DNA from: a virus
DNA length: 43,309 nucleotides
IMG/VR virus record: IMGVR_UViG_3300045988_023625
Span: 1 to 43,309 of that record
Reading direction: 5' to 3' (one strand)
Positions within the stretch are counted from its first letter, which is position 1, and every line of letters starts with the position of its first letter. The translations under genes and the position numbers were made by a program. Below are positions 1 through 43,309 of this stretch, piece by piece. The notes under the pieces are model-generated. The model made no database searches and was not told where the DNA came from. It saw only the letters and a list, made by a program, of their open reading frames with translations.

Positions 1-53
1 TTCCGTGGGCTTGCCCATCTTGATACTCACCGTGCCGTCGCGGTGGTCAGTGA
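1..53. repeat. Terminal overlap copy 1 (identical to 43257..43309)
   Basis: Read directly: ttccgtgggcttgcccatcttgatactcaccgtgccgtcgcggtggtcagtga occurs at both ends of the window. Confidence 0.97.
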
Positions 54-324
54 TGGCCCCGCTCAGGCTGTATTCGCTGTTGTCCCACTCGTTGACGACC
101 TCTTCGGTCTCGCCCGTGGGCTGGCCGTCGTTGTCCAGCTTGTCCACCGTCTCGCGCAGCACGATGCTCCACGGCGTATTGTCGGGCAGCAGCGCCGCGA
201 CCTCGGCGGCGGTCATCGTGAGCGTGATGGTCTTGGTGTCACGGTCGCCCCACGCGCGGTCTTTGGGGTTGCCGTTGATTTCCGCGGGGTATTCAGTGTT
301 GTTGACTTTGATGTAAATTGCCAT
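1..324 (-). CDS. N-terminal 108 codons of a wrap-around tail-associated protein (continues at 43256; 266 aa in total)
   Basis: ATG at 324..322 follows an AAAGGA RBS. The frame runs off position 1 and, because 1..53 equals 43257..43309, continues in frame into the track ORF 42780..43286. The shared peptide is DGTVSIKMGKPTE. The plus-strand track ORFs 5..316 and 43..330 are antisense artefacts. Confidence 0.8.
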   Translation of the reverse strand, partial: MAIYIKVNNTEYPAEINGNPKDRAWGDRDTKTITLTMTAAEVAALLPDNTPWSIVLRETVDKLDNDGQPTGETEEVVNEWDNSEYSLSGAITDHRDGTVSIKMGKPTE

Positions 325-342
325 AAATAATCAGTCCTTTCT

Positions 343-1812
343 TTAGAAGCAGAAGCCGAAGGCCACGCTCATCTCCTCGCTCGCGAAGTTGGCGTCGGCG
401 ATGCCGTTGAGGCCGACAAGGCAGAACTTCTCGGAGTCGCTGTTTTTCGGAGAGCGCTCCCACCAGTCGGCCTCGATGCCGTTTCGGGTCTTTTTTTTGT
501 TGTTGTTGTCCGCCTTGTAGTAGTCGTACTGCGTTCCCTCGCCCTTATAGGAATGAGTGACGCTGCCGAAAATCTCGATCTCGCTCAGCAGGAACAGCTT
601 GTCCGCCGTGGTTTTTGGGCGGATGCTGCTTCTCAACATTGTCTGCTTATTCACCTCCCGGATGCCGTTCTGTACTTCTATCGGCATCAGCGCCAGAATG
701 GCAGGCAAGTGCGTCTGCCGCATGGCGCAGCTCGTCCAGCCGCTCTTGCTGGTGTCGGAGCTATTCATCTGCTTTGTGTCCGCGTAGCAGTCGTGCAGCT
801 GGAAGGTCAGCGGTGCCTTTCCGCCCGCAGTGTAGGTGTCGTGGTTCTTACCGATGATGTCGATTAGATAGTCCGAGCCACCAATGGTCATGGGTTTCTG
901 GTCTGCTACCTTCCACGTTTCCGGCACTTCGTTGTTATGACACGCAGCGATGATTTGCTCCCACGTGTTGTTGGCAAACACAGGGTCGTAGCTCGGCTTA
1001 AACGTAATGTCATACCCCGTGCCGTCAATCAGCGTCCTGCCCTTGAGGATGTTGTACACCGTGCCGTTTACCATGCACTTGCCGCCCTTCACGGTGTAGG
1101 CCGTGCCGTTGATGAGGGTCTTGTGTGCGGTGAGGTCAACTGGCGGCGTGACGTTGCCGCTGTCGTCGACGAGGGCGTCAGAGGGAAGAACCAAAGCGGG
1201 GCGGATACCGATCGAGCTGGGTGGGCCGAGGCTGCGGTAGTTGCCGCTGGAGAGGACGCGCCACACGGCGTTGGTGGTGTTGGTGCTTGGAGAGCGGAGC
1301 CACCAGTAGGCGGCCGAGCCGTTCAGGTACGCAATACGTTTGTTGTTGGCGGACGTGTCGGTCCCAGACTCAAAGTAGTCCAGCTTCGCGCCATCCTGCG
1401 GGAAAAACGAGTTGTCGCTGGTCGTCCAGCCTACTTCGTAGCCGGACAGCAGGAATATCTTCGCGGACAGACCGTTCACGCCGCTCTGGTCAACGCCGCC
1501 AGAACCGCCGTTCTTACGGTACGGGATCTTGACCTGCTTGATAATGCCTTGGATATTGCTGTCGAATAGGTTGAAGAATGGTCCGTTAAGGTAAGTGTTG
1601 ATATCGCTGGTTTCGTACTTGTTTACATCGGAGTTGTGCCACTGACGGTTCTCGTAGATGTCCTTCATCAGCAGCCAAGTGCCGTTGCAGCTTGCGTCAT
1701 ACATGCTGCTCGGCAAGCCCTGATGGACGACGATGAACTCTTTTGCCGCACCGCCGACTTTCAGCTTGACGATGCTGCCGACGGCCTTGGTGCCGAGTTT
1801 TACATTTGCCAT
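343..1812 (-). CDS. Receptor-binding/tail fibre-like protein with two DUF6273-like domains
   Basis: 489-aa ORF. The motif set appears twice: KIFLLSGYEVG ... AYWWLRSPS ... GIRPALVL, then KLFLLSEIEIFG ... DWWERSP ... AFGFCF. It sits at the end of the tail module. Confidence 0.7.
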   Translation of the reverse strand: MANVKLGTKAVGSIVKLKVGGAAKEFIVVHQGLPSSMYDASCNGTWLLMKDIYENRQWHNSDVNKYETSDINTYLNGPFFNLFDSNIQGIIKQVKIPYRKNGGSGGVDQSGVNGLSAKIFLLSGYEVGWTTSDNSFFPQDGAKLDYFESGTDTSANNKRIAYLNGSAAYWWLRSPSTNTTNAVWRVLSSGNYRSLGPPSSIGIRPALVLPSDALVDDSGNVTPPVDLTAHKTLINGTAYTVKGGKCMVNGTVYNILKGRTLIDGTGYDITFKPSYDPVFANNTWEQIIAACHNNEVPETWKVADQKPMTIGGSDYLIDIIGKNHDTYTAGGKAPLTFQLHDCYADTKQMNSSDTSKSGWTSCAMRQTHLPAILALMPIEVQNGIREVNKQTMLRSSIRPKTTADKLFLLSEIEIFGSVTHSYKGEGTQYDYYKADNNNKKKTRNGIEADWWERSPKNSDSEKFCLVGLNGIADANFASEEMSVAFGFCF

Positions 1813-1824
1813 CTTCGTCCCTCC

Positions 1825-3480
1825 TTAGCCGTACACCCAGTTGATGGCATAGTTCTCGGTCGGCGTGGTCTCAACGTTCACCAGCGTCTGCTTGACGATG
1901 TTGCCGCTTGCGATGTAGTCGCTTCCGCGCGTCGCTGCCACAATGCCGCCCGAGCCGTTGCCCTTGAGGAGAGCGGTGGTGCTCGGTGCGCTGGCAATCG
2001 TTACCGCGCCCGTCTTGCCGTTGACCGATGTGACGGGATACGGCGGTGGATTTGCGGAAGAGTACTGTCTCTCATTTGCAACGTTGCCAAGGCCGACGTC
2101 GCTCTTACTCACGCTCTGCAACGCGCTGTCAGCCTTGCCCAAACTCGTCTGCACGTCGTCTGCAAGGTCAGTCTTAGCAACTTTGTCTTTGAATGCAAGA
2201 GCTTTGAGGTCGCCTAACCACTTGGCAATCTTACCAAGCAGTACCGACAGTTTCTCGCCGGTTGCGATGTTTGCACGGGTGCTCGCCGCAGTGAACGCCG
2301 CTGTGACGTTACTACCGTCGCCGGTCTTGTCCAGCTTGCCGGAAATGTCCTGATGCTGCGTCAGATAGCCGCTGTCGTTGGTGAGTTGAGAGGTCTTTGT
2401 GGGGATTTTAGCGCGAATGTCAGGGTGTGCCGTCTCGCTCTCGTTGTGTGCTTTGATTTGCGCGGACACATCCGGCGTGGGAATCTTACCAATCTCGTCA
2501 TCAACGTATTTGTAGATGTCCGTCCGCTTGCCCCGCGGGTCGTAGACGCTTGCGAGCATATCGCCAGCGCCTTGACCGTTCGCACCGTTATAGACCTCGA
2601 AGTCAAACGTCGTGCCGTCTGTCAGGGTGATGGTATATACGTCGCTCGTGCCGGGGGCGTGTGTGCCGCTCTTGAGCGCGATGCCGGAAATGCCGTTGCC
2701 GGGTGCACCCTGCGGGCCGATAGCGCCCGTGCCGCCGCGCGGAAGGCCGAAGACGAGCTTATAGACGTTGTCCACAAGGAATTTGCTCACCGTCGCGGGC
2801 TCGCCCGTCTCAAGCGTGACCGCCTCGACGATCATGTTGACGATGGCATCGCGCGCCGCTTGTGCATCGGTCTTTGCCGTCTCCGCCGCAGACTTGGCAG
2901 AAGCAGCGTCCTCGGCGCTCTGAGCGGCCTGTGTGGCTTTCTGCCCCGCAGAGGTCGAACTATCCGCCGCCGCGTTCTTTGCGCTCTCAGCGGCTTCCTG
3001 TGCCGATTCCGCCGCCGTCTTTGCGGTCTGTGCTCCGGTCTGCGCACTCTCCGCCGCTTTCTGCGCGTTGGCGGCGCCGGTCTGTGCGCCCTTTGCCGCC
3101 GTCTCAGACTTGGCAGCATTGTCCGCCGCCGTCTGCGCGGCCTGCACCTTCTCGTCGACGCCAGCCGCAGATGCAGCAGCAGCCGACGCAGAGGACGCCG
3201 CCGCCTTTGCCGACGCATCCGCCGCAGCAACCTTATCGTCAATGCCCTGTGCGGCGCCCGCGGCCTTTTCAGCCGATGCAGCCGCCGCGTCAGCCGATGC
3301 CTTGGCGTTGTCGGCATATTCCTTTACGCCCTGCACTTCTGCCGCAACAGCGTCCTTGGCGTACTGCACGACCTGACTGCCCTTGAGCTTCTTCGCCTCG
3401 CCGTTCTGCTGCAAGACGAAAAGGTCTTCTCCTGTGATTTGTAACGCTTGGGTGAGGTCGGAAATTGCTTTATCAGCCAT
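1825..3480 (-). CDS. Tail fibre protein with a long Ala-rich coiled-coil stalk
   Basis: 551 aa. N-terminus AISDLTQALQITGEDLFVLQQNGEAKKL is fibre-like. About 170 aa are Ala/Gln/Ser/Lys-rich low complexity, followed by a short G-x-y stretch (GTGAIGPQGAPGNG) and a globular C-terminus. Confidence 0.75.
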   Translation of the reverse strand: MADKAISDLTQALQITGEDLFVLQQNGEAKKLKGSQVVQYAKDAVAAEVQGVKEYADNAKASADAAAASAEKAAGAAQGIDDKVAAADASAKAAASSASAAAASAAGVDEKVQAAQTAADNAAKSETAAKGAQTGAANAQKAAESAQTGAQTAKTAAESAQEAAESAKNAAADSSTSAGQKATQAAQSAEDAASAKSAAETAKTDAQAARDAIVNMIVEAVTLETGEPATVSKFLVDNVYKLVFGLPRGGTGAIGPQGAPGNGISGIALKSGTHAPGTSDVYTITLTDGTTFDFEVYNGANGQGAGDMLASVYDPRGKRTDIYKYVDDEIGKIPTPDVSAQIKAHNESETAHPDIRAKIPTKTSQLTNDSGYLTQHQDISGKLDKTGDGSNVTAAFTAASTRANIATGEKLSVLLGKIAKWLGDLKALAFKDKVAKTDLADDVQTSLGKADSALQSVSKSDVGLGNVANERQYSSANPPPYPVTSVNGKTGAVTIASAPSTTALLKGNGSGGIVAATRGSDYIASGNIVKQTLVNVETTPTENYAINWVYG

Positions 3481-3682
3481 CAGTTACCTCGCTTTCCTTC
3501 TCGGGATTTGTCTTGCCCTCTTTGGCGGGCGGCTCGTCCGGCTTGTCCAACTCGGCAAAGGCATTTTCGAGGTTCTGCATCGCCATTGCCATGCGCTTAG
3601 CCTCGCTGCCCTTAACATAGATGCCGGTAATCATGGCATATGCACTGTTGATCTGCTCCCGCAGTTTGTTTTTGTCCATCAT
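3473..3682 (-). CDS. Small coiled-coil protein in the tail-fibre module (possible fibre assembly factor)
   Basis: Start MMDKNKL at 3682 after an AGGAGTGATA RBS. Its 3' end overlaps the start of the fibre gene. Confidence 0.55.
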   Translation of the reverse strand: MMDKNKLREQINSAYAMITGIYVKGSEAKRMAMAMQNLENAFAELDKPDEPPAKEGKTNPEKESEVTDG

Positions 3683-3690
3683 TATCACTC

Positions 3691-4116
3691 CTATCCTGAT
3701 ACGTTCCAACTGCCGGTATAGACGTATGCGTCGTATGCGTCCCAGCCGTTGGTGTAAATGTATGGGGTGTATGCTTGATTGTTGATGTATACGGCAGTGC
3801 TTGAGCTGTCGCTGTACGTCGTGGCTGTGCCCTCATCGCTGTAATCGGAGACTGTCCAATCGCCGTTCCAATAGAAGAGATTGCAGACCCACTCGTACTG
3901 CTCGCCGGGGGAAAGCCCTGTGATATAGCCCGAAAACGTACTCGTGCCGCCGCCCGTTTCCGCTGACGTAAACTCAAATGTTCCAACGCCGATGACGCGC
4001 ACGTCAATAGAGCGCTTATAGCTGTAATCATCTGCGCCTCCCGTGAATTTGGCATAGACTTCGAGCATCGTTCCGTCTCCATCCACCGGTGAGAGCGTGC
4101 AGTAAAATCGTGCCAT
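3691..4116 (-). CDS. Tail-module protein, beta-rich, function unknown
   Basis: 141-aa ORF, Tyr/Thr/Gly/Ser-rich, located between tail-tip and fibre genes. Confidence 0.6.
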   Translation of the reverse strand: MARFYCTLSPVDGDGTMLEVYAKFTGGADDYSYKRSIDVRVIGVGTFEFTSAETGGGTSTFSGYITGLSPGEQYEWVCNLFYWNGDWTVSDYSDEGTATTYSDSSSTAVYINNQAYTPYIYTNGWDAYDAYVYTGSWNVSG

Positions 4117-4124
4117 GTGTCACC

Positions 4125-5192
4125 TCACTGCAAAAGGAAGAACAGTTGACCGTACTGTGGGTTGCTTGGGAGCTTTGAGCCGTACATTTTCGAACCTACC
4201 AGCAGCGGCCCGCCGCCGAGGGATACAACATCACTTAGCGTAATAAATGCGCCGTCATAGGCAGAAAGATAAATCTTGCCTCCGGAATTGAGCTGAATGC
4301 CGCCATATGTCGTATTGATGGCAATGCCGTAGCCGGTCGTTGTGTAAGCAAGCTCGATACTGCCGATAGATTGATTGCTGCTTGCCAACAATTCGACTGT
4401 GCGCCCGCGCAGCTTTTCCGCCGTAATGCTCGTCTCGTCGATATACGTTTCGATAGCTCTATCGACCTCGCTTGCGCTTAGGCCTGCGTTGTTGTCGACA
4501 TAGGTTTTCGTTGCGTAGTTCGAGCCGTCCTTGAGATCGCCGACGCGGATGCTGCCGGTCTGGATTTGGTCAGCCGTCAGCGTACCCTTGATATTTGCCG
4601 CAGCAACGTACAGATTGTCCGTCTTGATGCTGCTGCCGTTGATCTTGGTCGTGCCGCTCGCGTCCGTCACCGTCAGGCCGTCCAGCGTGGTCTTGACCTC
4701 GGTGTACTTGCCGTCGATCCCCTCGACCTTGAGCATGATCTCCTCGCTCGTCTTGGTGATGATGGAACGAGTTTGAGCAATCTTTCGGTCAAATTCCTGT
4801 TTGATATAACCTCCGGATGGATATTCGTCATCCATCTCCAACTCACCAGGGGAGGCAATATCTGCGTACCCTCGCCCGTTATCAGCAATGCGAGAAAGCG
4901 GAGAATAGACCCCTCCGACATTCACGCCGTCGCCAAGCTCCGCGGCGGGGTCGATGTTAGCCGCGCCAGCTTCGTATGCCTGATATCGATACCCTTTCAT
5001 TCGTTGCAGCAAGGCGTTTACCATCGCTTGTGTTGCGTGAGGGCAACTTGCAGTGATCTCCATGCCGGTATCATCGCCAGCCGTCAAGCTGTTCTCGTCA
5101 TCCACAAGCAGCGTCACACGGGAGATAGGCTTGTACTTGCCATTGTCGGCAAAGCTTGTAACGTCTCCGCCGACGTAATATTTTTCAGACAA
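4125..5192 (-). CDS. Tail tip/baseplate-associated fibre-like protein
   Basis: 355-aa ORF overlapping the upstream gene by 8 nt. The central region has fibre-like repeats (KINGSSIKTDNLYVAAANIKGTLTADQIQTGSIRVGDL). Confidence 0.6.
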   Translation of the reverse strand: MSEKYYVGGDVTSFADNGKYKPISRVTLLVDDENSLTAGDDTGMEITASCPHATQAMVNALLQRMKGYRYQAYEAGAANIDPAAELGDGVNVGGVYSPLSRIADNGRGYADIASPGELEMDDEYPSGGYIKQEFDRKIAQTRSIITKTSEEIMLKVEGIDGKYTEVKTTLDGLTVTDASGTTKINGSSIKTDNLYVAAANIKGTLTADQIQTGSIRVGDLKDGSNYATKTYVDNNAGLSASEVDRAIETYIDETSITAEKLRGRTVELLASSNQSIGSIELAYTTTGYGIAINTTYGGIQLNSGGKIYLSAYDGAFITLSDVVSLGGGPLLVGSKMYGSKLPSNPQYGQLFFLLQ

Positions 5193-5862
5193 GGATTCTC
5201 ACCCCTCCAAATGTGATAGCGTTGCCCGCTTCTGTAATAAGATAGTTCGTCTCAGCAGGCATGGACAACAGCGGGATAAGCAATAGTTTTCCTGCATCGG
5301 TAATAATCCAGTTCCCGCCGTGCGCCGCTGCGATAAAACATAGCTCATTGCGGATAGTGTAGTCGTTTGCAGGATAGTCGATGGTATATGAGTTGTTGAG
5401 CACTGTGCGGCTGTCCAGCTCCACGCTCATCAACTGGCAAAAAATATTTACAGCGTCAGGCATAGTCATCGGGAAGTTAAGCGACTGGTCTGGTTCCCAC
5501 ACAACGTCCGCTTTACGCATTGCGTCATATGCTTCGACCTCCCAATAATCGCCGTCGCGAGAGCGCTTGTTGGTAAAAAACACGCCCTTTGAAATCCACG
5601 CGGTCACCTGAGAGCCGTTTACCAGCCTGAGATAGCGCTTGATCGTCGCGGCGCGCGGGATATTGTCTGCAATGACTGCAAGTTTTAACGTCGCGCAACA
5701 GGCATTGCCAATCCCGAACTCCTCAAACAACTGCGATTCAACGGAGTGGGAAACTTCTGCATCTTTTCCGTACTCTACGTCGTTGATGACAAATTTGAAT
5801 TCGCGCTCCGTCCCGGGCTTGTGGAGCAAATCATGCCACAGCGCACTTGTTGTCTGCCCCAT
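5185..5862 (-). CDS. Tail component downstream of the tape measure (Dit/Tal position)
   Basis: 225-aa ORF. The call rests on synteny only. Confidence 0.5.
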   Translation of the reverse strand: MGQTTSALWHDLLHKPGTEREFKFVINDVEYGKDAEVSHSVESQLFEEFGIGNACCATLKLAVIADNIPRAATIKRYLRLVNGSQVTAWISKGVFFTNKRSRDGDYWEVEAYDAMRKADVVWEPDQSLNFPMTMPDAVNIFCQLMSVELDSRTVLNNSYTIDYPANDYTIRNELCFIAAAHGGNWIITDAGKLLLIPLLSMPAETNYLITEAGNAITFGGVRILV

Positions 5863-5863
5863 G

Positions 5864-6223
5864 TTACACCTCGATCAAATTAAACGTCGCGCCGCCCCAC
5901 ACCTCGTTATCGTCTGCCGCTTCTTCAAGCGTGCATTCCATCGACGAGCAATAAAACGTGCTGGTTCTCACGCCGTGCAGGTCGAGGTATTGAACGGTAC
6001 AGGTGGTTTTATTGAGATCATCATCAAGTTTTGCCAGCACCTCGCGTTTAACGGAGCGCGTTGTATAGCTCAGTTTCCGTTTTGTGGTGATCTTGTCGCG
6101 CCGCATCTTGCCATCTTTGGTACGGGTGGTCTTGTCGCTGTCAAGGTCGTTTCTGCTCCACCCGTACCCTTTCGTTGCGATTGCGGACGAGTAATCCGTG
6201 CCGTTGATAATAAGGACTTCCAT
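5864..6223 (-). CDS. Small tail component immediately after the tape measure
   Basis: 119-aa ORF. Its stop lies 1 nt from the start of the next gene. The call rests on synteny only. Confidence 0.5.
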   Translation of the reverse strand: MEVLIINGTDYSSAIATKGYGWSRNDLDSDKTTRTKDGKMRRDKITTKRKLSYTTRSVKREVLAKLDDDLNKTTCTVQYLDLHGVRTSTFYCSSMECTLEEAADDNEVWGGATFNLIEV

Positions 6224-6234
6224 GTTTTCCCTCC

Positions 6235-8196
6235 TTAGTACAGCAGCACGGGCTTACCCGCCGCGCGCGTCATGTTGTTGATATTCTTCACGGTGCTGCG
6301 TGCGATTTCCTTACCGTCGAGCTGCACCACGACCGTGGTTGTTCCGCCGCCGGATTCCGCCATAGCCTGCTTAAATGCGTCAACCATCGTTGCAAGCGGC
6401 GTTTCAATGTTCGTCCCGCTTTTCTGGTCGCCCAGCACGGCAAGAAATTCTTTGTTGGGGGGAATAACTGCACCGGTCGCCAAACGCGGCAAACGAACCT
6501 CAGAGAGCGAAGAAATATGCCCGCCGATGCTTTTGCCGCCGACACCGGGAACCCAACTCGGAACAGTAAACTTGATCGTATTGATTTTACTAATCAGCCA
6601 GTTCAAGCCTTTAATGACGGCATTGATGGCGCTCTCGGCAATAATAACGATGCTGTTCCAGATGCCAGAGAAAACTTTTTTGACACCTTCCCACGCAGAT
6701 TTCCAGTTGCCCGTGAACACGCCCTTGATAAATTGGATAATTCCCCCGAGGATATTATCTTTCAAGTTTCTGGCAAACTCTGTCAAATTACCTGTAAGCG
6801 CAAGCGCCGCCGTAACTACAGATGCGATGCCAGCAATAACAAGAGGGATAACGCTGCCGGTCAGAAAAAAGAACCCAAGCCCCGTTGCCACAATGCCAGC
6901 AATCAATAACAGCGTATTTTGAAGATTTGCACCGTTATCACAAATGTCCTTAAACGCTGTGATAATCATTGCTGCGCCAGCCACTACAAGGCCGATGCCC
7001 GCGCCGACTTTGCCGAATGCGATTGCAAGCCCCCCGGCAAGCGCCGCTGTGCCTGCAAGCATTTCGAGCAGATTCCCCCAGTTGACGCCGTTATTCCATG
7101 CGTCGGATAAGCCGTCCCACAGAAGAATCAATCCGCCAACCGCGATAAGGATGCCGCCAAGCTTTTGCAAAATAGTGCCAAGCACACCCGGCAAGCTGCT
7201 GCTGATTTTCCACAGCGCTAAGCCTGCCGCAATGAGCATGACTGCATCAGCGATTTTCTTTAAGCGGTCGCTGATGTCGTCCATGTAGCTAAAGTCCGGA
7301 GTGATTGCGTCAGCAGATGCACCGCCGCCCGTATCGTTTGCGGTATCGGTGGAAATCTGGTTGATCTCATCAAACGCCGCAAGCTGACTCGCCGCTTTTT
7401 TCGCGGCACTTCCCGTTCCCTTTAATGCGCTGGTCTCTTTGTTCAGAGCCTTTGCCGAGTTAGCAGTTGCCTTAACGCTCTTGCCGGAGATAAGCGCCAC
7501 AAGACGCGTAATCTGTGAGACTACTGCTGTGATAACTTTTACAAGCAGTGTAAAGGCGGGGACAATTACACTTACAAGAGGCTGCGCCAGCGTCAAAAGC
7601 GCTCCTTTAAGCTGCGCAATGGATTCTCTTGCATCGGAGTTTACCATTACGACATTTTTTACCCAGTCGCGCACTTTTGTTAATGCTTGGGTAATAACTG
7701 TAAAAACAAGTGCACTGCGGACAACAGATTTTAAGCGCTGTCCAAATACTTTCATGGAATCTGCCGCCGCTTCGGTTGCATTGCGCAGCCCTGCGCCTTT
7801 GGCTCTGCCCTCGATCTGCTGTGTTAGCTCGACTGCCTGCGTTTTCGCGTCGGAAATCTTGTCGCCGGTTTTGTTGAGCTTTTCGTTGAGCTTATCAATG
7901 CTATTTGCAGTTTTGTTAAATTCGCTTTGCAGCATTCGCACGCGCTCGGCCTGCTCGGACACGTCGATTTTCTCATACGTGCCTTTTGGCGCTGTGCGCA
8001 TATCGGCAAGCACCTGTTTTGCCGCATCCAGCTCTGCGCCGATGTTGCGTAGCCGGTCTTCCATTGGCGTTTTCTGGTCGTTTAGCCGGTTGAATTCCTT
8101 TTGTAAGGATTCGATATTGCTTTTAACTTTGTTCAACTCCTGATGGAGTTTTTTGTCGCTAATAGTCGCTTCAAATACGACTTCGCCGTCAGCCAT
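6235..8196 (-). CDS. Tail tape measure protein
   Basis: 653 aa from MADGEVVFEATISDKK (ATG at 8196, RBS AGAAGGTGA). Coiled-coil N-terminal half, multiple Gly/Ala/Ile-rich hydrophobic segments, position after the chaperone/Gp15 genes. The track extension to 8370 overlaps the promoter and start of the plus-strand moron and is rejected. Confidence 0.85.
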   Translation of the reverse strand: MADGEVVFEATISDKKLHQELNKVKSNIESLQKEFNRLNDQKTPMEDRLRNIGAELDAAKQVLADMRTAPKGTYEKIDVSEQAERVRMLQSEFNKTANSIDKLNEKLNKTGDKISDAKTQAVELTQQIEGRAKGAGLRNATEAAADSMKVFGQRLKSVVRSALVFTVITQALTKVRDWVKNVVMVNSDARESIAQLKGALLTLAQPLVSVIVPAFTLLVKVITAVVSQITRLVALISGKSVKATANSAKALNKETSALKGTGSAAKKAASQLAAFDEINQISTDTANDTGGGASADAITPDFSYMDDISDRLKKIADAVMLIAAGLALWKISSSLPGVLGTILQKLGGILIAVGGLILLWDGLSDAWNNGVNWGNLLEMLAGTAALAGGLAIAFGKVGAGIGLVVAGAAMIITAFKDICDNGANLQNTLLLIAGIVATGLGFFFLTGSVIPLVIAGIASVVTAALALTGNLTEFARNLKDNILGGIIQFIKGVFTGNWKSAWEGVKKVFSGIWNSIVIIAESAINAVIKGLNWLISKINTIKFTVPSWVPGVGGKSIGGHISSLSEVRLPRLATGAVIPPNKEFLAVLGDQKSGTNIETPLATMVDAFKQAMAESGGGTTTVVVQLDGKEIARSTVKNINNMTRAAGKPVLLY

Positions 8197-8208
8197 AATG
8201 TCACCTTC

Positions 8209-8237
8209 TTGCTTTTTGGTTTTTTGCGTGATATCAT
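8209..8237 (+). promoter_or_regulatory. Sigma-70-type promoter of the DUF4352 moron
   Basis: TTGCTT (8209-8214), 17-nt spacer, extended -10 TGaTATCAT (8229-8237). RBS AAGGAGGAA lies upstream of the ATG at 8275. Confidence 0.55.
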
Positions 8238-8274
8238 CCAAGAAGCCATAAATAATGGCAAGGAGGAATGAAAA

Positions 8275-8853
8275 ATGGATAAGATGACTACTTGCAAGGT
8301 ATGCGGGGCATCTATCGCAAAATCCGCTACCACTTGCCCGCAGTGTGGAGCCAAGCAGAAAAAGCGCCACCCAGTATTGGGGATTATCATTGCTATTTTC
8401 GGCATTTGCATGATTGCCGCCGCATTAAACGGCATGGGCGATGATTCTGGCGCGGAGAAACAAACATTTAGCGTTGGAGAAACCGCCGAGCTAAACGGAA
8501 TCAGTGTAAAGTTTGATTCTTGCACCGAAAGCAATGGATCGCAGTTCAACACCCCTGATGATGGCAATGCGTTTTTGCTTTGCGAATTCTCCATTGATAA
8601 CCAGTCGGATAAAGATATTGCCGTTAGCTCTATCGCATCGTTCAACGCCTATGTTGATGACTACTCGACAAATCTGAGCATTTCAGCCACCATCGCAACC
8701 GATAAAACTCAGTTAGACGGAGCTATTGCTGCCGGTAAGAAAATGACCGGCGTTGTCGGATACGAAGTCCCCAAAGACTGGAAAGAAATTGAAATTCGCT
8801 TCACTCCCGACTTTTGGTCTGGAAACGAAATTACATTCATTGCAGACAAGTAA
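8275..8853 (+). CDS. Zinc-ribbon, TM, DUF4352-like extracellular domain protein (moron; possible superinfection exclusion)
   Basis: 192 aa. Contains CKVCG..CPQCG, the TM segment VLGIIIAIFGICMIAAAL, and a beta-rich domain with FLLCEFSIDNQSDKDI and GVVGYEVPKDWKEIEIRF. It is on the opposite strand to the flanking tail genes and has its own promoter and terminator. Confidence 0.75.
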   Translation: MDKMTTCKVCGASIAKSATTCPQCGAKQKKRHPVLGIIIAIFGICMIAAALNGMGDDSGAEKQTFSVGETAELNGISVKFDSCTESNGSQFNTPDDGNAFLLCEFSIDNQSDKDIAVSSIASFNAYVDDYSTNLSISATIATDKTQLDGAIAAGKKMTGVVGYEVPKDWKEIEIRFTPDFWSGNEITFIADK

Positions 8854-8860
8854 CCACCCT

Positions 8861-8893
8861 CGCCCGATGCTATTTTGCGTCGGGCGTTTTTTT
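8861..8893 (+). terminator. Intrinsic terminator of the moron
   Basis: Stem CGCCCGA (8861-8867) pairs with TCGGGCG (8880-8886), followed by seven T (8887-8893). Confidence 0.75.
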
Positions 8894-9439
8894 GCCCAAC
8901 CACGCATTGATTATGTCGTTTTCTTCTTCTGTCATCGGCTTTTTTAGATCAACAAGCCGCCTGTTTTCTCTGTAAAATTCTCTATCCGACTTGTCAAGCG
9001 TTTTCCCCTTTGCTTTCAAGCTGCGGATTCTCACAATGTTTGCAAACAGGCAATCACCGATTTCGTAGTACGCAGATACAAATGACCACCAGTGAAAGTA
9101 AGGCATTGCGCGCACTTCCTGTCCCACAACGCGGTTGATAGGAGCCACAATGTATTGGAAGTCTTGTTCCCAGTCCATCAGTTTTGGGCGCTTTCTGTTG
9201 TCACCCTCATCTCCGCAGTCGAGGAACCACGTCATTTGCTTCACGGCTTCTGGAATGTGCTCATCCGGCATTTTTAAGAAGTCCGGATAAAAGATATCCA
9301 GCGCCGCAATCACTTTTTGCTCGTTGGTCAGATCGACCGCAGCAAATACCGACAGCACGTCCAGTGCCGCGCGATAGTCTGAGCGGATAGCATACTCAAC
9401 GCCGCAGACATTCAGCGACGTCGGAAGTTCATACATCAT
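8870..9439 (-). CDS. Phage Gp15-family tail assembly protein
   Basis: 189 aa. The N-terminal pattern GVEYAIRSDYRAALDVL...DLTNEQKVIAALDIFYPDF matches my memory of the Bacteriophage Gp15 family. It lies directly upstream of the TMP. Confidence 0.65.
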   Translation of the reverse strand: MMYELPTSLNVCGVEYAIRSDYRAALDVLSVFAAVDLTNEQKVIAALDIFYPDFLKMPDEHIPEAVKQMTWFLDCGDEGDNRKRPKLMDWEQDFQYIVAPINRVVGQEVRAMPYFHWWSFVSAYYEIGDCLFANIVRIRSLKAKGKTLDKSDREFYRENRRLVDLKKPMTEEENDIINAWLGKKTPDAK

Positions 9440-9861
9440 TTTTTGTACTTCTGCGTATACTTACGGATTTTTTCGTCTGCAAGTGCCTGCTCCCGCTTGG
9501 TCGCTTCGTCAAACTGGTCAATGATGGCATTCATAAAGTTCTGCCATACCGGAGCGCCGTTTGCTGCGGAATAAGCATTTACCGACCCAAAAAGCGTATC
9601 CGCAATATCCTGCTCGAACAAATCGTTGATGATGTCGCGCATCTCCCTGTCGATGGAATCCACCATGTCAAAGAGCTCGTCGCCCGGCTCGGTTGTATCG
9701 AGCTTTGACACTCTCTCTTCCTGCTTTTTTCGCAAATCATTGAATACGCGGTACGCTTTCTTTGCGAAATTTACGTCCGCAGGGTTGAAATGCACGGTCA
9801 CAATACCGTTTACACCTCGAATGGTGTATTCTTTTACGCCAGAATCAAAGCTGAGTTCCAT
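9436..9861 (-). CDS. Tail assembly chaperone
   Basis: Start MELSFDSG at 9861 after a GGAGGTAAGT RBS. Acidic 141-aa protein between the major tail and Gp15/TMP genes. Ends in an A6 run just before its stop. Confidence 0.6.
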   Translation of the reverse strand: MELSFDSGVKEYTIRGVNGIVTVHFNPADVNFAKKAYRVFNDLRKKQEERVSKLDTTEPGDELFDMVDSIDREMRDIINDLFEQDIADTLFGSVNAYSAANGAPVWQNFMNAIIDQFDEATKREQALADEKIRKYTQKYKK

Positions 9862-9906
9862 ACTTACCTCCGAAATGAGGGCTGACAAACGCCAGCCCTC
9901 TTTGAT

Positions 9907-10428
9907 TTAGTCCTCTGTAAACGTAACAGTGCCGCCGGAAATGGACGCAGTGCCCGTTTTGCGCGTGCCGCCAAGCGTCACGTCGATAGGCATACCGATA
10001 AAGCCGCCGCCCTCGCCGCCGAGGGAAGAGGGTTTGACCATGCAGGACGAATAGCGCTCCGCAAAGACTGCCGTATTCGCCGTGCCTGCATAAGCGTGGA
10101 CGATCAGCACGTCCTGATTTGCCAGCGCCGCCGCGTTCTGCTCCTTGACCGCGAGATTCCACACCTTGACGATGGCAGGGTCGCCAGCGTCGAGATTGGA
10201 CGGGTCAAAGGTCTGCGTGATAATGGGTTTCTTCATGGTCGTGCGCGTCGTGCCGAGAATGTCCTTCGAGGAATCCTCCTGCCAGTCATACTCCATGCTG
10301 GAATCCGTGACGCGCGTACCGAGGGGCGACCACGTTGGAGTTCCGGTTTCGCCCGTGTTCAGTAACGCGATCAGAAGTTCGCGGTCTACGGTCTGCCCCG
10401 CCGTGGTGTTAAAGGTCGTATCATCCAT
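9907..10428 (-). CDS. Major tail protein
   Basis: 173-aa beta-rich ORF between the head-tail joining genes and the chaperone. No sheath gene is present, which indicates a siphovirus tail. Confidence 0.65.
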   Translation of the reverse strand: MDDTTFNTTAGQTVDRELLIALLNTGETGTPTWSPLGTRVTDSSMEYDWQEDSSKDILGTTRTTMKKPIITQTFDPSNLDAGDPAIVKVWNLAVKEQNAAALANQDVLIVHAYAGTANTAVFAERYSSCMVKPSSLGGEGGGFIGMPIDVTLGGTRKTGTASISGGTVTFTED

Positions 10429-10876
10429 TTTTAATCACCTCGTAGTTCATTTTCATAAGGATTTGGTGATCCTCGTCGCCGTTTTCATACACGGCGAAAA
10501 GAGAGGATCGCGTTGTCGGTTCAATGCGGATGACTTTTCGACCGTCCCCGATGGAGGGCGGCTTTTCGCTTGCCGCCCAATCGCCAAGGGCATTGAGCGT
10601 TTCATCTGCCTTGAGCCGTTTGTCGTTGCTATTCCCCGGCTTCATGCGGTAGATAACCTTGAATTGGTATTCCGCCTGATACCCGCCGAGAATGTATTTC
10701 TTGACGATATACGCCGCCTGAATCGTAGACAGCGCCATCGCCGGAGTATCGGCGGGAAGAAATTCGAATCGAATCAAATCAACCGGCTTGTCAGGGAATG
10801 TGTTTAACCACGCAAGCAGCTTGCGGGAGACCTGATCTTCTTCCGCCGCCGAAACCGTCTTTTTAATCTTTTCCAA
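10421..10876 (-). CDS. Head-tail joining / tail terminator-like protein (minor capsid protein family)
   Basis: 151-aa ORF. The call rests on synteny with SPP1-like gene order. Confidence 0.5.
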   Translation of the reverse strand: MEKIKKTVSAAEEDQVSRKLLAWLNTFPDKPVDLIRFEFLPADTPAMALSTIQAAYIVKKYILGGYQAEYQFKVIYRMKPGNSNDKRLKADETLNALGDWAASEKPPSIGDGRKVIRIEPTTRSSLFAVYENGDEDHQILMKMNYEVIKNG

Positions 10877-11315
10877 ATTTCTTCACCGCCTTATCTGCTA
10901 CACGCACCCACTTATCAAGGTTTTGCGCCTTAGATGCTTCAAACCAATGTGCTTGTGCTTGCGGATGCATCGCCTTGTTGAATACTAAGTTTCGGTCTGT
11001 GACCACTTTCGTTCCGCCCTTCGGCGCGTATGTGCTGCCGGTGTTTGGGTCAACCATTACTTTTCCGTAATACAGAAAACGGGCATACGGACCGGGATAA
11101 ACGATGACACTTCCGCCGGATGGTCCATAATCGCCAGCGGTATATCCATCAATTCGCGTCCTGTTTGCCAAACTACCGGTTAACGCGGGAACAAACGGGT
11201 CTGTATCTGCCCGTATTTGTTGAGCAAGAATGTGTTCAGCCTTGCTGCAACCTTGCGCCAGCTTTTCCCTGAGCGCGTCCATGCCCTCGGTATGCACCGT
11301 GAATTTCAGCGCCAT
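10863..11315 (-). CDS. Head-tail joining protein (HK97 gp10 / minor-capsid-2-like)
   Basis: Start MALKFTVHTEG at 11315. Contains the motif PFVPALTGSLANRT ... YARFLYYGKVMVDP. Confidence 0.55.
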   Translation of the reverse strand: MALKFTVHTEGMDALREKLAQGCSKAEHILAQQIRADTDPFVPALTGSLANRTRIDGYTAGDYGPSGGSVIVYPGPYARFLYYGKVMVDPNTGSTYAPKGGTKVVTDRNLVFNKAMHPQAQAHWFEASKAQNLDKWVRVADKAVKKFGKD

Positions 11316-11316
11316 A

Positions 11317-11766
11317 TCAGGCCCCTCCGCACTCGAAATGCTGCATATCGGTGCTACCGTAGTCCATTGCATCAACCTTCGTCACGTTGTAGCAATCGTC
11401 ATGGCTCAGAACGACAGTCATGTTGTCCGACACGAATTTGCCCTTTACAAAGCACGTCATGCCACCGTTACCCTTGTATGAGAGCGTCCATAAGTTAGAC
11501 TTATCCGCCGCTTTGAAAAACGATTGCGGGCCGATGTAGTTTTTCGGCTTACCTGTTACCCCGTCCACCGCTTCCACGGAGAACGGGATATACAGATTTA
11601 CAGCGTCAGCACCTTCAAGGCCGCTTTCACGCACGTTCACGCCTTTAGACGCTTGGAGCATCACACCGCGTAAAATCGTGGTGTATACCTTTTCAACCTC
11701 ATCAAGAGTTGTCGGGTCGATCTCCTGCACGATGTTGTAAATCGTTACAGTGTGGGGAGCGTACAT
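11317..11766 (-). CDS. Head closure / head-tail adaptor protein
   Basis: 149-aa ORF between the connector and joining proteins. Confidence 0.5.
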   Translation of the reverse strand: MYAPHTVTIYNIVQEIDPTTLDEVEKVYTTILRGVMLQASKGVNVRESGLEGADAVNLYIPFSVEAVDGVTGKPKNYIGPQSFFKAADKSNLWTLSYKGNGGMTCFVKGKFVSDNMTVVLSHDDCYNVTKVDAMDYGSTDMQHFECGGA

Positions 11767-12182
11767 CTATACACACCTCCGCGATACAGCAGCCCGGTAT
11801 GTGCAAGGTATTCCATGCACGTTTCTGCCAGCAGTTTCTTTGCCCCGTCCGTCGCATTGAGGGCAGACAAAGCAGATTCCCCGCCCGTTGCAAGTGTTCT
11901 GGAATAGCTGCCTACCGTCTCGCTCTTGACTTCCGCATCACCAACGGCAGCGTTGGCGAGATTCTTTTGCGCCAGCGCCTGTGCCGTCTCGATAACTGCG
12001 TACTTGTCCACAAGGGCACAGCAGCACATCTTGACCGCATCCAGATTGGCGTTATCCGCTGCCTTGTTGCGCGTGTAGTAGTCGAGGAAGGAGCTGGCGC
12101 GGACAACAAGACGCGGGAAGTCATTTTCACTCACAGCGCCCATATAGGTACCGGTGTAGTATGTATAATCAGCGTATGTCAT
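11745..12182 (-). CDS. Head-tail connector (gp6-like DNA-packaging/connector protein)
   Basis: 145 aa. The start MTYADYTYYTGTYMG...FPRLVVRASSFLDYYT is typical of the phage gp6-like connector family. It lies directly after the capsid gene. Confidence 0.65.
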   Translation of the reverse strand: MTYADYTYYTGTYMGAVSENDFPRLVVRASSFLDYYTRNKAADNANLDAVKMCCCALVDKYAVIETAQALAQKNLANAAVGDAEVKSETVGSYSRTLATGGESALSALNATDGAKKLLAETCMEYLAHTGLLYRGGVYRCTLPTL

Positions 12183-12202
12183 ACGGGTCAGCTCCTTTCA
12201 GA

Positions 12203-13414
12203 TTAAGAAACGGTAACAGTGGCAGTGCCGGTCTTCGTGCTGTCCTGCTTGGACTTGGCCGTAACGGTGATACTGGTCTTAGTCTCAGCGGAGTCGATAG
12301 TCAGCAAGCCGTCTTCGCTGATTTTGGACTTCGTGCCATTCTGGCTCCACTCGACCTCGCCGTTGATAATGCCCTCGCCGGTAACAGCAGCAGTAAACGA
12401 CTTGCTGTCGCCCTTTGCCATCGTCGCGGTAGCGGGCGAGACGGTAACAGCAGAGATGTCGCCGCCCTTGCCGTAAACAGAGAACGGGAACGGATTTGCC
12501 TTTTCTGCATTGTAGGCGTTGATGGGGTTCGCAATCTCCCAGCCCAGACGCATGACCGCACGCAGCGCGACCATATCGTTCTGCATGAGGTTGTATGTGA
12601 TAGCCTTCGTGGTGGGGTCCTGAATAACGCCCTCGGTGAAGATCTTGAAGGTCATGTCCTGACGAATGGCATAAACCAGCTGGCTCCAGTCACCCACAAT
12701 CATCTGAGCCTGGGCGGGGTCGAAAGCGCCGTTCATGGGGAAATACATATCCATGCCGTCCAGCCCGTAGCGGGTCGCGCCCTGCATATCGGACTTGAAA
12801 ATGGGCTGTCCGGTGGTGTCCTTCAAACCGCGCAGCTTACCGCGCATCTGGATGGCGGACATGACGCCGTTGGGGTTAAATCCGTCCAGCTCCACCTTGG
12901 CGATCAGCCCGTTCTCGCCCATGATGTCGTCAAAGACGCTGGCCCCGACGGGCACACCGTTACCGGCAGCGATAGCAGCGGGTACAACGCCAGTGCGCCA
13001 AGTGCTGGGTTTGTTGGTGCCGAACAGAATAGCCGCGTCAATGACCTTGCCGAAAGCCTCGGTCAGACGGGGCTTGACCTCGCCCCAAATGTCATAGTCC
13101 GCATCATCGAGAGCGGCCTCGGGAATGGGGACGATGACCGCGATCTCCTCGGCGTACAGTTTCTTCTTGTCCCACGCCATCTTGGTGGTCTGCTTGAATG
13201 CCTCACCGGCGCCGCCGTCAGTGGCCTCGCCGTTGACGAAATACGCGGAGGGAAGTGCGTCAAGCACGTTGATGGTCTGCGTCTTGCTGGACATATTCGC
13301 CAGCCTGCGGCCCATACGAAGGACAGCAGATTCGGCGATAGCGCCCTGCATGATCTCGCGGGTTACGGGTTCCGGAATAAGGCCGGAAAGTGCGGAACGA
13401 TCAATAGTTGCCAT
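12203..13414 (-). CDS. HK97-fold major capsid protein with a C-terminal Big_2-like Ig domain
   Basis: 403 aa. Capsid-family N-terminal and central region. The C-terminal ~85 aa (VTVSPATATMAKGDSKSFTAAVTGEG...TVTAKSKQDSTKTGTATVTVS) look like a bacterial Ig-like group 2 domain. Confidence 0.85.
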   Translation of the reverse strand: MATIDRSALSGLIPEPVTREIMQGAIAESAVLRMGRRLANMSSKTQTINVLDALPSAYFVNGEATDGGAGEAFKQTTKMAWDKKKLYAEEIAVIVPIPEAALDDADYDIWGEVKPRLTEAFGKVIDAAILFGTNKPSTWRTGVVPAAIAAGNGVPVGASVFDDIMGENGLIAKVELDGFNPNGVMSAIQMRGKLRGLKDTTGQPIFKSDMQGATRYGLDGMDMYFPMNGAFDPAQAQMIVGDWSQLVYAIRQDMTFKIFTEGVIQDPTTKAITYNLMQNDMVALRAVMRLGWEIANPINAYNAEKANPFPFSVYGKGGDISAVTVSPATATMAKGDSKSFTAAVTGEGIINGEVEWSQNGTKSKISEDGLLTIDSAETKTSITVTAKSKQDSTKTGTATVTVS

Positions 13415-13430
13415 TTTTGATTCTCCTTTT

Positions 13431-13928
13431 TTATTTCAGTGCGCCGCGAATCAGACTGTTCATCGCGGCATTATTTGCGTTCGGTTTGTCACCTCCGCCC
13501 GCAGGAGCCGTCCAGTCAAACTTGACTTTCTGACGATTTTCCGTGAGCTTATCAACGGCCTGCTCAAAAGTGGTCTTGTCGTCCATCATCCTGAGAGCCT
13601 TAAACGCGATAAACTCTGCATCATCGCCAGTCAGGCCTTTGGAAAGCACGTACTTATCACGCTTGACCTGTTCAAGCTCAGACTGTGCAGCGGATAAAGC
13701 GCTCTTGCTGTCCGCAAGCTCCTTATCGCGTTTTGCCTGTCGCTCCTGTTCGGTCTGCTGGCCGTCTTTCCAAGTGCGGTATGCAGTGATTTCTTCCTCG
13801 CTGGGGTACTTCTTCCGTTCTCTGTCAAGCCTCGCCTGAATCATCTTGTCAACGTCAGCCTGAGTGAACGTCTTTTCCTGCTCTTGCGCAGTCGTTCCCG
13901 TGCTCTGCACGGTGGTTTCTTCTGCCAT
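13431..13928 (-). CDS. Scaffolding protein
   Basis: 165 aa, charged and coiled-coil (DKMIQARLDRERKKY...), directly upstream of the capsid gene. Confidence 0.75.
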   Translation of the reverse strand: MAEETTVQSTGTTAQEQEKTFTQADVDKMIQARLDRERKKYPSEEEITAYRTWKDGQQTEQERQAKRDKELADSKSALSAAQSELEQVKRDKYVLSKGLTGDDAEFIAFKALRMMDDKTTFEQAVDKLTENRQKVKFDWTAPAGGGDKPNANNAAMNSLIRGALK

Positions 13929-13968
13929 AAAAATCTCCTTGTTTAACGACCTGTCGGTCAGTGTTGAT

Positions 13969-14012
13969 AAAACAAAAGAGCCAACTTGTAAGCGTTCCTT
14001 ACAGGTTGGCTC
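13969..14012 (-). terminator. Strong intrinsic terminator inside the late gene block
   Basis: Minus-strand RNA is GAGCCAACcUGUAAG-GAACG-CUUACAaGUUGGCUC (14 bp, one mismatch; 14012..13978) followed by UUUUGUUUU (13977..13969). Confidence 0.7.
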
Positions 14013-14053
14013 CTATTGCCCTTTCCCGCGTCCAATTACGCGGAAGATGTTAT

Positions 14054-14230
14054 TTACTTATCGTCGATGTGCGGCATTACCGCCGCAAGAATAAACTCTT
14101 TCACACTTACGCCTTGCCGTTCTGCGGCATCGCGTATTTTTTTGCCGATTTCTTTATCCACCCGCACCGTTATGGTGTCCTGTTTTCGGTTGTACTTCGT
14201 GCTTGCCCTTATCTGCGCCTCTGTTGCCAT
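14054..14230 (-). CDS. Ribbon-helix-helix (Arc/CopG-type) DNA-binding protein
   Basis: Start MATEAQIRAS at 14230 after an AAAAGGAGG RBS. The pattern TITVRVDKEIGKKIRDAAERQGVSVKEFILAAV is typical of RHH proteins. Confidence 0.7.
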   Translation of the reverse strand: MATEAQIRASTKYNRKQDTITVRVDKEIGKKIRDAAERQGVSVKEFILAAVMPHIDDK

Positions 14231-14252
14231 GCTGCAATCCTCCTTTTGCAAC

Positions 14253-14361
14253 ATAGTACCACATTCTCTGTAATAAGTCAACTTATACATTTTCAACAAT
14301 TCAATCTGCTATTTCTTGTGGAATATCCCATCTTGAAATATAAGTAAACTTATAGTATCAT
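14253..14361. promoter_or_regulatory. Divergent promoter pair sharing one palindromic operator
   Basis: Minus strand: TTGACT (14281..14276), 17-nt spacer, TACTAT (14258..14253). Plus strand: TTGAAA (14333-14338), 17-nt spacer, TATCAT (14356-14361). Operator ATAAGT-NN-ACTTAT occurs at 14273-14286 and, as TATAAGT-AA-ACTTATA, at 14339-14354. Confidence 0.6.
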
Positions 14362-14411
14362 ATACTCACAAGGAACAAATGTGACAGGCGAAAGCCGGAA
14401 AGGAATTTGAC

Positions 14412-14609
14412 ATGACCGCCGTTGAAGTAAAAGCTTATGAAATTGGCATCAAGGAGGCGCACACGCAGAAGCGGATTATTCCCGCTTGCAAAAGTAACGC
14501 AATGAACGCTTTCATGGCAGAAGTAGGAAACGGCCTGTTGCCTCTTATCAAGGCTTACGATGCGGGAGTTGCTTACGAAATTAATCGACAAACGAAACTC
14601 GGCTTTTAA
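14412..14609 (+). CDS. Small hypothetical protein (moron island)
   Basis: 65-aa ORF with RBS GGAAAGGAA, downstream of the plus-strand promoter. AT-rich by eye. Confidence 0.55.
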   Translation: MTAVEVKAYEIGIKEAHTQKRIIPACKSNAMNAFMAEVGNGLLPLIKAYDAGVAYEINRQTKLGF

Positions 14610-14655
14610 TTCAAAATCCCGCCCCGGAGGTCACGAGGGCAGAAAGGGAAACAAA

Positions 14656-14832
14656 ATGATGAATATTAACTTAAAAACAAGGACGATTAAACTGTCCCGT
14701 CGTGAAGTAATCGACTTACTCCTTATGCTTGATACCAACTACGAAAGCGGAAAGTGGAACGCGTTACACGACAAAATCAAGGAACAGTTGGACATTCAAG
14801 ACAGTAAAGATAACGATTTCCCCGCCCCTTAA
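14656..14832 (+). CDS. Small hypothetical protein (moron island)
   Basis: Start MMNINLKTR at 14656, chosen over the track start at 14560. 58 aa. The stop lies in the loop of the terminator hairpin. Confidence 0.5.
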   Translation: MMNINLKTRTIKLSRREVIDLLLMLDTNYESGKWNALHDKIKEQLDIQDSKDNDFPAP

Positions 14833-14850
14833 CCGGGGCGGTTTTCTTTT
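14822..14850 (+). terminator. Intrinsic terminator of the plus-strand moron genes
   Basis: CCGCCCC (14822-14828) pairs with GGGGCGG (14835-14841), followed by TTTTCTTTT (14842-14850). Confidence 0.7.
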
Positions 14851-14980
14851 ACGTGGAAGTGTATTTGATTGTTTTCTTGACCTCTAAGACAATGTACCCA
14901 TAGCCTTTTCGACGTATCTCTGCGTCGTTGCCGCGCTTCAAAATTGCATCGATTGCCTTTTTGACTTCTTCCCAGTTCAA
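14849..14980 (-). CDS. Possible 43-aa protein with a TTG start coupled to the MuF stop
   Basis: Not in the track because it is under 60 aa. TTG at 14980 overlaps the MuF TGA (TTGA), and an AAGGAG lies 5 nt upstream. Translation: LNWEEVKKAIDAILKRGNDAEIRRKGYGYIVLEVKKTIKYTST. Confidence 0.4.
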   Translation of the reverse strand: MNWEEVKKAIDAILKRGNDAEIRRKGYGYIVLEVKKTIKYTST

Positions 14981-16170
14981 TACAGCTCCTTTGTCCTTTC
15001 CCGTTGCAGCGGCAACCCCGCCGCTTCACTAAAAGCCTTATATTTGGCGATCAGTCTTACAAGTTTCGCTTCTGCGGCATAATATTCGTCCTTTTGCTCG
15101 CTTGCCTTATACGCTGTTACAAGCCTGTCCTGCTTGATAATCTGGCGCTCAACACGCCGTTGCATCTGCGTCGCCTCGTATGCGGTGTATTTCTTCCCGT
15201 CAAACTCGCAGCCGAGATCATCATCAATATGCTCAAGCTGCTCATCTGTATATGTGCGTTCGCTTACGCCCTCAACCCAAACGTTGCGGCGATGGCGGCA
15301 GTTTGCGCCCTCCAGCCCGTCCACAGCGCCAAGGCCGCACACCTCGTAGATGTTCGGGTAGATGTCACCTGCGCGAATACTGTATACCTTGCCTTGCCAA
15401 TCCTTATGGCTCGACCACGGTGACGGCCCCGGCTTATCTCTCGCGCCAGCATGGGCGGAAACCTCGAAATGCGGAGTTTCGAGATACTGCGCCGACTGCT
15501 CCGTATATTTAGCGCAAATTTGATTTACGCCGGTCATCACGGCTCTGCGCACCGCCACATCGATTTGATCTCGATGGCCGCTTTCGTAGTCAACGACCTT
15601 CAAGCCGCTGTCCGCAAGCTGCTTTACCGCCGTCTTGATAGCTTGATTATAGTTGATTGCACCGCTCTGGATTTGCATTGTAGCGTTATCCAGCGCCCAT
15701 TGGTACGCTTTTGCAGGTGAAAGCATCGTCCGCCCAGCGTCTACCAGAAAGCCCATAGATGCGGTTAGGTTGCGGAATGTATCAAGTGTCTGCGTCCTGA
15801 TTGCATCCACCGTGGCAGCATCAACCAGCGTCTTGGGCTGGATGATGTGTGCAAGGTCGATAAGCTCGGTGTAATACTTCTGGTTTCGTTCTACCACATC
15901 GTCCAGCAGCTCTTTCAGCTTCTTTTCACTGATGCCAGTGGTCTTGCGGATTGCCTTTTCGATGTCCTTCAGGTCGATGCCATGCGACCGAAGCGCTTTT
16001 ATATCCTGTACCGTAACCTCGTTGAGCTGATCTGCCAGCTTCAAGCGGCTGCATATCTCGTCAAGCAGCGTATCTTCAAGAGACCGGAACAGCTCCGCCA
16101 GTTCTTCCGGGAGAGCATCCAGTAGTTCAGGAGTAAAAGGATACTTTTTCACGCCTTTTTCTTCTTCCAC
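14977..16170 (-). CDS. Minor head protein, SPP1 gp7 / Mu F family
   Basis: 397 aa. The region HFEVSAHAGARDKPGPSPWSSHKDWQGKVYSI...GANCRHRR resembles the MuF C-terminal core. The track start is a GTG at 16170. A GTG at 16152 that overlaps the upstream stop (GTGA) is an alternative. Confidence 0.8.
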   Translation of the reverse strand: MEEEKGVKKYPFTPELLDALPEELAELFRSLEDTLLDEICSRLKLADQLNEVTVQDIKALRSHGIDLKDIEKAIRKTTGISEKKLKELLDDVVERNQKYYTELIDLAHIIQPKTLVDAATVDAIRTQTLDTFRNLTASMGFLVDAGRTMLSPAKAYQWALDNATMQIQSGAINYNQAIKTAVKQLADSGLKVVDYESGHRDQIDVAVRRAVMTGVNQICAKYTEQSAQYLETPHFEVSAHAGARDKPGPSPWSSHKDWQGKVYSIRAGDIYPNIYEVCGLGAVDGLEGANCRHRRNVWVEGVSERTYTDEQLEHIDDDLGCEFDGKKYTAYEATQMQRRVERQIIKQDRLVTAYKASEQKDEYYAAEAKLVRLIAKYKAFSEAAGLPLQRERTKELY

Positions 16171-16697
16171 TTAAAGGAATATTTAACGCCAGCGGCCTTT
16201 GCAAACTTGGCGTATGCGTTATTTGTCGCTTCCGTTTGTGCTCTTATGCTTGCTTCTCTGGCTTCCTGCACGCTTTTATACTTTCCCGCCTTATAATCAG
16301 CCGATACCTTACTCGCTGCTTCTCTTACGGCGCGGCGCACGGCATTGTGATTATATGCGAGTGTTTCATAAAATCCCTTGTTGTGTGGTCCTGATAATGT
16401 AAACGTTGCATACCGGCTTTCAATTATGATTGCTTTTGCTCCTGATTTTTGCCATGTTTCAATATCTTTCAGGGACGGGACAGGGAGAACACCCTCCGGG
16501 TGGTTGTGTAAAACAATATTCCCTTTATAGTCGGCATCTCCGTATCCTGTATGTTGAGCTGTTCCTTGCTCTTTGTAGAGCAAATCGCCCGATGGAGAGA
16601 ACACAAAAAGATGTTCTTTTTTCAGATTGGCGATTTTTGATCGGGTAGCATTTATTGATGAAAATCCAAAGCTCCCGCTTCCTCCGCGTCCGCCCAT
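16149..16697 (-). CDS. Protein with a RadC/JAB-like HNHP...S..D motif and an N-terminal MGGRGGSG
   Basis: 182 aa with a strong RBS (CGGAGGAAAGCAAA-ATG). The motif is NIVLHNHPEGVLPVPSLKDI; JAMM is HxHx7Sx2D and here the spacer is 8. Lys-rich C-terminus. AT-rich by eye. Confidence 0.5.
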   Translation of the reverse strand: MGGRGGSGSFGFSSINATRSKIANLKKEHLFVFSPSGDLLYKEQGTAQHTGYGDADYKGNIVLHNHPEGVLPVPSLKDIETWQKSGAKAIIIESRYATFTLSGPHNKGFYETLAYNHNAVRRAVREAASKVSADYKAGKYKSVQEAREASIRAQTEATNNAYAKFAKAAGVKYSFKWKKKKA

Positions 16698-17314
16698 TTT
16701 GCTTTCCTCCGTTTCACAATTTCGTCATAGTGCGGCTTTACTCGAATTACATTCCAGTCGCATTCTTCCGGCACTTTTCCGTAGAATATCACCCATTCCG
16801 GTGAGAGACGCTTCATCATTTCTTCGTAACCGCGCAGGAAGAGCCGCTTGCTTTCCTTGTTCTGCTGTGTGCCTACCGAACTAACCGCAACAATTCCGCC
16901 GACAGGCTCGCCATCAAAGCACCAACCGTAACTGCGCTCATCGCTCCATGATACAGAGGGGTAAACCGTCATGCCGTGCATTTGCCAGTATGCCGCCAAC
17001 CAATGCTTGCGGTAATGGTTGTATATCTGCATCGCCAGCGGCATATCTGTGTAAGTGGAGAAGTCCGGCGCGCACACCGCCGCAAACTGCGACAGTTTCG
17101 GAATGTACTTGTCCGGCGTGTTCCAATACCGAATGAATTGATAATCGTCAACAAAGAAATGCACGATTTTGCTCGCCGGGTCTTTTGCCGTGTAATGGTA
17201 ATTCACGGGGATAAAATCACCTTGTGGGTATGCCTTGACCGGCTCAATCTGCGGAATATCGTACTTGCCCACGCCGGGGAATGTGAACTTTTCGAGATTT
17301 TCAAAGTTAATCAT
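16652..17314 (-). CDS. DUF4417-like protein
   Basis: Start MINFENLEKF at 17314 overlaps the upstream stop (ATGA). Motifs recalled for DUF4417: VHFFVDDYQF..W, PDFSTYTDMP..MQIYNHYRKHW, SVSWSD..SYGWCFDGEP. Confidence 0.6.
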   Translation of the reverse strand: MINFENLEKFTFPGVGKYDIPQIEPVKAYPQGDFIPVNYHYTAKDPASKIVHFFVDDYQFIRYWNTPDKYIPKLSQFAAVCAPDFSTYTDMPLAMQIYNHYRKHWLAAYWQMHGMTVYPSVSWSDERSYGWCFDGEPVGGIVAVSSVGTQQNKESKRLFLRGYEEMMKRLSPEWVIFYGKVPEECDWNVIRVKPHYDEIVKRRKAKWADAEEAGALDFHQ

Positions 17315-17787
17315 ACCGGACGCCATGTACCGCTGCGCTTGTTAGCCCTGCGGTATTTCTTGCCGTTTACCGTAACTTCCAACGCGCCGGACTTTTGCGC
17401 TGTTACAAAGGCATTGGAAAACGACTTGTTTTCTGCTGCTTTGCGGTTTTTATTGGACTGGTCACGCAATTTCCGCATGTAGCTATCCATTTCACCGCGC
17501 GCTCTTGCGGCTCTGTCTGCGGCGCTTCCTGTTTTCTGCGCCGTTGTCAGGCGCGCAGGCCCGCTTGCATAAGGATTGACTGCTCCTGCCGCCGTTTTGA
17601 GCGCCGTTGTTGCGAGAGTTGCCATCTGCTTTACTGCGTCTTTCTTTTCAGCGTCCGACAGCTCAAGCCCATTGATTTCAGCAGCGTTGCGCTCAAATGT
17701 GCGCCTGATAATATCGCCCATATCAGTGACAGACGCAGCGTTTGCTCGGTTAATATCCTGCTGTGACAAAAACCGTGCAAGGCTCAT
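17311..17787 (-). CDS. Basic hypothetical protein between portal and MuF; the true N-terminus may lie upstream
   Basis: 158-aa ORF. The same frame stays open upstream and encodes NGGRGGAGNGIGAGEPGRGRG with no start codon (see findings). Confidence 0.55.
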   Translation of the reverse strand: MSLARFLSQQDINRANAASVTDMGDIIRRTFERNAAEINGLELSDAEKKDAVKQMATLATTALKTAAGAVNPYASGPARLTTAQKTGSAADRAARARGEMDSYMRKLRDQSNKNRKAAENKSFSNAFVTAQKSGALEVTVNGKKYRRANKRSGTWRPV

Positions 17788-17848
17788 ACCGCGACCACGC
17801 CCAGGTTCTCCGGCTCCAATGCCGTTACCTGCTCCCCCTCTACCGCCA

Positions 17849-19279
17849 TTACTCTACCTCCGTTTCTTCCTCGGTCGTCATTTCCTGCATCTTCGGCAGC
17901 GCCGCCTTTGCGGTCGCTTCGTCTTCGTTAAGCCACTTCATGCGGAATTCCCAATCGTTCATGATGCCAGCTTGCAAAAGCTGCATATCGCGGGAAAAGT
18001 CGGTCTGCTTGTCCTCAATGATGCTATCATCAAAGTCGATGGATATTTCCACTTCCTCATTCAGCCCAGCGTTCATGGCCGTGTTGCCCAGCCAAAGCAG
18101 AATGCGGCACAGTTCCACAAGCGCCTGTTCCAGCACAATCTCATGCTTTTTGATGGTGCGGAACATGGTGGAGTTTTCGCTGATAACTTGCGTTGCTGTC
18201 GCGACGCTTCCGCCGTCAAAGCGGTAATAGGTCTCGCCGAAACCGCACTTACTGGACAGTACATTCAGTTGGTCTTGAAGTCCTACATTCAGCTGCTCGG
18301 TTCTTAGTGTCGGGGAAATTGTCTCTACGACGTTTCCTTGCTGCGTATCCTCCGGGAGCAGATAGAAACGCCGGTCATGGTCATCAAGCGTCGGTTCACC
18401 GTCTTCCCACCTTGTGGCGGGAATTTTGACCATCATCATCATCGGGCCGTTTTCGAACTCGTTGACATAGCAGTCATAGGCACAGTCAACGCCGCGCAGA
18501 ACATCAATCGCGTTTGCATACACAGGGATACCAACCGGAAGCAGGTAGTCAAGATTGTTTGCGATGTTCGGTCTGTCGATGACGAACTGCCTCTTGTCGC
18601 TTCCCGTATGTACCACAGGGGGGATTCGCTCAAAGCCCGGAACATCGGTGAGCAGCGCGTCGGCAAGCGTTTCATTTTCGTATCGGTAAATGCTGTTCTC
18701 GATGACGTAAAGTCCGGTTTCGTCTTTCCGGTGAATCTGCAAATACAGATAATTCTTTCCGGCTCGGGTGACTACGCTGTCGAACGCGCATTCTGTGATA
18801 AATCCATTCTGCCAAGCCAGCGGAAAGATGTGCTCAATCGTCACATAGTCCAGCTCGATTCCGGAAACATCACCAGGCACAATCTCGCCGCTTTCGTTGA
18901 CGGCCTGCCCCACCACACGCGGAATGTACGCCACAGTTCCGAGCGCTGACTTCATTTCCTGCATTTCGTTTGCCTTGACCGTGAAGTTGTTCGCTGTCAG
19001 GACGCTATCAACGAACGCCTGTTCTTTCTGCCCTTCAAGTGTGATCTGGACTTTCTCATTCATCAAGAGGTTTGCCCAGTCCTCGCAAACCTTTTTCGCC
19101 ATACCGAGGCTTGCACGGTTGCACTTTGTCCACTTATGCCCGTTATATCGCCGGTATTGATGAAAATCCTTTACTTTCCCAACATACCAAGACTTCCAGA
19201 GGTCAACTTGGCTGTAAAAATCTTCCGGGATTGTCGTATAGCCAAGTTCTTTTAACTTTTGGATAACTGCACTGCTCAT
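17849..19279 (-). CDS. Portal protein (SPP1 Gp6-like)
   Basis: 476 aa, directly after terL with an ATGA overlap. Portal-like sequence throughout and an acidic C-terminus. Confidence 0.85.
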   Translation of the reverse strand: MSSAVIQKLKELGYTTIPEDFYSQVDLWKSWYVGKVKDFHQYRRYNGHKWTKCNRASLGMAKKVCEDWANLLMNEKVQITLEGQKEQAFVDSVLTANNFTVKANEMQEMKSALGTVAYIPRVVGQAVNESGEIVPGDVSGIELDYVTIEHIFPLAWQNGFITECAFDSVVTRAGKNYLYLQIHRKDETGLYVIENSIYRYENETLADALLTDVPGFERIPPVVHTGSDKRQFVIDRPNIANNLDYLLPVGIPVYANAIDVLRGVDCAYDCYVNEFENGPMMMMVKIPATRWEDGEPTLDDHDRRFYLLPEDTQQGNVVETISPTLRTEQLNVGLQDQLNVLSSKCGFGETYYRFDGGSVATATQVISENSTMFRTIKKHEIVLEQALVELCRILLWLGNTAMNAGLNEEVEISIDFDDSIIEDKQTDFSRDMQLLQAGIMNDWEFRMKWLNEDEATAKAALPKMQEMTTEEETEVE

Positions 19280-20517
19280 GCAATAACTCCCATTCTGCGG
19301 CTGACAGGCTCTAATGCATACCTCGTCGCGTCAATCAGGTGGTTGTTCGCGTCAGGGTAGCCGCTAATAATGTCGCCGTCTTTGTTTCTTTCGTATTCGT
19401 ATCCCACGAACTCATTGTAAGCGTGCGGTGTGCGCCGCCTGTCAATGACAATTGTTCTCCGCTGCAAGAACTTCATTCCGTATTCGACCGAGCCAGGTCC
19501 TTTGACCGCTTCATACGCAGGAAGCCCCATTGCACGGAGGTCAGCAACGCTTTTCGGCTCGGCGCTGTCGCAAATCGTCCGAATGTTGCTATATCCACGT
19601 TGCTTAATCATTGTCGCGCTTTGCTCGTTGGATAATTTGTTTTGATAAATCTCGTCTAACAGATATATCTTCTCTCTTGCCCGATCATAATGCAGCCGGA
19701 TAAAAGCAAACGGGTCGGGGAACCAGCCAAAGTCCACCCCCTGACAGATTCGGTCGAAACTTTTGACTTCTTCATCTGTGATCTCCCGCAGTTCCAGCTT
19801 ATCGAACACATTGCCGCCAGTTCCTACCGGAATACCGAGATACTCATGCTGATATGCGCGCTCGTCCGTTTCTTTCAGGTGTTCCGCTTCGGCAAGAAAC
19901 TGTTCTCCCAACCACTCAGGCGGTGCTTGCAGATATGTCGACTTGTGGCAAATCCGGTCAGCGCGCTCTTCCAAACTGTCCTTGTTCGCCCAGTTGTCGC
20001 GCGAGATCGGCGGGTTATAGCTTTCGAAATTCCAGAAAACCGAGCCGCCGCGCATGGTGGACTGCAAAATGTTTCGGATTTCCGCGCGTCCAGCAAACTG
20101 ATCTTTCTCTTCAAAGTGCGTCACGGCAATATAGCCAAACGGCACTTTGATAGACTTGATCTTCATCGGGTCATCAGCGCCACGGAACATGATCTTTTGT
20201 CCTGTCGGCTTGTAGATCAGCTCCATTGGGGAAACCTTTGCTTCCCAATACGCTGCCATGCCCAGCTCGCCGATTGCCCAGATATACTGTGCGTACACGC
20301 TATCGCGGATCGTATTTGCCACCTTGCGCAACACCAGCGCATGTGTGCCGGGATTGGCAACCAGCAGAAGCGGCACGATAATTGATACCGTGGACGATTT
20401 TAGGGAACCGCGCCCGCCGCTAAAATCGTAGTGCGTATGCCCATGATGAAAAATGTCATGAGCAATATCGTAAAACGCAGGTCCGATTTTCTCGGATAAA
20501 CGAATGTCAGACATCAA
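19276..20517 (-). CDS. terL: Terminase large subunit (PBSX/XtmB-type)
   Basis: 413 aa. Walker-A-like GGRGSLKSS, nuclease-domain motifs (VDFGW..DP, NHLIDATRYA). Confidence 0.9.
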   Translation of the reverse strand: MMSDIRLSEKIGPAFYDIAHDIFHHGHTHYDFSGGRGSLKSSTVSIIVPLLLVANPGTHALVLRKVANTIRDSVYAQYIWAIGELGMAAYWEAKVSPMELIYKPTGQKIMFRGADDPMKIKSIKVPFGYIAVTHFEEKDQFAGRAEIRNILQSTMRGGSVFWNFESYNPPISRDNWANKDSLEERADRICHKSTYLQAPPEWLGEQFLAEAEHLKETDERAYQHEYLGIPVGTGGNVFDKLELREITDEEVKSFDRICQGVDFGWFPDPFAFIRLHYDRAREKIYLLDEIYQNKLSNEQSATMIKQRGYSNIRTICDSAEPKSVADLRAMGLPAYEAVKGPGSVEYGMKFLQRRTIVIDRRRTPHAYNEFVGYEYERNKDGDIISGYPDANNHLIDATRYALEPVSRRMGVIA

Positions 20518-20878
20518 TAATCACCTTGACAACGGAATCGGCGCTTGTGTTGTCTTGCTTATCGAACACACCCGTATGCTTCGCCAGCATTTCAAGCGCT
20601 TTTAGCTTATTCGCGTATTTCAAATCGCTTTCCATGCAATCAGACGCAGGCTTGTCTGCGATTTCTTTGAGTTTTTCTATAACATAGTCCTGCGTTACTT
20701 CCGTTCGTTTCTGTCTTTCTGCCTTTGCCTTCTGGATAGCAGCCGAAACGTTACTATTCGTAACTAACTGCCTCCCCTTTTCGGCGTTCTTGTAACCGGC
20801 TCTCGCGGCGGCTTGAGTGGCATTTAAGTCCACAAGGTACTCTTGAACAAATCTCTCTTGCTTTGCTGTTAATGGCAC
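20507..20878 (-). CDS. terS: Terminase small subunit
   Basis: 123 aa. LTAKQERFVQEYLVDLNATQAAARAGY is the classic small-terminase N-terminus. GTG start after a GAGGTGGTGA RBS. Confidence 0.85.
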   Translation of the reverse strand: MPLTAKQERFVQEYLVDLNATQAAARAGYKNAEKGRQLVTNSNVSAAIQKAKAERQKRTEVTQDYVIEKLKEIADKPASDCMESDLKYANKLKALEMLAKHTGVFDKQDNTSADSVVKVIIDV

Positions 20879-20889
20879 TCGTCACCACC

Positions 20890-21570
20890 TCTCTTGTCGC
20901 ATTTTTTTGCTACCAGCCCCCGCCCCTTGGCCTTACATAGCAGACTTTACCCGCCCCGAGGGGCTACAACGCCGCCCACATTGGGCGTTATTTCTTCCAT
21001 TGGCCGTCTTTCTCGCTTAGATTGTCACACGCTACCGGCAACTACGCTCCGAAAAGTCGTAGCCCCTATTCCGTCAGGTCAAACCGGTCTTGACGCATCA
21101 AGACAAGCGCAGTTTTCAGCAAGCATTGTCATTTTCATGTGAGCCATGACGATGGCGGTCTCACATTGTCCGGGCGCTACCCGGCCCATCGTGCAGATGG
21201 TGAGGATTTGCACCTCACATAGCCTAACAGTGTCGGCCTCCACCGCTTTGCTGGGCGGCACCCGAACTGTCGTTTGTAGCGTCTACCTATTCCGCCACAT
21301 CTGCGTATGTCCCCGCTGGGGCACATCGTTGAGAGGTGCGCGGGGTCCTGTGCCGCATGAGAGGTGCGACCTCTCGGCCCTGATCGTGGGCTGCATCGCG
21401 CGTGCGGCATGGTGCGGAAGCGGCGTGAAAAAGATGAAAAAGCACCGCCCCCGCTATGGCGCAGGAGGTACACGCCATAAATGAGAGAACCGCAAAGGCC
21501 TTTACACCTCTGCGGTTCAATCCTCCCATAATTGCAATGCGCTAACTCACTTATAAGTGAGTTTTGCAAA
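20890..21570. ncRNA. Candidate large structured RNA (class unknown; ROOL/GOLLD-like context); strand unresolved
   Basis: A gap of about 700 nt with no credible ORF, in an otherwise gap-free genome. At least 11 perfect 5-8 bp local helices plus long-range pairings and repeated sequence modules. Details are in the findings. Confidence 0.5.
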
Positions 21571-21577
21571 ATATTTT

Positions 21578-21796
21578 TTATAAACTTTTCGGGTAGTCCG
21601 ACCGCCCGAGCAAATAATCAATCGACACTCCGAAATAGTCAGCGATGCTTATCAGCGCGTCCATTGACGGTTTCTGCATCCCCATCTCGTAGCGTTTGAT
21701 CGTGTTGCGGTTCAGCCCGCACAGCTCAGATAACACGCAGCGCTTTAACTGCTGGCGTTCGCGTAACCTCCGCAGGCGGTCAGGAAATGTGCTCAT
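21578..21796 (-). CDS. XRE-family HTH protein (last gene of the early operon)
   Basis: 72 aa: RLRRLRERQQLKRCVLSELCGLNRNTIKRYEMGMQKPSMDALISIADYFGVSIDYLLG. Confidence 0.8.
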   Translation of the reverse strand: MSTFPDRLRRLRERQQLKRCVLSELCGLNRNTIKRYEMGMQKPSMDALISIADYFGVSIDYLLGRSDYPKSL

Positions 21797-22002
21797 ATGC
21801 GCCTCCGCTCTGCTCGAAAAACTTCTTTTGCTCCTTCAATTTCTGCAACTATGTATTCGCTATCAAGATTTACATATTTCACAGTCCCTTGTTTTCGATA
21901 TGTTTTCGCTGCCAAAATAAGACTACTATCGTTTTTCTCTCCCCCGTGAATCGCAATTTGCTTATATACAACTGCGTCACGGTTCAGGCGCTTAGCGTCC
22001 AT
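21793..22002 (-). CDS. Hypothetical protein
   Basis: 69-aa ORF. Its stop overlaps the next start (ATGA). Confidence 0.55.
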   Translation of the reverse strand: MDAKRLNRDAVVYKQIAIHGGEKNDSSLILAAKTYRKQGTVKYVNLDSEYIVAEIEGAKEVFRAERRRI

Positions 22003-22049
22003 CTTTTCCCCCTTTTTGTTTTAACTCACAGCGGGTAATAATGATTCAC

Positions 22050-22739
22050 TTACTCACGGCCAATCTTCCTCTTCACCCACGCCCACAGATTCCGCCACGG
22101 GTGGGCTTCTGCGTAATTGGCGCGCTGCTCGGCGTTGTAGCGCCTGTTACGCATTACATTAAGGGCCTCTTGCTTAAAAGCGCACTCGCCATTCGCTCGC
22201 CTAAGTGCCACCTCCGCGTCATCGAGTTTGTTTTTCAAGTCGGCAACTTCTCGCTTTGATTCCTGCCACGCTCTCCAATACTGCTGCCCCTGATCGTTCA
22301 AATACTGAGCCGAGTTTTTGGCTGAATCTAAGTCCGCTTTCAGGTTTGCGATCGCGTTCTCTCGGGTGATGGCTTCTCCGTTCATCTGGCTGATCTGCTC
22401 GGTCAAAACGGCATTCTTTCGTTGCATCTCCGCCTTTAATTTCGCATATTTAGCAATCAGATCGTTCTTCTTGTCGATGCAGTTTTTCAGCTCGGCGATT
22501 TCCGCTTCAAGCGCCGTGACTTCCGCCTGCACCTCCTGCGCCTTCCCCAGCGGGCAGTAGAAAAGGCAGTTGTGCTTGCTCGCGTCCCGCAGGATCGCTC
22601 TATGTACCGCCTTGCCGCTCTTGTCGAATCGCAGCTCATAACCCTCGGGGTAATATTCGATCCCGGCGTACAGCACCTTTGGCTTGTCCTTTTTCACCGC
22701 CGCCTGCACGCACAGGTCTAAAAATGTGCTTCGTTTCAT
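22050..22739 (-). CDS. Coiled-coil hypothetical protein
   Basis: Start MKRSTFLD at 22739, overlapping the upstream stop. Long heptad-like central region. Confidence 0.6.
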   Translation of the reverse strand: MKRSTFLDLCVQAAVKKDKPKVLYAGIEYYPEGYELRFDKSGKAVHRAILRDASKHNCLFYCPLGKAQEVQAEVTALEAEIAELKNCIDKKNDLIAKYAKLKAEMQRKNAVLTEQISQMNGEAITRENAIANLKADLDSAKNSAQYLNDQGQQYWRAWQESKREVADLKNKLDDAEVALRRANGECAFKQEALNVMRNRRYNAEQRANYAEAHPWRNLWAWVKRKIGRE

Positions 22740-22906
22740 GCGCTCACCCTTTCCCACTGCTCGACGGTAGCGATAATTCTCTCGAAATCTTCATCGGGCA
22801 TGACATGGCTAATGACACAGAGCCTTTTTGCAAACGGACAGCCATAGCAGCCTTCGTACGAGATGCACATTCTCTTGCGCTCTCTCAAAAACTCTAACGC
22901 GTCCAT
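22736..22906 (-). CDS. Small Cys-containing protein (56 aa)
   Basis: Not in the track because it is under 60 aa. ATG at 22906 follows directly on the upstream TAA. Translation: MDALEFLRERKRMCISYEGCYGCPFAKRLCVISHVMPDEDFERIIATVEQWERVSA. Its TGA overlaps the next ATG. Confidence 0.55.
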   Translation of the reverse strand: MDALEFLRERKRMCISYEGCYGCPFAKRLCVISHVMPDEDFERIIATVEQWERVSA

Positions 22907-23602
22907 TTATTCCTCCATCCTATCGATCACTTTTCTAATCACGTCGCTACCGTAAGCATTTTTCGTCATCTCCAAAAACTCCGTAAGCGTCATCATGCCA
23001 TGCTCGAGGTCAACACCGTGTTCACGGGCGAACTGCTTTCGTCCTATGTCGCATGAGCCGGTCAAGCGATGGTGCCAATCGTAAAAATACTGCGTCGGAT
23101 ACGTTTTTTCGCGGTCTGTCTCGCGCAGGAACGCATCAATGCGCTCATCTTCCGGCATGTCCTCAAACAGCTTGTCTCGCAGCGCCTCCATTGCCTCGCG
23201 CAGCGTTTCGCCGTGCGCGAAAACATTGTCCCGCTTGACGATATAGCACGGCGTGAGCGTCAAATCGGCGTTCAAGATTGCCCCGTGCGCAGTGTTACCG
23301 CGCACGGAATGAATCAGCGTGTTTACTCCGTCAATTCGATAGACCGGTTCCCCATTAAAACTTTTAATGCCGGAGCCGTAGCCGTAGCCGTCGCCGGAGC
23401 CGGAGCCGTAGCCGTCGCCGGAGCCGTAGCCGGAGCCGTAGCCGGAGCCGGAGCCGGAGCCGGAGCCGTAGCCGGAGCCGGAGCCGGAGCCGGAGCCGTC
23501 GCCGGAGCCGGAGCCGGAGCCGTCGCCGGAGCCGTCGCCGGAGCCGGAGCCGTCGCCGGAGGTTGCTAACAGGAATTCCTTGACTTTATCATCAAGCGTC
23601 AT
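22907..23602 (-). CDS. Hypothetical protein with a 63-codon Gly-Ser/Asp/Tyr repeat followed by a globular domain
   Basis: Start MTLDDKVKEF at 23602 (ATGA overlap). The repeat is GDGSGSGDGSG...GYGYGSG. The C-terminal domain contains VYRIDGVNTLIHSVRGNTAHGAIL...CYIVKRDNVFAHGETLREA. Confidence 0.7.
   Translation of the reverse strand: MTLDDKVKEFLLATSGDGSGSGDGSGDGSGSGSGDGSGSGSGSGYGSGSGSGSGYGSGYGSGDGYGSGSGDGYGYGSGIKSFNGEPVYRIDGVNTLIHSVRGNTAHGAILNADLTLTPCYIVKRDNVFAHGETLREAMEALRDKLFEDMPEDERIDAFLRETDREKTYPTQYFYDWHHRLTGSCDIGRKQFAREHGVDLEHGMMTLTEFLEMTKNAYGSDVIRKVIDRMEE
23371..23560. repeat. Hexanucleotide (GGAGCC/GTAGCC/GTCGCC)n microsatellite within a CDS
   Basis: Read directly. About 190 bp of near-perfect 6-nt periodicity. 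Confidence 0.9.
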
Positions 23603-23889
23603 CTCTTCCACTCCTTTACGCCGCGAAGCGACGCAGATGCCGCATCCGTGCACGGGATAATCTGGATTGCCCCCAGCACGGTCATTTCCGGGATCGTCAC
23701 GGTAAAACGGCAGTTGCCCGGTGCTTTTGTTCCGTCCTGCGCCAGCTGCTCCACGGCACACGCGCCGTCCCAGCTCCACAGCTTACGCACCTCGACCATG
23801 GTAACCTCGGAGCCGTTTCTCTCCTTGATCTTGCCGAAAAACACGCCTGCGCGGTCACAGCGAACGATATAGTCCTGATTGTTGTTCAT
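23599..23889 (-). CDS. Hypothetical phage protein
   Basis: 96 aa: YIVRCDRAGVFFGKIKERNGSEVTMVEVRKLWSWDGA. I recall this as a recurrent phage family of unknown function. Confidence 0.6.
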   Translation of the reverse strand: MNNNQDYIVRCDRAGVFFGKIKERNGSEVTMVEVRKLWSWDGACAVEQLAQDGTKAPGNCRFTVTIPEMTVLGAIQIIPCTDAASASLRGVKEWKR

Positions 23890-23912
23890 GATGAAATTCC
23901 TCCTGATTTTTG

Positions 23913-24095
23913 TTAAAATTTAAAGCTCTCTCTGAGCTTGATTCCGTTTACCTCCGCCTCCGCCGTAAAGTAGCGGTGGCGCTCGTTGATGTAGACGCTT
24001 CTGCCGTGTACGGTTCTCAGTTTTTCAAAACTGCATAATCCGCTCGCGCCCTCAAAGGCTGCGGGCGTCCAGCTGTATGTGTCTCCGATGTTCAT
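23913..24095 (-). CDS. Hypothetical protein
   Basis: 60-aa ORF overlapping the upstream stop. Confidence 0.5.
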   Translation of the reverse strand: MNIGDTYSWTPAAFEGASGLCSFEKLRTVHGRSVYINERHRYFTAEAEVNGIKLRESFKF

Positions 24096-24766
24096 GCATC
24101 CTCCCTAATGTCTCCTCCCCATTGCTCCGCCATAGCTTTGGCGATGCCGGGGAAGGTCTTTGCGCGGTTTTTGGCCCTATCCGTGGTAAACATACCTTTA
24201 TGCTGTTCCCCATGCTTATGGCTGTAACTGCCACTCGGACACCATGTTGCAACCGGAGACACAATATCTGTTGGGGCAAGATTTGGAAGATTGCACAGCC
24301 ACAGGCAAGTTTTTTTGGTATACGGATGCCCAAACTGATACGGCTGAATTGCCTGCGAATATTCCGGCATGCAAAAAACTCTGCTTGGGATAGGATTTTC
24401 AACTGCTCTCAAAGGAATTGGGGAGCGGTAAAATTCCATGAAGAAGTCCCGTGCCTTTATCCCAAGCATTACACGGTCAGCTTGCAGTTGATGGTCTTTC
24501 CACAAATGCCGCGCTCCCGCATTGCTGAGATACGTGCATGGGGGATGGGCAATCAGTAAAACCCACTCAACGCAGTGTTCGATTCCGTCCATCGTTTTGA
24601 AAACGCTAACGGGCATTTGCACCAGTTGTACTGCATCGCCTAAGATGTGCCACTCAGGGTGTCCGCCGGAGGGTTCCTGAATGTCGCAGGAATACGCCTC
24701 ATGCCCAAGCGCGCGGAATGCCTTGCAGACTTCCTGCGATTCCTCGCAGGCAACCAGAACTTTCAT
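24092..24766 (-). CDS. Short DNA cytosine-C5 methyltransferase-like protein
   Basis: Start MKVLVACEESQ at 24766 (ATGA overlap). A PPC motif (LIAHPPCTYLSNAG) and an ENP motif (RAVENPIPS) are present. At 224 aa it is too short for a canonical C5 MTase with a target-recognition domain. Confidence 0.5.
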   Translation of the reverse strand: MKVLVACEESQEVCKAFRALGHEAYSCDIQEPSGGHPEWHILGDAVQLVQMPVSVFKTMDGIEHCVEWVLLIAHPPCTYLSNAGARHLWKDHQLQADRVMLGIKARDFFMEFYRSPIPLRAVENPIPSRVFCMPEYSQAIQPYQFGHPYTKKTCLWLCNLPNLAPTDIVSPVATWCPSGSYSHKHGEQHKGMFTTDRAKNRAKTFPGIAKAMAEQWGGDIREDA

Positions 24767-25008
24767 CTTCGTCCCTCCCATTCTCCAAACAGCTCCCGGA
24801 ACGTCATCCCCGTCAAATCTTCCAGTGCCAGTAGCAGCCGCACCGTTGTATCGCGGTCGCCGCGTACCCACGCCGACACCGTAAATTGCGACGTGCCGAG
24901 GGATTGCGCCAGTTCGGTCTGGTTGTAGTTCATCTTTTCCAACGATTCCTTGAGCACCGGATAGGCGCAGAACTCAAACGGCGTTTTCGGTCTCGCGATC
25001 TTGCTCAT
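24763..25008 (-). CDS. Small HTH protein, paralogue A
   Basis: 81 aa: AYPVLKESL...ELAQSLGTSQFTVSAWVRGDR...LTGMTFRELFGE. Confidence 0.7.
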   Translation of the reverse strand: MSKIARPKTPFEFCAYPVLKESLEKMNYNQTELAQSLGTSQFTVSAWVRGDRDTTVRLLLALEDLTGMTFRELFGEWEGRR

Positions 25009-25232
25009 GCGCGCACCTCCCCGAAAGCCTCTTCAAATGTCAGCTCCGTCACCGCAAGGATCGCTTTAATCACGCGAATACTGAATTCGTTCTTCCCCGT
25101 TGTCCATCGCCATACGCAGAGCGGGGAAACGCCGAGCTTCTTGCTCAACTCCGGCGGGGTCATGCCCGATGACTGCAAGGCTTTCTTGAGCTGTGGATAC
25201 GCCACCGTCTTAAATGGCACAGTTTTCATCAT
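25005..25232 (-). CDS. Small HTH protein, paralogue B
   Basis: 75 aa: AYPQLKKAL...ELSKKLGVSPLCVWRWTTGKN...LTFEEAFGE. It aligns with the neighbouring gene. Confidence 0.7.
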   Translation of the reverse strand: MMKTVPFKTVAYPQLKKALQSSGMTPPELSKKLGVSPLCVWRWTTGKNEFSIRVIKAILAVTELTFEEAFGEVRA

Positions 25233-25693
25233 TCAGCACCACCCGTCTCTCCGAGTAGCGTCCCGACAGTCACGCCCAGCGCTTCGGCAATGTACTGATA
25301 CGTTAGCAGGAAGCTCATGCACTTTCCGGTCTCAAGGTTTCGGATGCTGTTGCGCGATACGCCCGACTTTTCCGCCAGTTTCTTCACGCCAAGCCCCCGC
25401 ATGGTTCTCCATTTGCGGATGTTTGCGCCGACTTCCTCCGGCGAAAGCATCCCATCCTTTGACGGCGGAGATTCCGCCAAAATATCGCTTACGGAAATAT
25501 TCAGCGCTTCGCTGATGTTGTACAGCGTCGGCAGCTTCGGGTAGTGCTCACCCTTTTCCAGCTTCCCGATATGCCCCTGCCCGCATTCCACCATTTCGCC
25601 AAGCCGGAACTGGCTGACGCGGCGCACTTCGCGAATATTCTTGAGCCGTTCGCCCAACTCTTTTTCTGTCAACATCTTTTCTTGCTCCCTCAT
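25229..25693 (-). CDS. Tandem double XRE-HTH protein
   Basis: Start MREQEKM at 25693 (ATGA overlap). There are two HTH_XRE units: LGERLKNIREVRRVSQFRLG... and VGANIRKWRTMRGLGVKKLAEKSGVSRNSIRNLETG. Confidence 0.75.
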   Translation of the reverse strand: MREQEKMLTEKELGERLKNIREVRRVSQFRLGEMVECGQGHIGKLEKGEHYPKLPTLYNISEALNISVSDILAESPPSKDGMLSPEEVGANIRKWRTMRGLGVKKLAEKSGVSRNSIRNLETGKCMSFLLTYQYIAEALGVTVGTLLGETGGAE

Positions 25694-25884
25694 TTCAGTC
25701 GTTGATAGCGCCGCGTTTTGAAATGGCGCGCGCTCAGATAGTCGTCTTTCTCCTGCGTTTCCCGCTGCTCTTCCTTCCGGACAGCTCGGTGCTTTGCGAT
25801 ATCCTCCGCATAATACGGGCAATGGTCCTGGCAGCCGGGATAGCGCACGGGTGGCCGGCAGAAGTGGCAGTGCTCAAAGCTCAT
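25690..25884 (-). CDS. Small Cys/His-rich protein (putative zinc binding)
   Basis: 64 aa: FEHCHFCRPPVRYPGCQDHCPYY, followed by a basic tail. Confidence 0.55.
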   Translation of the reverse strand: MSFEHCHFCRPPVRYPGCQDHCPYYAEDIAKHRAVRKEEQRETQEKDDYLSARHFKTRRYQRLK

Positions 25885-26299
25885 GGTCGACCTCCACGCT
25901 ACAGATTGTCACCGCCGTAAGCGGCTCGCCGTCCGTGTAAAACTTCCTCCCGCAAACGCTAAACACGGCAGAATCGTCCTTGTAGGCATATCCGTTGAGC
26001 GCGTCCAATACCGCCTTAATGATGTTGTCGATATCGCCGCGCTTAAGGTATGGGGATAAATCCAATCCGCCCCTTTTTCTTTTTGGCGTTCCAGATGGGA
26101 TGGGAAAATAAGCATTTACCATGACTTCCAGCGCTTCTCCGTCCTCAAACGGCCTTTCCCCGCACTCGAGCCATGCCGCGCGAACTGCAGATTCGAAAAT
26201 CTGCGTGCTCTTTGGCGTATAAGTCCCATGCCGCGTGACACGCGGTCTTCCTTTCGGCACGGGCCTTCCATCAACGACAAATGAAACTACTCGTTCCAT
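25874..26299 (-). CDS. rusA: RusA-family Holliday junction resolvase
   Basis: 141 aa: GRPVPKGRPRVTRHGTYTPKST...KRGDIDNIIKAVLDALNGYAYKDDSAV. Confidence 0.85.
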   Translation of the reverse strand: MERVVSFVVDGRPVPKGRPRVTRHGTYTPKSTQIFESAVRAAWLECGERPFEDGEALEVMVNAYFPIPSGTPKRKRGGLDLSPYLKRGDIDNIIKAVLDALNGYAYKDDSAVFSVCGRKFYTDGEPLTAVTICSVEVDHEL

Positions 26300-26302
26300 G
26301 CG

Positions 26303-26677
26303 TCACCCTCCCATTTCGGCAGCCGCCGCTTCCCACGTCAGCTCGTGTTCCCTTGCATAGCGCGAAACGCTCGGCATGAATGCCTCCTGTTCAGCTATCC
26401 GCTCGATGTATGGCTTCATCCACGCAACCGAAACGTGTGGGGAAACTGTGCCCCTGATCTTTGCCAGCACTTGGCCGACCTTCGGCGGAAACCCCCTCGT
26501 GTCCTCGGCGATCAGCGCGTCCACTGCGTCCTTTGCCGCAGCAGGATCTTCCCCGTCCAGCATGTCCGACCAGAGGGAAACCATCTCTTCGGCTTCTGCG
26601 CGGGTCATCTTGGCATAGGCCTGCGGATACGCCTGTTTTAACCGCCCTAAAAGGCTAATTACGTCAGCTCTTTCCAC
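26303..26677 (-). CDS. G39P-like helicase loader/replication accessory protein
   Basis: GTG start at 26677 after GGAGGAGGAAAAGAACC. The pattern LLGRLKQAYPQ...EMVSLWSDMLDGEDPAAAKDAVDALIAEDTRGFPPKVGQVL resembles the SPP1 G39P family. The longer track ORF would overlap the upstream gene by about 280 nt and is rejected. Confidence 0.5.
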   Translation of the reverse strand: MERADVISLLGRLKQAYPQAYAKMTRAEAEEMVSLWSDMLDGEDPAAAKDAVDALIAEDTRGFPPKVGQVLAKIRGTVSPHVSVAWMKPYIERIAEQEAFMPSVSRYAREHELTWEAAAAEMGG

Positions 26678-27494
26678 GGTTCTTTTCCTCCTCCAGCATC
26701 TCGGCGAATACATCGCCGTAGACAAACGGCTTATTCTGCGGCGCTTTGCCGCCCTTGTCCTGCTCTCTGGAAAGCCACGAGGTGATAAAACGCTTAATCC
26801 CTCCGCGAGTTTTACGCTTGGTAGGGTTTGAATCGCACCAGCCTGCCATGTTTCTGAGTTGTTGTACGACGTCAACGTTCGGATAGAGCTGCGACCATTT
26901 GGTCCTGTCGTTCTCCGACACGTCGAAAAAAGTCCCATCATTCAGCGGCAAAGAAATCACCGGCGGCGCGTCAGCCGCTTGCGGCTTAGCGCATAATATG
27001 TACTCTTCTTTACTCTTCTCTACTCTACTTTTCTCTACTTTACTTTGTCGTTCGATGTCAGCATTTTTTGAAAAAATGTTTACATTTTTCGCAGAAATGC
27101 AAACATTGGGCAAAATTTGAGCAACATCAAGCAGAAGGATGTTGTAATCGACTTCGAGAGTTTTACGGCGGCTGACTGCCTCGAAGTACCTTTCCTGTAT
27201 GCCTTTAGAAGTCAATACGTGGTACTTGTCATACTTCTCTTTGTCGAACATCCCTCGTCTGATAGAAGCCTCTATTATTTCGGAAACGACGCTCCCACCC
27301 AACCCGACCTTGCGGGCGAACAAAAGCGCAACCTCCTCTGTCCATTCAATGTAGTAACCCGCCTTACCGTAAATCTCTTGCAGCAAGTGAACGACTACAC
27401 CAAATCCTGTCAAGCCAAATTCTGCTTCTATCAGTTCAAACTTTGCGTTCAATGTGACATCAAGCGGAAAGTAATCGATCCCGCTTTTTGCCAT
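26664..27494 (-). CDS. Replisome organiser / DnaD-like protein with a DUF4373 (Lin1244/Lin1753) N-terminal domain
   Basis: 276 aa: GIDYFPLDVTLNAKFELIEAEFGLTGFGVVVHLLQEIYGKAGYYIEW. Confidence 0.8.
   Translation of the reverse strand: MAKSGIDYFPLDVTLNAKFELIEAEFGLTGFGVVVHLLQEIYGKAGYYIEWTEEVALLFARKVGLGGSVVSEIIEASIRRGMFDKEKYDKYHVLTSKGIQERYFEAVSRRKTLEVDYNILLLDVAQILPNVCISAKNVNIFSKNADIERQSKVEKSRVEKSKEEYILCAKPQAADAPPVISLPLNDGTFFDVSENDRTKWSQLYPNVDVVQQLRNMAGWCDSNPTKRKTRGGIKRFITSWLSREQDKGGKAPQNKPFVYGDVFAEMLEEEKNRGKS
27001..27110. other. Candidate origin of replication inside the organiser gene
   Basis: AT-rich patch. TACTCT occurs at 27001, 27011 and 27021 (10-bp phasing). A 17-bp palindrome CATTTTTTGAAAAAATG lies at 27062-27078. 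A nearby inverted repeat AATGTTTAC / GCAAACATT has one mismatch. Confidence 0.4.
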
Positions 27495-27505
27495 AGACTA
27501 CTCCC

Positions 27506-27916
27506 TTAAAACGGCAACTCGCCGCAATCCTCGTTAACCTCTGCAAAGCCTCCTGCGGCGCTCTCTGTGACGTATTGCGGTGCGGCGGTGTTGTTACCCT
27601 CCGAGCGCCTGTTGTCTGCGAAATACACGCTGTCAGCCTGCACCTCGTAGCTCCTGCGCTTGTTGCCGTTCTTGTCCGTCCAGTCGCGCATCTGCAAGCG
27701 CCCCTCGACGCCGATCATGCGACCCTTATCGGCGTAGTTGCAGAGCACTTCTGCCGTGCCGCGCCATGCGACAACATCGATCCAGTCTGTGCCGCCCTCT
27801 TTGCCGTTGCGATCAACGGCAAGAGGGAACGACACAACGGATACGCCGCTGTTCGTCTTTTTCAGCTCCAAGTCACGCCCGATGCGTCCCATCAGGCAGA
27901 TTCGATTCATGCTCAT
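27506..27916 (-). CDS. ssb: Single-stranded DNA-binding protein
   Basis: Start MSMNRICLMGRIGRDLELK at 27916. OB-fold pattern and an acidic C-terminal tip DCGELPF. Confidence 0.9.
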   Translation of the reverse strand: MSMNRICLMGRIGRDLELKKTNSGVSVVSFPLAVDRNGKEGGTDWIDVVAWRGTAEVLCNYADKGRMIGVEGRLQMRDWTDKNGNKRRSYEVQADSVYFADNRRSEGNNTAAPQYVTESAAGGFAEVNEDCGELPF

Positions 27917-28587
27917 TTCAATTCCTCCTCGCTTTGGTGTTGGTGCAGATAGAGCACATGGCTCTTGCCGATGGCGGCGTTTTGGGCGAGCCATGCGCGT
28001 GCCTGCTCGCGGGATAGATGGCTCTCCATTGCGCGGCTCTCATAGCTGAATTCTCCCGCTTCCAGCTTGCGTTTCATGCGCTCCTGTATCTCTTCTTCGC
28101 CGTAGTTAGCTTCGATCAGATAAAGGTCGTAGTCCTGCGCCACAATGCCGTCCAGCGAGGCGCAGTCCGTCGCGTAGAACACGCGCTCGCCGTTTGCAAA
28201 TTCGATATGCCACGCACAATTCGGAACATCGTGAGGAATGGAATTGTAGGATACACAGACGGGGTAGAGAAGGGAACAGGAGTAGAACAGCACATGGCCT
28301 GCCATGCCCTCGTCGGTCACGCGGCGGTCCACGCCGATGCGTCCCATCGGTTCCATGAGCCACGGAGGGACGCACCAGCGCAGCGCAGGGCGCAGGAAGT
28401 GCAGGCGCTTGATAGTCTCGGGGGTGAAGTGGTCTCCGTGAATGTGCGTCAGCAGTACGAGCTTCAATCCCTTGCAGTACGGTTCGAGTTCCCGAAAGGG
28501 AACGCCGCAGTCAATGAGGATTTCATCATTCAGCAGCACGGCGTTCCCCTTGGAGCCGGTCGAAATGACCTTGGCCTTACAGATCAT
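27913..28587 (-). CDS. MBL-fold metallo-hydrolase (putative recombination exonuclease)
   Basis: 224 aa with the HxHxDH motif (LLTHIHGDHF). It is adjacent to the SSAP-like gene. Confidence 0.75.
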   Translation of the reverse strand: MICKAKVISTGSKGNAVLLNDEILIDCGVPFRELEPYCKGLKLVLLTHIHGDHFTPETIKRLHFLRPALRWCVPPWLMEPMGRIGVDRRVTDEGMAGHVLFYSCSLLYPVCVSYNSIPHDVPNCAWHIEFANGERVFYATDCASLDGIVAQDYDLYLIEANYGEEEIQERMKRKLEAGEFSYESRAMESHLSREQARAWLAQNAAIGKSHVLYLHQHQSEEELK

Positions 28588-29464
28588 TCATGCTCACCTG
28601 CTTGGGGGTGCCGGTCTTTCCGTCGTCCGGCGTACCGAGGTCATCAGCGGGAGCGATCAGATTGTCCTTGACCTCGCCTGTGGTCTCGTCCACTTCGACG
28701 GTCGGGAGATCAAAATACTGCTCGCGGCTCGCGCGTCCCTCTTTCAGCGTGGTATACACATTACGCAGGCGCACGATGCTCTGCACCGTGAACGCTTCGG
28801 CCTTGCAGCCGATGTACTTTTCAAGGCACTCCATCGGTACGCCGAAGTCGTCCTTGAACGCCTGCCCCATCTTGCGCACGCGGTCGATCATGGGTTCATC
28901 GCTCTTTCCCATCATTGTCTTGGTACACGCCGCAAGAGCAGCATCCACCACGTCACCGGGGATAATGCCAAGAATGCACGCGCGCATACGGCGCGCGCCC
29001 TGATTGGCGACCATTTCATAGATGTCGCGCGGGTCGGTGAGGGCAACGTTGCCTTTCTTGGTGTAGCGGATATGCGGCACGGTGAAGATCTTCGTCTGGC
29101 GGGTGTTGGTCTCCAAATCCCAGCAGTAGGCCATGACGGTACTCTCACCATTTTTCTGCTCCAGCTCGGTAATGCCGAAGTCGAGGTTGCCCCAATTCTG
29201 TGCCATGACCTCGGCGAGACGGATTGAGGGGCCGGTCACGTTCTCACCGCCGCGCGGATATTCATAGATCGCGCGCTCGGCAAGGCTCTTGCGCTTGCAG
29301 GCGTTGAGAATGCGGTTGTTCGCTTCGATCTCGTCACGGGGAAAGCGCTTGGCGACGACCATTGCCGCCTGTACCTCCTGCGCCTGACGGGAAATCATCA
29401 TTTCGGTGTTCACGCTCTTGGCGCTCACAACTTCGGTGCTGTTGTAGGTCTGCATTTCGTTCAT
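28577..29464 (-). CDS. Putative single-strand annealing recombinase (RecT/Redbeta-like by context)
   Basis: 295 aa (GPSIRLAEVMAQNWGNLDFG...), flanked by DUF1351, an MBL nuclease and SSB. The family assignment was not verified. Confidence 0.5.
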   Translation of the reverse strand: MNEMQTYNSTEVVSAKSVNTEMMISRQAQEVQAAMVVAKRFPRDEIEANNRILNACKRKSLAERAIYEYPRGGENVTGPSIRLAEVMAQNWGNLDFGITELEQKNGESTVMAYCWDLETNTRQTKIFTVPHIRYTKKGNVALTDPRDIYEMVANQGARRMRACILGIIPGDVVDAALAACTKTMMGKSDEPMIDRVRKMGQAFKDDFGVPMECLEKYIGCKAEAFTVQSIVRLRNVYTTLKEGRASREQYFDLPTVEVDETTGEVKDNLIAPADDLGTPDDGKTGTPKQVSMNDL

Positions 29465-29485
29465 GGCAATATCCTCCTCAAATAA

Positions 29486-30331
29486 TCATTCGTACTGATA
29501 GCCATTGCTGACAAGGAATTGCTTCAAAAGGCGCAGGCGCTCGCGCGTATCGGTCACGCGGAACGACACCGTGAGGCGTTCGACCACCGCCTGCTCCACG
29601 CGCTTCGGGACGACCTGCGGGGTCGCTGCGCCGGTATCCTCGCGGACGGGTGCTCCGGCAACGCGGGCCTCCTCCATTTCCGTGCGGCGTTTCACGGCCT
29701 CGCGCTCCTCCTCGGCGCGGCGGTGACGCTCGTTGACAACGGAGATTGCAAGCGAGAGGTCGAGGTTCTTTTTGTACTCCACCATGATCTCCGGCGCGTT
29801 CTCTCCCATCGTGCCGATGGTTTGCATGTCCTGTGCCACGCCGTCCACCTTTAGCTTGATCTGCTCCATGAGTTTCTTCGGCGTCTTGGCTCTGGCGCTC
29901 GTCATATCGACCTTAACGCCGGTCTGTCCGAACGAAAGGAAGTCGATCTCGTTGACCGCGCACAGCTCCCGAAAATAGCCCAGCAGCATTTCCTCGCAGC
30001 AGCTCTTGATCTCGCTTTCCGTCGCGTCGATCTTGGCTTTCAGGTCTGCGTCGGCGCGCTTGTACGGGTCAGCGATGCACTCACGGTAGACGGCTTCGAA
30101 GCTGTCGTACTTCTCCATGATTGCAGCTTTAATGGCCTTGCGCTGGGTCTCGGCGTCGGCAAACTCGCGGTTCATCTCGGCGCGAATGTTCTTCACGCTG
30201 GTTAAGGTCTCGTCGGTGCAGACAAGGCTCATTGCCTCTGCGACGCGCTGTTCCGTCTGCTCCTTCCGGCTCCTCAAATGCTCCTCGATTACGGGGAGCT
30301 GTGTCACTTTCATCAGGTTGTTATCCATCAT
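29486..30331 (-). CDS. DUF1351-like phage protein
   Basis: 281 aa. N-terminus KVTQLPVIEEHLRSRKEQTEQRV and coiled-coil content. This family typically accompanies phage SSAPs. Confidence 0.6.
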   Translation of the reverse strand: MMDNNLMKVTQLPVIEEHLRSRKEQTEQRVAEAMSLVCTDETLTSVKNIRAEMNREFADAETQRKAIKAAIMEKYDSFEAVYRECIADPYKRADADLKAKIDATESEIKSCCEEMLLGYFRELCAVNEIDFLSFGQTGVKVDMTSARAKTPKKLMEQIKLKVDGVAQDMQTIGTMGENAPEIMVEYKKNLDLSLAISVVNERHRRAEEEREAVKRRTEMEEARVAGAPVREDTGAATPQVVPKRVEQAVVERLTVSFRVTDTRERLRLLKQFLVSNGYQYE

Positions 30332-30488
30332 CTTCGTCCTCTTTCATTTCCTCAAAAAACTCTTCCCCGCAGTACGGGCAGCTCGCTACGCTGTGCATCC
30401 ATACGCCGCGCTCCCCGTCGAGGTTCTCCCGCTCTCTGTAAATAGCCGGGTGCTCAAAATCCGCTCCGCATGATTCGCAGTGCATCAT
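30321..30488 (-). CDS. Small zinc-ribbon protein (55 aa)
   Basis: ATG at 30488 after GGAGGTGGAGGA. Translation: MMHCESCGADFEHPAIYRERENLDGERGVWMHSVASCPYCGEEFFEEMKEDEDDG (CxxC...CxxC). The 147-aa track version lies in an alternative frame of the 3D gene and is rejected. Confidence 0.6.
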   Translation of the reverse strand: MMHCESCGADFEHPAIYRERENLDGERGVWMHSVASCPYCGEEFFEEMKEDEDDG

Positions 30489-31021
30489 TCCTCCACCTCC
30501 AAATACACCATCGCGCTCTGCATGCCGAAGACACGCGCCGCCTGATGATCGCCAAAAAACACGTCGATGTGGTTCCCGTCCACACCGCTGCCGCAGTCCT
30601 CCGCAACATAGCTGTGCTGCGTGCCGTCCGGCCAGATCAGCAGTACGCGCGAGCCGTAAGGGATAACCTTCGGGTCGACCGCGATCGTGCGCCCCTCGGT
30701 GGCCAGCGTGCCGGTCGCGGTGTAGCCGCTTGCCCACTTGCCGCAGCAGCAGCGCCCGGGGCAATAGGCCGTGAGCGTAAACTCATCAAGAAAAACGTCG
30801 TTGCACACCGCGCTTTCGGTCGCGGGAATATCCCACGCGGGGTCATATTCCTCGGCGACTTCCGAGGATTCCTTGGGACTTGCTTCGACCTCCTGCGCGC
30901 TGGTGGCTAAGATGGCGACCACAATCAAGATGACCGTCGCGCCCAGACACGCCGCCGCAATCAGCGCCGATTCATCGGCTTTGCGCTGCTCCCTCGTGCG
31001 CTTGTCGTGCCGTCTCATCAC
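30485..31021 (-). CDS. Membrane-anchored 3D-domain (MltA/RlpA-like) protein
   Basis: 178 aa. TM segment LIAAACLGATVILIVVAILA. 3D-domain pattern FTLTAYCPGRCCCGKWASGYTATG...GRTIAVDPKVIPYGSRV...YVAEDCGSGVDGNHIDVFF. Confidence 0.75.
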   Translation of the reverse strand: MMRRHDKRTREQRKADESALIAAACLGATVILIVVAILATSAQEVEASPKESSEVAEEYDPAWDIPATESAVCNDVFLDEFTLTAYCPGRCCCGKWASGYTATGTLATEGRTIAVDPKVIPYGSRVLLIWPDGTQHSYVAEDCGSGVDGNHIDVFFGDHQAARVFGMQSAMVYLEVEE

Positions 31022-31716
31022 TTCGCCCCCAATGCAGCGAAAAGTGCGTGCTTTGCCCGAAACGAATCCAATTTAAGGCCACCGGATTCCAGTAAAGATA
31101 TCGATGGCTGATTCACGCCGATCTCCATCGCTAACCGCCTCTGAGAAAATCCTCTTGCCAAACGCGCCTCGCGTATCCACCGCTGCTTCTCGGCGATGCT
31201 GTCCTTGTTCGCTTCGTAGTAAGCCTTCTGCTTCTCGGCGATGCTGTCCTTGTTCGCTTCGTAGTAAGCCTTCTGATACTCGGCGATGCTGTCCTTGTTC
31301 GCTTCGCGATAAGCCTTCTGCTTCTCGGCGATGCTGTCCTTGTTCGCTTCGTAGTAAGCCTTCTGCTTCTCGGCGATGCTGTCCTTGTTCGCTTCGTAGT
31401 AAGCCTTCTGATACTCGGCGATGCTGTCCTTGTTCGCTTCGCGATAAGCCTTCTGCTTCTCGGCGATGCTGTCCTTGTTCGCTTCGTAGTAAGCCTTCTG
31501 ATACTCGGCGATGCTGTCCTTGTTCGCTTCGCGATAAGCCTTCTGCTTCTCGGCGATGCTGCGACACCTGGTATCTTTTTGAAAGATGGTTGCTTCGGCA
31601 TCTCTACTGCGCGATGCAGCCAACTCATCGCGCGTCCATCGGAAATCTCGCTCGATCTCCTCGTCTGCCCGACGCATTTCTTCGATTTCTTCTGGAGTAA
31701 ATTTCACCCTCTGCAC
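31018..31716 (-). CDS. Repeat-containing protein with a C-terminal XRE HTH
   Basis: 232 aa. Eight full copies and one partial copy of the 15-aa unit SIAE(K/Y)QKAY(R/Y)EANKD, followed by IREARLARGFSQRRLAMEIGVNQPSISLLESG. Confidence 0.8.
   Translation of the reverse strand: MQRVKFTPEEIEEMRRADEEIERDFRWTRDELAASRSRDAEATIFQKDTRCRSIAEKQKAYREANKDSIAEYQKAYYEANKDSIAEKQKAYREANKDSIAEYQKAYYEANKDSIAEKQKAYYEANKDSIAEKQKAYREANKDSIAEYQKAYYEANKDSIAEKQKAYYEANKDSIAEKQRWIREARLARGFSQRRLAMEIGVNQPSISLLESGGLKLDSFRAKHALFAALGAK
31183..31560. repeat. 45-bp tandem repeat, about 8.4 copies, with a 135-bp higher-order repeat
   Basis: Units start at 31186, 31231, 31276, 31321, 31366, 31411, 31456 and 31501, plus a partial unit at 31546. 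Block 31186-31320 appears identical to block 31321-31455. Confidence 0.95.
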
Positions 31717-31856
31717 CCCCTGTCGATGTACGGGAGCAGCTCATACAGCCACTTGCCGACCGCGCACGCGCCGATGACGGAAAGGCTCGTCGCGAAGTCG
31801 CAGCCGTTGAGCGTGATCACCGCAGCGGCGATACCGCCGAAAAACAGTGTGTCCAT
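31704..31856 (-). CDS. Small hydrophobic protein (50 aa)
   Basis: ATG at 31856 after a GAGGTG RBS. Translation: MDTLFFGGIAAAVITLNGCDFATSLSVIGACAVGKWLYELLPYIDRGCRG. Confidence 0.45.
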   Translation of the reverse strand: MDTLFFGGIAAAVITLNGCDFATSLSVIGACAVGKWLYELLPYIDRGCRG

Positions 31857-31858
31857 GC

Positions 31859-32056
31859 TCACACCTCGCGTTCCGCGATCCACTCGTTCACGAGGCGAGT
31901 GTAGATTTGGAAGATTCTGCGCTTGCCGCCGCGGATGCACACGCCGAAAGGGTAAACCCGCTGCTCAAGGCCATCTGCCAGCGATTCGTTTGAAATGCTC
32001 AGCCCATGAGCGCGTAAGTATGCCGCGCACTCGTTCAGATCCATTGTTTTAATCAT
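31859..32056 (-). CDS. Small hypothetical protein (possible DNA-binding/Xis-like)
   Basis: 65-aa ORF with RBS AGGAAAGGAAAAATCA. Confidence 0.5.
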   Translation of the reverse strand: MIKTMDLNECAAYLRAHGLSISNESLADGLEQRVYPFGVCIRGGKRRIFQIYTRLVNEWIAEREV

Positions 32057-32160
32057 TGATTTTTCCTTTCCTCCGTGCTACAATGAGCACGGACACAATA
32101 TCTTGTGGTGAGATTTGTCCGGTTGCCCTGTTCGGCCTGCTACGCTGAACAGGGCTTTTC

Positions 32161-32808
32161 TTATGCCCCGATTGCTTTTGTCTGCATCAAGCAATTCTTG
32201 ACCTTCTGGTAATCCATGCCAACTTCCAGCAGAACCGAAATGCGGTTTTCCATCTTTGACACCGCCTCAAGCTCGTCCGAACTCATGTAATCGCTCGCCG
32301 TTGCAGACTTTTCCGCGCCGCGCTCCTTACGAAGCTGCCGCGCCGTTTTGCCGAGCGCCGCCATATATGCGAGGTCGGTGTACTGGCTATACTTGAACTG
32401 CTTATGTGGACTGTCCGGCAACGCCTTGATAGCATCCGTCATGCTGGTACGCAGCGGCTTTCTCTCGGCCTTGATTGCCTTAATATTCATCAGCTCTTTG
32501 CGCATGGCGAAGAACTGGCGAACAAGTTCTTTCTTGAACTCAATGACAACAGGGGTATTGCGGAGGAATGTAAGCAGAAGCGTTGCCTGTTGCTCGTTCA
32601 AGTGATAAATCTTTGCCATCTGCTGACCGCCCCGCGTCTGCAAGGTCCGGATTTCAAATCCGACCCTTCCAAACTCGCGAAGGTCTTTTCCATGGCGTTG
32701 GATTAACTTCTGTACTGTGTCTCGCTTCACACCCGCGCACTCTGCAATGACTTCGGATGTCGTGAATGGATCTTCGGTGTTCGGGGAAAGATAAACCAGA
32801 TCGTTCAT
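32161..32808 (-). CDS. Rha-family phage regulatory protein
   Basis: Start MNDLVYL at 32808 (ATGA overlap with the cro-like gene). Rha-like pattern FTTSEVIAECAGVKRDTVQKLIQRH...KIYHLNEQQATLLLTFLRN. Confidence 0.7.
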   Translation of the reverse strand: MNDLVYLSPNTEDPFTTSEVIAECAGVKRDTVQKLIQRHGKDLREFGRVGFEIRTLQTRGGQQMAKIYHLNEQQATLLLTFLRNTPVVIEFKKELVRQFFAMRKELMNIKAIKAERKPLRTSMTDAIKALPDSPHKQFKYSQYTDLAYMAALGKTARQLRKERGAEKSATASDYMSSDELEAVSKMENRISVLLEVGMDYQKVKNCLMQTKAIGA

Positions 32809-33002
32809 GTATCCTCCTTGTCCGGCTTTAACAGCTCGTCCACCGTGCAACCGTACAGCGCTGCGATTTCCGGCAATCTGCTTGCCCTCGGGGCCTGCTG
32901 ACCAGTCTCCCAGTAATACACGGCCACGTCGGAGATTTTCAGCGCGTCCGCTACCTGCTGGACGCTGAATCCAGCTTTATGACGCGCGCTTCGAAAACTC
33001 AT
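32805..33002 (-). CDS. Cro-like XRE HTH regulator (first gene of the early operon)
   Basis: 65 aa: RSARHKAGFSVQQVADALKISDVAVYYWETGQQAP. It is divergent from the CI-like gene. Confidence 0.8.
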   Translation of the reverse strand: MSFRSARHKAGFSVQQVADALKISDVAVYYWETGQQAPRASRLPEIAALYGCTVDELLKPDKEDT

Positions 33003-33222
33003 CTTTTCACCTCCAAATACTAAGTTTTGCTTGACAACTTAGCGAACCGTGATATTATAAGAAGTGCCAACAAACTAATAATTTCGACAGTCCGCTAAGT
33101 ATCAAGGGGGCTTGCTCTTTTATTGCCCTTTCTGCAACTAAGTATATACTCAGTTAGCGCGAATGTCAATAGGAAGTTAGCGAAAACTAAGTTTTATTTT
33201 ATACAAAATCGGAGCTACAGTT
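33003..33222. promoter_or_regulatory. Genetic switch region: divergent promoters and repeated operator half-sites
   Basis: Plus-strand promoter: TTGACA (33031-33036), 16-nt spacer, TATTAT (33053-33058). The hexamer ACTTAG/AGTTAG or its complement CTAAGT occurs seven times: 33020, 33037, 33095, 33138, 33152, 33175, 33187. Confidence 0.6.
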
Positions 33223-33603
33223 ATGTCTAAATCGCCTATTGTCGCCAGAATTAACGCATTATTGTCTCTTAAAGGCATTTCTAAAAAGCAATTTTTTAAA
33301 GATTGCAAAATTTCTTCATCTGCATTTTCGCAATGGAATACAGGGAAAATCGAAGTGCCTCGAGGGAAAAACATTGAACGAATAGCAAATTATCTTGGAG
33401 TTTCGGTAGAATATCTTTTATATGAGGATATGCAAGAATTTCAGGCAAAAAAAGAGCGCCCCACCGATGGTGAAGCGCTCATTTCTGAATTGCCCGAAGA
33501 TATTCAAAAGCTTATTCGGATTTGCGAATCAAATCCTGACCTTGCTGCTGCTCTACTATCTGTTGCGCAGCAGATCGAAAAAGGTCAAGTTGCTGGGGAG
33601 TAA
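33223..33603 (+). CDS. CI-like XRE-family repressor
   Basis: 126 aa: ARINALLSLKGISKKQFFKDCKISSSAFSQWNTGK...IANYLGVSVEYLL. It has the divergent arrangement with the cro-like gene. Confidence 0.8.
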   Translation: MSKSPIVARINALLSLKGISKKQFFKDCKISSSAFSQWNTGKIEVPRGKNIERIANYLGVSVEYLLYEDMQEFQAKKERPTDGEALISELPEDIQKLIRICESNPDLAAALLSVAQQIEKGQVAGE

Positions 33604-33718
33604 ATCTCGAAATTGTAATAATCAATTCCTCTACCGTCGTCATCCTCTCTGCCCTCCGTTCGCTCTCATATAATAAAACAAGTGTTCTATCGCGGATTAG
33701 TATAGCACTAATTTTTAA

Positions 33719-33747
33719 TTGATTCAATATAATTTAAAATATAAAAT
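33719..33747 (+). promoter_or_regulatory. Candidate promoter of the 336-aa orphan gene
   Basis: TTGATT (33719-33724), 17-nt spacer, TAAAAT (33742-33747). RBS AGGTGA lies before the ATG at 33762. Confidence 0.45.
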
Positions 33748-33761
33748 TAGGTGAATTTGAT

Positions 33762-34772
33762 ATGCCAATTACCGTATATTTTGAGCACGGCCGCGTTGCG
33801 GAGTTGTTTCCAGAACCAAATCAATCGTATTATGACGTGCGCGATAAGATCAACGCGGCGACTGATATAGTGTCTGATGGAATAAAATACGATTTGACCG
33901 ATAAGCAATCGATTTATTCTATCGCCATTCCTGACTATACAAAAGTACGCAATGTACCCCCTTCAAAAGAATTAGGCCCAACAGGGTATCTTGAATATGT
34001 GTTGAGAATGCACGCTGGTTTTCTGTGGAATGCCGGAGATTACCAGCTATCAATGGCATGCCTTGAAAAATCTTGCCAGTTGATGACATATTCCACTCTC
34101 GGGTGGGAGAGAAAAGACTTTTATAGGGTCGTCAACTATTACATTGAGTTAGGGCGATTCAAAAAAGCAAAAGAGTGGAAAGACTGGATAGATAACCACA
34201 CGGAATCTCCGGAAGACTATGCAAAAGACGCATTTGCAAGAACGCTTGAATCGTGTAAAAGACTTAAAACTGATTTAGTAGAGGTTGGCGATTCAAACGC
34301 GTGCTGTGAAATTTGCGCGAAGTACCGGAGACGAATATATAGCTTATCTGGGAAAAGTTGGAAGTTCCCAAAGTTTCCAGATGATTTCCATTTTCAATGT
34401 GCTCTTGGGATATTTGCCTATATTGATGGTGTTTCCGAGCCGTCTTTCAAATGCATTAGTCCATCTCTGTATAGCAAACGACCATTTCGCGATGATCGAA
34501 CAGAAGAAGAAAAGGAAAATTATAGACTTTGGTTAGAACGTGTTGAAAAGTCTTATAATCCGATCAATGAGCCGAATCTAAATCATATTATTTATTATTG
34601 GTTCAAGCCTAAATTCCCCGACGACTTCCCAAAATCTCTTTCTGGCTTTTCTCGCATGCGAAACGGTAACACAGCAAATTATCAAAAGCTGGCACAGAAG
34701 ATTGAGGATGCGGGGTATACCATACCTAAATCATTAAATGAGGTCGCAGAATGGGAAGAGCGGGAGAATTGA
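33762..34772 (+). CDS. Orphan 336-aa protein in the lysogeny module (function unknown)
   Basis: Clearly more AT-rich than the rest of the genome by eye. Cys cluster NACCEICAKYRRR...FHFQC. The motif PKFPDDF occurs twice. I recognise no family. Confidence 0.75.
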   Translation: MPITVYFEHGRVAELFPEPNQSYYDVRDKINAATDIVSDGIKYDLTDKQSIYSIAIPDYTKVRNVPPSKELGPTGYLEYVLRMHAGFLWNAGDYQLSMACLEKSCQLMTYSTLGWERKDFYRVVNYYIELGRFKKAKEWKDWIDNHTESPEDYAKDAFARTLESCKRLKTDLVEVGDSNACCEICAKYRRRIYSLSGKSWKFPKFPDDFHFQCALGIFAYIDGVSEPSFKCISPSLYSKRPFRDDRTEEEKENYRLWLERVEKSYNPINEPNLNHIIYYWFKPKFPDDFPKSLSGFSRMRNGNTANYQKLAQKIEDAGYTIPKSLNEVAEWEEREN

Positions 34773-34800
34773 AAAGTTGCAAGGCGGTATAGCTTAGATT

Positions 34801-34840
34801 GGCCCCGCCGCCCTCTGCAACAAACGGCGGGGCCTTTTTG
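34801..34840 (+). terminator. Strong intrinsic terminator, followed by a second weaker hairpin at 34845-34866
   Basis: GGCCCCGCCG (34801-34810) pairs with CGGCGGGGCC (34825-34834), followed by TTTTTG. Next, CAGCGG pairs with CCGCTG, followed by cttgtttt. Confidence 0.8.
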
Positions 34841-35003
34841 CAGCCAGCGGGAAGCGGTCGCCGCTGCTTGTTTTGACCATACTCTGCTTTACCTTGGTAA
34901 TTCAACACCGAAACATTGCAATAAGACAGCGCTCGACGCAATTCGACAAACCATTATCTTGCGACTTCGCAACGCAAAAATCGGAGAAATTAAGGTGGCA
35001 TAA

Positions 35004-35417
35004 ATGAACATTCAAGAAGTGTGTAAATCCCGTAAAGAAGAACTGAAACTAACTTATCAGGACATTTCCGATGCTTCCGGCGTGCCGCTGTCCACTGTGC
35101 AGAACTTCTTTTCCAAGTTTTCTAAAGCCCCGTCTATCTACACCGTTGCGCCGATCTGTAAGGTGCTCGGCATATCCCTTGATGAGGTGTTCGGAATTTC
35201 CGAACACTTGACGCCGACCGAGGAAACTTTGCAAGCGCGCAACGACGAACTGGAACGCCACGTGGACGCAAAAGCAGACACGATCGAGATCATGCGGCGC
35301 GGTGTTCGTATCCGCAACGGCGTAATCTTAATTCTGTTTATTATGGTGGTGTTGCTGGCTGTATGGTGCTTGTATATCGATCTGCATTGCGCCGATTACG
35401 GATTTTGGAGGGGCTGA
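35004..35417 (+). CDS. Membrane-anchored XRE HTH protein
   Basis: 137 aa. HTH (LTYQDISDASGVPLSTVQNFFS), a coiled segment, and a C-terminal TM segment GVILILFIMVVLLAVWCLYI. The palindrome TTGCGA-CT-TCGCAA lies upstream at 34959-34972. Confidence 0.7.
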   Translation: MNIQEVCKSRKEELKLTYQDISDASGVPLSTVQNFFSKFSKAPSIYTVAPICKVLGISLDEVFGISEHLTPTEETLQARNDELERHVDAKADTIEIMRRGVRIRNGVILILFIMVVLLAVWCLYIDLHCADYGFWRG

Positions 35418-35418
35418 C

Positions 35419-36543
35419 ATGGCGAATTGCATCAAATGCAAAGCAGCGTTGCCGGATGGCGCGCTGTTTTGTCCTATGTGCGGCAAAAAGCAGGTCGCCG
35501 AAAAGCGCAAGGCGCTCAAGCGCGCCAACGGAACCGGCACGGTATATAAGCTCTCAGGCCGCCGTGCGCGCCCGTGGGTCGCCGCGAAGAACAGGGTGGT
35601 TATTGGATACTACGAGCGCAAAACGGACGCGCTGGACGCGCTGGAACGGCTGAACGGAAAACCCCTGACGGAGCGATACAACATGACCTTTGCTGAAGTG
35701 TTTGAGGCGTGGAAAGCCGAGCATTACAAAGAAATCGGAAAGCAAAGCATTCGGTCATACGACGCTGCATTTAAGGTGTTCGCGTCTCTACATGATAAAA
35801 AGTTTCGGGATCTGCGAACGGCAGATTTTCAGGCGGTGCTCGCCCCACACATGGGGAAAAGCCGATCGACCGTGAGCAAGCACAAAAATCTGATCACGCA
35901 AATGTCGGAATGGGCAATGCGGGAAGAGATCTGCACGACCAATTTTGCGCAGTTCATAAAAGTCCCGGAAGCCATGAAAAAAGAAAAGAATATCTTCACC
36001 GAGGAAGATATCCAGAAACTCGAAAAGGACGGCAGCGACGCGGCGAAGATCGTTCTGATGCTGCTTTCAACCGGTATGCGCATCGGTGAGCTATTTTCTC
36101 TTCCGGTCGCAGATTATCACGGGGCTTATGTGGTAGGCGGAGAAAAGACAGATGCAGGCCGCAACCGTATTATCCCCATCCGTCCGGAAGGGCGGCAATA
36201 TTTTGAGTATTTCGTCGCGCGTGCAACAGGCGAGTTGCTGATCTCCGGGTACAGCGGGCAGAAAGTCGTTGAGAATTTCCGCAAGCGCGATTTTTACCCG
36301 CTACTCGACCGGCTCGGCATATCCAAAAAGACGCCGCACGCCACGCGCCACACTTACGCATCCCGCGCCGTCAAAGAGGGTCTCGCCCCAGAGATGCTGC
36401 AAAAAATCCTCGGTCATGCCGATTATTCCACCACAGCAAACGTCTATACCCATATCGACCCCGAAACGCTTGTATCCGCTGTTACTAACTCGTTACTAAC
36501 AATCCCAAAAAAGAGCAAAAAGAAAGAGCCCCGAAACCATTGA
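35419..36543 (+). CDS. int: Tyrosine integrase with an N-terminal zinc ribbon
   Basis: 374 aa. Contains CIKCKAALPDGALFCPMCGKK. Catalytic-region motifs are HATRHTYASRAV and LGHADYSTTANVYTHI. Confidence 0.9.
   Translation: MANCIKCKAALPDGALFCPMCGKKQVAEKRKALKRANGTGTVYKLSGRRARPWVAAKNRVVIGYYERKTDALDALERLNGKPLTERYNMTFAEVFEAWKAEHYKEIGKQSIRSYDAAFKVFASLHDKKFRDLRTADFQAVLAPHMGKSRSTVSKHKNLITQMSEWAMREEICTTNFAQFIKVPEAMKKEKNIFTEEDIQKLEKDGSDAAKIVLMLLSTGMRIGELFSLPVADYHGAYVVGGEKTDAGRNRIIPIRPEGRQYFEYFVARATGELLISGYSGQKVVENFRKRDFYPLLDRLGISKKTPHATRHTYASRAVKEGLAPEMLQKILGHADYSTTANVYTHIDPETLVSAVTNSLLTIPKKSKKKEPRNH
36481..36500 (+). repeat. Two copies of the 9-mer GTTACTAAC (candidate integrase arm-type sites, P arm)
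   Basis: 36481-36489 and 36492-36500, inside the 3' end of int. Confidence 0.5.
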
Positions 36544-36560
36544 GATTTCAGGGCTTTTTT
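36527..36560 (+). terminator. Terminator-like hairpin at the 3' end of int
   Basis: AGCCCcGAAA (36527-36536) pairs with TTTCaGGGCT (36546-36555), followed by TTTTT (36556-36560). Confidence 0.55.
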
Positions 36561-36605
36561 GGAGCTGGTGGTGTGACTCGAACACATGACCTGCTGATTA
36601 CGAAT
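36560..36605 (-). other. attP core: 46-nt copy of the 3' part of a tRNA-Thr(CGU), from the anticodon loop to CCA
   Basis: The minus strand reads A-TTCGTAA-TCAGC-AGGTC-ATGTG-TTCGAGT-CACAC-CACCAGC-T-CCA. These segments correspond to anticodon loop (anticodon CGT), anticodon stem 3' strand, variable loop, T arm, acceptor 3' strand, discriminator and CCA. No D arm or 5' acceptor strand lies upstream, so this is not a functional tRNA. Confidence 0.7.
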
Positions 36606-36692
36606 TAAGCGCAAAAGCCGAACGCGCGGCATATTGTAGCAATAGTATGGAATATCACGGCATAATTGCAATATATATGAATTAAATATGCC

Positions 36693-36725
36693 GTCATTCC
36701 GCGTCATTCCGTCGCGGTTACTAAC
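36693..36725 (+). repeat. GTCATTCCG x2 and a third GTTACTAAC (candidate P' arm sites)
   Basis: GTCATTCCG at 36693-36701 and 36703-36711. GTTACTAAC at 36717-36725. An AT-rich tract lies at 36661-36690. Confidence 0.45.
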
Positions 36726-36734
36726 AAATTGCTA

Positions 36735-37055
36735 TCACTTTTCCAGTTTCCGCATGACGCTGTTGTACACGCGCTCATTGACGATCTTGAGGTCGTCCAT
36801 CAGCTCATCAATGATCTCCCACGCCTTGTCCGGCGGAACACCTGCCACTGCGCGCAGAAAATCGCTGTCGCCGTATGTTTCGACGCTAACCGGCGCGGGC
36901 GCTGCGGAGTATGCCATTGGCAAAGCCCTCTCTCTGCTGCCGCTTTGCTGGTCACGAATGGCATACAGCACGGCAAGGCGCTCGTAGTTTGTCCAACTCG
37001 ATTCCTCTGTTTCAAGGCGAGCTATCCAGCGCTTGACCTCATTCTCGTCGACCAT
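36735..37055 (-). CDS. Accessory operon gene 8: acidic helical protein, unknown function
   Basis: Start MVDENEVKRW at 37055 after an AGGGGGTG RBS. 106 aa. It is the last gene before attP. Confidence 0.6.
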   Translation of the reverse strand: MVDENEVKRWIARLETEESSWTNYERLAVLYAIRDQQSGSRERALPMAYSAAPAPVSVETYGDSDFLRAVAGVPPDKAWEIIDELMDDLKIVNERVYNSVMRKLEK

Positions 37056-37071
37056 AGGGGATTCACCCCCT

Positions 37072-37479
37072 TTAACCCTCGATCGTGTCCATACAGCGCT
37101 GGATTGCTCTGCGGATGCTGTCATCGTCCGCATCGTCAAGCATCTCCTGCAACTGGCGTTTCATGTTGTCGATGCCGCCGTCACGGGAATAGTGGCCGCG
37201 CACATAATGCGTGCCGCGTCTTGCATTGGACATATCACGGTCATAAGCGCCGCGCATGCCCGACTGCCAGTCTCCGTCGCGGGAATAGCGGCGAGAATAG
37301 TCTTCATCGCGGGAATAGCCGCCGTCTTCCATTATCTCGATCTTATCGATGTTCTTGATGGTGTCCGTCAGTTTGTGCGCGATTTCGAGATCTCCCGCGC
37401 CAAGCTCGCCCTTACGTGCCAGCTCGTCAAGTTCGTCGCACAGCATATTGCGTAAATCATACATTGCTTTCTTGCTCAT
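37072..37479 (-). CDS. Accessory operon gene 7: helical protein with a central Arg/Asp/Tyr/Ser-rich segment
   Basis: Start MSKKAMYDLRN at 37479 (RBS AAAGGAG, 7-nt spacing). 135 aa. The central segment is GGYSRDEDYSRRYSRDGDW...HYVRGHYSRDGG. Confidence 0.6.
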   Translation of the reverse strand: MSKKAMYDLRNMLCDELDELARKGELGAGDLEIAHKLTDTIKNIDKIEIMEDGGYSRDEDYSRRYSRDGDWQSGMRGAYDRDMSNARRGTHYVRGHYSRDGGIDNMKRQLQEMLDDADDDSIRRAIQRCMDTIEG

Positions 37480-37492
37480 GTCCATTCTCCTT

Positions 37493-37915
37493 TCACGCGA
37501 TTCTCTCAACCGTCAGATTCGAGTTAGCGAAGTTGACGGCCTGAGCGCTGGTGTTTTCCATTGCGACCGTCAGGCAGCAACCTTTCGGAACGCAGACCTG
37601 TGCGGAAACATAAATGTTAAAGTAGTTTCCTACCGCCGCGGGCGTGACGGTCGCCGTTGCGCTGGTCAACGGCTCTCCGTTAATGGCAAGCGCCGCCGTG
37701 ATTGCCTCGACCGTTCCTCCGGTGGGAATAGCGATGTTGCCGCCATAGGAGACCCTAAACAAGGCGCGATTTTGATTGGTGATGCCGCGAAGCGTGACAA
37801 CGCCTGCGCCCTGACGATGCACGATACAGGGCTTGCTATTGACCGCCGTTTCAGTCAGGGGAACGTTCTGGCCAGCAGCAACGGTCTGAATTGCCGCAGA
37901 AGTAAATTCTGCCAT
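37493..37915 (-). CDS. Accessory operon gene 6: BclA C-terminal-domain-like (C1q/TNF-like jelly roll) protein with no collagen stalk
   Basis: Start MAEFTSAAIQ at 37915. 140 aa. The pattern AAIQTVAAGQNVPL ... VTLRG ... ALAINGEPLTSA ... NLTVERIA parallels the B. anthracis BclA CTD as I remember it (IQVNGVPVPG ... SIIIEKVA). Confidence 0.6.
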   Translation of the reverse strand: MAEFTSAAIQTVAAGQNVPLTETAVNSKPCIVHRQGAGVVTLRGITNQNRALFRVSYGGNIAIPTGGTVEAITAALAINGEPLTSATATVTPAAVGNYFNIYVSAQVCVPKGCCLTVAMENTSAQAVNFANSNLTVERIA

Positions 37916-37934
37916 TAAAATCATTCCTTTCTCA

Positions 37935-37969
37935 GTTAAAATACAGCGGCGGAGCTATTGCCCCGCCGC
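37935..37969 (-). terminator. Terminator/attenuator-like hairpin between accessory genes 5 and 6
   Basis: Minus-strand RNA is GCGGCGG-(10 nt)-CCGCCGC (37969..37946) followed by UGUAUUUUAA. Confidence 0.45.
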
Positions 37970-38037
37970 GTTGTTGTAGTATCGGCACGGGGCCGACCAT
38001 TTCCCCCACATGGGGAAAAAGCTATGCTATGCAGTTG

Positions 38038-38745
38038 TCAGCAGCCGCAACCGGCAAACTGGTTGCAGCAATAGGGGTTCTGCACCGTGTAGGCCGGAAT
38101 GGGAGAGGGGCGCAGCTGCGAGACCAGATAGCTGTTCTGTGCCGCCTGAGACGCGGCCAGCTTCAAGCCCTGGTTCTCGCTCTGGAGATCCTGCAACTTG
38201 CTCTGCGTCAGGAAGTCGAGGATCGCGCGGCTGTTGCTGTTGGCGTTGTCGATGATGTCGCGCGTCGCGTTCTGCACGGTGTTGCGCGTGTCGCACGCCT
38301 GCGCAGCCATGTCGTAGCGCACTTGCGCGATCGCGGCACGGTTCTCGCAGCAGCAATTCGCGGCCTGCATCTGCATGGCGTTGAGCTGCTGCATCAGCGC
38401 CGCCTGCTGGTTGCTACGGGACAGCTCGGCCTGTGCAAAGCCGTTTGCCATCGCCATATTGGTGCCGTTGGCAAGCTGCGCCTGCTGGTAAAACCCGTTG
38501 CAAAGGCCGTCGTTTACACTGTCGATCTTGCGCTCGACATTGGCAAAATCAGAGGTCAGCACATAGCCGTCGACCACGCCGCCGGAATTGCCAGCGTTAT
38601 TGCCCCAGCCGTTGCGGCCCCAGCCGAAGAGGAAAAGAACGATAATCCAGATCCAGTTTTCGCCCCACATGCCCATACCTCCGCCGTAGTTGTTCGCGGG
38701 CGCGACCGGCATGGTCATCATGGGAGCGCCGTCAGAAAGAGACAT
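38038..38745 (-). CDS. Accessory operon gene 5: Gly/Met-rich N-terminus, TM, coiled coil, Cys clusters
   Basis: 235 aa. TM segment NWIWIIVLFLFGWG. Gln/Asn/Ala-rich helical region with AANCCCENRAAIAQVRYDMAAQACD. The C-terminus ends NPYCCNQFAGCGC. Confidence 0.7.
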   Translation of the reverse strand: MSLSDGAPMMTMPVAPANNYGGGMGMWGENWIWIIVLFLFGWGRNGWGNNAGNSGGVVDGYVLTSDFANVERKIDSVNDGLCNGFYQQAQLANGTNMAMANGFAQAELSRSNQQAALMQQLNAMQMQAANCCCENRAAIAQVRYDMAAQACDTRNTVQNATRDIIDNANSNSRAILDFLTQSKLQDLQSENQGLKLAASQAAQNSYLVSQLRPSPIPAYTVQNPYCCNQFAGCGC

Positions 38746-38795
38746 ATTATCTCTCCTTTCAAAATTTTATTTATCAAATCGTGGCCACGATAAGA

Positions 38796-39014
38796 TCAAT
38801 GAAATAAGGGTCCAAACTGCTTTGCCATAGATTGGAGATGGTTCAACTCTTGTTGGCTCATAGCGCCAGATTGTAGAAGTTTATTGACTTCTTCTTTGGG
38901 GTCCCCCTGAAAGCCACTTTGAAACTGCTGGAATTTTTGCTTGAGCTGCATCAGATCCCACATCGGCCCCGGCATCTGTCCGCCGCCGAGCGCACCGAAA
39001 AAGGGATTATTCAT
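38796..39014 (-). CDS. Accessory operon gene 4: 72-aa Gln/Phe/Gly-rich protein
   Basis: MNNPFFGALGGGQMPGPMWDLMQLKQKFQQFQSGFQGDPKEEV... RBS AAGGAGGAA. Overlaps gene 3 by 8 nt. Confidence 0.6.
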   Translation of the reverse strand: MNNPFFGALGGGQMPGPMWDLMQLKQKFQQFQSGFQGDPKEEVNKLLQSGAMSQQELNHLQSMAKQFGPLFH

Positions 39015-39435
39015 CGTCGTCTTCCTCCTTGCGCTTCTTTTTGCCCTTCAATTCGCCCACAAGCGCCGCCAGCGCGTCAAACTCCTTACGGGTGACAAAT
39101 TCGCCCTTTTCCTGTGGCGCTGTACGGGGAGTTTCTGCGCGTTCTACGAGGTCATAAATCTTGAGCGTCGGCTTGCCGCTTGCGTCGGACTGCTTGAGGT
39201 ATACCGTCGGCGCGCCGGAATCCCACAGCGCCACGGCAGAGTTAGGCGCGATCAGATAGCCCCTTGCCTCCTGCTCGCCATTGACCCACTGCACGCCGCC
39301 CTGCGCGATGGGGTTCTGCTGCACTGGCTGCGACATAGGCTGCTGCATGGGCTGCATCATCTGTTGCTGCCGCATCTGCATGAGGTTGTCCGGAATCGGC
39401 TGCGGATAATAGGGATTGAAATAGGGATATGCCAT
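39007..39435 (-). CDS. Accessory operon gene 3: Gln/Pro/Met-rich N-terminus, globular core, Lys/Glu/Asp tail
   Basis: Start preferred at MAYPYFNPYYPQP (39435; GGAGGA lies 7 nt upstream). The ATG at 39441 is too close to the RBS. Confidence 0.6.
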   Translation of the reverse strand: MAYPYFNPYYPQPIPDNLMQMRQQQMMQPMQQPMSQPVQQNPIAQGGVQWVNGEQEARGYLIAPNSAVALWDSGAPTVYLKQSDASGKPTLKIYDLVERAETPRTAPQEKGEFVTRKEFDALAALVGELKGKKKRKEEDDDE

Positions 39436-39437
39436 GT

Positions 39438-39821
39438 TCATTCCTCCGTTTCTTTGACCCAGTAATAAAGCGGGATTTCGTTCTCGCTGTTCCAACTGTC
39501 ATAGATCACGCCGTCTTGCACGCACACGACATGACCGGAGAGCGCGAGAATATACGTCCCGCGCGGGTGATCATCGGCGAACTTACCGACGGTGTAGCAG
39601 TCGGGGCAGGTATCCGGCATGATGTAGCGACGGTAGCCCAAAGACCGCAGATAAGCGCCCCAACAAGCGTTTGCGTTGGGTAAATCGCCGTCAAGGTAGC
39701 CCTGTATGCAGAGGGACAAATACACCTTTCCCCAGTCCTTCCCCGTCGCCTTGCAGATCGCGCGCACGGTGCAGTCGGACACATTACGCCCAGCGGGATT
39801 TGGGTTAAAGTAGCTATACAT
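39438..39821 (-). CDS. Accessory operon gene 2: putative Cys-His (papain/C39-like) peptidase-fold protein
   Basis: 127 aa. Candidate catalytic Cys in NVSDCTVRAI. Candidate His/Asp in LSGHVVCVQDGVIYDSWN. I recall it as a recurrent phage/plasmid family. The fold assignment is tentative. Confidence 0.45.
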   Translation of the reverse strand: MYSYFNPNPAGRNVSDCTVRAICKATGKDWGKVYLSLCIQGYLDGDLPNANACWGAYLRSLGYRRYIMPDTCPDCYTVGKFADDHPRGTYILALSGHVVCVQDGVIYDSWNSENEIPLYYWVKETEE

Positions 39822-39936
39822 GGAAAAGCTCCGCGAAATAGACGTAAGTGCGCAGCTCGTCAGGGTCGGGAAACAGCGTCAAAATGTCCATTGCCATCTG
39901 CTCGGTAAATCCCAAAGCTAAAAGTCGGTCGTACAT
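39814..39936 (-). CDS. Accessory operon gene 1: 40-aa protein
   Basis: Not in the track. ATG at 39936 after AAGGAGGTGCGGCG. Translation: MYDRLLALGFTEQMAMDILTLFPDPDELRTYVYFAELFHV. Its stop overlaps the next start (ATGTATAG). Confidence 0.5.
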   Translation of the reverse strand: MYDRLLALGFTEQMAMDILTLFPDPDELRTYVYFAELFHV

Positions 39937-39988
39937 CGCCGCACCTCCTTTTGTCGCCTCAATCATACCGTGGATCGCGCTCCGCAAA

Positions 39989-40066
39989 TGGTCATTGTTT
40001 GGTCATTATTTGGTCAAAAAATATTTCAAAAAAGCCCTTGACATACCACGCAATGCGTGGTAATAT
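39989..40066 (+). promoter_or_regulatory. Promoter with a palindromic operator, preceded by three tandem 11-bp repeats
   Basis: TGGTCATTGTT (39989-39999), TGGTCATTATT (40000-40010), TGGTCAAAAAA (40011-40021). TTGACA (40038-40043), 17-nt spacer, TAATAT (40061-40066). The spacer contains the palindrome CCACGCA-A-TGCGTGG (40046-40060). Confidence 0.6.
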
Positions 40067-40110
40067 AAGCATGTAAACAAAAGAGGGCAACAGCCCAGGA
40101 GGATATAAAA

Positions 40111-40380
40111 ATGAAGCTTACCGATGGAAAGAGGACCGTGGAGATCAAGATTCAGCGCTGGAACGGTTCCGGTTATGACCCTGATTGGAGCGCCGATTAC
40201 TTCAACGCAGGCTCCCTCCCGTACGACGAAGAGACCGATACATACACAGTCGAGGATGTGGATTACTGCATCGAGACCGCGAACAAAGCAAACGAAGACG
40301 GTGCTTGCGGCAAGTACGACGAAAACGGCGATCTCGTCCGCGACGAAGACATGTTCGTTTTTGTCGAGGAGCTGAATTAA
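40111..40380 (+). CDS. Acidic hypothetical protein
   Basis: 89 aa with RBS AGGAGGA. WNGSGYDPDWSADYF...YTVEDVDYCIE. I recall this family from Firmicutes mobile elements. Confidence 0.65.
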   Translation: MKLTDGKRTVEIKIQRWNGSGYDPDWSADYFNAGSLPYDEETDTYTVEDVDYCIETANKANEDGACGKYDENGDLVRDEDMFVFVEELN

Positions 40381-40394
40381 AGGAGGAGTTTACC

Positions 40395-40742
40395 ATGACC
40401 GACAAGCAGTTTTACAGCATCTTTTCAGACGCGCTCTCGAATGATGGCGCGTCCCGCGAAGCATTTGTCTCCGATTGGGCTCTTAGCTCCATTTGGGACG
40501 ACGATAATCAAGATATTTCGGAGGAGCGTATTGCCGAGATCGGTAATATTTGGAATGTTGCTCACCTGACGATCTGCGATATCCGCCAATATACAGGTCT
40601 GTCGCAGGCTAAATTTGCAGCTCGCTTTTGCATCCCTCGCCGATCTATCGAGGATTGGGAGTCCGGTGCAAGGCACTGCCCCGACTATCTGCGGTTGTTG
40701 CTCGCACAGGCCGTTGGTCTGTACAATAAGCCTGCTGTATGA
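40395..40742 (+). CDS. Protein with a C-terminal XRE-like HTH
   Basis: ATG at 40395 after AGGAGGAG. 115 aa. Contains IRQYTGLSQAKFAARFCIPRRSIEDWESGARHCPDYLRLLL. The longer track ORF starting at 40185 is rejected. Confidence 0.7.
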   Translation: MTDKQFYSIFSDALSNDGASREAFVSDWALSSIWDDDNQDISEERIAEIGNIWNVAHLTICDIRQYTGLSQAKFAARFCIPRRSIEDWESGARHCPDYLRLLLAQAVGLYNKPAV

Positions 40743-40764
40743 TGCAAAACTCCAATAAAGAACA

Positions 40765-40798
40765 AAAGAGAGCACCGATTAACCTCGGTGCTCTCTTT
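40765..40798. terminator. 14-bp bidirectional terminator between convergent units
   Basis: AAAGAGAGCACCGA (40765-40778) pairs with TCGGTGCTCTCTTT (40785-40798). The minus-strand RNA is followed by UGUUCUUUAUU. Confidence 0.7.
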
Positions 40799-41054
40799 GT
40801 CCGTCTGCTATTTTTTGATATGCCCGCCTGCGGCAGCGGTTGACGGCCTCCGGCGACAGGTGCAGCGCTGCACACACTTGCGCGTAGCTCTTGCGCCGCA
40901 CGTCGCATTCAATAAGGCAGTACGCCTCATCGGGCGGCAGCTCAAACGATAAGATATACGCCACGGCTCGCTTGGGGGCCATAGAGGATAATTGCGCGCG
41001 GATCGCTCGGTGCTGCTTGTCCATGCTGTGCACCGGGGCTTGCAGAGCGCTCAC
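40779..41054 (-). CDS. Sigma-70 region-4-like / RinA-ArpU-like small transcription regulator
   Basis: 91 aa: ELPPDEAYCLIECDVRRKSYAQVCAALHLSPEAVNRCRRRAYQKI. The GTG start is coupled (GTGA) to a 5-codon leader ORF at 41051-41068 that has a GGGAGG RBS. Confidence 0.5.
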   Translation of the reverse strand: MSALQAPVHSMDKQHRAIRAQLSSMAPKRAVAYILSFELPPDEAYCLIECDVRRKSYAQVCAALHLSPEAVNRCRRRAYQKIADGQREHRG

Positions 41055-41115
41055 GCGAGGGGAGACATTGCAGGCCTCCCGCCCGTTTTCCTTTCCGTGC
41101 CCGATTCGGGCACAT

Positions 41116-41691
41116 TTATTTCATTGTCGCGAGCTTGCGAATCAGGTCATTGCCGTACTTATACGCCGCGAGGTAGTCGAGCGTCGGATCAAGCAGCCCC
41201 GCGCGCTTTTTGAGCACTTCGCGATAGCTCGCCTCATACTTCGGGCGATATGCGCCCACCACGAGCGAAAGCTTGCGCTTGCGGCGATATACCCCGTCGC
41301 CGTTGGACTGGCTGCCCGCAGCGCCGCTTGATGTGTTGCCCTCGATGGCCGTCACGTATTGCCCGCTCACGCTCTCGCAGATGCCCGTATGGTCGGTCTT
41401 GACCTTCGTGTTGGGAAAGTCGTAGATCAGCACGTCGCCCGGTTGATAGCCCTTTGTGACCCACTGACCGTGCGCTTTCGCGTAGTTCATCAGCTCGCCG
41501 CAGCTCGCGGTCTTCCCGCCGCCGTAGAAGAGCCGCTTATCCACCTGCTGGAAGCACCACCATACAAATTGCATACACCAGTACACGCCGTCCACGCCGT
41601 AGGCCTTGCCATACTTCTGGCGGTTGCCCGGCTGCTCCACCGTGCCGATCTCCTTGCGTGCGATGGCGAGAATGTCAGTTGCCCGCGCCAT
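41116..41691 (-). CDS. CHAP-domain endolysin
   Basis: Start MARATDIL at 41691 after GGGAGGTGAAGACA. Contains NRQKYGKAYGVDGVYWCMQFVWWCF (Cys), DHTGICESV (His) and TAIEGNTS. Confidence 0.8.
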   Translation of the reverse strand: MARATDILAIARKEIGTVEQPGNRQKYGKAYGVDGVYWCMQFVWWCFQQVDKRLFYGGGKTASCGELMNYAKAHGQWVTKGYQPGDVLIYDFPNTKVKTDHTGICESVSGQYVTAIEGNTSSGAAGSQSNGDGVYRRKRKLSLVVGAYRPKYEASYREVLKKRAGLLDPTLDYLAAYKYGNDLIRKLATMK

Positions 41692-41893
41692 TGTCTTCAC
41701 CTCCCACCGCGTCTTGCACCTTCTGGCTCTGCGTGCCGAAGTAAAACGCGATGATAACCGCATAGATCGTCATAAAGTCCTGCGAGATATTGCCCGTCAC
41801 GGCCATGTAAGCGAAAACGCCCGTCAGCACCAGCGTTACGATGCTCTTGACGCTCATCAGGTTTGCGATACGCTTAAGAATTCTTTCGTTCAT
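41675..41893 (-). CDS. Holin-like two-TM protein (holin 2)
   Basis: 72 aa: KSIVTLVLTGVFAYMAVTG and FMTIYAVIIAFYFG. It lies immediately upstream of, and overlaps, the endolysin gene. Confidence 0.65.
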   Translation of the reverse strand: MNERILKRIANLMSVKSIVTLVLTGVFAYMAVTGNISQDFMTIYAVIIAFYFGTQSQKVQDAVGGEDNGAGN

Positions 41894-41894
41894 G

Positions 41895-42260
41895 TCATTC
41901 GTCCTTTCCTTTGTCTAAAACATTGTAGCCGTCCTCGTAGATTACGGTTAGCCCGTAGGCGCAGGCGACTTCGTGTTCGATGCGGCAACCACGGGCTTTC
42001 TCCCAGCCGTGGCAGAAATAAGCAGCGTGACACAGGCTCATGTTTTCCAGAGACTTCGCCAAGAAGCACAGAGGGATTTGCACCACCCCGCGTTCGGTCA
42101 TATTCTCCTTGCTATACCATTCGTCGGTAAAAAGCGTGTTGACAATTCCATAGCCGCGTGCTTCCAGCGCCGCGATAGCTTTCTCGCGTGTAGCAACGAT
42201 TTCCTCATCGGTTTTCCCTGCCATCGGTTGGCTTAGCATAGCCTTCATTCTTTCGTTCAT
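41895..42260 (-). CDS. DUF4406-like (nucleoside 2-deoxyribosyltransferase-fold) protein inserted in the lysis cassette
   Basis: Start MNERMKAMLSQPMAGKTDEEI at 42260. The C-terminal pattern LCHAAYFCHGWEKARGCRIEHEVACAYGLTVIYE matches my memory of DUF4406. Confidence 0.6.
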   Translation of the reverse strand: MNERMKAMLSQPMAGKTDEEIVATREKAIAALEARGYGIVNTLFTDEWYSKENMTERGVVQIPLCFLAKSLENMSLCHAAYFCHGWEKARGCRIEHEVACAYGLTVIYEDGYNVLDKGKDE

Positions 42261-42261
42261 G

Positions 42262-42456
42262 TTATTCGTCCTTTCCCTTGATTTTGATACCAGCCAGCAG
42301 CGCAAGCTCCGCCGTCCATGCGGCGAACCATGCCACCGTCAGGCTGTCCGGCACGGCCTTGTCAAAGGCCGTCAGTACAAGTGCCGCGACGCAGTACCAG
42401 CAGAGATTCACCACCGCTGCGATGAGATACTTGTCCCGCTTTCGGAGTTTCTTCAT
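42262..42456 (-). CDS. Holin-like two-TM protein (holin 1)
   Basis: Start MKKLRKRDKY at 42456, overlapping the XhlA stop (ATGA). 64 aa with two hydrophobic segments. The longer track version is rejected. Confidence 0.6.
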   Translation of the reverse strand: MKKLRKRDKYLIAAVVNLCWYCVAALVLTAFDKAVPDSLTVAWFAAWTAELALLAGIKIKGKDE

Positions 42457-42755
42457 GCCATTCCTCCCGCGATGATCCACGCCACAAACGCACCGACCAG
42501 CGCTGCAAGCAGCTTGTCCACGATGCTGTCCCACCGTTTCCCGGCTTTCCCCGTGATGGTCTTCACGTCCTCCTTGATCTCCTTGACGTCGCCTTCCACG
42601 GTCTCTTGTTTTGTGGCCAAGACCTCGACCGACGTTACCAGCCTGTCAAGCGCCACCTGATGTTCCGTCAGCTCGTTGATTCGGTGCGTATTGCTCTTGC
42701 ACCTCGATTCAATCAGTGCGATTGCCGCGTCATCGTAGTGCTTTGCATTATCCAT
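42453..42755 (-). CDS. xhlA: XhlA-like lysis-associated protein
   Basis: 100 aa. N-terminal coiled coil and a C-terminal TM segment LLAALVGAFVAWIIAGG. It is the first gene of the lysis cassette. Confidence 0.65.
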   Translation of the reverse strand: MDNAKHYDDAAIALIESRCKSNTHRINELTEHQVALDRLVTSVEVLATKQETVEGDVKEIKEDVKTITGKAGKRWDSIVDKLLAALVGAFVAWIIAGGMA

Positions 42756-42779
42756 ATCCCGCTCCCTTTCTGCGGCGTA

Positions 42780-43309
42780 TTACACCGCCTTGAAATAATT
42801 CCCCACCAGCTCGTGCGGCAGATATTGCAGCGTGATCTTGCCGCCTGCCTGCTCGCCCGTGCGCTCGCAGAGGTACACCTTGCCGTCCTCGCCGTCGAGG
42901 TAGTACTTGCCGTATTCGTACTCCATGCCGCGCGCTGCGGGGATGGGGTCGTCCTGCGTGCCTGCGTGCTCGGCGTCGATGACCGCCCAAAGCGCGGGCG
43001 TCTTGTCCGGCGTCCAGTCGGCCTGCGAGGTATGTGCCTGACGGCACTTGTACACCTTGCCGCCGTAGCTTCTGCGGTCGCCCTCGGCGAAATCAACGGG
43101 ATACGCCCATGCCGTAATGAGCTCGGGCACAGTCGCCGCCTCGCCGTCGCTCAGGCTGACCGTTGCCTGCTCGATAATGGGGCGCAGCTTCACCGCGCGG
43201 GCATACGTGACCGGCTCACCCGCAAGAGCGGCGACGGTCGCTTTGGCGCTCTCTGTTTCCGTGGGCTTGCCCATCTTGATACTCACCGTGCCGTCGCGGT
43301 GGTCAGTGA
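42780..43309 (-). CDS. C-terminal part of the wrap-around tail-associated protein, with a CBM5/12-like motif
   Basis: YGGKVYKCRQAHTSQADWTPDKTPALWAVI resembles the chitin/carbohydrate-binding module 5/12. It joins 1..324 in frame through the 53-bp overlap. Confidence 0.7.
   Translation of the reverse strand, partial: TDHRDGTVSIKMGKPTETESAKATVAALAGEPVTYARAVKLRPIIEQATVSLSDGEAATVPELITAWAYPVDFAEGDRRSYGGKVYKCRQAHTSQADWTPDKTPALWAVIDAEHAGTQDDPIPAARGMEYEYGKYYLDGEDGKVYLCERTGEQAGGKITLQYLPHELVGNYFKAV
43257..43309. repeat. Terminal overlap copy 2 (identical to 1..53)
   Basis: Same 53-mer as positions 1..53. Confidence 0.97.

Follow-up and report, generated by a model that had tools for sequence, protein, structure and literature searches.

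In the window (the whole 43,309-nucleotide stretch of viral DNA analyzed here, IMG/VR record IMGVR_UViG_3300045988_023625), the three genes that separate portal from MuF are one case of a widespread and apparently undescribed modular cassette in Firmicutes phages. The cassette combines a constant protein, DUF4417, with interchangeable toxin-like proteins that have only an N-terminal Gly-Gly-Arg-Gly in common. We put at about 0.5 the probability that the tag directs the cassette proteins, as effectors probably delivered by the capsid, and that DUF4417 is their helper. Neither the MGGRG tag nor DUF4417 appears in Zhang 2012 (PMC3482391) or Jamet 2017 (PMC5576092), and a full-text search for "MGGRG" returned nothing relevant.

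The locus lies on the minus strand, behind the genes for TerS (20878-20507) and TerL (20517-19276). Its upstream edge is the gene for a portal protein of the SPP1/A118 type (17849..19279; PF05133, E 1.3e-14; phrog_533, E 6.5e-111; TIGR01542, E 4e-49), and its downstream edge is the gene for a MuF2-type minor capsid protein (Phage_min_cap2, 14977..16170; PF06152, 281 bits, E 1.7e-83; phrog_581, E 3.5e-90), which may start at the GTG at 16170 or at the GTG at 16152. PF06152 is MuF2 by the definition of Jamet 2017 (PMC5576092), and both the profile match and the position in the head module downstream of the portal gene place the protein in the MuF superfamily. The slot between these edges holds, as originally described, three genes in the order p158 (17311..17787), DUF4417 (16652..17326), and JAB182 (16149..16697). 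Neighboring slot genes overlap: p158 overlaps the start of the DUF4417 gene by 16 nt, and the 3' end of the latter overlaps the 5' end of the JAB182 gene by 46 nt. The last gene was also correctly singled out as AT-richer than its surroundings (GC 0.452 and GC3 0.40 versus 0.50-0.53 and ~0.60 for its neighbors).

That muf normally follows the portal gene directly, another premise of the original prediction, agrees with Jamet 2017 (PMC5576092) and with ~25 of 78 close relatives, in which nothing but a gap of 0 to 43 nt separates the two. These 78 loci, all with a portal gene and a MuF protein 82-94% identical to that of the window, supplied the comparison of junctions that the prediction had called for, and they reveal that the slot is hypervariable: about one-third of the relatives have nothing in it, and the others have one to seven genes in more than 20 different combinations. 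The portal-MuF gap ranges from 0 to 3283 nt, and two portal types occur among the loci. In the aligned junctions of relatives, the TAA that ends the portal gene shares nucleotides with the ATG of the first slot gene (TAATG). Slot ORFs other than DUF4417 begin with MGG[RSKG]G in 83 of 92 cases, and these belong to at least 10 unrelated families. Of the 86 tagged ORFs with a length of 50 aa or more, 85 fall within the slot, which accounts for 7.8% of the DNA.

The original prediction had stressed position between portal and MuF, but the conserved link proved to be that between DUF4417 and GGRG-tagged proteins. A DUF4417 gene followed by MGGRG-led genes also occurs in two further phage clades, usually just upstream of terS. 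Tagged ORFs are present at 63 of 80 loci of the A25-type DUF4417 clade, in arrays directly downstream of DUF4417, and at 33 of 36 loci of the ParB_N-DUF4417 clade. The adjacency of a tagged gene to an untagged DUF4417 gene holds in the window and in three clades. The pair is also found in the prophage Javan258, in the cultured Streptococcus phage A25, and in the cultured phages DO134P1 and Str01, which makes experiments on A25, Str01, and DO134P1 feasible.

DUF4417 itself (224 aa) was correctly recognized from the outset; its PF14386 match (194.7 bits against a cutoff of 28.9; E 1.3e-57) spans positions 4-179 of the 183 in the profile, with further matches to phrog_8680 and phrog_940, and the protein database holds more than 3,000 relatives. 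The suggestion that it is one of three equal cargoes did not survive comparison: it is constant where its neighbors vary, none of 55 DUF4417 ORFs carries an MGGRG-type leader, and H, D, R, S, N, Q, and C residues are invariant across ~40% identity in the manner of an enzyme. DUF4417 is the constant partner in the cassette and, judging from its strict adjacency to tagged genes, the lack of a tag, and the enzyme-like invariant residues, a candidate helper (enzyme or adaptor) rather than cargo. Fusions to ParB_N are frequent among DUF4417 proteins and could equally indicate a DNA-directed role. A structural model (pLDDT 85) had no neighbor in the PDB at E<0.01. The cassette gives DUF4417 a testable role and brings dozens of families of orphan phage proteins under one logic.

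The first slot gene of the window lacks the tag. The 158-aa protein is basic, as predicted (pI 10.6), and matched no Pfam, PHROG, or PADLOC family, but it has 86 homologues, all standalone proteins of ~170 to 215 aa, most of which begin with MGGRG down to 38% identity. A 21-aa leader, MGGRGGAGGGIGAGEPGRGRG, is present in 33 of 35 p158 homologues. In the window, p158 is a truncated, leaderless form of this cargo family: a GGRG-leader remnant (GGRGGAGNGIGAGEPGRGRG, 17788..17847) is still encoded in frame directly upstream but lacks a start codon. DNA alignment with two related loci (L001 and L002) traces this to a 1-nt deletion that changed ATGGGCGG to ATGGCGG and moved the ATG (17849-17847) out of the p158 frame; the shifted ATG now begins an ORF of 21 codons, and the TGA of this ORF (17786-17784) overlaps the p158 ATG. 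The loss of the tag from p158 reflects either a genuine 1-nt deletion or an assembly error.

JAB182 (182 aa; pI 9.9) does begin with the tag. As predicted, it opens with MGGRGGSGSFG (16665-16697) and contains HNHPEGVLPVPSLKD (H64-D78, 16464..16508), which together with E28 (16614-16616) makes up a JAMM motif. Across 24 family members with 13-90% identity, the sole invariant columns are E28, H64, N65, H66, P67, S75, and D78, which include all of the Glu, HxH, Ser, and Asp metal and catalytic residues of JAMM (JAB/MPN+) proteins; HNR replaces HNH in P0001, the representative of one large cluster of JAB182 relatives. By these residues, JAB182 belongs with the JAB/MPN+ proteins and is a predicted metal-dependent JAB hydrolase, which might act on a nucleic acid or on a peptide or isopeptide bond. 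The label "RadC/JAB-like" stands for the JAB superfamily and falls for RadC proper: scores were 13.6 bits against a cutoff of 22.1 for PF04002 (E 0.064) and 12.8 against 133.85 for TIGR00608, and the spacer from the second His to Ser has 8 residues (PEGVLPVP) instead of the 7 in the RadC pattern HNHPSG-x3-PS-x2-D, the one extra residue noted in the original prediction. Within the JAB182 family, this spacer is 6 to 15 residues long.

More broadly, the family does not reach the gathering score of RadC (PF04002), Prok-JAB (PF14464), or Toxin-JAB1 (PF15659), with best E values of 0.0015-0.0095 for 7 to 8 of the 24 members. It shares with these three the motif E...HNHP.G...S..D but differs in having its own helical hairpin at the C terminus and a final strand that closes with AK..GY. 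Against the RadC profile, the aligned segments are KEHLFV and HNHPxG...PS..D, and the family profile matched PDB RadC 2qlc at E 0.15. The JAB182 model (m592c9e934d1c; pLDDT 69, residues 1-13 below 50) retrieved 2qlc chains as its top five PDB matches (E 0.03-0.09, TM 0.25-0.38), followed by BRCC36. In BFVD, it matched viral RadC and MPN proteins (E 3e-3 to 1e-2) and "minor capsid protein" entries (E 5e-8 to 2.5e-4).

Relatives of JAB182 also occur as parts of larger proteins, among them the BFVD "minor capsid protein" entries. The domain is fused C-terminally to Phage_Mu_F or Phage_min_cap2 in P0020, P0024, P0031, and P0037 and to MuF in gp13 of Dorea phage DO134P1. These proteins have the defining feature of the MuF polymorphic toxins of Jamet 2017, a toxin domain fused to the C terminus of MuF in one polypeptide; JAB182 itself does not, as its gene is separate from muf and lies upstream with its own RBS and start. 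The GGRG tag is absent from the MuF-fused copies. Other relatives lie within polyproteins that contain XkdF protease and 2H/Acb1-like domains. We read JAB182 as effector cargo.

The cargo comprises ~30 unrelated families. Several sister families are classic MuF-type toxin domains, namely, an ADP-ribosyltransferase (ADPrib_exo_Tox, E 9e-15), a papain-fold glutamine deamidase (Gln_amidase, E 2e-11), and an Ntox24-like family (5 of 13 members, best E 5.7e-5). Many others are small, Lys/Arg-rich, and without a recognizable enzyme domain. In nine cargo genes, GGRG is immediately preceded by the L27/Prp motif, whose cleavage site is known (PMC9405229, PMC5744158). This placement suggests that what is conserved is GGRG as a free N terminus. 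These variants would tie a host ribosomal protease to the maturation of phage cargo.

In the reading that we prefer, the tag would become the free mature N terminus once the initiator Met is cleaved off (MGGRG...) or, in some phages, once Prp, the L27 protease of the host, cuts an M(K)LNLQ(L/F)F pro-peptide and so exposes it. The tag would then serve otherwise unrelated effectors as a shared recognition handle, and DUF4417 may be the cognate helper, as an adaptor or as a tag-acting enzyme, without being cargo itself. From the fusions and the position, we infer that tagged proteins would enter the procapsid near the portal and MuF, exit with the DNA, and act early in the next cell; the window cargoes would be p158, with its tag lost, and JAB182. 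It is also possible, though we hold this more specific version only tentatively, that DUF4417 and GGRG form an undescribed trafficking/processing system of Firmicutes phages, in which DUF4417 (which would be an enzyme of a fold without a solved neighbor and with invariant His, Cys, Asp, and Arg) recognizes or chemically uses the free GGRG N terminus left by Met removal or Prp and loads dozens of unrelated toxins and anti-defense enzymes into the capsid for injection, as a standalone counterpart to covalent MuF fusion and to the capsid targeting sequence of T4.

Several observations count against the preferred reading: the location of the pair upstream of terS, outside the head module, in most clades; the lack of a solved structural neighbor for DUF4417; the missing tag of p158 in the window; the HNR variant among JAB182 relatives; and a virion analysis, since LC-MS/MS of CsCl-purified Str01 virions identified 12 proteins but neither DUF4417 (APZ81899) nor the tagged APZ81907, in a shallow proteome with even MuF near the detection limit. 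The virion result and the terS-proximal location, where the replication module meets the late module, would also suit an alternative in which the tagged proteins are effectors or toxins expressed late or from a prophage, are intracellular, and are never packaged. DUF4417 would then activate, modify, or restrain them through the GGRG N terminus in the producing cell, and they would act on the host during infection or be released at lysis. The common ParB_N fusions and the invariant His, Cys, Asp, Arg, and Ser of DUF4417, which resemble those of an enzyme, speak for the same alternative. We nevertheless regard it as unlikely, because the cassette of the window clade sits inside the head operon, between portal and MuF, JAB and ADP-ribosyltransferase cargo domains are covalently fused to MuF elsewhere, and the other proteins known to use the Prp motif are those of capsid, scaffold, and tail.

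A purely structural role, with the slot genes encoding accessory assembly proteins (internal head, DNA-condensing, or scaffold-like) and the tag making assembly contacts, would explain why p158 and JAB182 are so strongly basic and lie within the head module and why so many cargo families are small, Lys/Arg-rich, and devoid of enzyme domains. This role seems improbable given that the empty slot in about one-third of close relatives marks its contents as dispensable for assembly, that several cargo families are recognizable toxin enzymes, and that JAB182 retains a complete catalytic motif. The MGGRG start might even have no function in the protein and provide only a translation-initiation context or a DNA joint (with the 3' end of the portal or DUF4417 gene and the ribosome-binding site) for cassette exchange by homologous recombination. 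Leading slot genes of different families are indeed nearly identical in DNA from the portal 3' end through the leader (ATGGGCGGTAGAGGTGGAGCCGGTGGC), as recombination there would produce. Yet the tag codons vary by family and position (AGA, CGC, or CGT for Arg; GGA, GGC, or GGT for Gly), and homologues with as little as 25-45% identity still carry the tag, as do those from hosts that differ in GC content, which together indicate constraint at the level of the protein. With the overlap between tagged ORFs and the upstream DUF4417 gene ranging from -27 to +150 nt, and with GGRG placed behind a Prp pro-peptide and not at the start codon in nine genes, we consider a DNA joint very improbable.

If the tag does direct capsid loading, "M-GGRG next to DUF4417" becomes a rule for finding injected effectors in gut and streptococcal phages and would open up a large set of candidate anti-defense or toxin proteins. 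A short portable tag could also be an engineering handle for loading proteins into therapeutic phages.

Among known systems, the MuF polymorphic toxins (PMC3482391, PMC5576092) resemble the cassette in tying variable toxin/effector domains to the stretch of the head module with portal and MuF in temperate Firmicutes phages, in their domain repertoire (ADP-ribosyltransferase, Ntox24, papain-fold, and JAB-like), and in including JAB182 homologues as true C-terminal fusions. MuF-fused effectors are predicted to be head packaged (Zhang 2012, PMC3482391; Iyer 2017, PMC5512222; Jamet 2017, PMC5576092). The cassette differs in that its effectors are separate genes, located upstream of muf or even of terS, with their own short N-terminal GGRG tag and always beside DUF4417. 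The polyvalent proteins of phages and conjugative elements (Iyer 2017, PMC5512222) provide a similar set of early-delivered effectors, with RadC-type JAB, ADP-ribosyltransferases, 2H phosphoesterases, and ParB-like domains among them, and some JAB182 relatives reside in polyproteins. All three window proteins are single-domain, however, and polyvalent proteins have at least two effector domains per polypeptide; Iyer 2017 does mention "solo" versions, with no occurrence of DUF4417. The polyproteins with JAB182 relatives in this comparison bear a different repeated pre-domain motif, KFNPYHDxxGRF.

The anti-restriction Dar system of phage P1 (DarA/Hdf/DarB) comprises head-packaged effectors whose incorporation depends on helpers encoded beside them. 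The proposed cassette would share this arrangement of neighboring helper genes, with no sequence relation; the Dar helpers are head components in their own right, and no common N-terminal tag is known for Dar. In phage T4, a capsid targeting sequence of ~10 to 20 aa on IPI-III and Alt attaches to the scaffold core, and gp21, the prohead protease of the phage, cuts it off; no such protease is evident between the portal and major capsid genes of the window. T4 Alt packaging is cited in Iyer 2017 (PMC5512222). Like the proposed tag, the T4 sequence is a short N-terminal peptide common to unrelated proteins that routes them to the procapsid for injection with the DNA; unlike it, the cassette motif would remain as GGRG at the mature N terminus and is accompanied by a dedicated partner gene, DUF4417.

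The region comprises the head-packaging genes of a siphovirus-like phage or prophage; its host is a member of the human-gut Clostridia. Near-identical genes occur in one Ruminococcaceae MAG and one Intestinimonas MAG; because the contig scan gave a single Ruminococcaceae MAG fragment, the host is known roughly. The head-module genes from TerS to the major capsid protein lie on the minus strand throughout: TerS (20878-20507; PF03592), TerL (20517-19276), an SPP1/A118-type portal (19279-17849), the 158-aa ORF p158 (17787-17311), DUF4417 (17326-16652; PF14386, E = 1.3e-57), the 182-aa ORF JAB182 (16697-16149), a MuF2-type minor capsid protein (16170-14977; PF06152, E = 1.7e-83), scaffold (13928-13431), and the HK97-type major capsid protein (13414-12203). 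As described in the original prediction, p158 is basic (pI 10.6), JAB182 contains both the MGGRGGSGSFG start and the internal HNHPEGVLPVPSLKD, and its gene is more AT-rich (GC 0.452, GC3 0.40) than its neighbors (about 0.51 and 0.60).

Two further features of the module were observed. In the major capsid protein (12203-13414, minus), the HK97-type Phage_capsid domain is followed by an Ig-like Big_2 domain at the C terminus (residues about 322-393, E = 2e-4, slightly below the cut-off). Between muf and the scaffold gene, a low-GC stretch (14054-14900, GC 0.43) with reversed AT skew encodes an 81-aa RHH/HicB/TacA-like protein in the minus orientation, together with two ORFs of 65 and 90 aa on the plus strand that lack a family match; different genes fill this position in relatives, and the stretch has the appearance of a second accessory ("moron") insertion within the head module.

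To survey the slot between portal and MuF, we scanned IMG/VR with the window MuF protein, which returned 80 loci at 82-94% identity, and called the ORFs between the two genes there as well as in the window and in the GenBank gut-phage contigs L001 and L002. The gap is 0-43 nt in about 25 of 78 loci, bearing out the claim that portal is normally followed directly by MuF and matching the arrangement reported as typical (Jamet et al. 2017, PMC5576092). The remaining slots hold one to seven genes in more than 20 architectures, and the same cargo sets are joined to two unrelated portal/TerL types. The comparison with related phages thus confirmed that the junction is a variable slot; since it may be empty or variably filled, no slot gene is essential and the content is shuffled. 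Nearly all filled slots contain DUF4417, and JAB182 occurs in 14 slot ORFs, invariably with DUF4417 immediately upstream and muf next downstream. In three loci (L012, L013, and L014; about 2700-6000) DUF4417 is present twice, and the region reads portal, tagged 147-aa protein, DUF4417, p158, phrog_9479, DUF4417, JAB182, MuF, which suggests duplication or stacking of the cassette as a whole. In an AT-rich phage (L084/L085, 9017-10497), portal precedes a 313-aa MuF-like protein without a Pfam match, followed by a separate 174-aa CdiA_C toxin gene that lacks the GGRG tag.

What the slot genes share is their N terminus. MGGRG begins 83 of the 92 non-DUF4417 slot ORFs, spread over at least 10 families with no other similarity, and none of the 55 DUF4417 ORFs; typical forms are MGGRGGAGGG, MGGRGASSG, and MGGRGGSGS. 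The slot, which makes up 7.8% of the DNA in these loci (about 1.0 Mb), holds 85 of the 86 tagged ORFs of at least 50 aa. The only one outside it in the window clade is an 86-aa ORF in L032 (4165-5573), upstream of an apparently shortened portal ORF (4458-5573), an arrangement that may reflect genome rearrangement or chimeric assembly. At the protein level the tag is constrained, because its Arg and Gly codons vary from family to family and because MGGRG is kept in distant homologs of JAB182 (25-46% identity) and p158 (38-65%), in which the following 10-25 residues are unalignable. First-position slot genes are near-identical in DNA across the leader and the portal 3' end, so the tag probably also serves as a recombination joint.

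Two other origins of the tag were considered and rejected. Expression of the tagged genes as frameshift or readthrough products fused to portal or DUF4417 does not fit, as every one has a start and a Shine-Dalgarno sequence of its own, no slippery site is present, and the distance to the upstream gene varies between an overlap of 46 nt and a gap of 150 nt. The tag could also be a by-product of the overlapping DUF4417 C terminus (KW..EE); this is ruled out because its conservation is just as strong behind the portal stop, other cargo genes, and Prp pro-peptides, and because the spacing from DUF4417 to the first tagged gene varies from -46 to about +150 nt.

Selection on the mature N terminus would account for a further pattern. 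Methionine aminopeptidase removes a Met that precedes Gly. Nine cargo genes (L171, L183 [two genes], L186, L190, L205, L206, L207, and P0229/L214) start with M(K)LN(I/L)Q(L/M/F)F or MLKIDLQFF, and GGRG follows immediately. Firmicutes ribosomal protein L27 carries this motif as an N-terminal extension, which the host cysteine protease Prp cleaves off behind the final Phe or Leu (PMC9405229; PMC5744158), and phage 80alpha capsid and scaffold proteins use the same Prp motif (PMC9405229 Tables 1-2; PMC5744158). Prp cleavage would make GGRG the first residues, the same N terminus expected from MGGRG minus its Met, and from these sequences we infer that an exposed Gly-Gly-Arg-Gly is the selected feature.

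The window p158, which lacks the tag, is an exception that fits the rule. Within 17784-17850 (minus), one G of the ATGGGCGG G-run (17845-17849) is missing relative to L001 and L002, detaching the leader from its ATG, while 20 leader codons remain in frame at 17847-17788 (minus). After the 1-nt deletion, the ATG starts an ORF of 21 codons, and the TGA of this ORF shares bases with the internal p158 ATG (ATGA). The deletion may be genuine, making this a tag-loss allele, or it may stem from a homopolymer error in the assembly. In locus L076 the p158 gene carries a different frameshift. We found no recognizable domain in p158, and its 86 homologs are all small standalone proteins.

The conserved partner of tagged genes is DUF4417, not the portal-MuF position. 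On the contigs of distant tagged proteins, the adjacency recurs elsewhere in the genome, with gene orders such as ParB_N-DUF4417, (V)GGRGASS-JAB, terS, terL, portal; DUF4417, a MGGRGASSG p158-like protein, terS; JAB, DUF4417; and DUF4417, a 304-aa tagged JAB protein. The pair is present in cultured phages, including Streptococcus phage A25 (gp22, the DUF4417 protein, and gp23, whose true start is MGGRGASSG, 27 nt upstream of the annotated one) and Dorea phage DO134P1 (gp19/gp18). The pair region itself was inspected in A25, Javan258, Str01, and DO134P1; A1, phiNJ2, phiST1, SA01, MissD, many Javan prophages, and Roseburia phage Jekyll are, like Str01, tblastn matches. A scan with A25-type DUF4417 (loci at 49-98% identity to A25 and about 40% to the window DUF4417) found tagged ORFs in 63 of 80 loci, in arrays of one to three genes with the first within a few nucleotides of the DUF4417 stop. 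With ParB_N-DUF4417 the figure was 33 of 36, and in both scans almost no tagged ORFs lay apart from DUF4417. Counting the window clade, tag and DUF4417 are linked in three clades. In L091 (5001-5411, A25 gp23), L092, and L216, the cargo is annotated from an internal Met 27 nt past the MGGRG start, and Javan prophage records label DUF4417 "DNA modification methylase"; both look like annotation errors.

Clustered without their leader, the tagged ORFs fall into about 30 unrelated families. These include an ADP-ribosyltransferase exoenzyme (E = 8.7e-15), a papain-fold glutamine deamidase toxin (E = 2.2e-11), a cargo with a weak PARP/ART-PolyVal match, and a family with a HEYGH motif; the commonest, phrog_9479, is Ntox24-like in 5 of 13 members (best E = 5.7e-5), and its sequence search against the PDB returned nothing significant. 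Such toxin domains have been listed as MuF delivered (Zhang et al. 2012, PMC3482391; Jamet et al. 2017, PMC5576092). PADLOC searches for defense and anti-defense genes gave weak JAB matches alone (E = 0.006-0.02), with no match for the other proteins.

An exhaustive phmmer search recovered 33 relatives of JAB182, and across an alignment of 24 the sole invariant columns (E28, H64, N65, H66, P67, S75, and D78) are the JAMM motif. Members match Toxin-JAB1 (8), Prok-JAB (7), and RadC (7) below threshold; a sequence search of JAB182 against the PDB gave nothing significant, and its AlphaFold model (pLDDT 69) matches RadC 2qlc first (E = 0.03), then BRCC36. JAB182 therefore represents a divergent JAB/MPN+ family, assigned at the superfamily level. 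Of the RadC/JAB-like description originally given, the JAB part therefore stands, while RadC itself is rejected by below-threshold Pfam and NCBIfam scores and a different motif spacing. JAB182-type domains are fused C-terminally to Phage_Mu_F in P0020, P0024, and P0031, to MuF in cultured phage DO134P1 (gp13), and to Phage_min_cap2 plus an ADP-ribosyltransferase in P0037; three "minor capsid proteins" are among the structural matches in BFVD (E = 5e-8 to 2.5e-4). No GGRG precedes the domain in the MuF-fused copies, as expected if the tag substitutes for covalent attachment. Several relatives vary in other ways. P0001, which represents a cluster of 127 members and is 96% identical to JAB182, reads HNRPEG in place of HNHPEG, and such alleles, with the second metal-binding His replaced, may in some cases be catalytically inactive. 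The motif KFNPYHDxxGRF(S/T)T occurs ahead of the JAB domain in P0019 and P0022, and both N-terminally and before an internal domain in the XkdF-protease polyproteins P0026 (residues 13 and 299) and P0030 (16 and 340); P0008 and P0009 have a "WVT..G..GRxIxI"-like start instead. Both may be alternative leaders or linkers with the GGRG role.

We propose that DUF4417 is a helper that would recognize or process the tag. At about 40% identity it retains invariant His, Asp (three), Arg (two), Ser, Asn, Gln, and Cys residues, a set that looks enzyme-like. Its model (pLDDT 85) gives weak beta/alpha-barrel (TIM-barrel-like) Foldseek matches in the PDB (TM < 0.4), with no neighbor better than E = 0.014 and hence no functional assignment. 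An immunity role is ruled out, as DUF4417 stays unchanged while the neighboring toxin families change. It may alternatively have a DNA-directed role; in the literature it appears solely as a domain of unknown function for which fusion to ParB-CTPase folds is common in phages.

The best-supported reading is that the cassette consists of interchangeable tag-bearing effectors and a DUF4417 helper, here inserted at the portal-MuF junction. Gly1 of the tag would be exposed and recognized by DUF4417, and the effectors would probably be loaded into the procapsid, ejected with the DNA, and act early after delivery. Two observations point against capsid loading: the pair lies upstream of terS in most clades, and the Str01 virion proteome, the sole carrier proteome found (12 proteins, stringent filtering), lists neither its DUF4417 protein (APZ81899) nor its tagged protein (APZ81907). 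We put the probability that the GGRG/DUF4417 cassette is a distinct trafficking system at about 0.35. Our full-text literature search for MGGRG, DUF4417, and packaged MuF-associated effectors returned no account of the tag or the pairing. Head-packaged, MuF-linked effectors are already a known idea (Zhang et al. 2012; Iyer et al. 2017; Jamet et al. 2017); what is apparently new, with no description found, is their separate encoding with a GGRG tag, an obligatory DUF4417 neighbor, and Prp-motif variants.

Follow-up and report, generated by a model that had tools for sequence, protein, structure and literature searches.

AbiF is a widespread abortive-infection toxin from which Cas13 has been proposed to descend, and the means by which phages evade it are, to our knowledge, largely unknown. 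Its RNA partner is covered by the Rfam family RF03085, which includes RCd22 of C. difficile and PbAbiFr and makes up the RNA part of a type III toxin-antitoxin system. AbiF is bound and neutralised by the abiF-motif RNA in cis as well as in trans, RCd22 requires two such motifs, and complete AbiF systems borne by phages exist, as in C. difficile phi027 (PMC12373285). The phage hairpin described here resembles this family in hairpin geometry, a 13-nt loop core, covarying stems and the flanks ACAGGA and ACAU. It differs from the native abiF RNA in that the phage has no Abi_2 gene anywhere and no promoter directly upstream of the hairpin. The native RNA ends in a U-tract terminator, whereas the phage copy has a tRNA-like gene in that place.

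Two phage RNAs are close precedents for such an element. PMC13064643 presents pseudo-ToxI of phage PhiTE as a phage-made imitation of an RNA antitoxin by which ToxIN is defeated (Blower et al., 2012). Like the hairpin reported here, it is a phage copy of a host RNA antitoxin without the toxin. The two differ in the toxin, ToxN in one case and the HEPN protein AbiF in the other, and in their build, tandem 36-nt repeats versus a single hairpin; Tandem Repeats Finder reported no tandem repeats between 20800 and 21650, and a ToxI-type array of ~36-nt repeats is absent from that interval. Moreover, pseudo-ToxI matures via its toxin, whereas for the phage hairpin, whose function is predicted, we propose RNase P. 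The same source also states that a hairpin in the cos region of lactococcal phage sk1 inhibits AbiF (Rince et al., 2000; Zilberzwige-Tal et al., 2025). In both phages a hairpin lies just upstream of the packaging genes, and that of sk1 acts against AbiF. The sk1 hairpin is reportedly unlike the AbiF ncRNA, to which the present hairpin is clearly homologous.

Phage tRNA clusters replace or outcompete tRNAs under attack by host nucleases, for instance tRNA-Lys of T5 against PARIS (PMC11464382). Our locus is comparable in that relatives carry real tRNAs in the same slot and that this slot is hypervariable, in the manner of an anti-defence locus. It differs in that the element in the window lacks an anticodon arm and is non-decoding. 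The tRNA cluster of T4 also encodes stable tRNA-like RNAs, known as species 1 and 2. YrlA bacterial Y RNAs are non-decoding, have tRNA D and T arms, are circularly permuted with respect to tRNA and are encoded beside Ro60/Rsr (PMC4201824). The present element is like YrlA and the T4 species in being non-decoding while keeping the D and T arms and an acceptor-like stem. Among these RNAs, RNase P acts on some, and phages carry some. The class of the present element differs from YrlA by its tRNA topology, an invariant Leu-type D-loop, the T-loop UGCAAAU and a niche between ArpU/RinA and HNH/terS genes. The Rfam YrlA model gave no match in the region, and none of the ORFs scanned looked like a Ro60 gene.

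The stretch of DNA analysed here (the window, 43,309 nt) is probably from a temperate phage of gut Clostridia, about 43 kb in size. Judged by TerL, Blautia phage Montmirail comes nearest among isolated phages (57% identity). The matches listed included one prophage copy; the MAG that holds it is labelled Bacteroidales and is, we suspect, mis-binned. The interval under study, 20879-21577, is bounded by an XRE-type HTH gene (21796..21578, minus strand, Pfam HTH_3) and, at its downstream boundary, by terS (20878..20507, minus strand, Terminase_2). The initial annotation had described it as structured, non-coding RNA-gene territory at the early/late boundary, and this description held, with hairpins, a tRNA-like RNA and, in relatives, tRNAs in an interval where no ORF is kept. 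The helices that it listed are real, and most map inside definable modules (Table 1): the T arm (21200-21218), M3a (21351-21357/21403-21409), M2 (21455-21479; 21487-21518), M1 (21544-21563) and M5 (21170-21184, 21137-21166). The strand, which had been left undecided, can now be given as minus, as for the genes on either side. All elements that could be identified lie on it, namely the abiF hairpin, the tRNA-like RNA and the relatives' tRNAs.

Table 1. Modules of the interval between the HTH gene and terS, listed 5' to 3' on the minus strand.
Module	Position	Strand	Description	Basis
M1	21532..21577	-	palindromic hairpin 21544-21563 directly after the HTH gene stop	sequence
M2	21414..21531	-	three hairpins A, B and C	terminator-like call (A), conservation
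M3a	21346..21413	-	7-bp stem 21409-21403/21357-21351 around hairpin GAGAGG-UCGCA-CCUCUC (21375-21359)	alignment A1
abiF-motif hairpin	21311..21345	-	6-bp outer stem, 3-bp inner stem, loop CUCUCAACGAU, 5-nt 3' bulge	
tRNA-Leu-like RNA	21192..21304	-	acceptor, D and T arms; no anticodon arm	sequence and fold
M5	20999..21191	-	structured module	alignments and folds
Linker	20969..20998	-	variable; small hairpin CGCCCA-AUG-UGGGCG (20987..20973)	sequence; differs between relatives
M6	20879..20968	-	90-nt block ending in an A-run, terS RBS and GTG start	conservation

The claim that the interval holds no credible ORF was also borne out. Five ORFs of 60-130 aa lie within it, all of them traverse hairpins, none has a PHROG family match, and in relatives they are broken by whole-block swaps or by indels of 1-2 nt. 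An 80-aa ORF (21529..21287) appeared conserved; it runs through conserved hairpins into the tRNA-like gene and is truncated wherever modules swap, and we rejected it.

The abiF-motif hairpin has the geometry of its family: an outer stem of 6 bp and an inner stem of 3 bp with 1 nt between them, a loop of 11 nt, and a 3' bulge of 5-6 nt. All 13 nt of the loop core CCUCUCAACGAUG are identical between the window and the Rfam abiF consensus. The cmscan alignment spans positions 1-37 of RF03085, at 22.4 bits, which does not reach the gathering score of 37. With R1, a model of ours based on 24 unrelated phage hairpins, the hairpin scored 29.1 bits (E=7e-4) over the whole window, in which the runner-up scored 13 bits; R1 aligned it over positions 1-36 with every pair standard. 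Across 39 copies in relatives the loop varies by A to G and C to U changes only. Compensatory versions of the outer stem occur within the phage family (CCCCGC/GCGGGG, CUCCCC/GGGGAG, CCCUCC/GGAGGG and CCACGC/GCGUGG). For the wider family we used a set of equal-length hairpins (alignment A3), of which 95.8% of cells are paired and 27 cells are changed on both sides; none of 500 shuffles reached the observed covariation score. Unpaired flanks are common to the phage hairpin and the native copies as well, namely ACAGGA (21351-21346) and ACAUAC (21310-21305). Loop, stems and flanks together identify the hairpin, at the level of sequence and predicted fold, as a homologue of the AbiF/Abi_2 RNA antitoxin.

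With its unpaired flanks included, the phage hairpin agrees over 45 nt, at 87-93% identity, with native copies of gut Clostridia that lie upstream of Abi_2 genes. Among the matches listed, 104 of 120 genome matches fold as the hairpin. Of 60 loci in which an ORF of 150 aa or more follows downstream, 38 show the AbiD/F N-terminal signature YYRLSAYFLPF in that ORF. These signature-bearing ORFs mostly begin 38-59 nt past the hairpin and have a length of ~285 aa, and all three that were scanned with Pfam matched Abi_2 (PF07751, E 1e-47 to 1e-55). Native loci have the order promoter, AACAGGA, hairpin, ACAUUUUUUU, RBS and abiF. The phage has one motif, and so have the native Clostridial loci examined. 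Scores of phage and native hairpins fall in one range. Native copies right upstream of Abi_2 (L247, L302, L211) also remain below the gathering score of RF03085, hence its threshold excludes the whole subtype; the top RF03085 score among five loci searched was 27.7 bits, at L204, where no Abi_2 ORF was found downstream.

Directly downstream of the hairpin in the window an Abi_2/AbiF gene is absent, and the tRNA-like RNA is found there instead. An HMM of 33 AbiF proteins, run against all six translated frames of the window, found nothing, and Pfam and PADLOC found no Abi_2 in the 26 ORFs scanned. Consequently, the hairpin copy is an orphan. Across 202 related or viral loci (L001-L202) the AbiF HMM gave one match. 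The literature searched, with partial coverage, yielded no account of orphan phage abiF RNAs. Among the matches listed, a tRNA starts 31-36 nt past the loop start in 19 of 87 unrelated viral loci, and this tRNA is mostly Arg-UCU heading an array. The spacing from loop start to tRNA-like RNA in the window, 33 nt, is the same as in these tRNA-linked loci.

The tRNA-Leu-like RNA begins six nt past the abiF hairpin and is 113 nt long. In keeping with the tRNA family RF00005, it has a 7-bp acceptor-like stem (21304-21298/21199-21193, GCAGAUG with CAUCUGC), U8 and a D arm, GGCGGAAUAGGUAGACGC, with G18 and G19. The T stem has 6 bp and the loop reads UGCAAAU, in which C56 and A58 are present and G replaces the near-universal U55; these T-arm features are invariant across the class described below. 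The discriminator is A at 21192, and no CCA is encoded. An extended hairpin of ~50 nt replaces the anticodon and variable arms, and with the anticodon arm missing this RNA cannot decode. The G at position 55 and the 6-bp T stem count against recognition by RNase P, which nevertheless appears plausible.

This RNA falls into a large covarying class of at least 113 distinct viral sequences, a membership read from alignment and predicted structure. The D and T loops of the class are invariant and its stems covary heavily: 98.3% of cells are paired, and the covariation score was 0.859 as against 0.194 for shuffles. In 93 of 113, among the matches listed, every position of the terminal stem is paired. 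A hypervariable insert of 45-75 nt occupies the position of the anticodon arm. In many Firmicutes phages the class sits between ArpU/RinA late activators and HNH-terS-terL, on the same strand. Rfam 15 has no entry for it, isolated Lactobacillus phages carry it without annotation, and no description of it was found in the literature searched, of which coverage was partial. Standard tools do not pick it up either. ARAGORN called no tRNA in the window and none among the class members, and the Rfam tRNA model gave no match to the tRNA-like RNA at E<=10.

Three modules lie 5' of the hairpin. As the initial annotation had reported, the M1 hairpin is followed by a T-run on the plus strand, and M1 may be a terminator, either bidirectional or antisense. 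An alternative version stands at the same place in about half of the relatives. M2 consists of hairpin A (21518..21487, 13 bp, terminator-like on the minus strand), hairpin B (21479..21455, with CCUCC in the loop) and hairpin C (~21454..21414, with a U-rich loop). It is conserved at 88-95% in 24 distinct relatives, and in L063 and L029 it occurs with no M3 and with a tRNA directly adjoining. M2 probably marks where the early transcript ends and includes a leader. M3a has a mean identity of 92% in alignment A1, too high for a covariation test. It carries CGCACCUCUCA, 11 nt that exactly repeat the abiF hairpin core's 5' half (direct repeat D3; 21330-21340 and 21358-21368). We considered M3a as a second abiF motif and rejected this, since apart from the 11 nt in common model R1 gave no second match.

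On balance, and with modest confidence, we favour the reading that the interval is an accessory minus-strand island of small RNA genes, placed between terS and the last of the early genes, in which the hairpin is an anti-AbiF antitoxin mimic released by RNase P. From 5' to 3' on the minus strand the island has M1, M2 and M3a as hairpins of a terminator and leader, then the 35-nt hairpin, the 113-nt tRNA-like RNA, M5 and M6, and it would be transcribed during infection. Host RNase P would cleave at the 5' end of the tRNA-like RNA and thereby free the antitoxin copy, with a 3' end near that of the native RNA. Abundant phage antitoxin would then keep putative host AbiF dimers blocked once host transcription stops and the host antitoxin decays, and with AbiF kept blocked abortive infection would be prevented. 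The tRNA-like RNA would act at least as a processing and stability handle, and its variable insert might have a second decoy or an sRNA function. Within the phage family the hairpin sometimes precedes a non-tRNA cassette; therefore RNase P release cannot be the sole maturation route. An orphan copy of the antidote together with a tRNA look-alike suggests phage RNA decoys that switch off host defences.

A different explanation, which we regard as unlikely though the best of the alternatives, is that the hairpin and the tRNA-like RNA are cis-acting parts of a late-operon leader, that is RNase P/Z sites and protective hairpins between early and late transcripts, with no anti-defence role. The niche of the tRNA-like class beside the late activators would fit this, as would hairpins of other sequence found at the same 6-nt distance before tRNAs in relatives. 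A promoter scan of 20400-22100 detected no sigma-70-like site, so that transcription must come from read-through or from a promoter type outside the coverage of the scan, and the lack of a detected own promoter again agrees with a leader. A hairpin used for processing alone, however, would have no need to preserve the AbiF antitoxin's 13-nt loop, bulge and unpaired flanks, and these are kept across unrelated phages while the stems covary. Furthermore, about half of the close relatives lack the hairpin, which is thus accessory and not part of an essential leader.

We also weighed, and consider rather improbable, that the conserved blocks, M6 above all, are pac/cos or late-promoter protein-binding sites and that RNA structure is incidental. 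Terminase_2 small subunits such as G1P of SPP1 recognise pac sequences upstream of and within their own gene. M6 is retained in nearly all close relatives that share terS, in 39 distinct variants with almost no informative change, a conservation too high for covariation analysis. Within 20919-20968 it contains an imperfect 19-nt direct repeat (D1, UGUAGCCCCUCGGGGCGGG and UGUAAGGCCAAGGGGCGGG, spacing 31 nt), followed by an A-tract. In some relatives M6 lies ~300 nt from terS or before another gene. M6 itself may be DNA that a protein binds, as pac or in a late-promoter region, or else a leader RNA. A DNA signal leaves the abiF hairpin and the tRNA-like RNA unexplained, and M2, M3 and M5 are dispensable, as they are missing from relatives with the same terS. 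The covariation check on homologues that the initial annotation had proposed bears on this point: the stems of the abiF hairpin and of the tRNA-like class covary while their loops are fixed, which is the signature of RNA.

M5 lies in the same part of the island. It comprises the hairpins CCGGG-UAGCG-CCCGG (21184..21170) and UGUGAG...CUCACA (21166..21137), a conserved single-stranded tract, a variable multi-hairpin centre with a D-loop-like CGGAAUAGG, and a conserved 3' end, GUGUGACAAUCUAAGCGAGAAAGACGG. Among the matches listed, it occurs in at least 119 gut viral contigs, always directly 3' of a tRNA, a tRNA-like or another cassette. The repeat CCTATTCCG, which had been noted at 21065-21073 and 21286-21294, is present at both places and is the reverse complement of the tRNA D-loop motif CGGAAUAGG. 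Three other identities of M5 were rejected: 2-nt indels in relatives speak against a small ORF, a drum or skipping-rope variant found no Rfam match, and a pac repeat is at odds with its absence from relatives with the same terS.

The initial annotation had proposed a single large RNA of the GOLLD/ROOL type, which we now hold to be very improbable. Helices are dense, and the minus-strand fold of the interval (-284.6 kcal/mol, z = -4.5) and the plus-strand fold (-251.3 kcal/mol, z = -2.6; 20 shuffles each) are both below shuffles. Prophage context and nearness to tRNAs are shared with GOLLD and ROOL, and the Rfam small-RNA families skipping-rope and drum occur among the tRNAs in the equivalent island of relatives. 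The cmscan search suggested at the time was run and gave no match for the whole window at gathering score and no GOLLD, ROOL or other large-RNA model for the interval in E-value mode (E<=10). The sole meaningful match in that mode was the sub-threshold abiF; matches to DnaX, snoRNA, JUMPstart and sroH were judged to be noise. Across ~65 near-identical relatives the region is a mosaic of modules that are present or absent independently of each other, unlike the one conserved multi-domain architecture of GOLLD and ROOL. At least five separable blocks occur in different subsets among relatives with terS 95-99% identical, and BLAST against 80 terS-anchored relatives returned the blocks q1-46, q47-275, q392-579 and q610-699 in various combinations. 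The gap upstream of terS ranges from 354 to 1059 nt in relatives, where the same slot holds tRNAs (Gln, Trp, Thr, Ile, Met), 68-nt tRNA-likes and skipping-rope RNA, all on the terS strand. The 8-bp long-range helix that had been put forward (20960-20967/21059-21066) crosses a boundary between modules found independently in relatives and is therefore unlikely to be functional. We conclude that the interval is a string of small swappable RNA genes and not one giant RNA.

That the hairpin is the cognate antitoxin of the phage's own toxin, or the region a decayed protein gene, is scarcely credible: complete AbiF systems do occur on phages, such as that at locus L146, but the AbiF HMM found nothing in any frame of the window and Abi_2 was found in none of the 26 ORFs scanned, the ORFs of the interval are without PHROG matches, and homologous phages, in which a protein gene at this position had been named as the observation that would speak for decay, carry RNA genes there and no protein gene.

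A broader version of our favoured reading is possible and clearly more tentative. Many phages, of Firmicutes and others, might carry an orphan AbiF antitoxin at the 5' end of a tRNA or tRNA-like RNA, made by RNase P, and the tRNA-Leu-shaped class with its cargo of 45-75 nt might be a general decoy or guide platform against RNA-targeting defences. For annotation, the locus means that seemingly empty intergenic regions upstream of terS can be small-RNA cassette arrays that standard tRNA and Rfam scans miss. With its defined genomic niche and inbuilt variable region, the tRNA-Leu-like class is a candidate for a new RNA family. A sequence-faithful orphan antitoxin copy in phage genomes represents a directly testable counter-defence against AbiF. 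If true, it would be the second natural example of RNA antitoxin mimicry after pseudo-ToxI, and it offers a possible reason for the clustering of small RNA genes with the tRNAs of phages.

All genes around the gap lie on the minus strand, in a temperate phage of ~43 kb that carries an integrase, a Rha regulator and a CHAP lysin. Among isolated phages, Blautia phage Montmirail has the most similar TerL (57% identity), and Clostridium perfringens phages come next; the host probably belongs to the gut Clostridia. On the opposite strand, a 336-aa ORF (window 33762-34772, plus) without Pfam or PADLOC match adjoins an HTH repressor-like gene and the integrase, a position typical of accessory (moron or defence) genes that a prophage expresses.

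The initial annotation described the gap as structured and free of credible ORFs. Indeed, its ORFs span only 60-130 aa with no PHROG family match, and the minus strand folds at -284.6 kcal/mol (z = -4.5 vs shuffled sequence), while the fold of the plus strand is weaker (-251.3 kcal/mol, z = -2.6). The helices and short repeats listed there are present in the sequence. The proposal of one large RNA was not upheld. The suggested comparison of the window with Rfam 15 gave no match at gathering score, no large-RNA model matched the gap even at E<=10, and the blocks of the gap assort separately in relatives; the two halves of the proposed long-range helix lie in independently assorting blocks. The best supported reading is that the gap is an accessory island of small RNA genes with a modular anatomy.

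Features of the gap and its surroundings in the window, and related elements at other fetched loci (L numbers)
Feature	Position	Strand	Remarks
XRE-type HTH gene	21796..21578	minus	
Gap	21577..20879	minus	
M2	21531..21414	minus	three conserved hairpins; first terminator-like on minus strand
M3a	21413..21346	minus	stem enclosing GAGAGG-UCGCA-CCUCUC
abiF hairpin	21345..21311	minus	
tRNA-Leu-like RNA	21304..21192	minus	
M5	21191..20999	minus	conserved ends, variable centre
M6	20968..20879	minus	kept in nearly all relatives
terS (Terminase_2)	20878..20507	minus	
terL	20517..19276	minus	
68-nt tRNA-likes	L004:2231-2299, L007:2420-2488, L041:2483-2551, L056:2116-2184, L057:2266-2334, L064:2267-2335, others		
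Skipping-rope RNA (RF02924)	L034:2294-2388, L008:2395-2489		same island, two close relatives
Drum RNA (RF02958)	L331:3449-3554, L344:230-335		3' of tRNA-Leu-like RNA
abiF hairpin 6-7 nt before tRNA-Arg(UCU)	L085, L087, L103, L116, L126, L139, L158, L166, L167, L171, L177, L189, L194		

Relatives were 80 viral contigs fetched via terS, which in 66 of the 80 is 93-99% identical to that of the window. With coordinates counted on the minus strand (q = 21578 - position), blocks q1-46, q47-275, q392-579 and q610-699 occur in differing combinations among these contigs, and between 354 and 1059 nt separate the HTH gene from terS. In many relatives tRNA genes occupy the gap on the terS strand (Gln-UUG, Trp-CCA, Thr-CGU, Ile, Met); in others it is filled by 68-nt tRNA-like genes whose anticodon arm is shortened. 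In the latter the acceptor is GCAGACG/CGUCUGC with ACCA added, the D and T arms are normal, and a 13-nt stretch, CCGCGCCAGGAGG, stands in place of the 17-nt anticodon arm; the Rfam tRNA model gives these genes ~50 bits. Their scaffold recurs in other relatives in versions of 73-93 nt with unrelated anticodon arms. The block mosaic, together with tRNA, tRNA-like and skipping-rope occupants, identifies the gap as a hot spot for small RNA cassette exchange, and the placements of skipping-rope and drum RNA indicate that several "orphan" Rfam small RNAs share a phage niche with tRNAs. A further recurring cassette, M7 (L010:2775-2875, L016:2535-2640, and 3' of M5 in L054/L061), reads GCGGCAUAGG-hairpin-AGACCACAGYGAGUGAC-hairpin-GAAGCGCUAAAGCAGGGCAGGRCUGCAAUGCCGUACC; its two hairpins keep their shape but differ in sequence between loci, and M7 has no Rfam match.

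The sole suggestive Rfam match in the gap was abiF RNA (RF03085), the RNA antitoxin of the abortive-infection toxin AbiF, at 21345..21310 on the minus strand, below the gathering score (22.4 vs 37 bits). The 13-nt loop core is identical to the RF03085 consensus. In ~39 copies from relatives the loop is fixed, and the outer stem occurs as CCCCGC/GCGGGG, CUCCCC/GGGGAG, CCCUCC/GGAGGG or CCACGC/GCGUGG. Scanning viral contigs for the abiF loop with a loose 3' stem yielded more than 120 loci, and nearly all matches listed form this two-stem hairpin, in which both the outer and the inner stem covary. An alignment of 24 hairpins of equal length, taken from unrelated phages, has 95.8% of its cells paired, and none of 500 shuffles reached its covariation score. 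When a covariance model of these 24 was run over both strands of the whole window, the abiF hairpin scored 29.1 bits (E = 7e-4) and the second-best match 13 bits; since the training set was picked by loop sequence, the independent evidence is in stems and geometry only.

One genome per species was scanned for CACCTCTCAACGATGTG, giving at least 120 loci. The abiF hairpin, followed by ACAUUUUUUU, forms in 104 of the 120 listed loci, mostly in Lachnospiraceae, Oscillospiraceae and other Clostridia. Of 60 listed loci where an ORF of 150 aa or more lies downstream, 38 have the AbiD/F signature YYRLSAYFLPF in that ORF; these signature-bearing ORFs mostly start 38-59 nt past the hairpin and are ~285 aa long, and all three scanned with Pfam are Abi_2 (E 1e-47 to 1e-55). 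The native order is sigma-A-type promoter, AACAGGA, hairpin, ACAU plus U-run, RBS and abiF. The window's copy has the unpaired ACAGGA and ACAU flanks in common with native ones (45 nt at 87-93% identity), and the 24-hairpin model scores phage and native copies at 19-31 and 25-38 bits, respectively. Rfam's own abiF model also misses native copies directly upstream of Abi_2 genes, and its gathering score therefore does not disqualify the phage hairpin.

An HMM of 33 AbiF proteins matched none of the window's reading frames and just one of 202 other loci (L001-L202), and hence the phage copies are orphans. Anatomy, homology and orphan status are shown at the sequence level, and in the best supported reading one island gene is a captured AbiF antitoxin without toxin. 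The single match, L146 (viral contig, ~2559-2642), is the sole viral abiF-hairpin locus examined with an Abi_2 homologue (HMM E = 4e-131) and is a complete phage-borne AbiF system, unlike the orphan copies. The abiF-motif RNA binds AbiF directly and neutralises it in cis and in trans (PMC12373285). A cos-region hairpin of phage sk1 inhibits AbiF, and antitoxin mimics let phages escape ToxIN (PMC13064643). No description of orphan abiF RNAs in phages was found in the literature searched.

The hairpin is followed by a tRNA-Leu-like RNA, which ARAGORN and the Rfam tRNA model missed in the window. It consists of a 5' part (GCAGAUG, UG, GCGGAAUAGGUAGACGC), a middle of ~60 nt, mostly an extended hairpin of ~50 nt, and a 3' part (AUG-UGAGG-UGCAAAU-CCUCA-C, CAUCUGC, A) without CCA. 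A gapped pattern of its D-loop and T-loop matched more than 120 viral loci with at least 113 distinct sequences, none of which is called a tRNA; no Rfam family was found at the element in 20 class loci scanned. The terminal stem of 7 bp pairs completely in 93 of 113 listed sequences despite widely differing sequence. In a core alignment of 60 members, where a fixed linker stands in for the insert solely to allow counting, 98.3% of cells are paired, both sides vary in 11 of 13 pairs, and covariation scores 0.859 vs 0.194 for shuffles. The inserts (45-75 nt) share no motif. Class members follow ArpU or RinA late regulators at 200-250 nt and are themselves followed after ~570 nt by HNH, terS and terL, all on the same strand. 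They are present, unannotated, in Lactobacillus plantarum phages, including phiJL-1, LP65, ATCC 8014-B2 and Sha1. Among the matches listed, L331 and L344 are closest to the window's copy, and there drum RNA and tRNAs follow. Their inserts (L331:3231-3322, L344:13-104) carry a hairpin loop, CCUCUCAAAUG, similar to the abiF loop CCUCUCAACGAUG; it occurs in only 2 of 113 listed inserts and hints that class inserts might present antitoxin-like loops. The stable tRNA-like RNAs of the T4 tRNA cluster are one of the two closest described counterparts. The other is the YrlA Y RNAs, which are permuted and Ro60-linked (PMC4201824).

Outside the window's family, 19 of 87 listed viral loci, some related to one another, have a tRNA starting 31-36 nt past the loop start, that is, 6-7 nt past the hairpin. 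In most cases it is a tRNA-Arg(UCU) that opens a tRNA array; the phages in the table are unrelated and partly large, with arrays of up to 12 genes. The window matches this spacing (loop start 21336, next gene 21304). At L012, L021, L022, L026, L030 and L031 a different, GC-rich hairpin of 35 nt, GCAGACACUCNCGGGAUAUCUCGCGGGUGUCUGC, ends 6 nt before tRNA-Gln, the same spacing as that of the abiF hairpin, and could be another decoy or merely a processing hairpin.

M3a exactly repeats 11 nt of the abiF hairpin (CGCACCUCUCA on the minus strand; window 21330-21340 and 21358-21368), and its own copy pairs with GAGAGG. Since GAGAGG could pair with either CCUCUC copy, an alternative fold that would open the abiF hairpin is possible. 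After the HTH gene, a hairpin within 21544-21577 is followed by a T-run on the plus strand only and would stop antisense transcripts that run from the RNA island into the early operon. At least 119 gut viral contigs contain M5, always 3' of another cassette's end. M6 holds two imperfect direct copies of a 19-nt sequence, spaced 31 nt apart, and may be a protein-binding DNA site (pac or late promoter) rather than RNA.

The main rival explanation is that hairpin and tRNA-like elements only punctuate and stabilise the late transcript, but this leaves the preserved antitoxin loop, bulge and flanks unexplained. If the hairpin acts as a captured antitoxin, the phage would transcribe it without a toxin, and its placement suggests that the antitoxin copy would be set free when RNase P processes the tRNA-like RNA next to it. 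The released RNA may then bind AbiF, to the presumed benefit of the phage.

Follow-up and report, generated by a model that had tools for sequence, protein, structure and literature searches.

A widespread phage gene module that pairs a Cys-rich coiled-coil protein with a TNF/C1q-fold protein

The window analyzed here is a viral sequence of 43,309 nt (IMG/VR record IMGVR_UViG_3300045988_023625). Between positions 36735 and 39936 it carries eight co-directional minus-strand genes, numbered g1 to g8 from 39936 downwards, and a check of the open reading frames in the window confirmed that all eight are real. The three overlapping junctions described in the first-pass annotation are present: g1 and g2 overlap at ATGTATAG (39814-39821), the g2 stop and the g3 start share 39438-39441, and g3 and g4 overlap by 8 nt (39007-39014). 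Its description of the block as a tight operon holds for these g1-g4 overlaps, but not for the g4-g5 and g5-g6 junctions, which have gaps of 50 nt and about 113 nt. A consensus scan places a G+C-rich hairpin, possibly an attenuator or a remnant, in the latter (37946..37969, minus strand). At this place, relatives have an extra ORF of 71-75 aa. Homologues set the g6 start at MAEF (37915), while g7 starts at 37479 or 37485. The most likely g8 start is ATG 37055, which follows an AGGAGG site and gives 106 aa rather than 134; the alternative TTG 37139 would overlap g7.

g1 (39814..39936) is an acidic helical peptide of 40 aa, preceded by a good ribosome-binding site (AAAGGAGGTG), and the cultured Butyrivibrio phage Ceridwen has an unannotated analogue. 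g3 (39007..39441; phrog_21718, E = 5e-33) has a Gln/Pro/Met-rich N-terminus (Q 25%, P 19%, M 17% over the first 48 residues), followed by a conserved beta-rich core (WVQGE.GAK.Y.VAPN...L.DSE...Y.K..D.SG.P), a C-terminal helix, and a charged tail; nothing similar was found in Pfam or PDB. g4 (38796..39014; phrog_22984) is a 72-aa Gln/Phe-rich helical protein (Q 17%, F 10%) with only weak SHOCT/TMP_2-like matches. g7 (37072..37485; phrog_28802) has helical ends around a low-complexity core (R 20%, G 16%, D 16%, Y 12%, S 12%) that varies in length within the family (family motif RDSMGRYSR). g8 (36735..37055; alignment) is an acidic helical protein with no match in Pfam or PDB; like g7, it has a pI of about 5. 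Composition counts agree with what had been said of g3, g4, the g5 Cys clusters, the g7 core, and the acidity of g7 and g8.

Products other than g6 and g2 had no match in Pfam, NCBIfam, PADLOC, or PDB sequences. PADLOC gave nothing meaningful for any product, its sole hit being g7 against Csm2 at chance level (E = 0.011). As first proposed, none of the eight matches a known structural, replication, or lysis family, and none matches a known defence family. The families had also been taken as undescribed; in fact they are already in PHROGs, labelled 'unknown function'.

g2 (39438..39821; phrog_3754, E = 2.5e-35) is predicted to be a minimal 127-aa hydrolase of the Cys-His-Asp type. In the family alignment C16, D107, and W109 are invariant and H96 is nearly so, and the AF2 model (pLDDT 94.6) places the Cys at a helix N-terminus with the His and Asp on neighbouring strands. 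This papain-like arrangement of conserved residues supports the earlier reading of g2 as a Cys/His peptidase-fold-like protein. Against the PDB the model had no significant fold match; its weak, non-significant neighbours are deubiquitinases. Relatives of g2 lie near an ocr-like gene in Tsamsa-like phages. Since the v2 and v3 alleles of the module lack g2 and unrelated phages carry it alone, it may not act on module proteins.

g5 (38038..38745; phrog_16490, alignment) combines a hydrophobic N-terminal anchor flanked by Gly and Trp with an Asn/Gln/Ala-rich coiled coil of variable length and Cys clusters. The family, with 1471 representative clusters at 50% identity, keeps a near-invariant CCC, a P.P[VI]PAY.V.NP motif, and a CGC tail in the alignment; the Pro-rich motif is not retained in v2 and v3. 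In the window copy there are 9 Cys, among them CCC and those of a CC..C.C tail. The coiled coil and Cys clusters first noted for g5 stand. Its hydrophobic segment is short and borderline for a transmembrane helix, with a best 19-residue Kyte-Doolittle window of 1.23 (family median 1.57); such a helix is plausible but not certain. Both g5 and g6 carry Cys clusters in 189 of 205 distinct pairs. The positive-inside argument for g5 topology is a weak one.

g6 (37493..37915) is a BclA-CTD/ExsFA-type protein that lacks a stalk and has a TNF/C1q fold in a confident AF2 model (pLDDT 92.1); its GCC motif is conserved. In a Foldseek comparison with the PDB the model comes closest to ExsF/ExsFA/BxpB (E ~1e-6, TMq ~0.7) and to the C-terminal domain of BclA, and it also matches that of F-BclA as well as TNF ligands. 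Further matches in BFVD and PDB (E ~1e-4 to 1e-6) are to knobs of tail fibres, fibritin, and central spikes. Pfam BclA_C is matched by 20 of 60 g6 relatives (best E = 4.4e-8), and the window protein itself gives no match to that profile. Model, Foldseek results, and relatives together bear out the fold first assigned.

The unit is larger than the eight genes. Upstream lies a minus-strand gene (40779..41024) for a small helix-turn-helix protein resembling sigma-70 region 4, which matches Pfam Sigma70_r4_2 at 30.5 bits (E = 2.9e-7; cut-off 25.7). The ORF was listed as 40779-41054; homologues begin MDKQH, which corresponds to ATG 41024. Homologues are found upstream, in the same orientation, in 102 of 115, 54 of 69, and 9 of 10 loci of three clades (about 85%), and inside the module in L263-L266. 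Given this frequency, the module extends past positions 36735-39936 and the sigma4-like gene belongs to it; in the window, a rare plus-strand insertion (40111-40742) separates the gene from g1. We propose the sigma4-like protein as a candidate regulator of the module.

A terminator-like hairpin with a T-run (40765..40798, minus strand; 14 pairs, consensus scan) appears to close the lysis/sigma4-like transcription unit. No convincing terminator lies between the lysin and the sigma4-like gene in the window. Ceridwen has a terminator, predicted in its record's annotation, at the equivalent place, and shares the order lysin, sigma4-like gene, terminator, module. A candidate activator-dependent promoter of the module (39962..40016, minus strand) contains three TGACCA repeats with 11-bp phasing (40016-40011, 40005-40000, 39994-39989) and a -10-like TATGAT (39967-39962) but lacks a good -35. 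Repeat type and sigma4-like allele vary together: the ATGACCA type accompanies window-like alleles in 12 of 12 cases and other alleles in 0 of 52, for which simple linkage could be an alternative reason. A divergent promoter and palindromic operator also adjoin g1 in the window and could allow expression independent of the late operon.

At the other end, the integrase stop (36543) and the g8 stop flank the attP-side region (36566..36711). This region holds a direct repeat, CGTCATTCCG, present twice at 36692-36711; the distance from the g8 stop to this repeat is 24 nt, not the 10 nt given earlier for the candidate attP arm site. A stretch resembling a tRNA 3' half, read by eye only, adjoins the integrase stop (about 36566-36612); ARAGORN called no tRNA, and the stretch does not match the tRNA-Ser of an integrated relative, L008. 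In that relative tRNA-Ser genes directly follow the module, which, with the adjoining integrase/attP side in the window, agrees with a position at the prophage end.

g1-g8 are one copy of a widespread conserved phage gene module. The genes recur together in many other phages, and of 131 complete related loci 108, Ceridwen included, keep the order g(1)-2-3-4-5-6-7-(8), across clades that share only ~44% g6 identity. Such conserved synteny puts the block far beyond chance. The carriers are siphoviruses of gut Oscillospiraceae and rumen phages related to Ceridwen; their hosts are gut and rumen Clostridia. Ceridwen itself has no integrase, has been observed only growing lytically, and infects the non-sporulating Butyrivibrio fibrisolvens. 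The module occupies different genome positions in different phages; in a Dulem-virus-35-like lineage it sits in the head-gene operon, flanked by an SPP1-gp7-like gene for a minor capsid protein and by the scaffold/capsid genes.

The constant core is g5 and g6, always present: g5 was detected in all 131 complete loci, g8 in 83, and g1 in 53. Among 44 relatives chosen by their lysin, 42 carry a g5-like and g6-like pair at the same site, as three very divergent alleles plus one hybrid. The pattern is therefore one of allelic diversity, not of presence/absence polymorphism. The v2 and v3 alleles lack g1 and g8 as well as g2, and their short g7 counterparts weakly resemble a Rubrerythrin/ferritin-like bundle (E = 0.004-0.007). 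g4 and g5 are far more variable than g1, g2, g7, and g8; g4 varies most among close relatives (median identity 63%, 24 relatives), and the knob g6 varies less than the stalk g5 or g4.

Our best guess, held with low confidence (probability about 0.35), is that the module encodes a late-expressed, self-regulated stalk-and-knob assembly of g5 and g6 that is diversifying rapidly among relatives. The sigma4-like protein would be made by read-through from the lysis genes and would activate the -35-less promoter with phased repeats before g1; such activation would place the module in a very late class of the lytic cycle. g5 may trimerise into a stalk whose Pro-rich, Cys-rich C-terminus would be capped by g6 trimers. 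We liken this capping to the clamp that ExsF forms on the Pro-rich leaders of BclA and F-Anchor (PMC12357932). The Cys clusters (CCC and CGC in g5, GCC in g6) would lock the assembly, and g2 may process or cross-link Gln- and Lys-rich partners. The g5 N-terminus would tether the structure, most likely to the cytoplasmic membrane face of the infected cell. g3 and g7 with their disordered regions, the small helical g4 and g8, and, in this allele, g2 would be accessory parts. The structure may act at a rapidly diversifying phage-host or phage-phage interface. A mobile accessory or defence cassette would likewise be consistent with a module that brings its own regulator and varies in genome position.

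The same two proteins could instead form a virion fibre, a trimeric coiled coil with a TNF-like knob on the capsid, neck, or tail, and the remaining genes could help to assemble it; comparable structures are T4 fibritin whiskers, the Sf6 tail-needle knob, and the PRD1 P5 spike. The late or head-gene context suits such a fibre, as do near-universal presence with allelic diversity, typical of host-interaction structural genes, the phage-knob matches of g6, and a g5 hydrophobic segment too short for a certain transmembrane helix. We nevertheless consider it somewhat unlikely. The lysis cassette separates the block from the tail genes, a terminator, a promoter, and a sigma4-like gene belong to the block itself, and PHROGs gives it no structural annotation. 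Fibre operons do not typically include a Cys hydrolase or disordered partners rich in Gln or in Arg/Gly/Tyr/Ser, and a knob less variable than g5 and g4 is the opposite of what receptor-binding proteins show.

Self-regulation and varied genome positions, together with deep allelic diversity and a recombinant hybrid, would also suit a mobile conflict system for superinfection exclusion, anti-phage defence, or counter-defence. In this case the products would form a membrane-tethered complex that senses or blocks incoming phages, and g2 would serve as a protease or deconjugating effector. The slot beside the module collects anti-defence-like cargo (an AcrIC5-like protein with an RHH protein, an Acb2/Tad1-like protein, and, in the window, an acidic protein with HTH pair); the ocr-like neighbourhood and the non-significant deubiquitinase neighbours of g2 point the same way. 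Against this, PADLOC offers no meaningful match, the block lacks a nuclease, an NTPase, or any other usual effector, and 7-9 genes whose low-complexity products look structural do not resemble known exclusion genes. Occurrence in a lytic phage also argues against prophage-expressed defence, and we judge such a system unlikely.

The first-pass annotation suggested lysogenic-conversion cargo with a possible spore-surface role. In a specific form of this reading, the products would be synthesised in the mother cell and would assemble at the outer forespore membrane into an exosporium-like or coat-like layer on host spores. Both proposals are weakened by our findings. The module is found in the integrase-less, lytic Ceridwen, whose host does not sporulate, and inside a head-morphogenesis operon; 42 of the 44 lysin-selected relatives carry it, and its sigma4-like gene follows the lysin and appears co-transcribed with it. 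No product matches Ena, F-ENA, GerQ, CotY/ExsY, or exosporium-leader models. On the other side stand the prophage-end position beside attP/tRNA, the ExsFA/BxpB and BclA likeness of g6, a Cys-rich, Gln-rich, and Tyr/Arg/Ser-rich composition like that of coat proteins, and the absence of a signal peptide from every product, read from the sequences, as for mother-cell coat proteins. The sigma4-like protein is a small HTH protein of broadly the GerE kind. Sporulation genes are known from gut phages (bioRxiv 10.1101/2023.01.19.524802). Our findings favour use in the lytic cycle over remodelling of host spores, which we rate as quite improbable. A chance run of unrelated small morons, suggested by v2 and v3 alleles without g1, g2, and g8 and by solitary g2 elsewhere, is hardly credible and is contradicted by the gene order in 108 of 131 loci from distant clades and by overlapping start and stop codons.

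Among known systems, g6 shares its TNF/C1q jelly roll with ExsFA/BxpB and the BclA C-terminal domain of the Bacillus cereus-group exosporium (PDB 9h3d, 7r1m, 8d02, 1wck; BclA_C PF18573). Like ExsFA it is a stand-alone domain of ~140 aa with no collagen stalk, like ExsFA/BclA proteins it has no signal peptide, and its relatives score sub-threshold across the whole BclA_C profile. It differs in an identity of just 10-14%, in the lack of a BclA_C match for the window protein, and in being phage-encoded, including in a phage of a non-sporulating host. In place of a collagen-like glycoprotein that bears an exosporium leader, it has a coiled-coil protein as partner, and the module lacks an ExsY/CotY-type basal-layer protein. 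The Sf6 tail-needle knob, T4-type fibritin whiskers, and PRD1 P5 share the layout of a coiled-coil stalk and a small jelly-roll trimer. In the module, however, stalk and knob are separate genes, the g5 stalk has a hydrophobic N-terminus and Cys clusters, and the block lies outside the tail genes and brings a regulator and disordered partner proteins.

In temperate Firmicutes phages, moron or lysogenic-conversion cassettes lie between the lysis genes and attP; the module has the same position, and likewise its own promoter-like site and a flanking terminator. Unlike such cassettes, its presence is not polymorphic (42/44), and it also occurs in a lytic phage and in a head operon. Small sigma-like late activators of the RinA/ArpU/LtrC type are known in Gram-positive phages. 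The window protein resembles them as a small HTH protein related to sigma-70 region 4, encoded with late genes and preceding a -35-less candidate promoter. In contrast to those activators, its gene follows the lysin instead of preceding the small terminase gene, and it travels with the module rather than with packaging genes.

The window reads as the genome of a temperate siphovirus of about 43 kb, with most genes on the minus strand. Read towards lower coordinates, genes for a CBM_5_12 protein, a weakly XhlA-like protein and a DUF4406 protein and a holin-like ORF are followed by a CHAP lysin (41116-41763) and, below it, by a small gene encoding a sigma-70 region 4-like helix-turn-helix (HTH) protein (the sigma4-like gene, 40779-41054, also given as 40779-41024). 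Two plus-strand genes (40111-40742) lie between this gene and the eight minus-strand genes g1-g8, and an integrase (35419-36543, plus strand), preceded by an HTH repressor-like gene, lies at lower coordinates. The eight ORFs and three overlaps described in the first-pass annotation are real, and the compositions it gave for the products hold. The start of g6 is corrected to MAEF at 37915, and g8 probably begins at the ATG at 37055, behind AGGAGG, giving 106 aa. The g4-g5 gap is 50 nt; the g5-g6 gap, about 113 nt, contains a G+C-rich hairpin (37946-37969, minus strand). In 45 clade-A relatives, the g5-g6 interval holds an additional ORF of 71-75 aa.

A candidate attP arm site had been placed 10 nt from the last stop. 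The direct repeat, two copies of CGTCATTCCG (36692-36711), ends up at a distance of 24 nt from the stop of g8. Just beyond the integrase stop, a tRNA 3'-half-like stretch read by eye (...GGTCATGTGTTCGAGTCACACCACCAGCTCCA; 36566-36612, minus strand) is likely the attP core. ARAGORN detected no complete tRNA at this stretch, and it did not match the tRNA-Ser of the integrated relative L008. In L008, tRNA-Ser genes directly follow the module, which confirms that the module lies at the prophage end, the location beside attP typical of lysogenic-conversion morons. Elsewhere in the window, 33001-35000 has a G+C content of 0.38-0.43, compared with about 0.55 in the rest, and probably came into the lysogeny module as foreign cargo; it carries a 336-aa ORF with a weak TPR match (33762-34772, plus strand) beside the repressor and integrase.

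The genes co-occur as a block in other genomes. By tblastn, g2-g8 are present in Dulem virus 33, and g2, g3, g5, g6, g7 and g8 lie downstream of the lysin in the cultured Butyrivibrio virus Ceridwen. In Ceridwen, the place of g4 is taken by an annotated 66-aa ORF. A further ORF of about 50 aa, unannotated and g1-like in pattern (4930-5085), sits between the terminator behind the sigma4-like gene and g2, whose start it overlaps. Iterated HMMs were run over 262 related loci, and presence was counted in the 131 with complete flanks: g5 was found in all 131, g3 in 125, g4 in 123, g6 in 121, g7 in 119, g2 in 117, g8 in 83 and g1 in 53, with the order g(1)-2-3-4-5-6-7-(8) kept in 108. Dulem virus 33 also carries an opposite-strand HNH endonuclease gene (5410-5961) inserted between g4 and g5. 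All module contexts that were read are phage genomes or prophages, and relatives were found in metagenome-assembled genomes labelled Oscillospiraceae, Clostridium sp. CAG:413 and Lawsonibacter. An embedded small virus was rejected because replication and packaging genes are absent.

Relatives were also collected by their lysin, a sampling that is unbiased with respect to the module, and those with 5 kb or more of downstream sequence, 44 in all, were counted. Three deep alleles of the module were distinguished: the window's own, v1, in 24 relatives, v2 (as in L186) in 10 and v3 (as in L202 and L241) in 7; one relative is a hybrid and two carry no module. The hybrid, one locus among L183-L262, combines a v2 g5 with a v3 g6, showing recombination between the deep alleles inside the module. 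In v2 and v3, g1, g2 and g8 are missing; the proteins that remain are a g5-like one (hhalign 93% for v3), one resembling BclA_C and a short, helical one that is ferritin-like. Homology of the v3 protein in the g3 position to g3 was not supported (hhalign probability 0.2%). Within v1, median identity to the window is 98% for g1, 96% for g2, 95% for g7 and 93% for g8, with g4 at 63% and g5 at 70% (minimum 41%). No cultured phage other than Ceridwen carried any of the three alleles among 50,697 records.

These data argue against the proposal that the genes are lysogenic-conversion cargo. A moron is expected to be present in some relatives and absent from others, and to be missing from virulent phages; the module is carried by 42 of the 44 lysin-selected relatives and by Ceridwen, which has no integrase or excisionase and has been seen in lytic growth only (PMC7372960). 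It is also found at other genome positions: in a Dulem-virus-35-like lineage it occupies a head-gene context, between an SPP1-gp7-like minor capsid gene and the scaffold and capsid genes, and in Dulem virus 39 it follows an integrase. The module looks like a mobile, self-regulated and fast-diversifying lytic-cycle function, not optional cargo.

The sigma4-like gene lies upstream of the module on the same strand in 102 of 115 loci of the window clade, 54 of 69 of the Ceridwen clade and 9 of 10 others; in the Dulem-virus-35-like lineage it is found between g2 and g3. Its product (about 81-91 aa) scores above threshold for the region 4 HTH (Pfam Sigma70_r4_2, 30.5 bits against a cut-off of 25.7) and does not match region 2, which mediates -10 recognition and core binding; at this length, and with a match to region 4 alone, it falls short of a full sigma factor. 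The window and Ceridwen have the lysin, sigma4-like gene, terminator and module in the same arrangement. Between the lysin and the sigma4-like gene the hairpin lacks a T-run, and so there is no convincing terminator. Promoter scans, which are consensus matches only, gave a candidate before g1 with a TATGAT hexamer and no usable -35. Three TGACCA repeats with 11-bp spacing lie upstream of it and occur nowhere else in the window; relatives carry alternative repeat types, RCACTTT and CGGGCA. The ATGACCA type is found solely where the sigma4 allele shares 88% identity or more with that of the window (12/12 versus 0/52), an association that is suggestive, with linkage as a confounder. Rfam gave no match on the window or L183, and hence g1 has no known riboswitch or leader upstream.

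The slot between the sigma4-like gene and g1 or g2 collects small cargo and is a hot spot for anti-defence genes. In the window it encodes, on the plus strand, an acidic 89-aa protein followed by an XRE-type HTH protein, behind a near-consensus promoter, TTGACA-17-TAATAT with a TG (40038-40066), that contains a perfect 9+9 palindrome (40044-40062). This pair, present in 1 of 80 lysin-selected relatives, looks like an Acr-like anti-defence gene with an Aca-type regulator. In L267-L269 the slot (6228-6610) holds a 66-aa protein matching Pfam AcrIC5 and a 60-aa ribbon-helix-helix protein, and an Acb2/Tad1-hairpin-like gene lies nearby (4718-4918 in L269).

Among the eight products, g6 is the one with a clear structural assignment. 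An AlphaFold2 model built on an alignment merging close and distant relatives (pLDDT 92.1) is a ten-strand jelly-roll superposable on the BclA C-terminal domain and ExsFA, which bears out the first-pass view of a stalk-less C1q/TNF-fold protein. Foldseek against the PDB placed ExsF/ExsFA/BxpB on top (E ~1e-6, TMq ~0.7), followed by F-BclA and BclA C-terminal domains and TNF ligands; matches to 9h3d, 7r1m, 8d02, 9h38 and 1wck ranged from E ~1e-6 to 3e-5 with TMq 0.65-0.74. The window's g6 did not match Pfam BclA_C (PF18573) at E <= 1, short of the gathering threshold, whereas 20 of 60 relatives matched over the whole profile below threshold (best E = 4.4e-8), as did the v2 and v3 alleles (27.2 bits for v3 against a cut-off of 38). 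The family is large, with more than 4,000 clusters at 90% identity and at least 8,000 matches in a profile search, and BFVD holds many stalk-less proteins of this kind, 130-145 aa long, in uncultured phages.

The Cys-rich coiled-coil protein g5 (1,471 family representatives at 50% identity) has a conserved N-terminus with an SLADIAAVT-like peptide and a Gly/Trp-flanked hydrophobic stretch, an Asn/Gln/Ala-rich coiled-coil middle of variable length, and a C-terminal part with a near-invariant CCC, a P.P[VI]PAY.V.NP motif and a CGC tail. As a membrane helix, the hydrophobic stretch is borderline (Kyte-Doolittle 1.23 in the window; family median 1.57). No g5-g6 fusion was found among 150 g5 representatives. 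Cys clusters are kept in both proteins in 189 of 205 pairs, leaving little variation for a co-loss comparison.

For g2, described at first as Cys/His peptidase-fold-like, the outcome is mixed. An alignment of 60 sequences shows no change at C16 or D107 and almost none at H96, and the model (pLDDT 94.6; helix 16-25, strands 96-101 and 104-107) predicts a papain-like layout, with the Cys at a helix N-terminus and the His and Asp on adjacent beta strands. No match was found in Pfam, NCBIfam or PDB sequences, and Foldseek gave nothing significant in the PDB (best E = 0.35); the weak neighbours were deubiquitinases (Josephin-2, TMq 0.45) and Tae4 (TMq 0.32). Neither sequence nor fold places g2 in clan CA, NlpC/P60 or the transglutaminases, and a recognisable peptidase or transglutaminase fold was dropped because even this confident model has no significant neighbour. 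The family (phrog_3754) also occurs apart from the rest of the module, in Tsamsa-like Bacillus phages, Geobacillus phage GBK2 and Lak megaphages. These stand-alone members lie in early regions of unrelated phages: Tsamsa gp15 is three genes upstream of an ocr-like gene, and GBK2 gp35 two small ORFs ahead of RecE/RecT.

All eight products match PHROG families of unknown function, strongly for g2-g6, moderately for g7 (E = 2.6e-9) and weakly for g1 (E = 0.005) and g8 (E = 0.0014). Pfam, NCBIfam and PADLOC returned nothing meaningful for any of them, and PDB sequence and profile searches with all eight families nothing significant. The Gln/Pro/Met-rich g3, the 72-aa Gln/Phe-rich g4, g7 with its RDYS-rich core and the acidic helical g8 matched nothing in Pfam, NCBIfam, PADLOC or the PDB, and family profiles did not change this; against Pfam, the alignments of these four families and of g5 gave coiled-coil or helical noise only.

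Taken together, we favour, with a probability of roughly one in three, a late-expressed stalk-and-knob assembly, every step of which is inferred. The sigma4-like protein would be made by read-through from the lysis genes and then switch the module on. g5 would form trimers whose C-terminus, rich in Pro and Cys, would be capped by trimers of g6. The analogy is with ExsF, whose inter-subunit clefts clamp Pro-rich leader peptides (PMC12357932). The Cys clusters would lock the complex, and the N-terminal hydrophobic segment of g5 would tether it, most likely to the cytoplasmic membrane face, since all the products lack signal peptides and the sole basic residue close to the segment comes after it. 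g2 may process or cross-link Gln-/Lys-rich partners.

Of the other explanations, a virion fibre is doubtful. A conflict system, perhaps hinted at by the anti-defence cargo in the neighbouring slot, is unlikely; no product belongs to a known anti-phage defence system by PADLOC models, the sole match being a helical stretch of g7 to Csm2 (E = 0.011), which is not meaningful. Conversion of the spore surface, to which the fold of g6 might point, is improbable. The Butyrivibrio host of Ceridwen does not sporulate, no exosporium leader was matched in NCBIfam, whose library contains that model, and Ena membership (Ena DUF3992, F-ENA DUF4183) was rejected for want of a Pfam match in the eight proteins or the scanned family members. 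That the genes are unrelated morons is barely credible, and was rejected, because their synteny is conserved.

If the stalk-and-knob model holds, the docking principle of ExsF and BclA is not confined to spores, and siphovirus biology gains a new class of late genes that brings its own regulator. The module families are abundant in phages and prophages, yet PHROG lists them as of unknown function. Because the cultured pair Ceridwen and Butyrivibrio fibrisolvens DSM 3071 carries the module, the question is directly testable. With three deep alleles at one locus, the module can also be used to track how gut Oscillospiraceae phages recombine and compete. A more far-reaching reading, which we consider a rather long shot, is that the phages build a cellular structure of a kind not described before. 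Its coiled-coil stalk, locked by Cys residues and anchored in the membrane, would carry an ExsF/BclA-like TNF-fold trimer as a cap and lie embedded among disordered proteins rich in Gln or in Arg, Gly, Tyr and Ser. A dedicated activator, the sigma4-like protein, would switch on its synthesis in the last stage of infection; the module encoding it is mobile between phage lineages. Tailed Clostridia phages would then have reinvented the chemistry of the exosporium nap and put it to uses such as coating or tethering progeny, marking lysing cells or excluding competitors.

We found no paper describing the g1-g8 module; the ensemble matches no described system, and one component, g6, has a known fold. 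Even there the likeness is partial: a BclA-like exosporium glycoprotein has a collagen-like GXY stalk and an exosporium leader at its N-terminus, whereas g6 is a 140-aa protein without GXY repeats.
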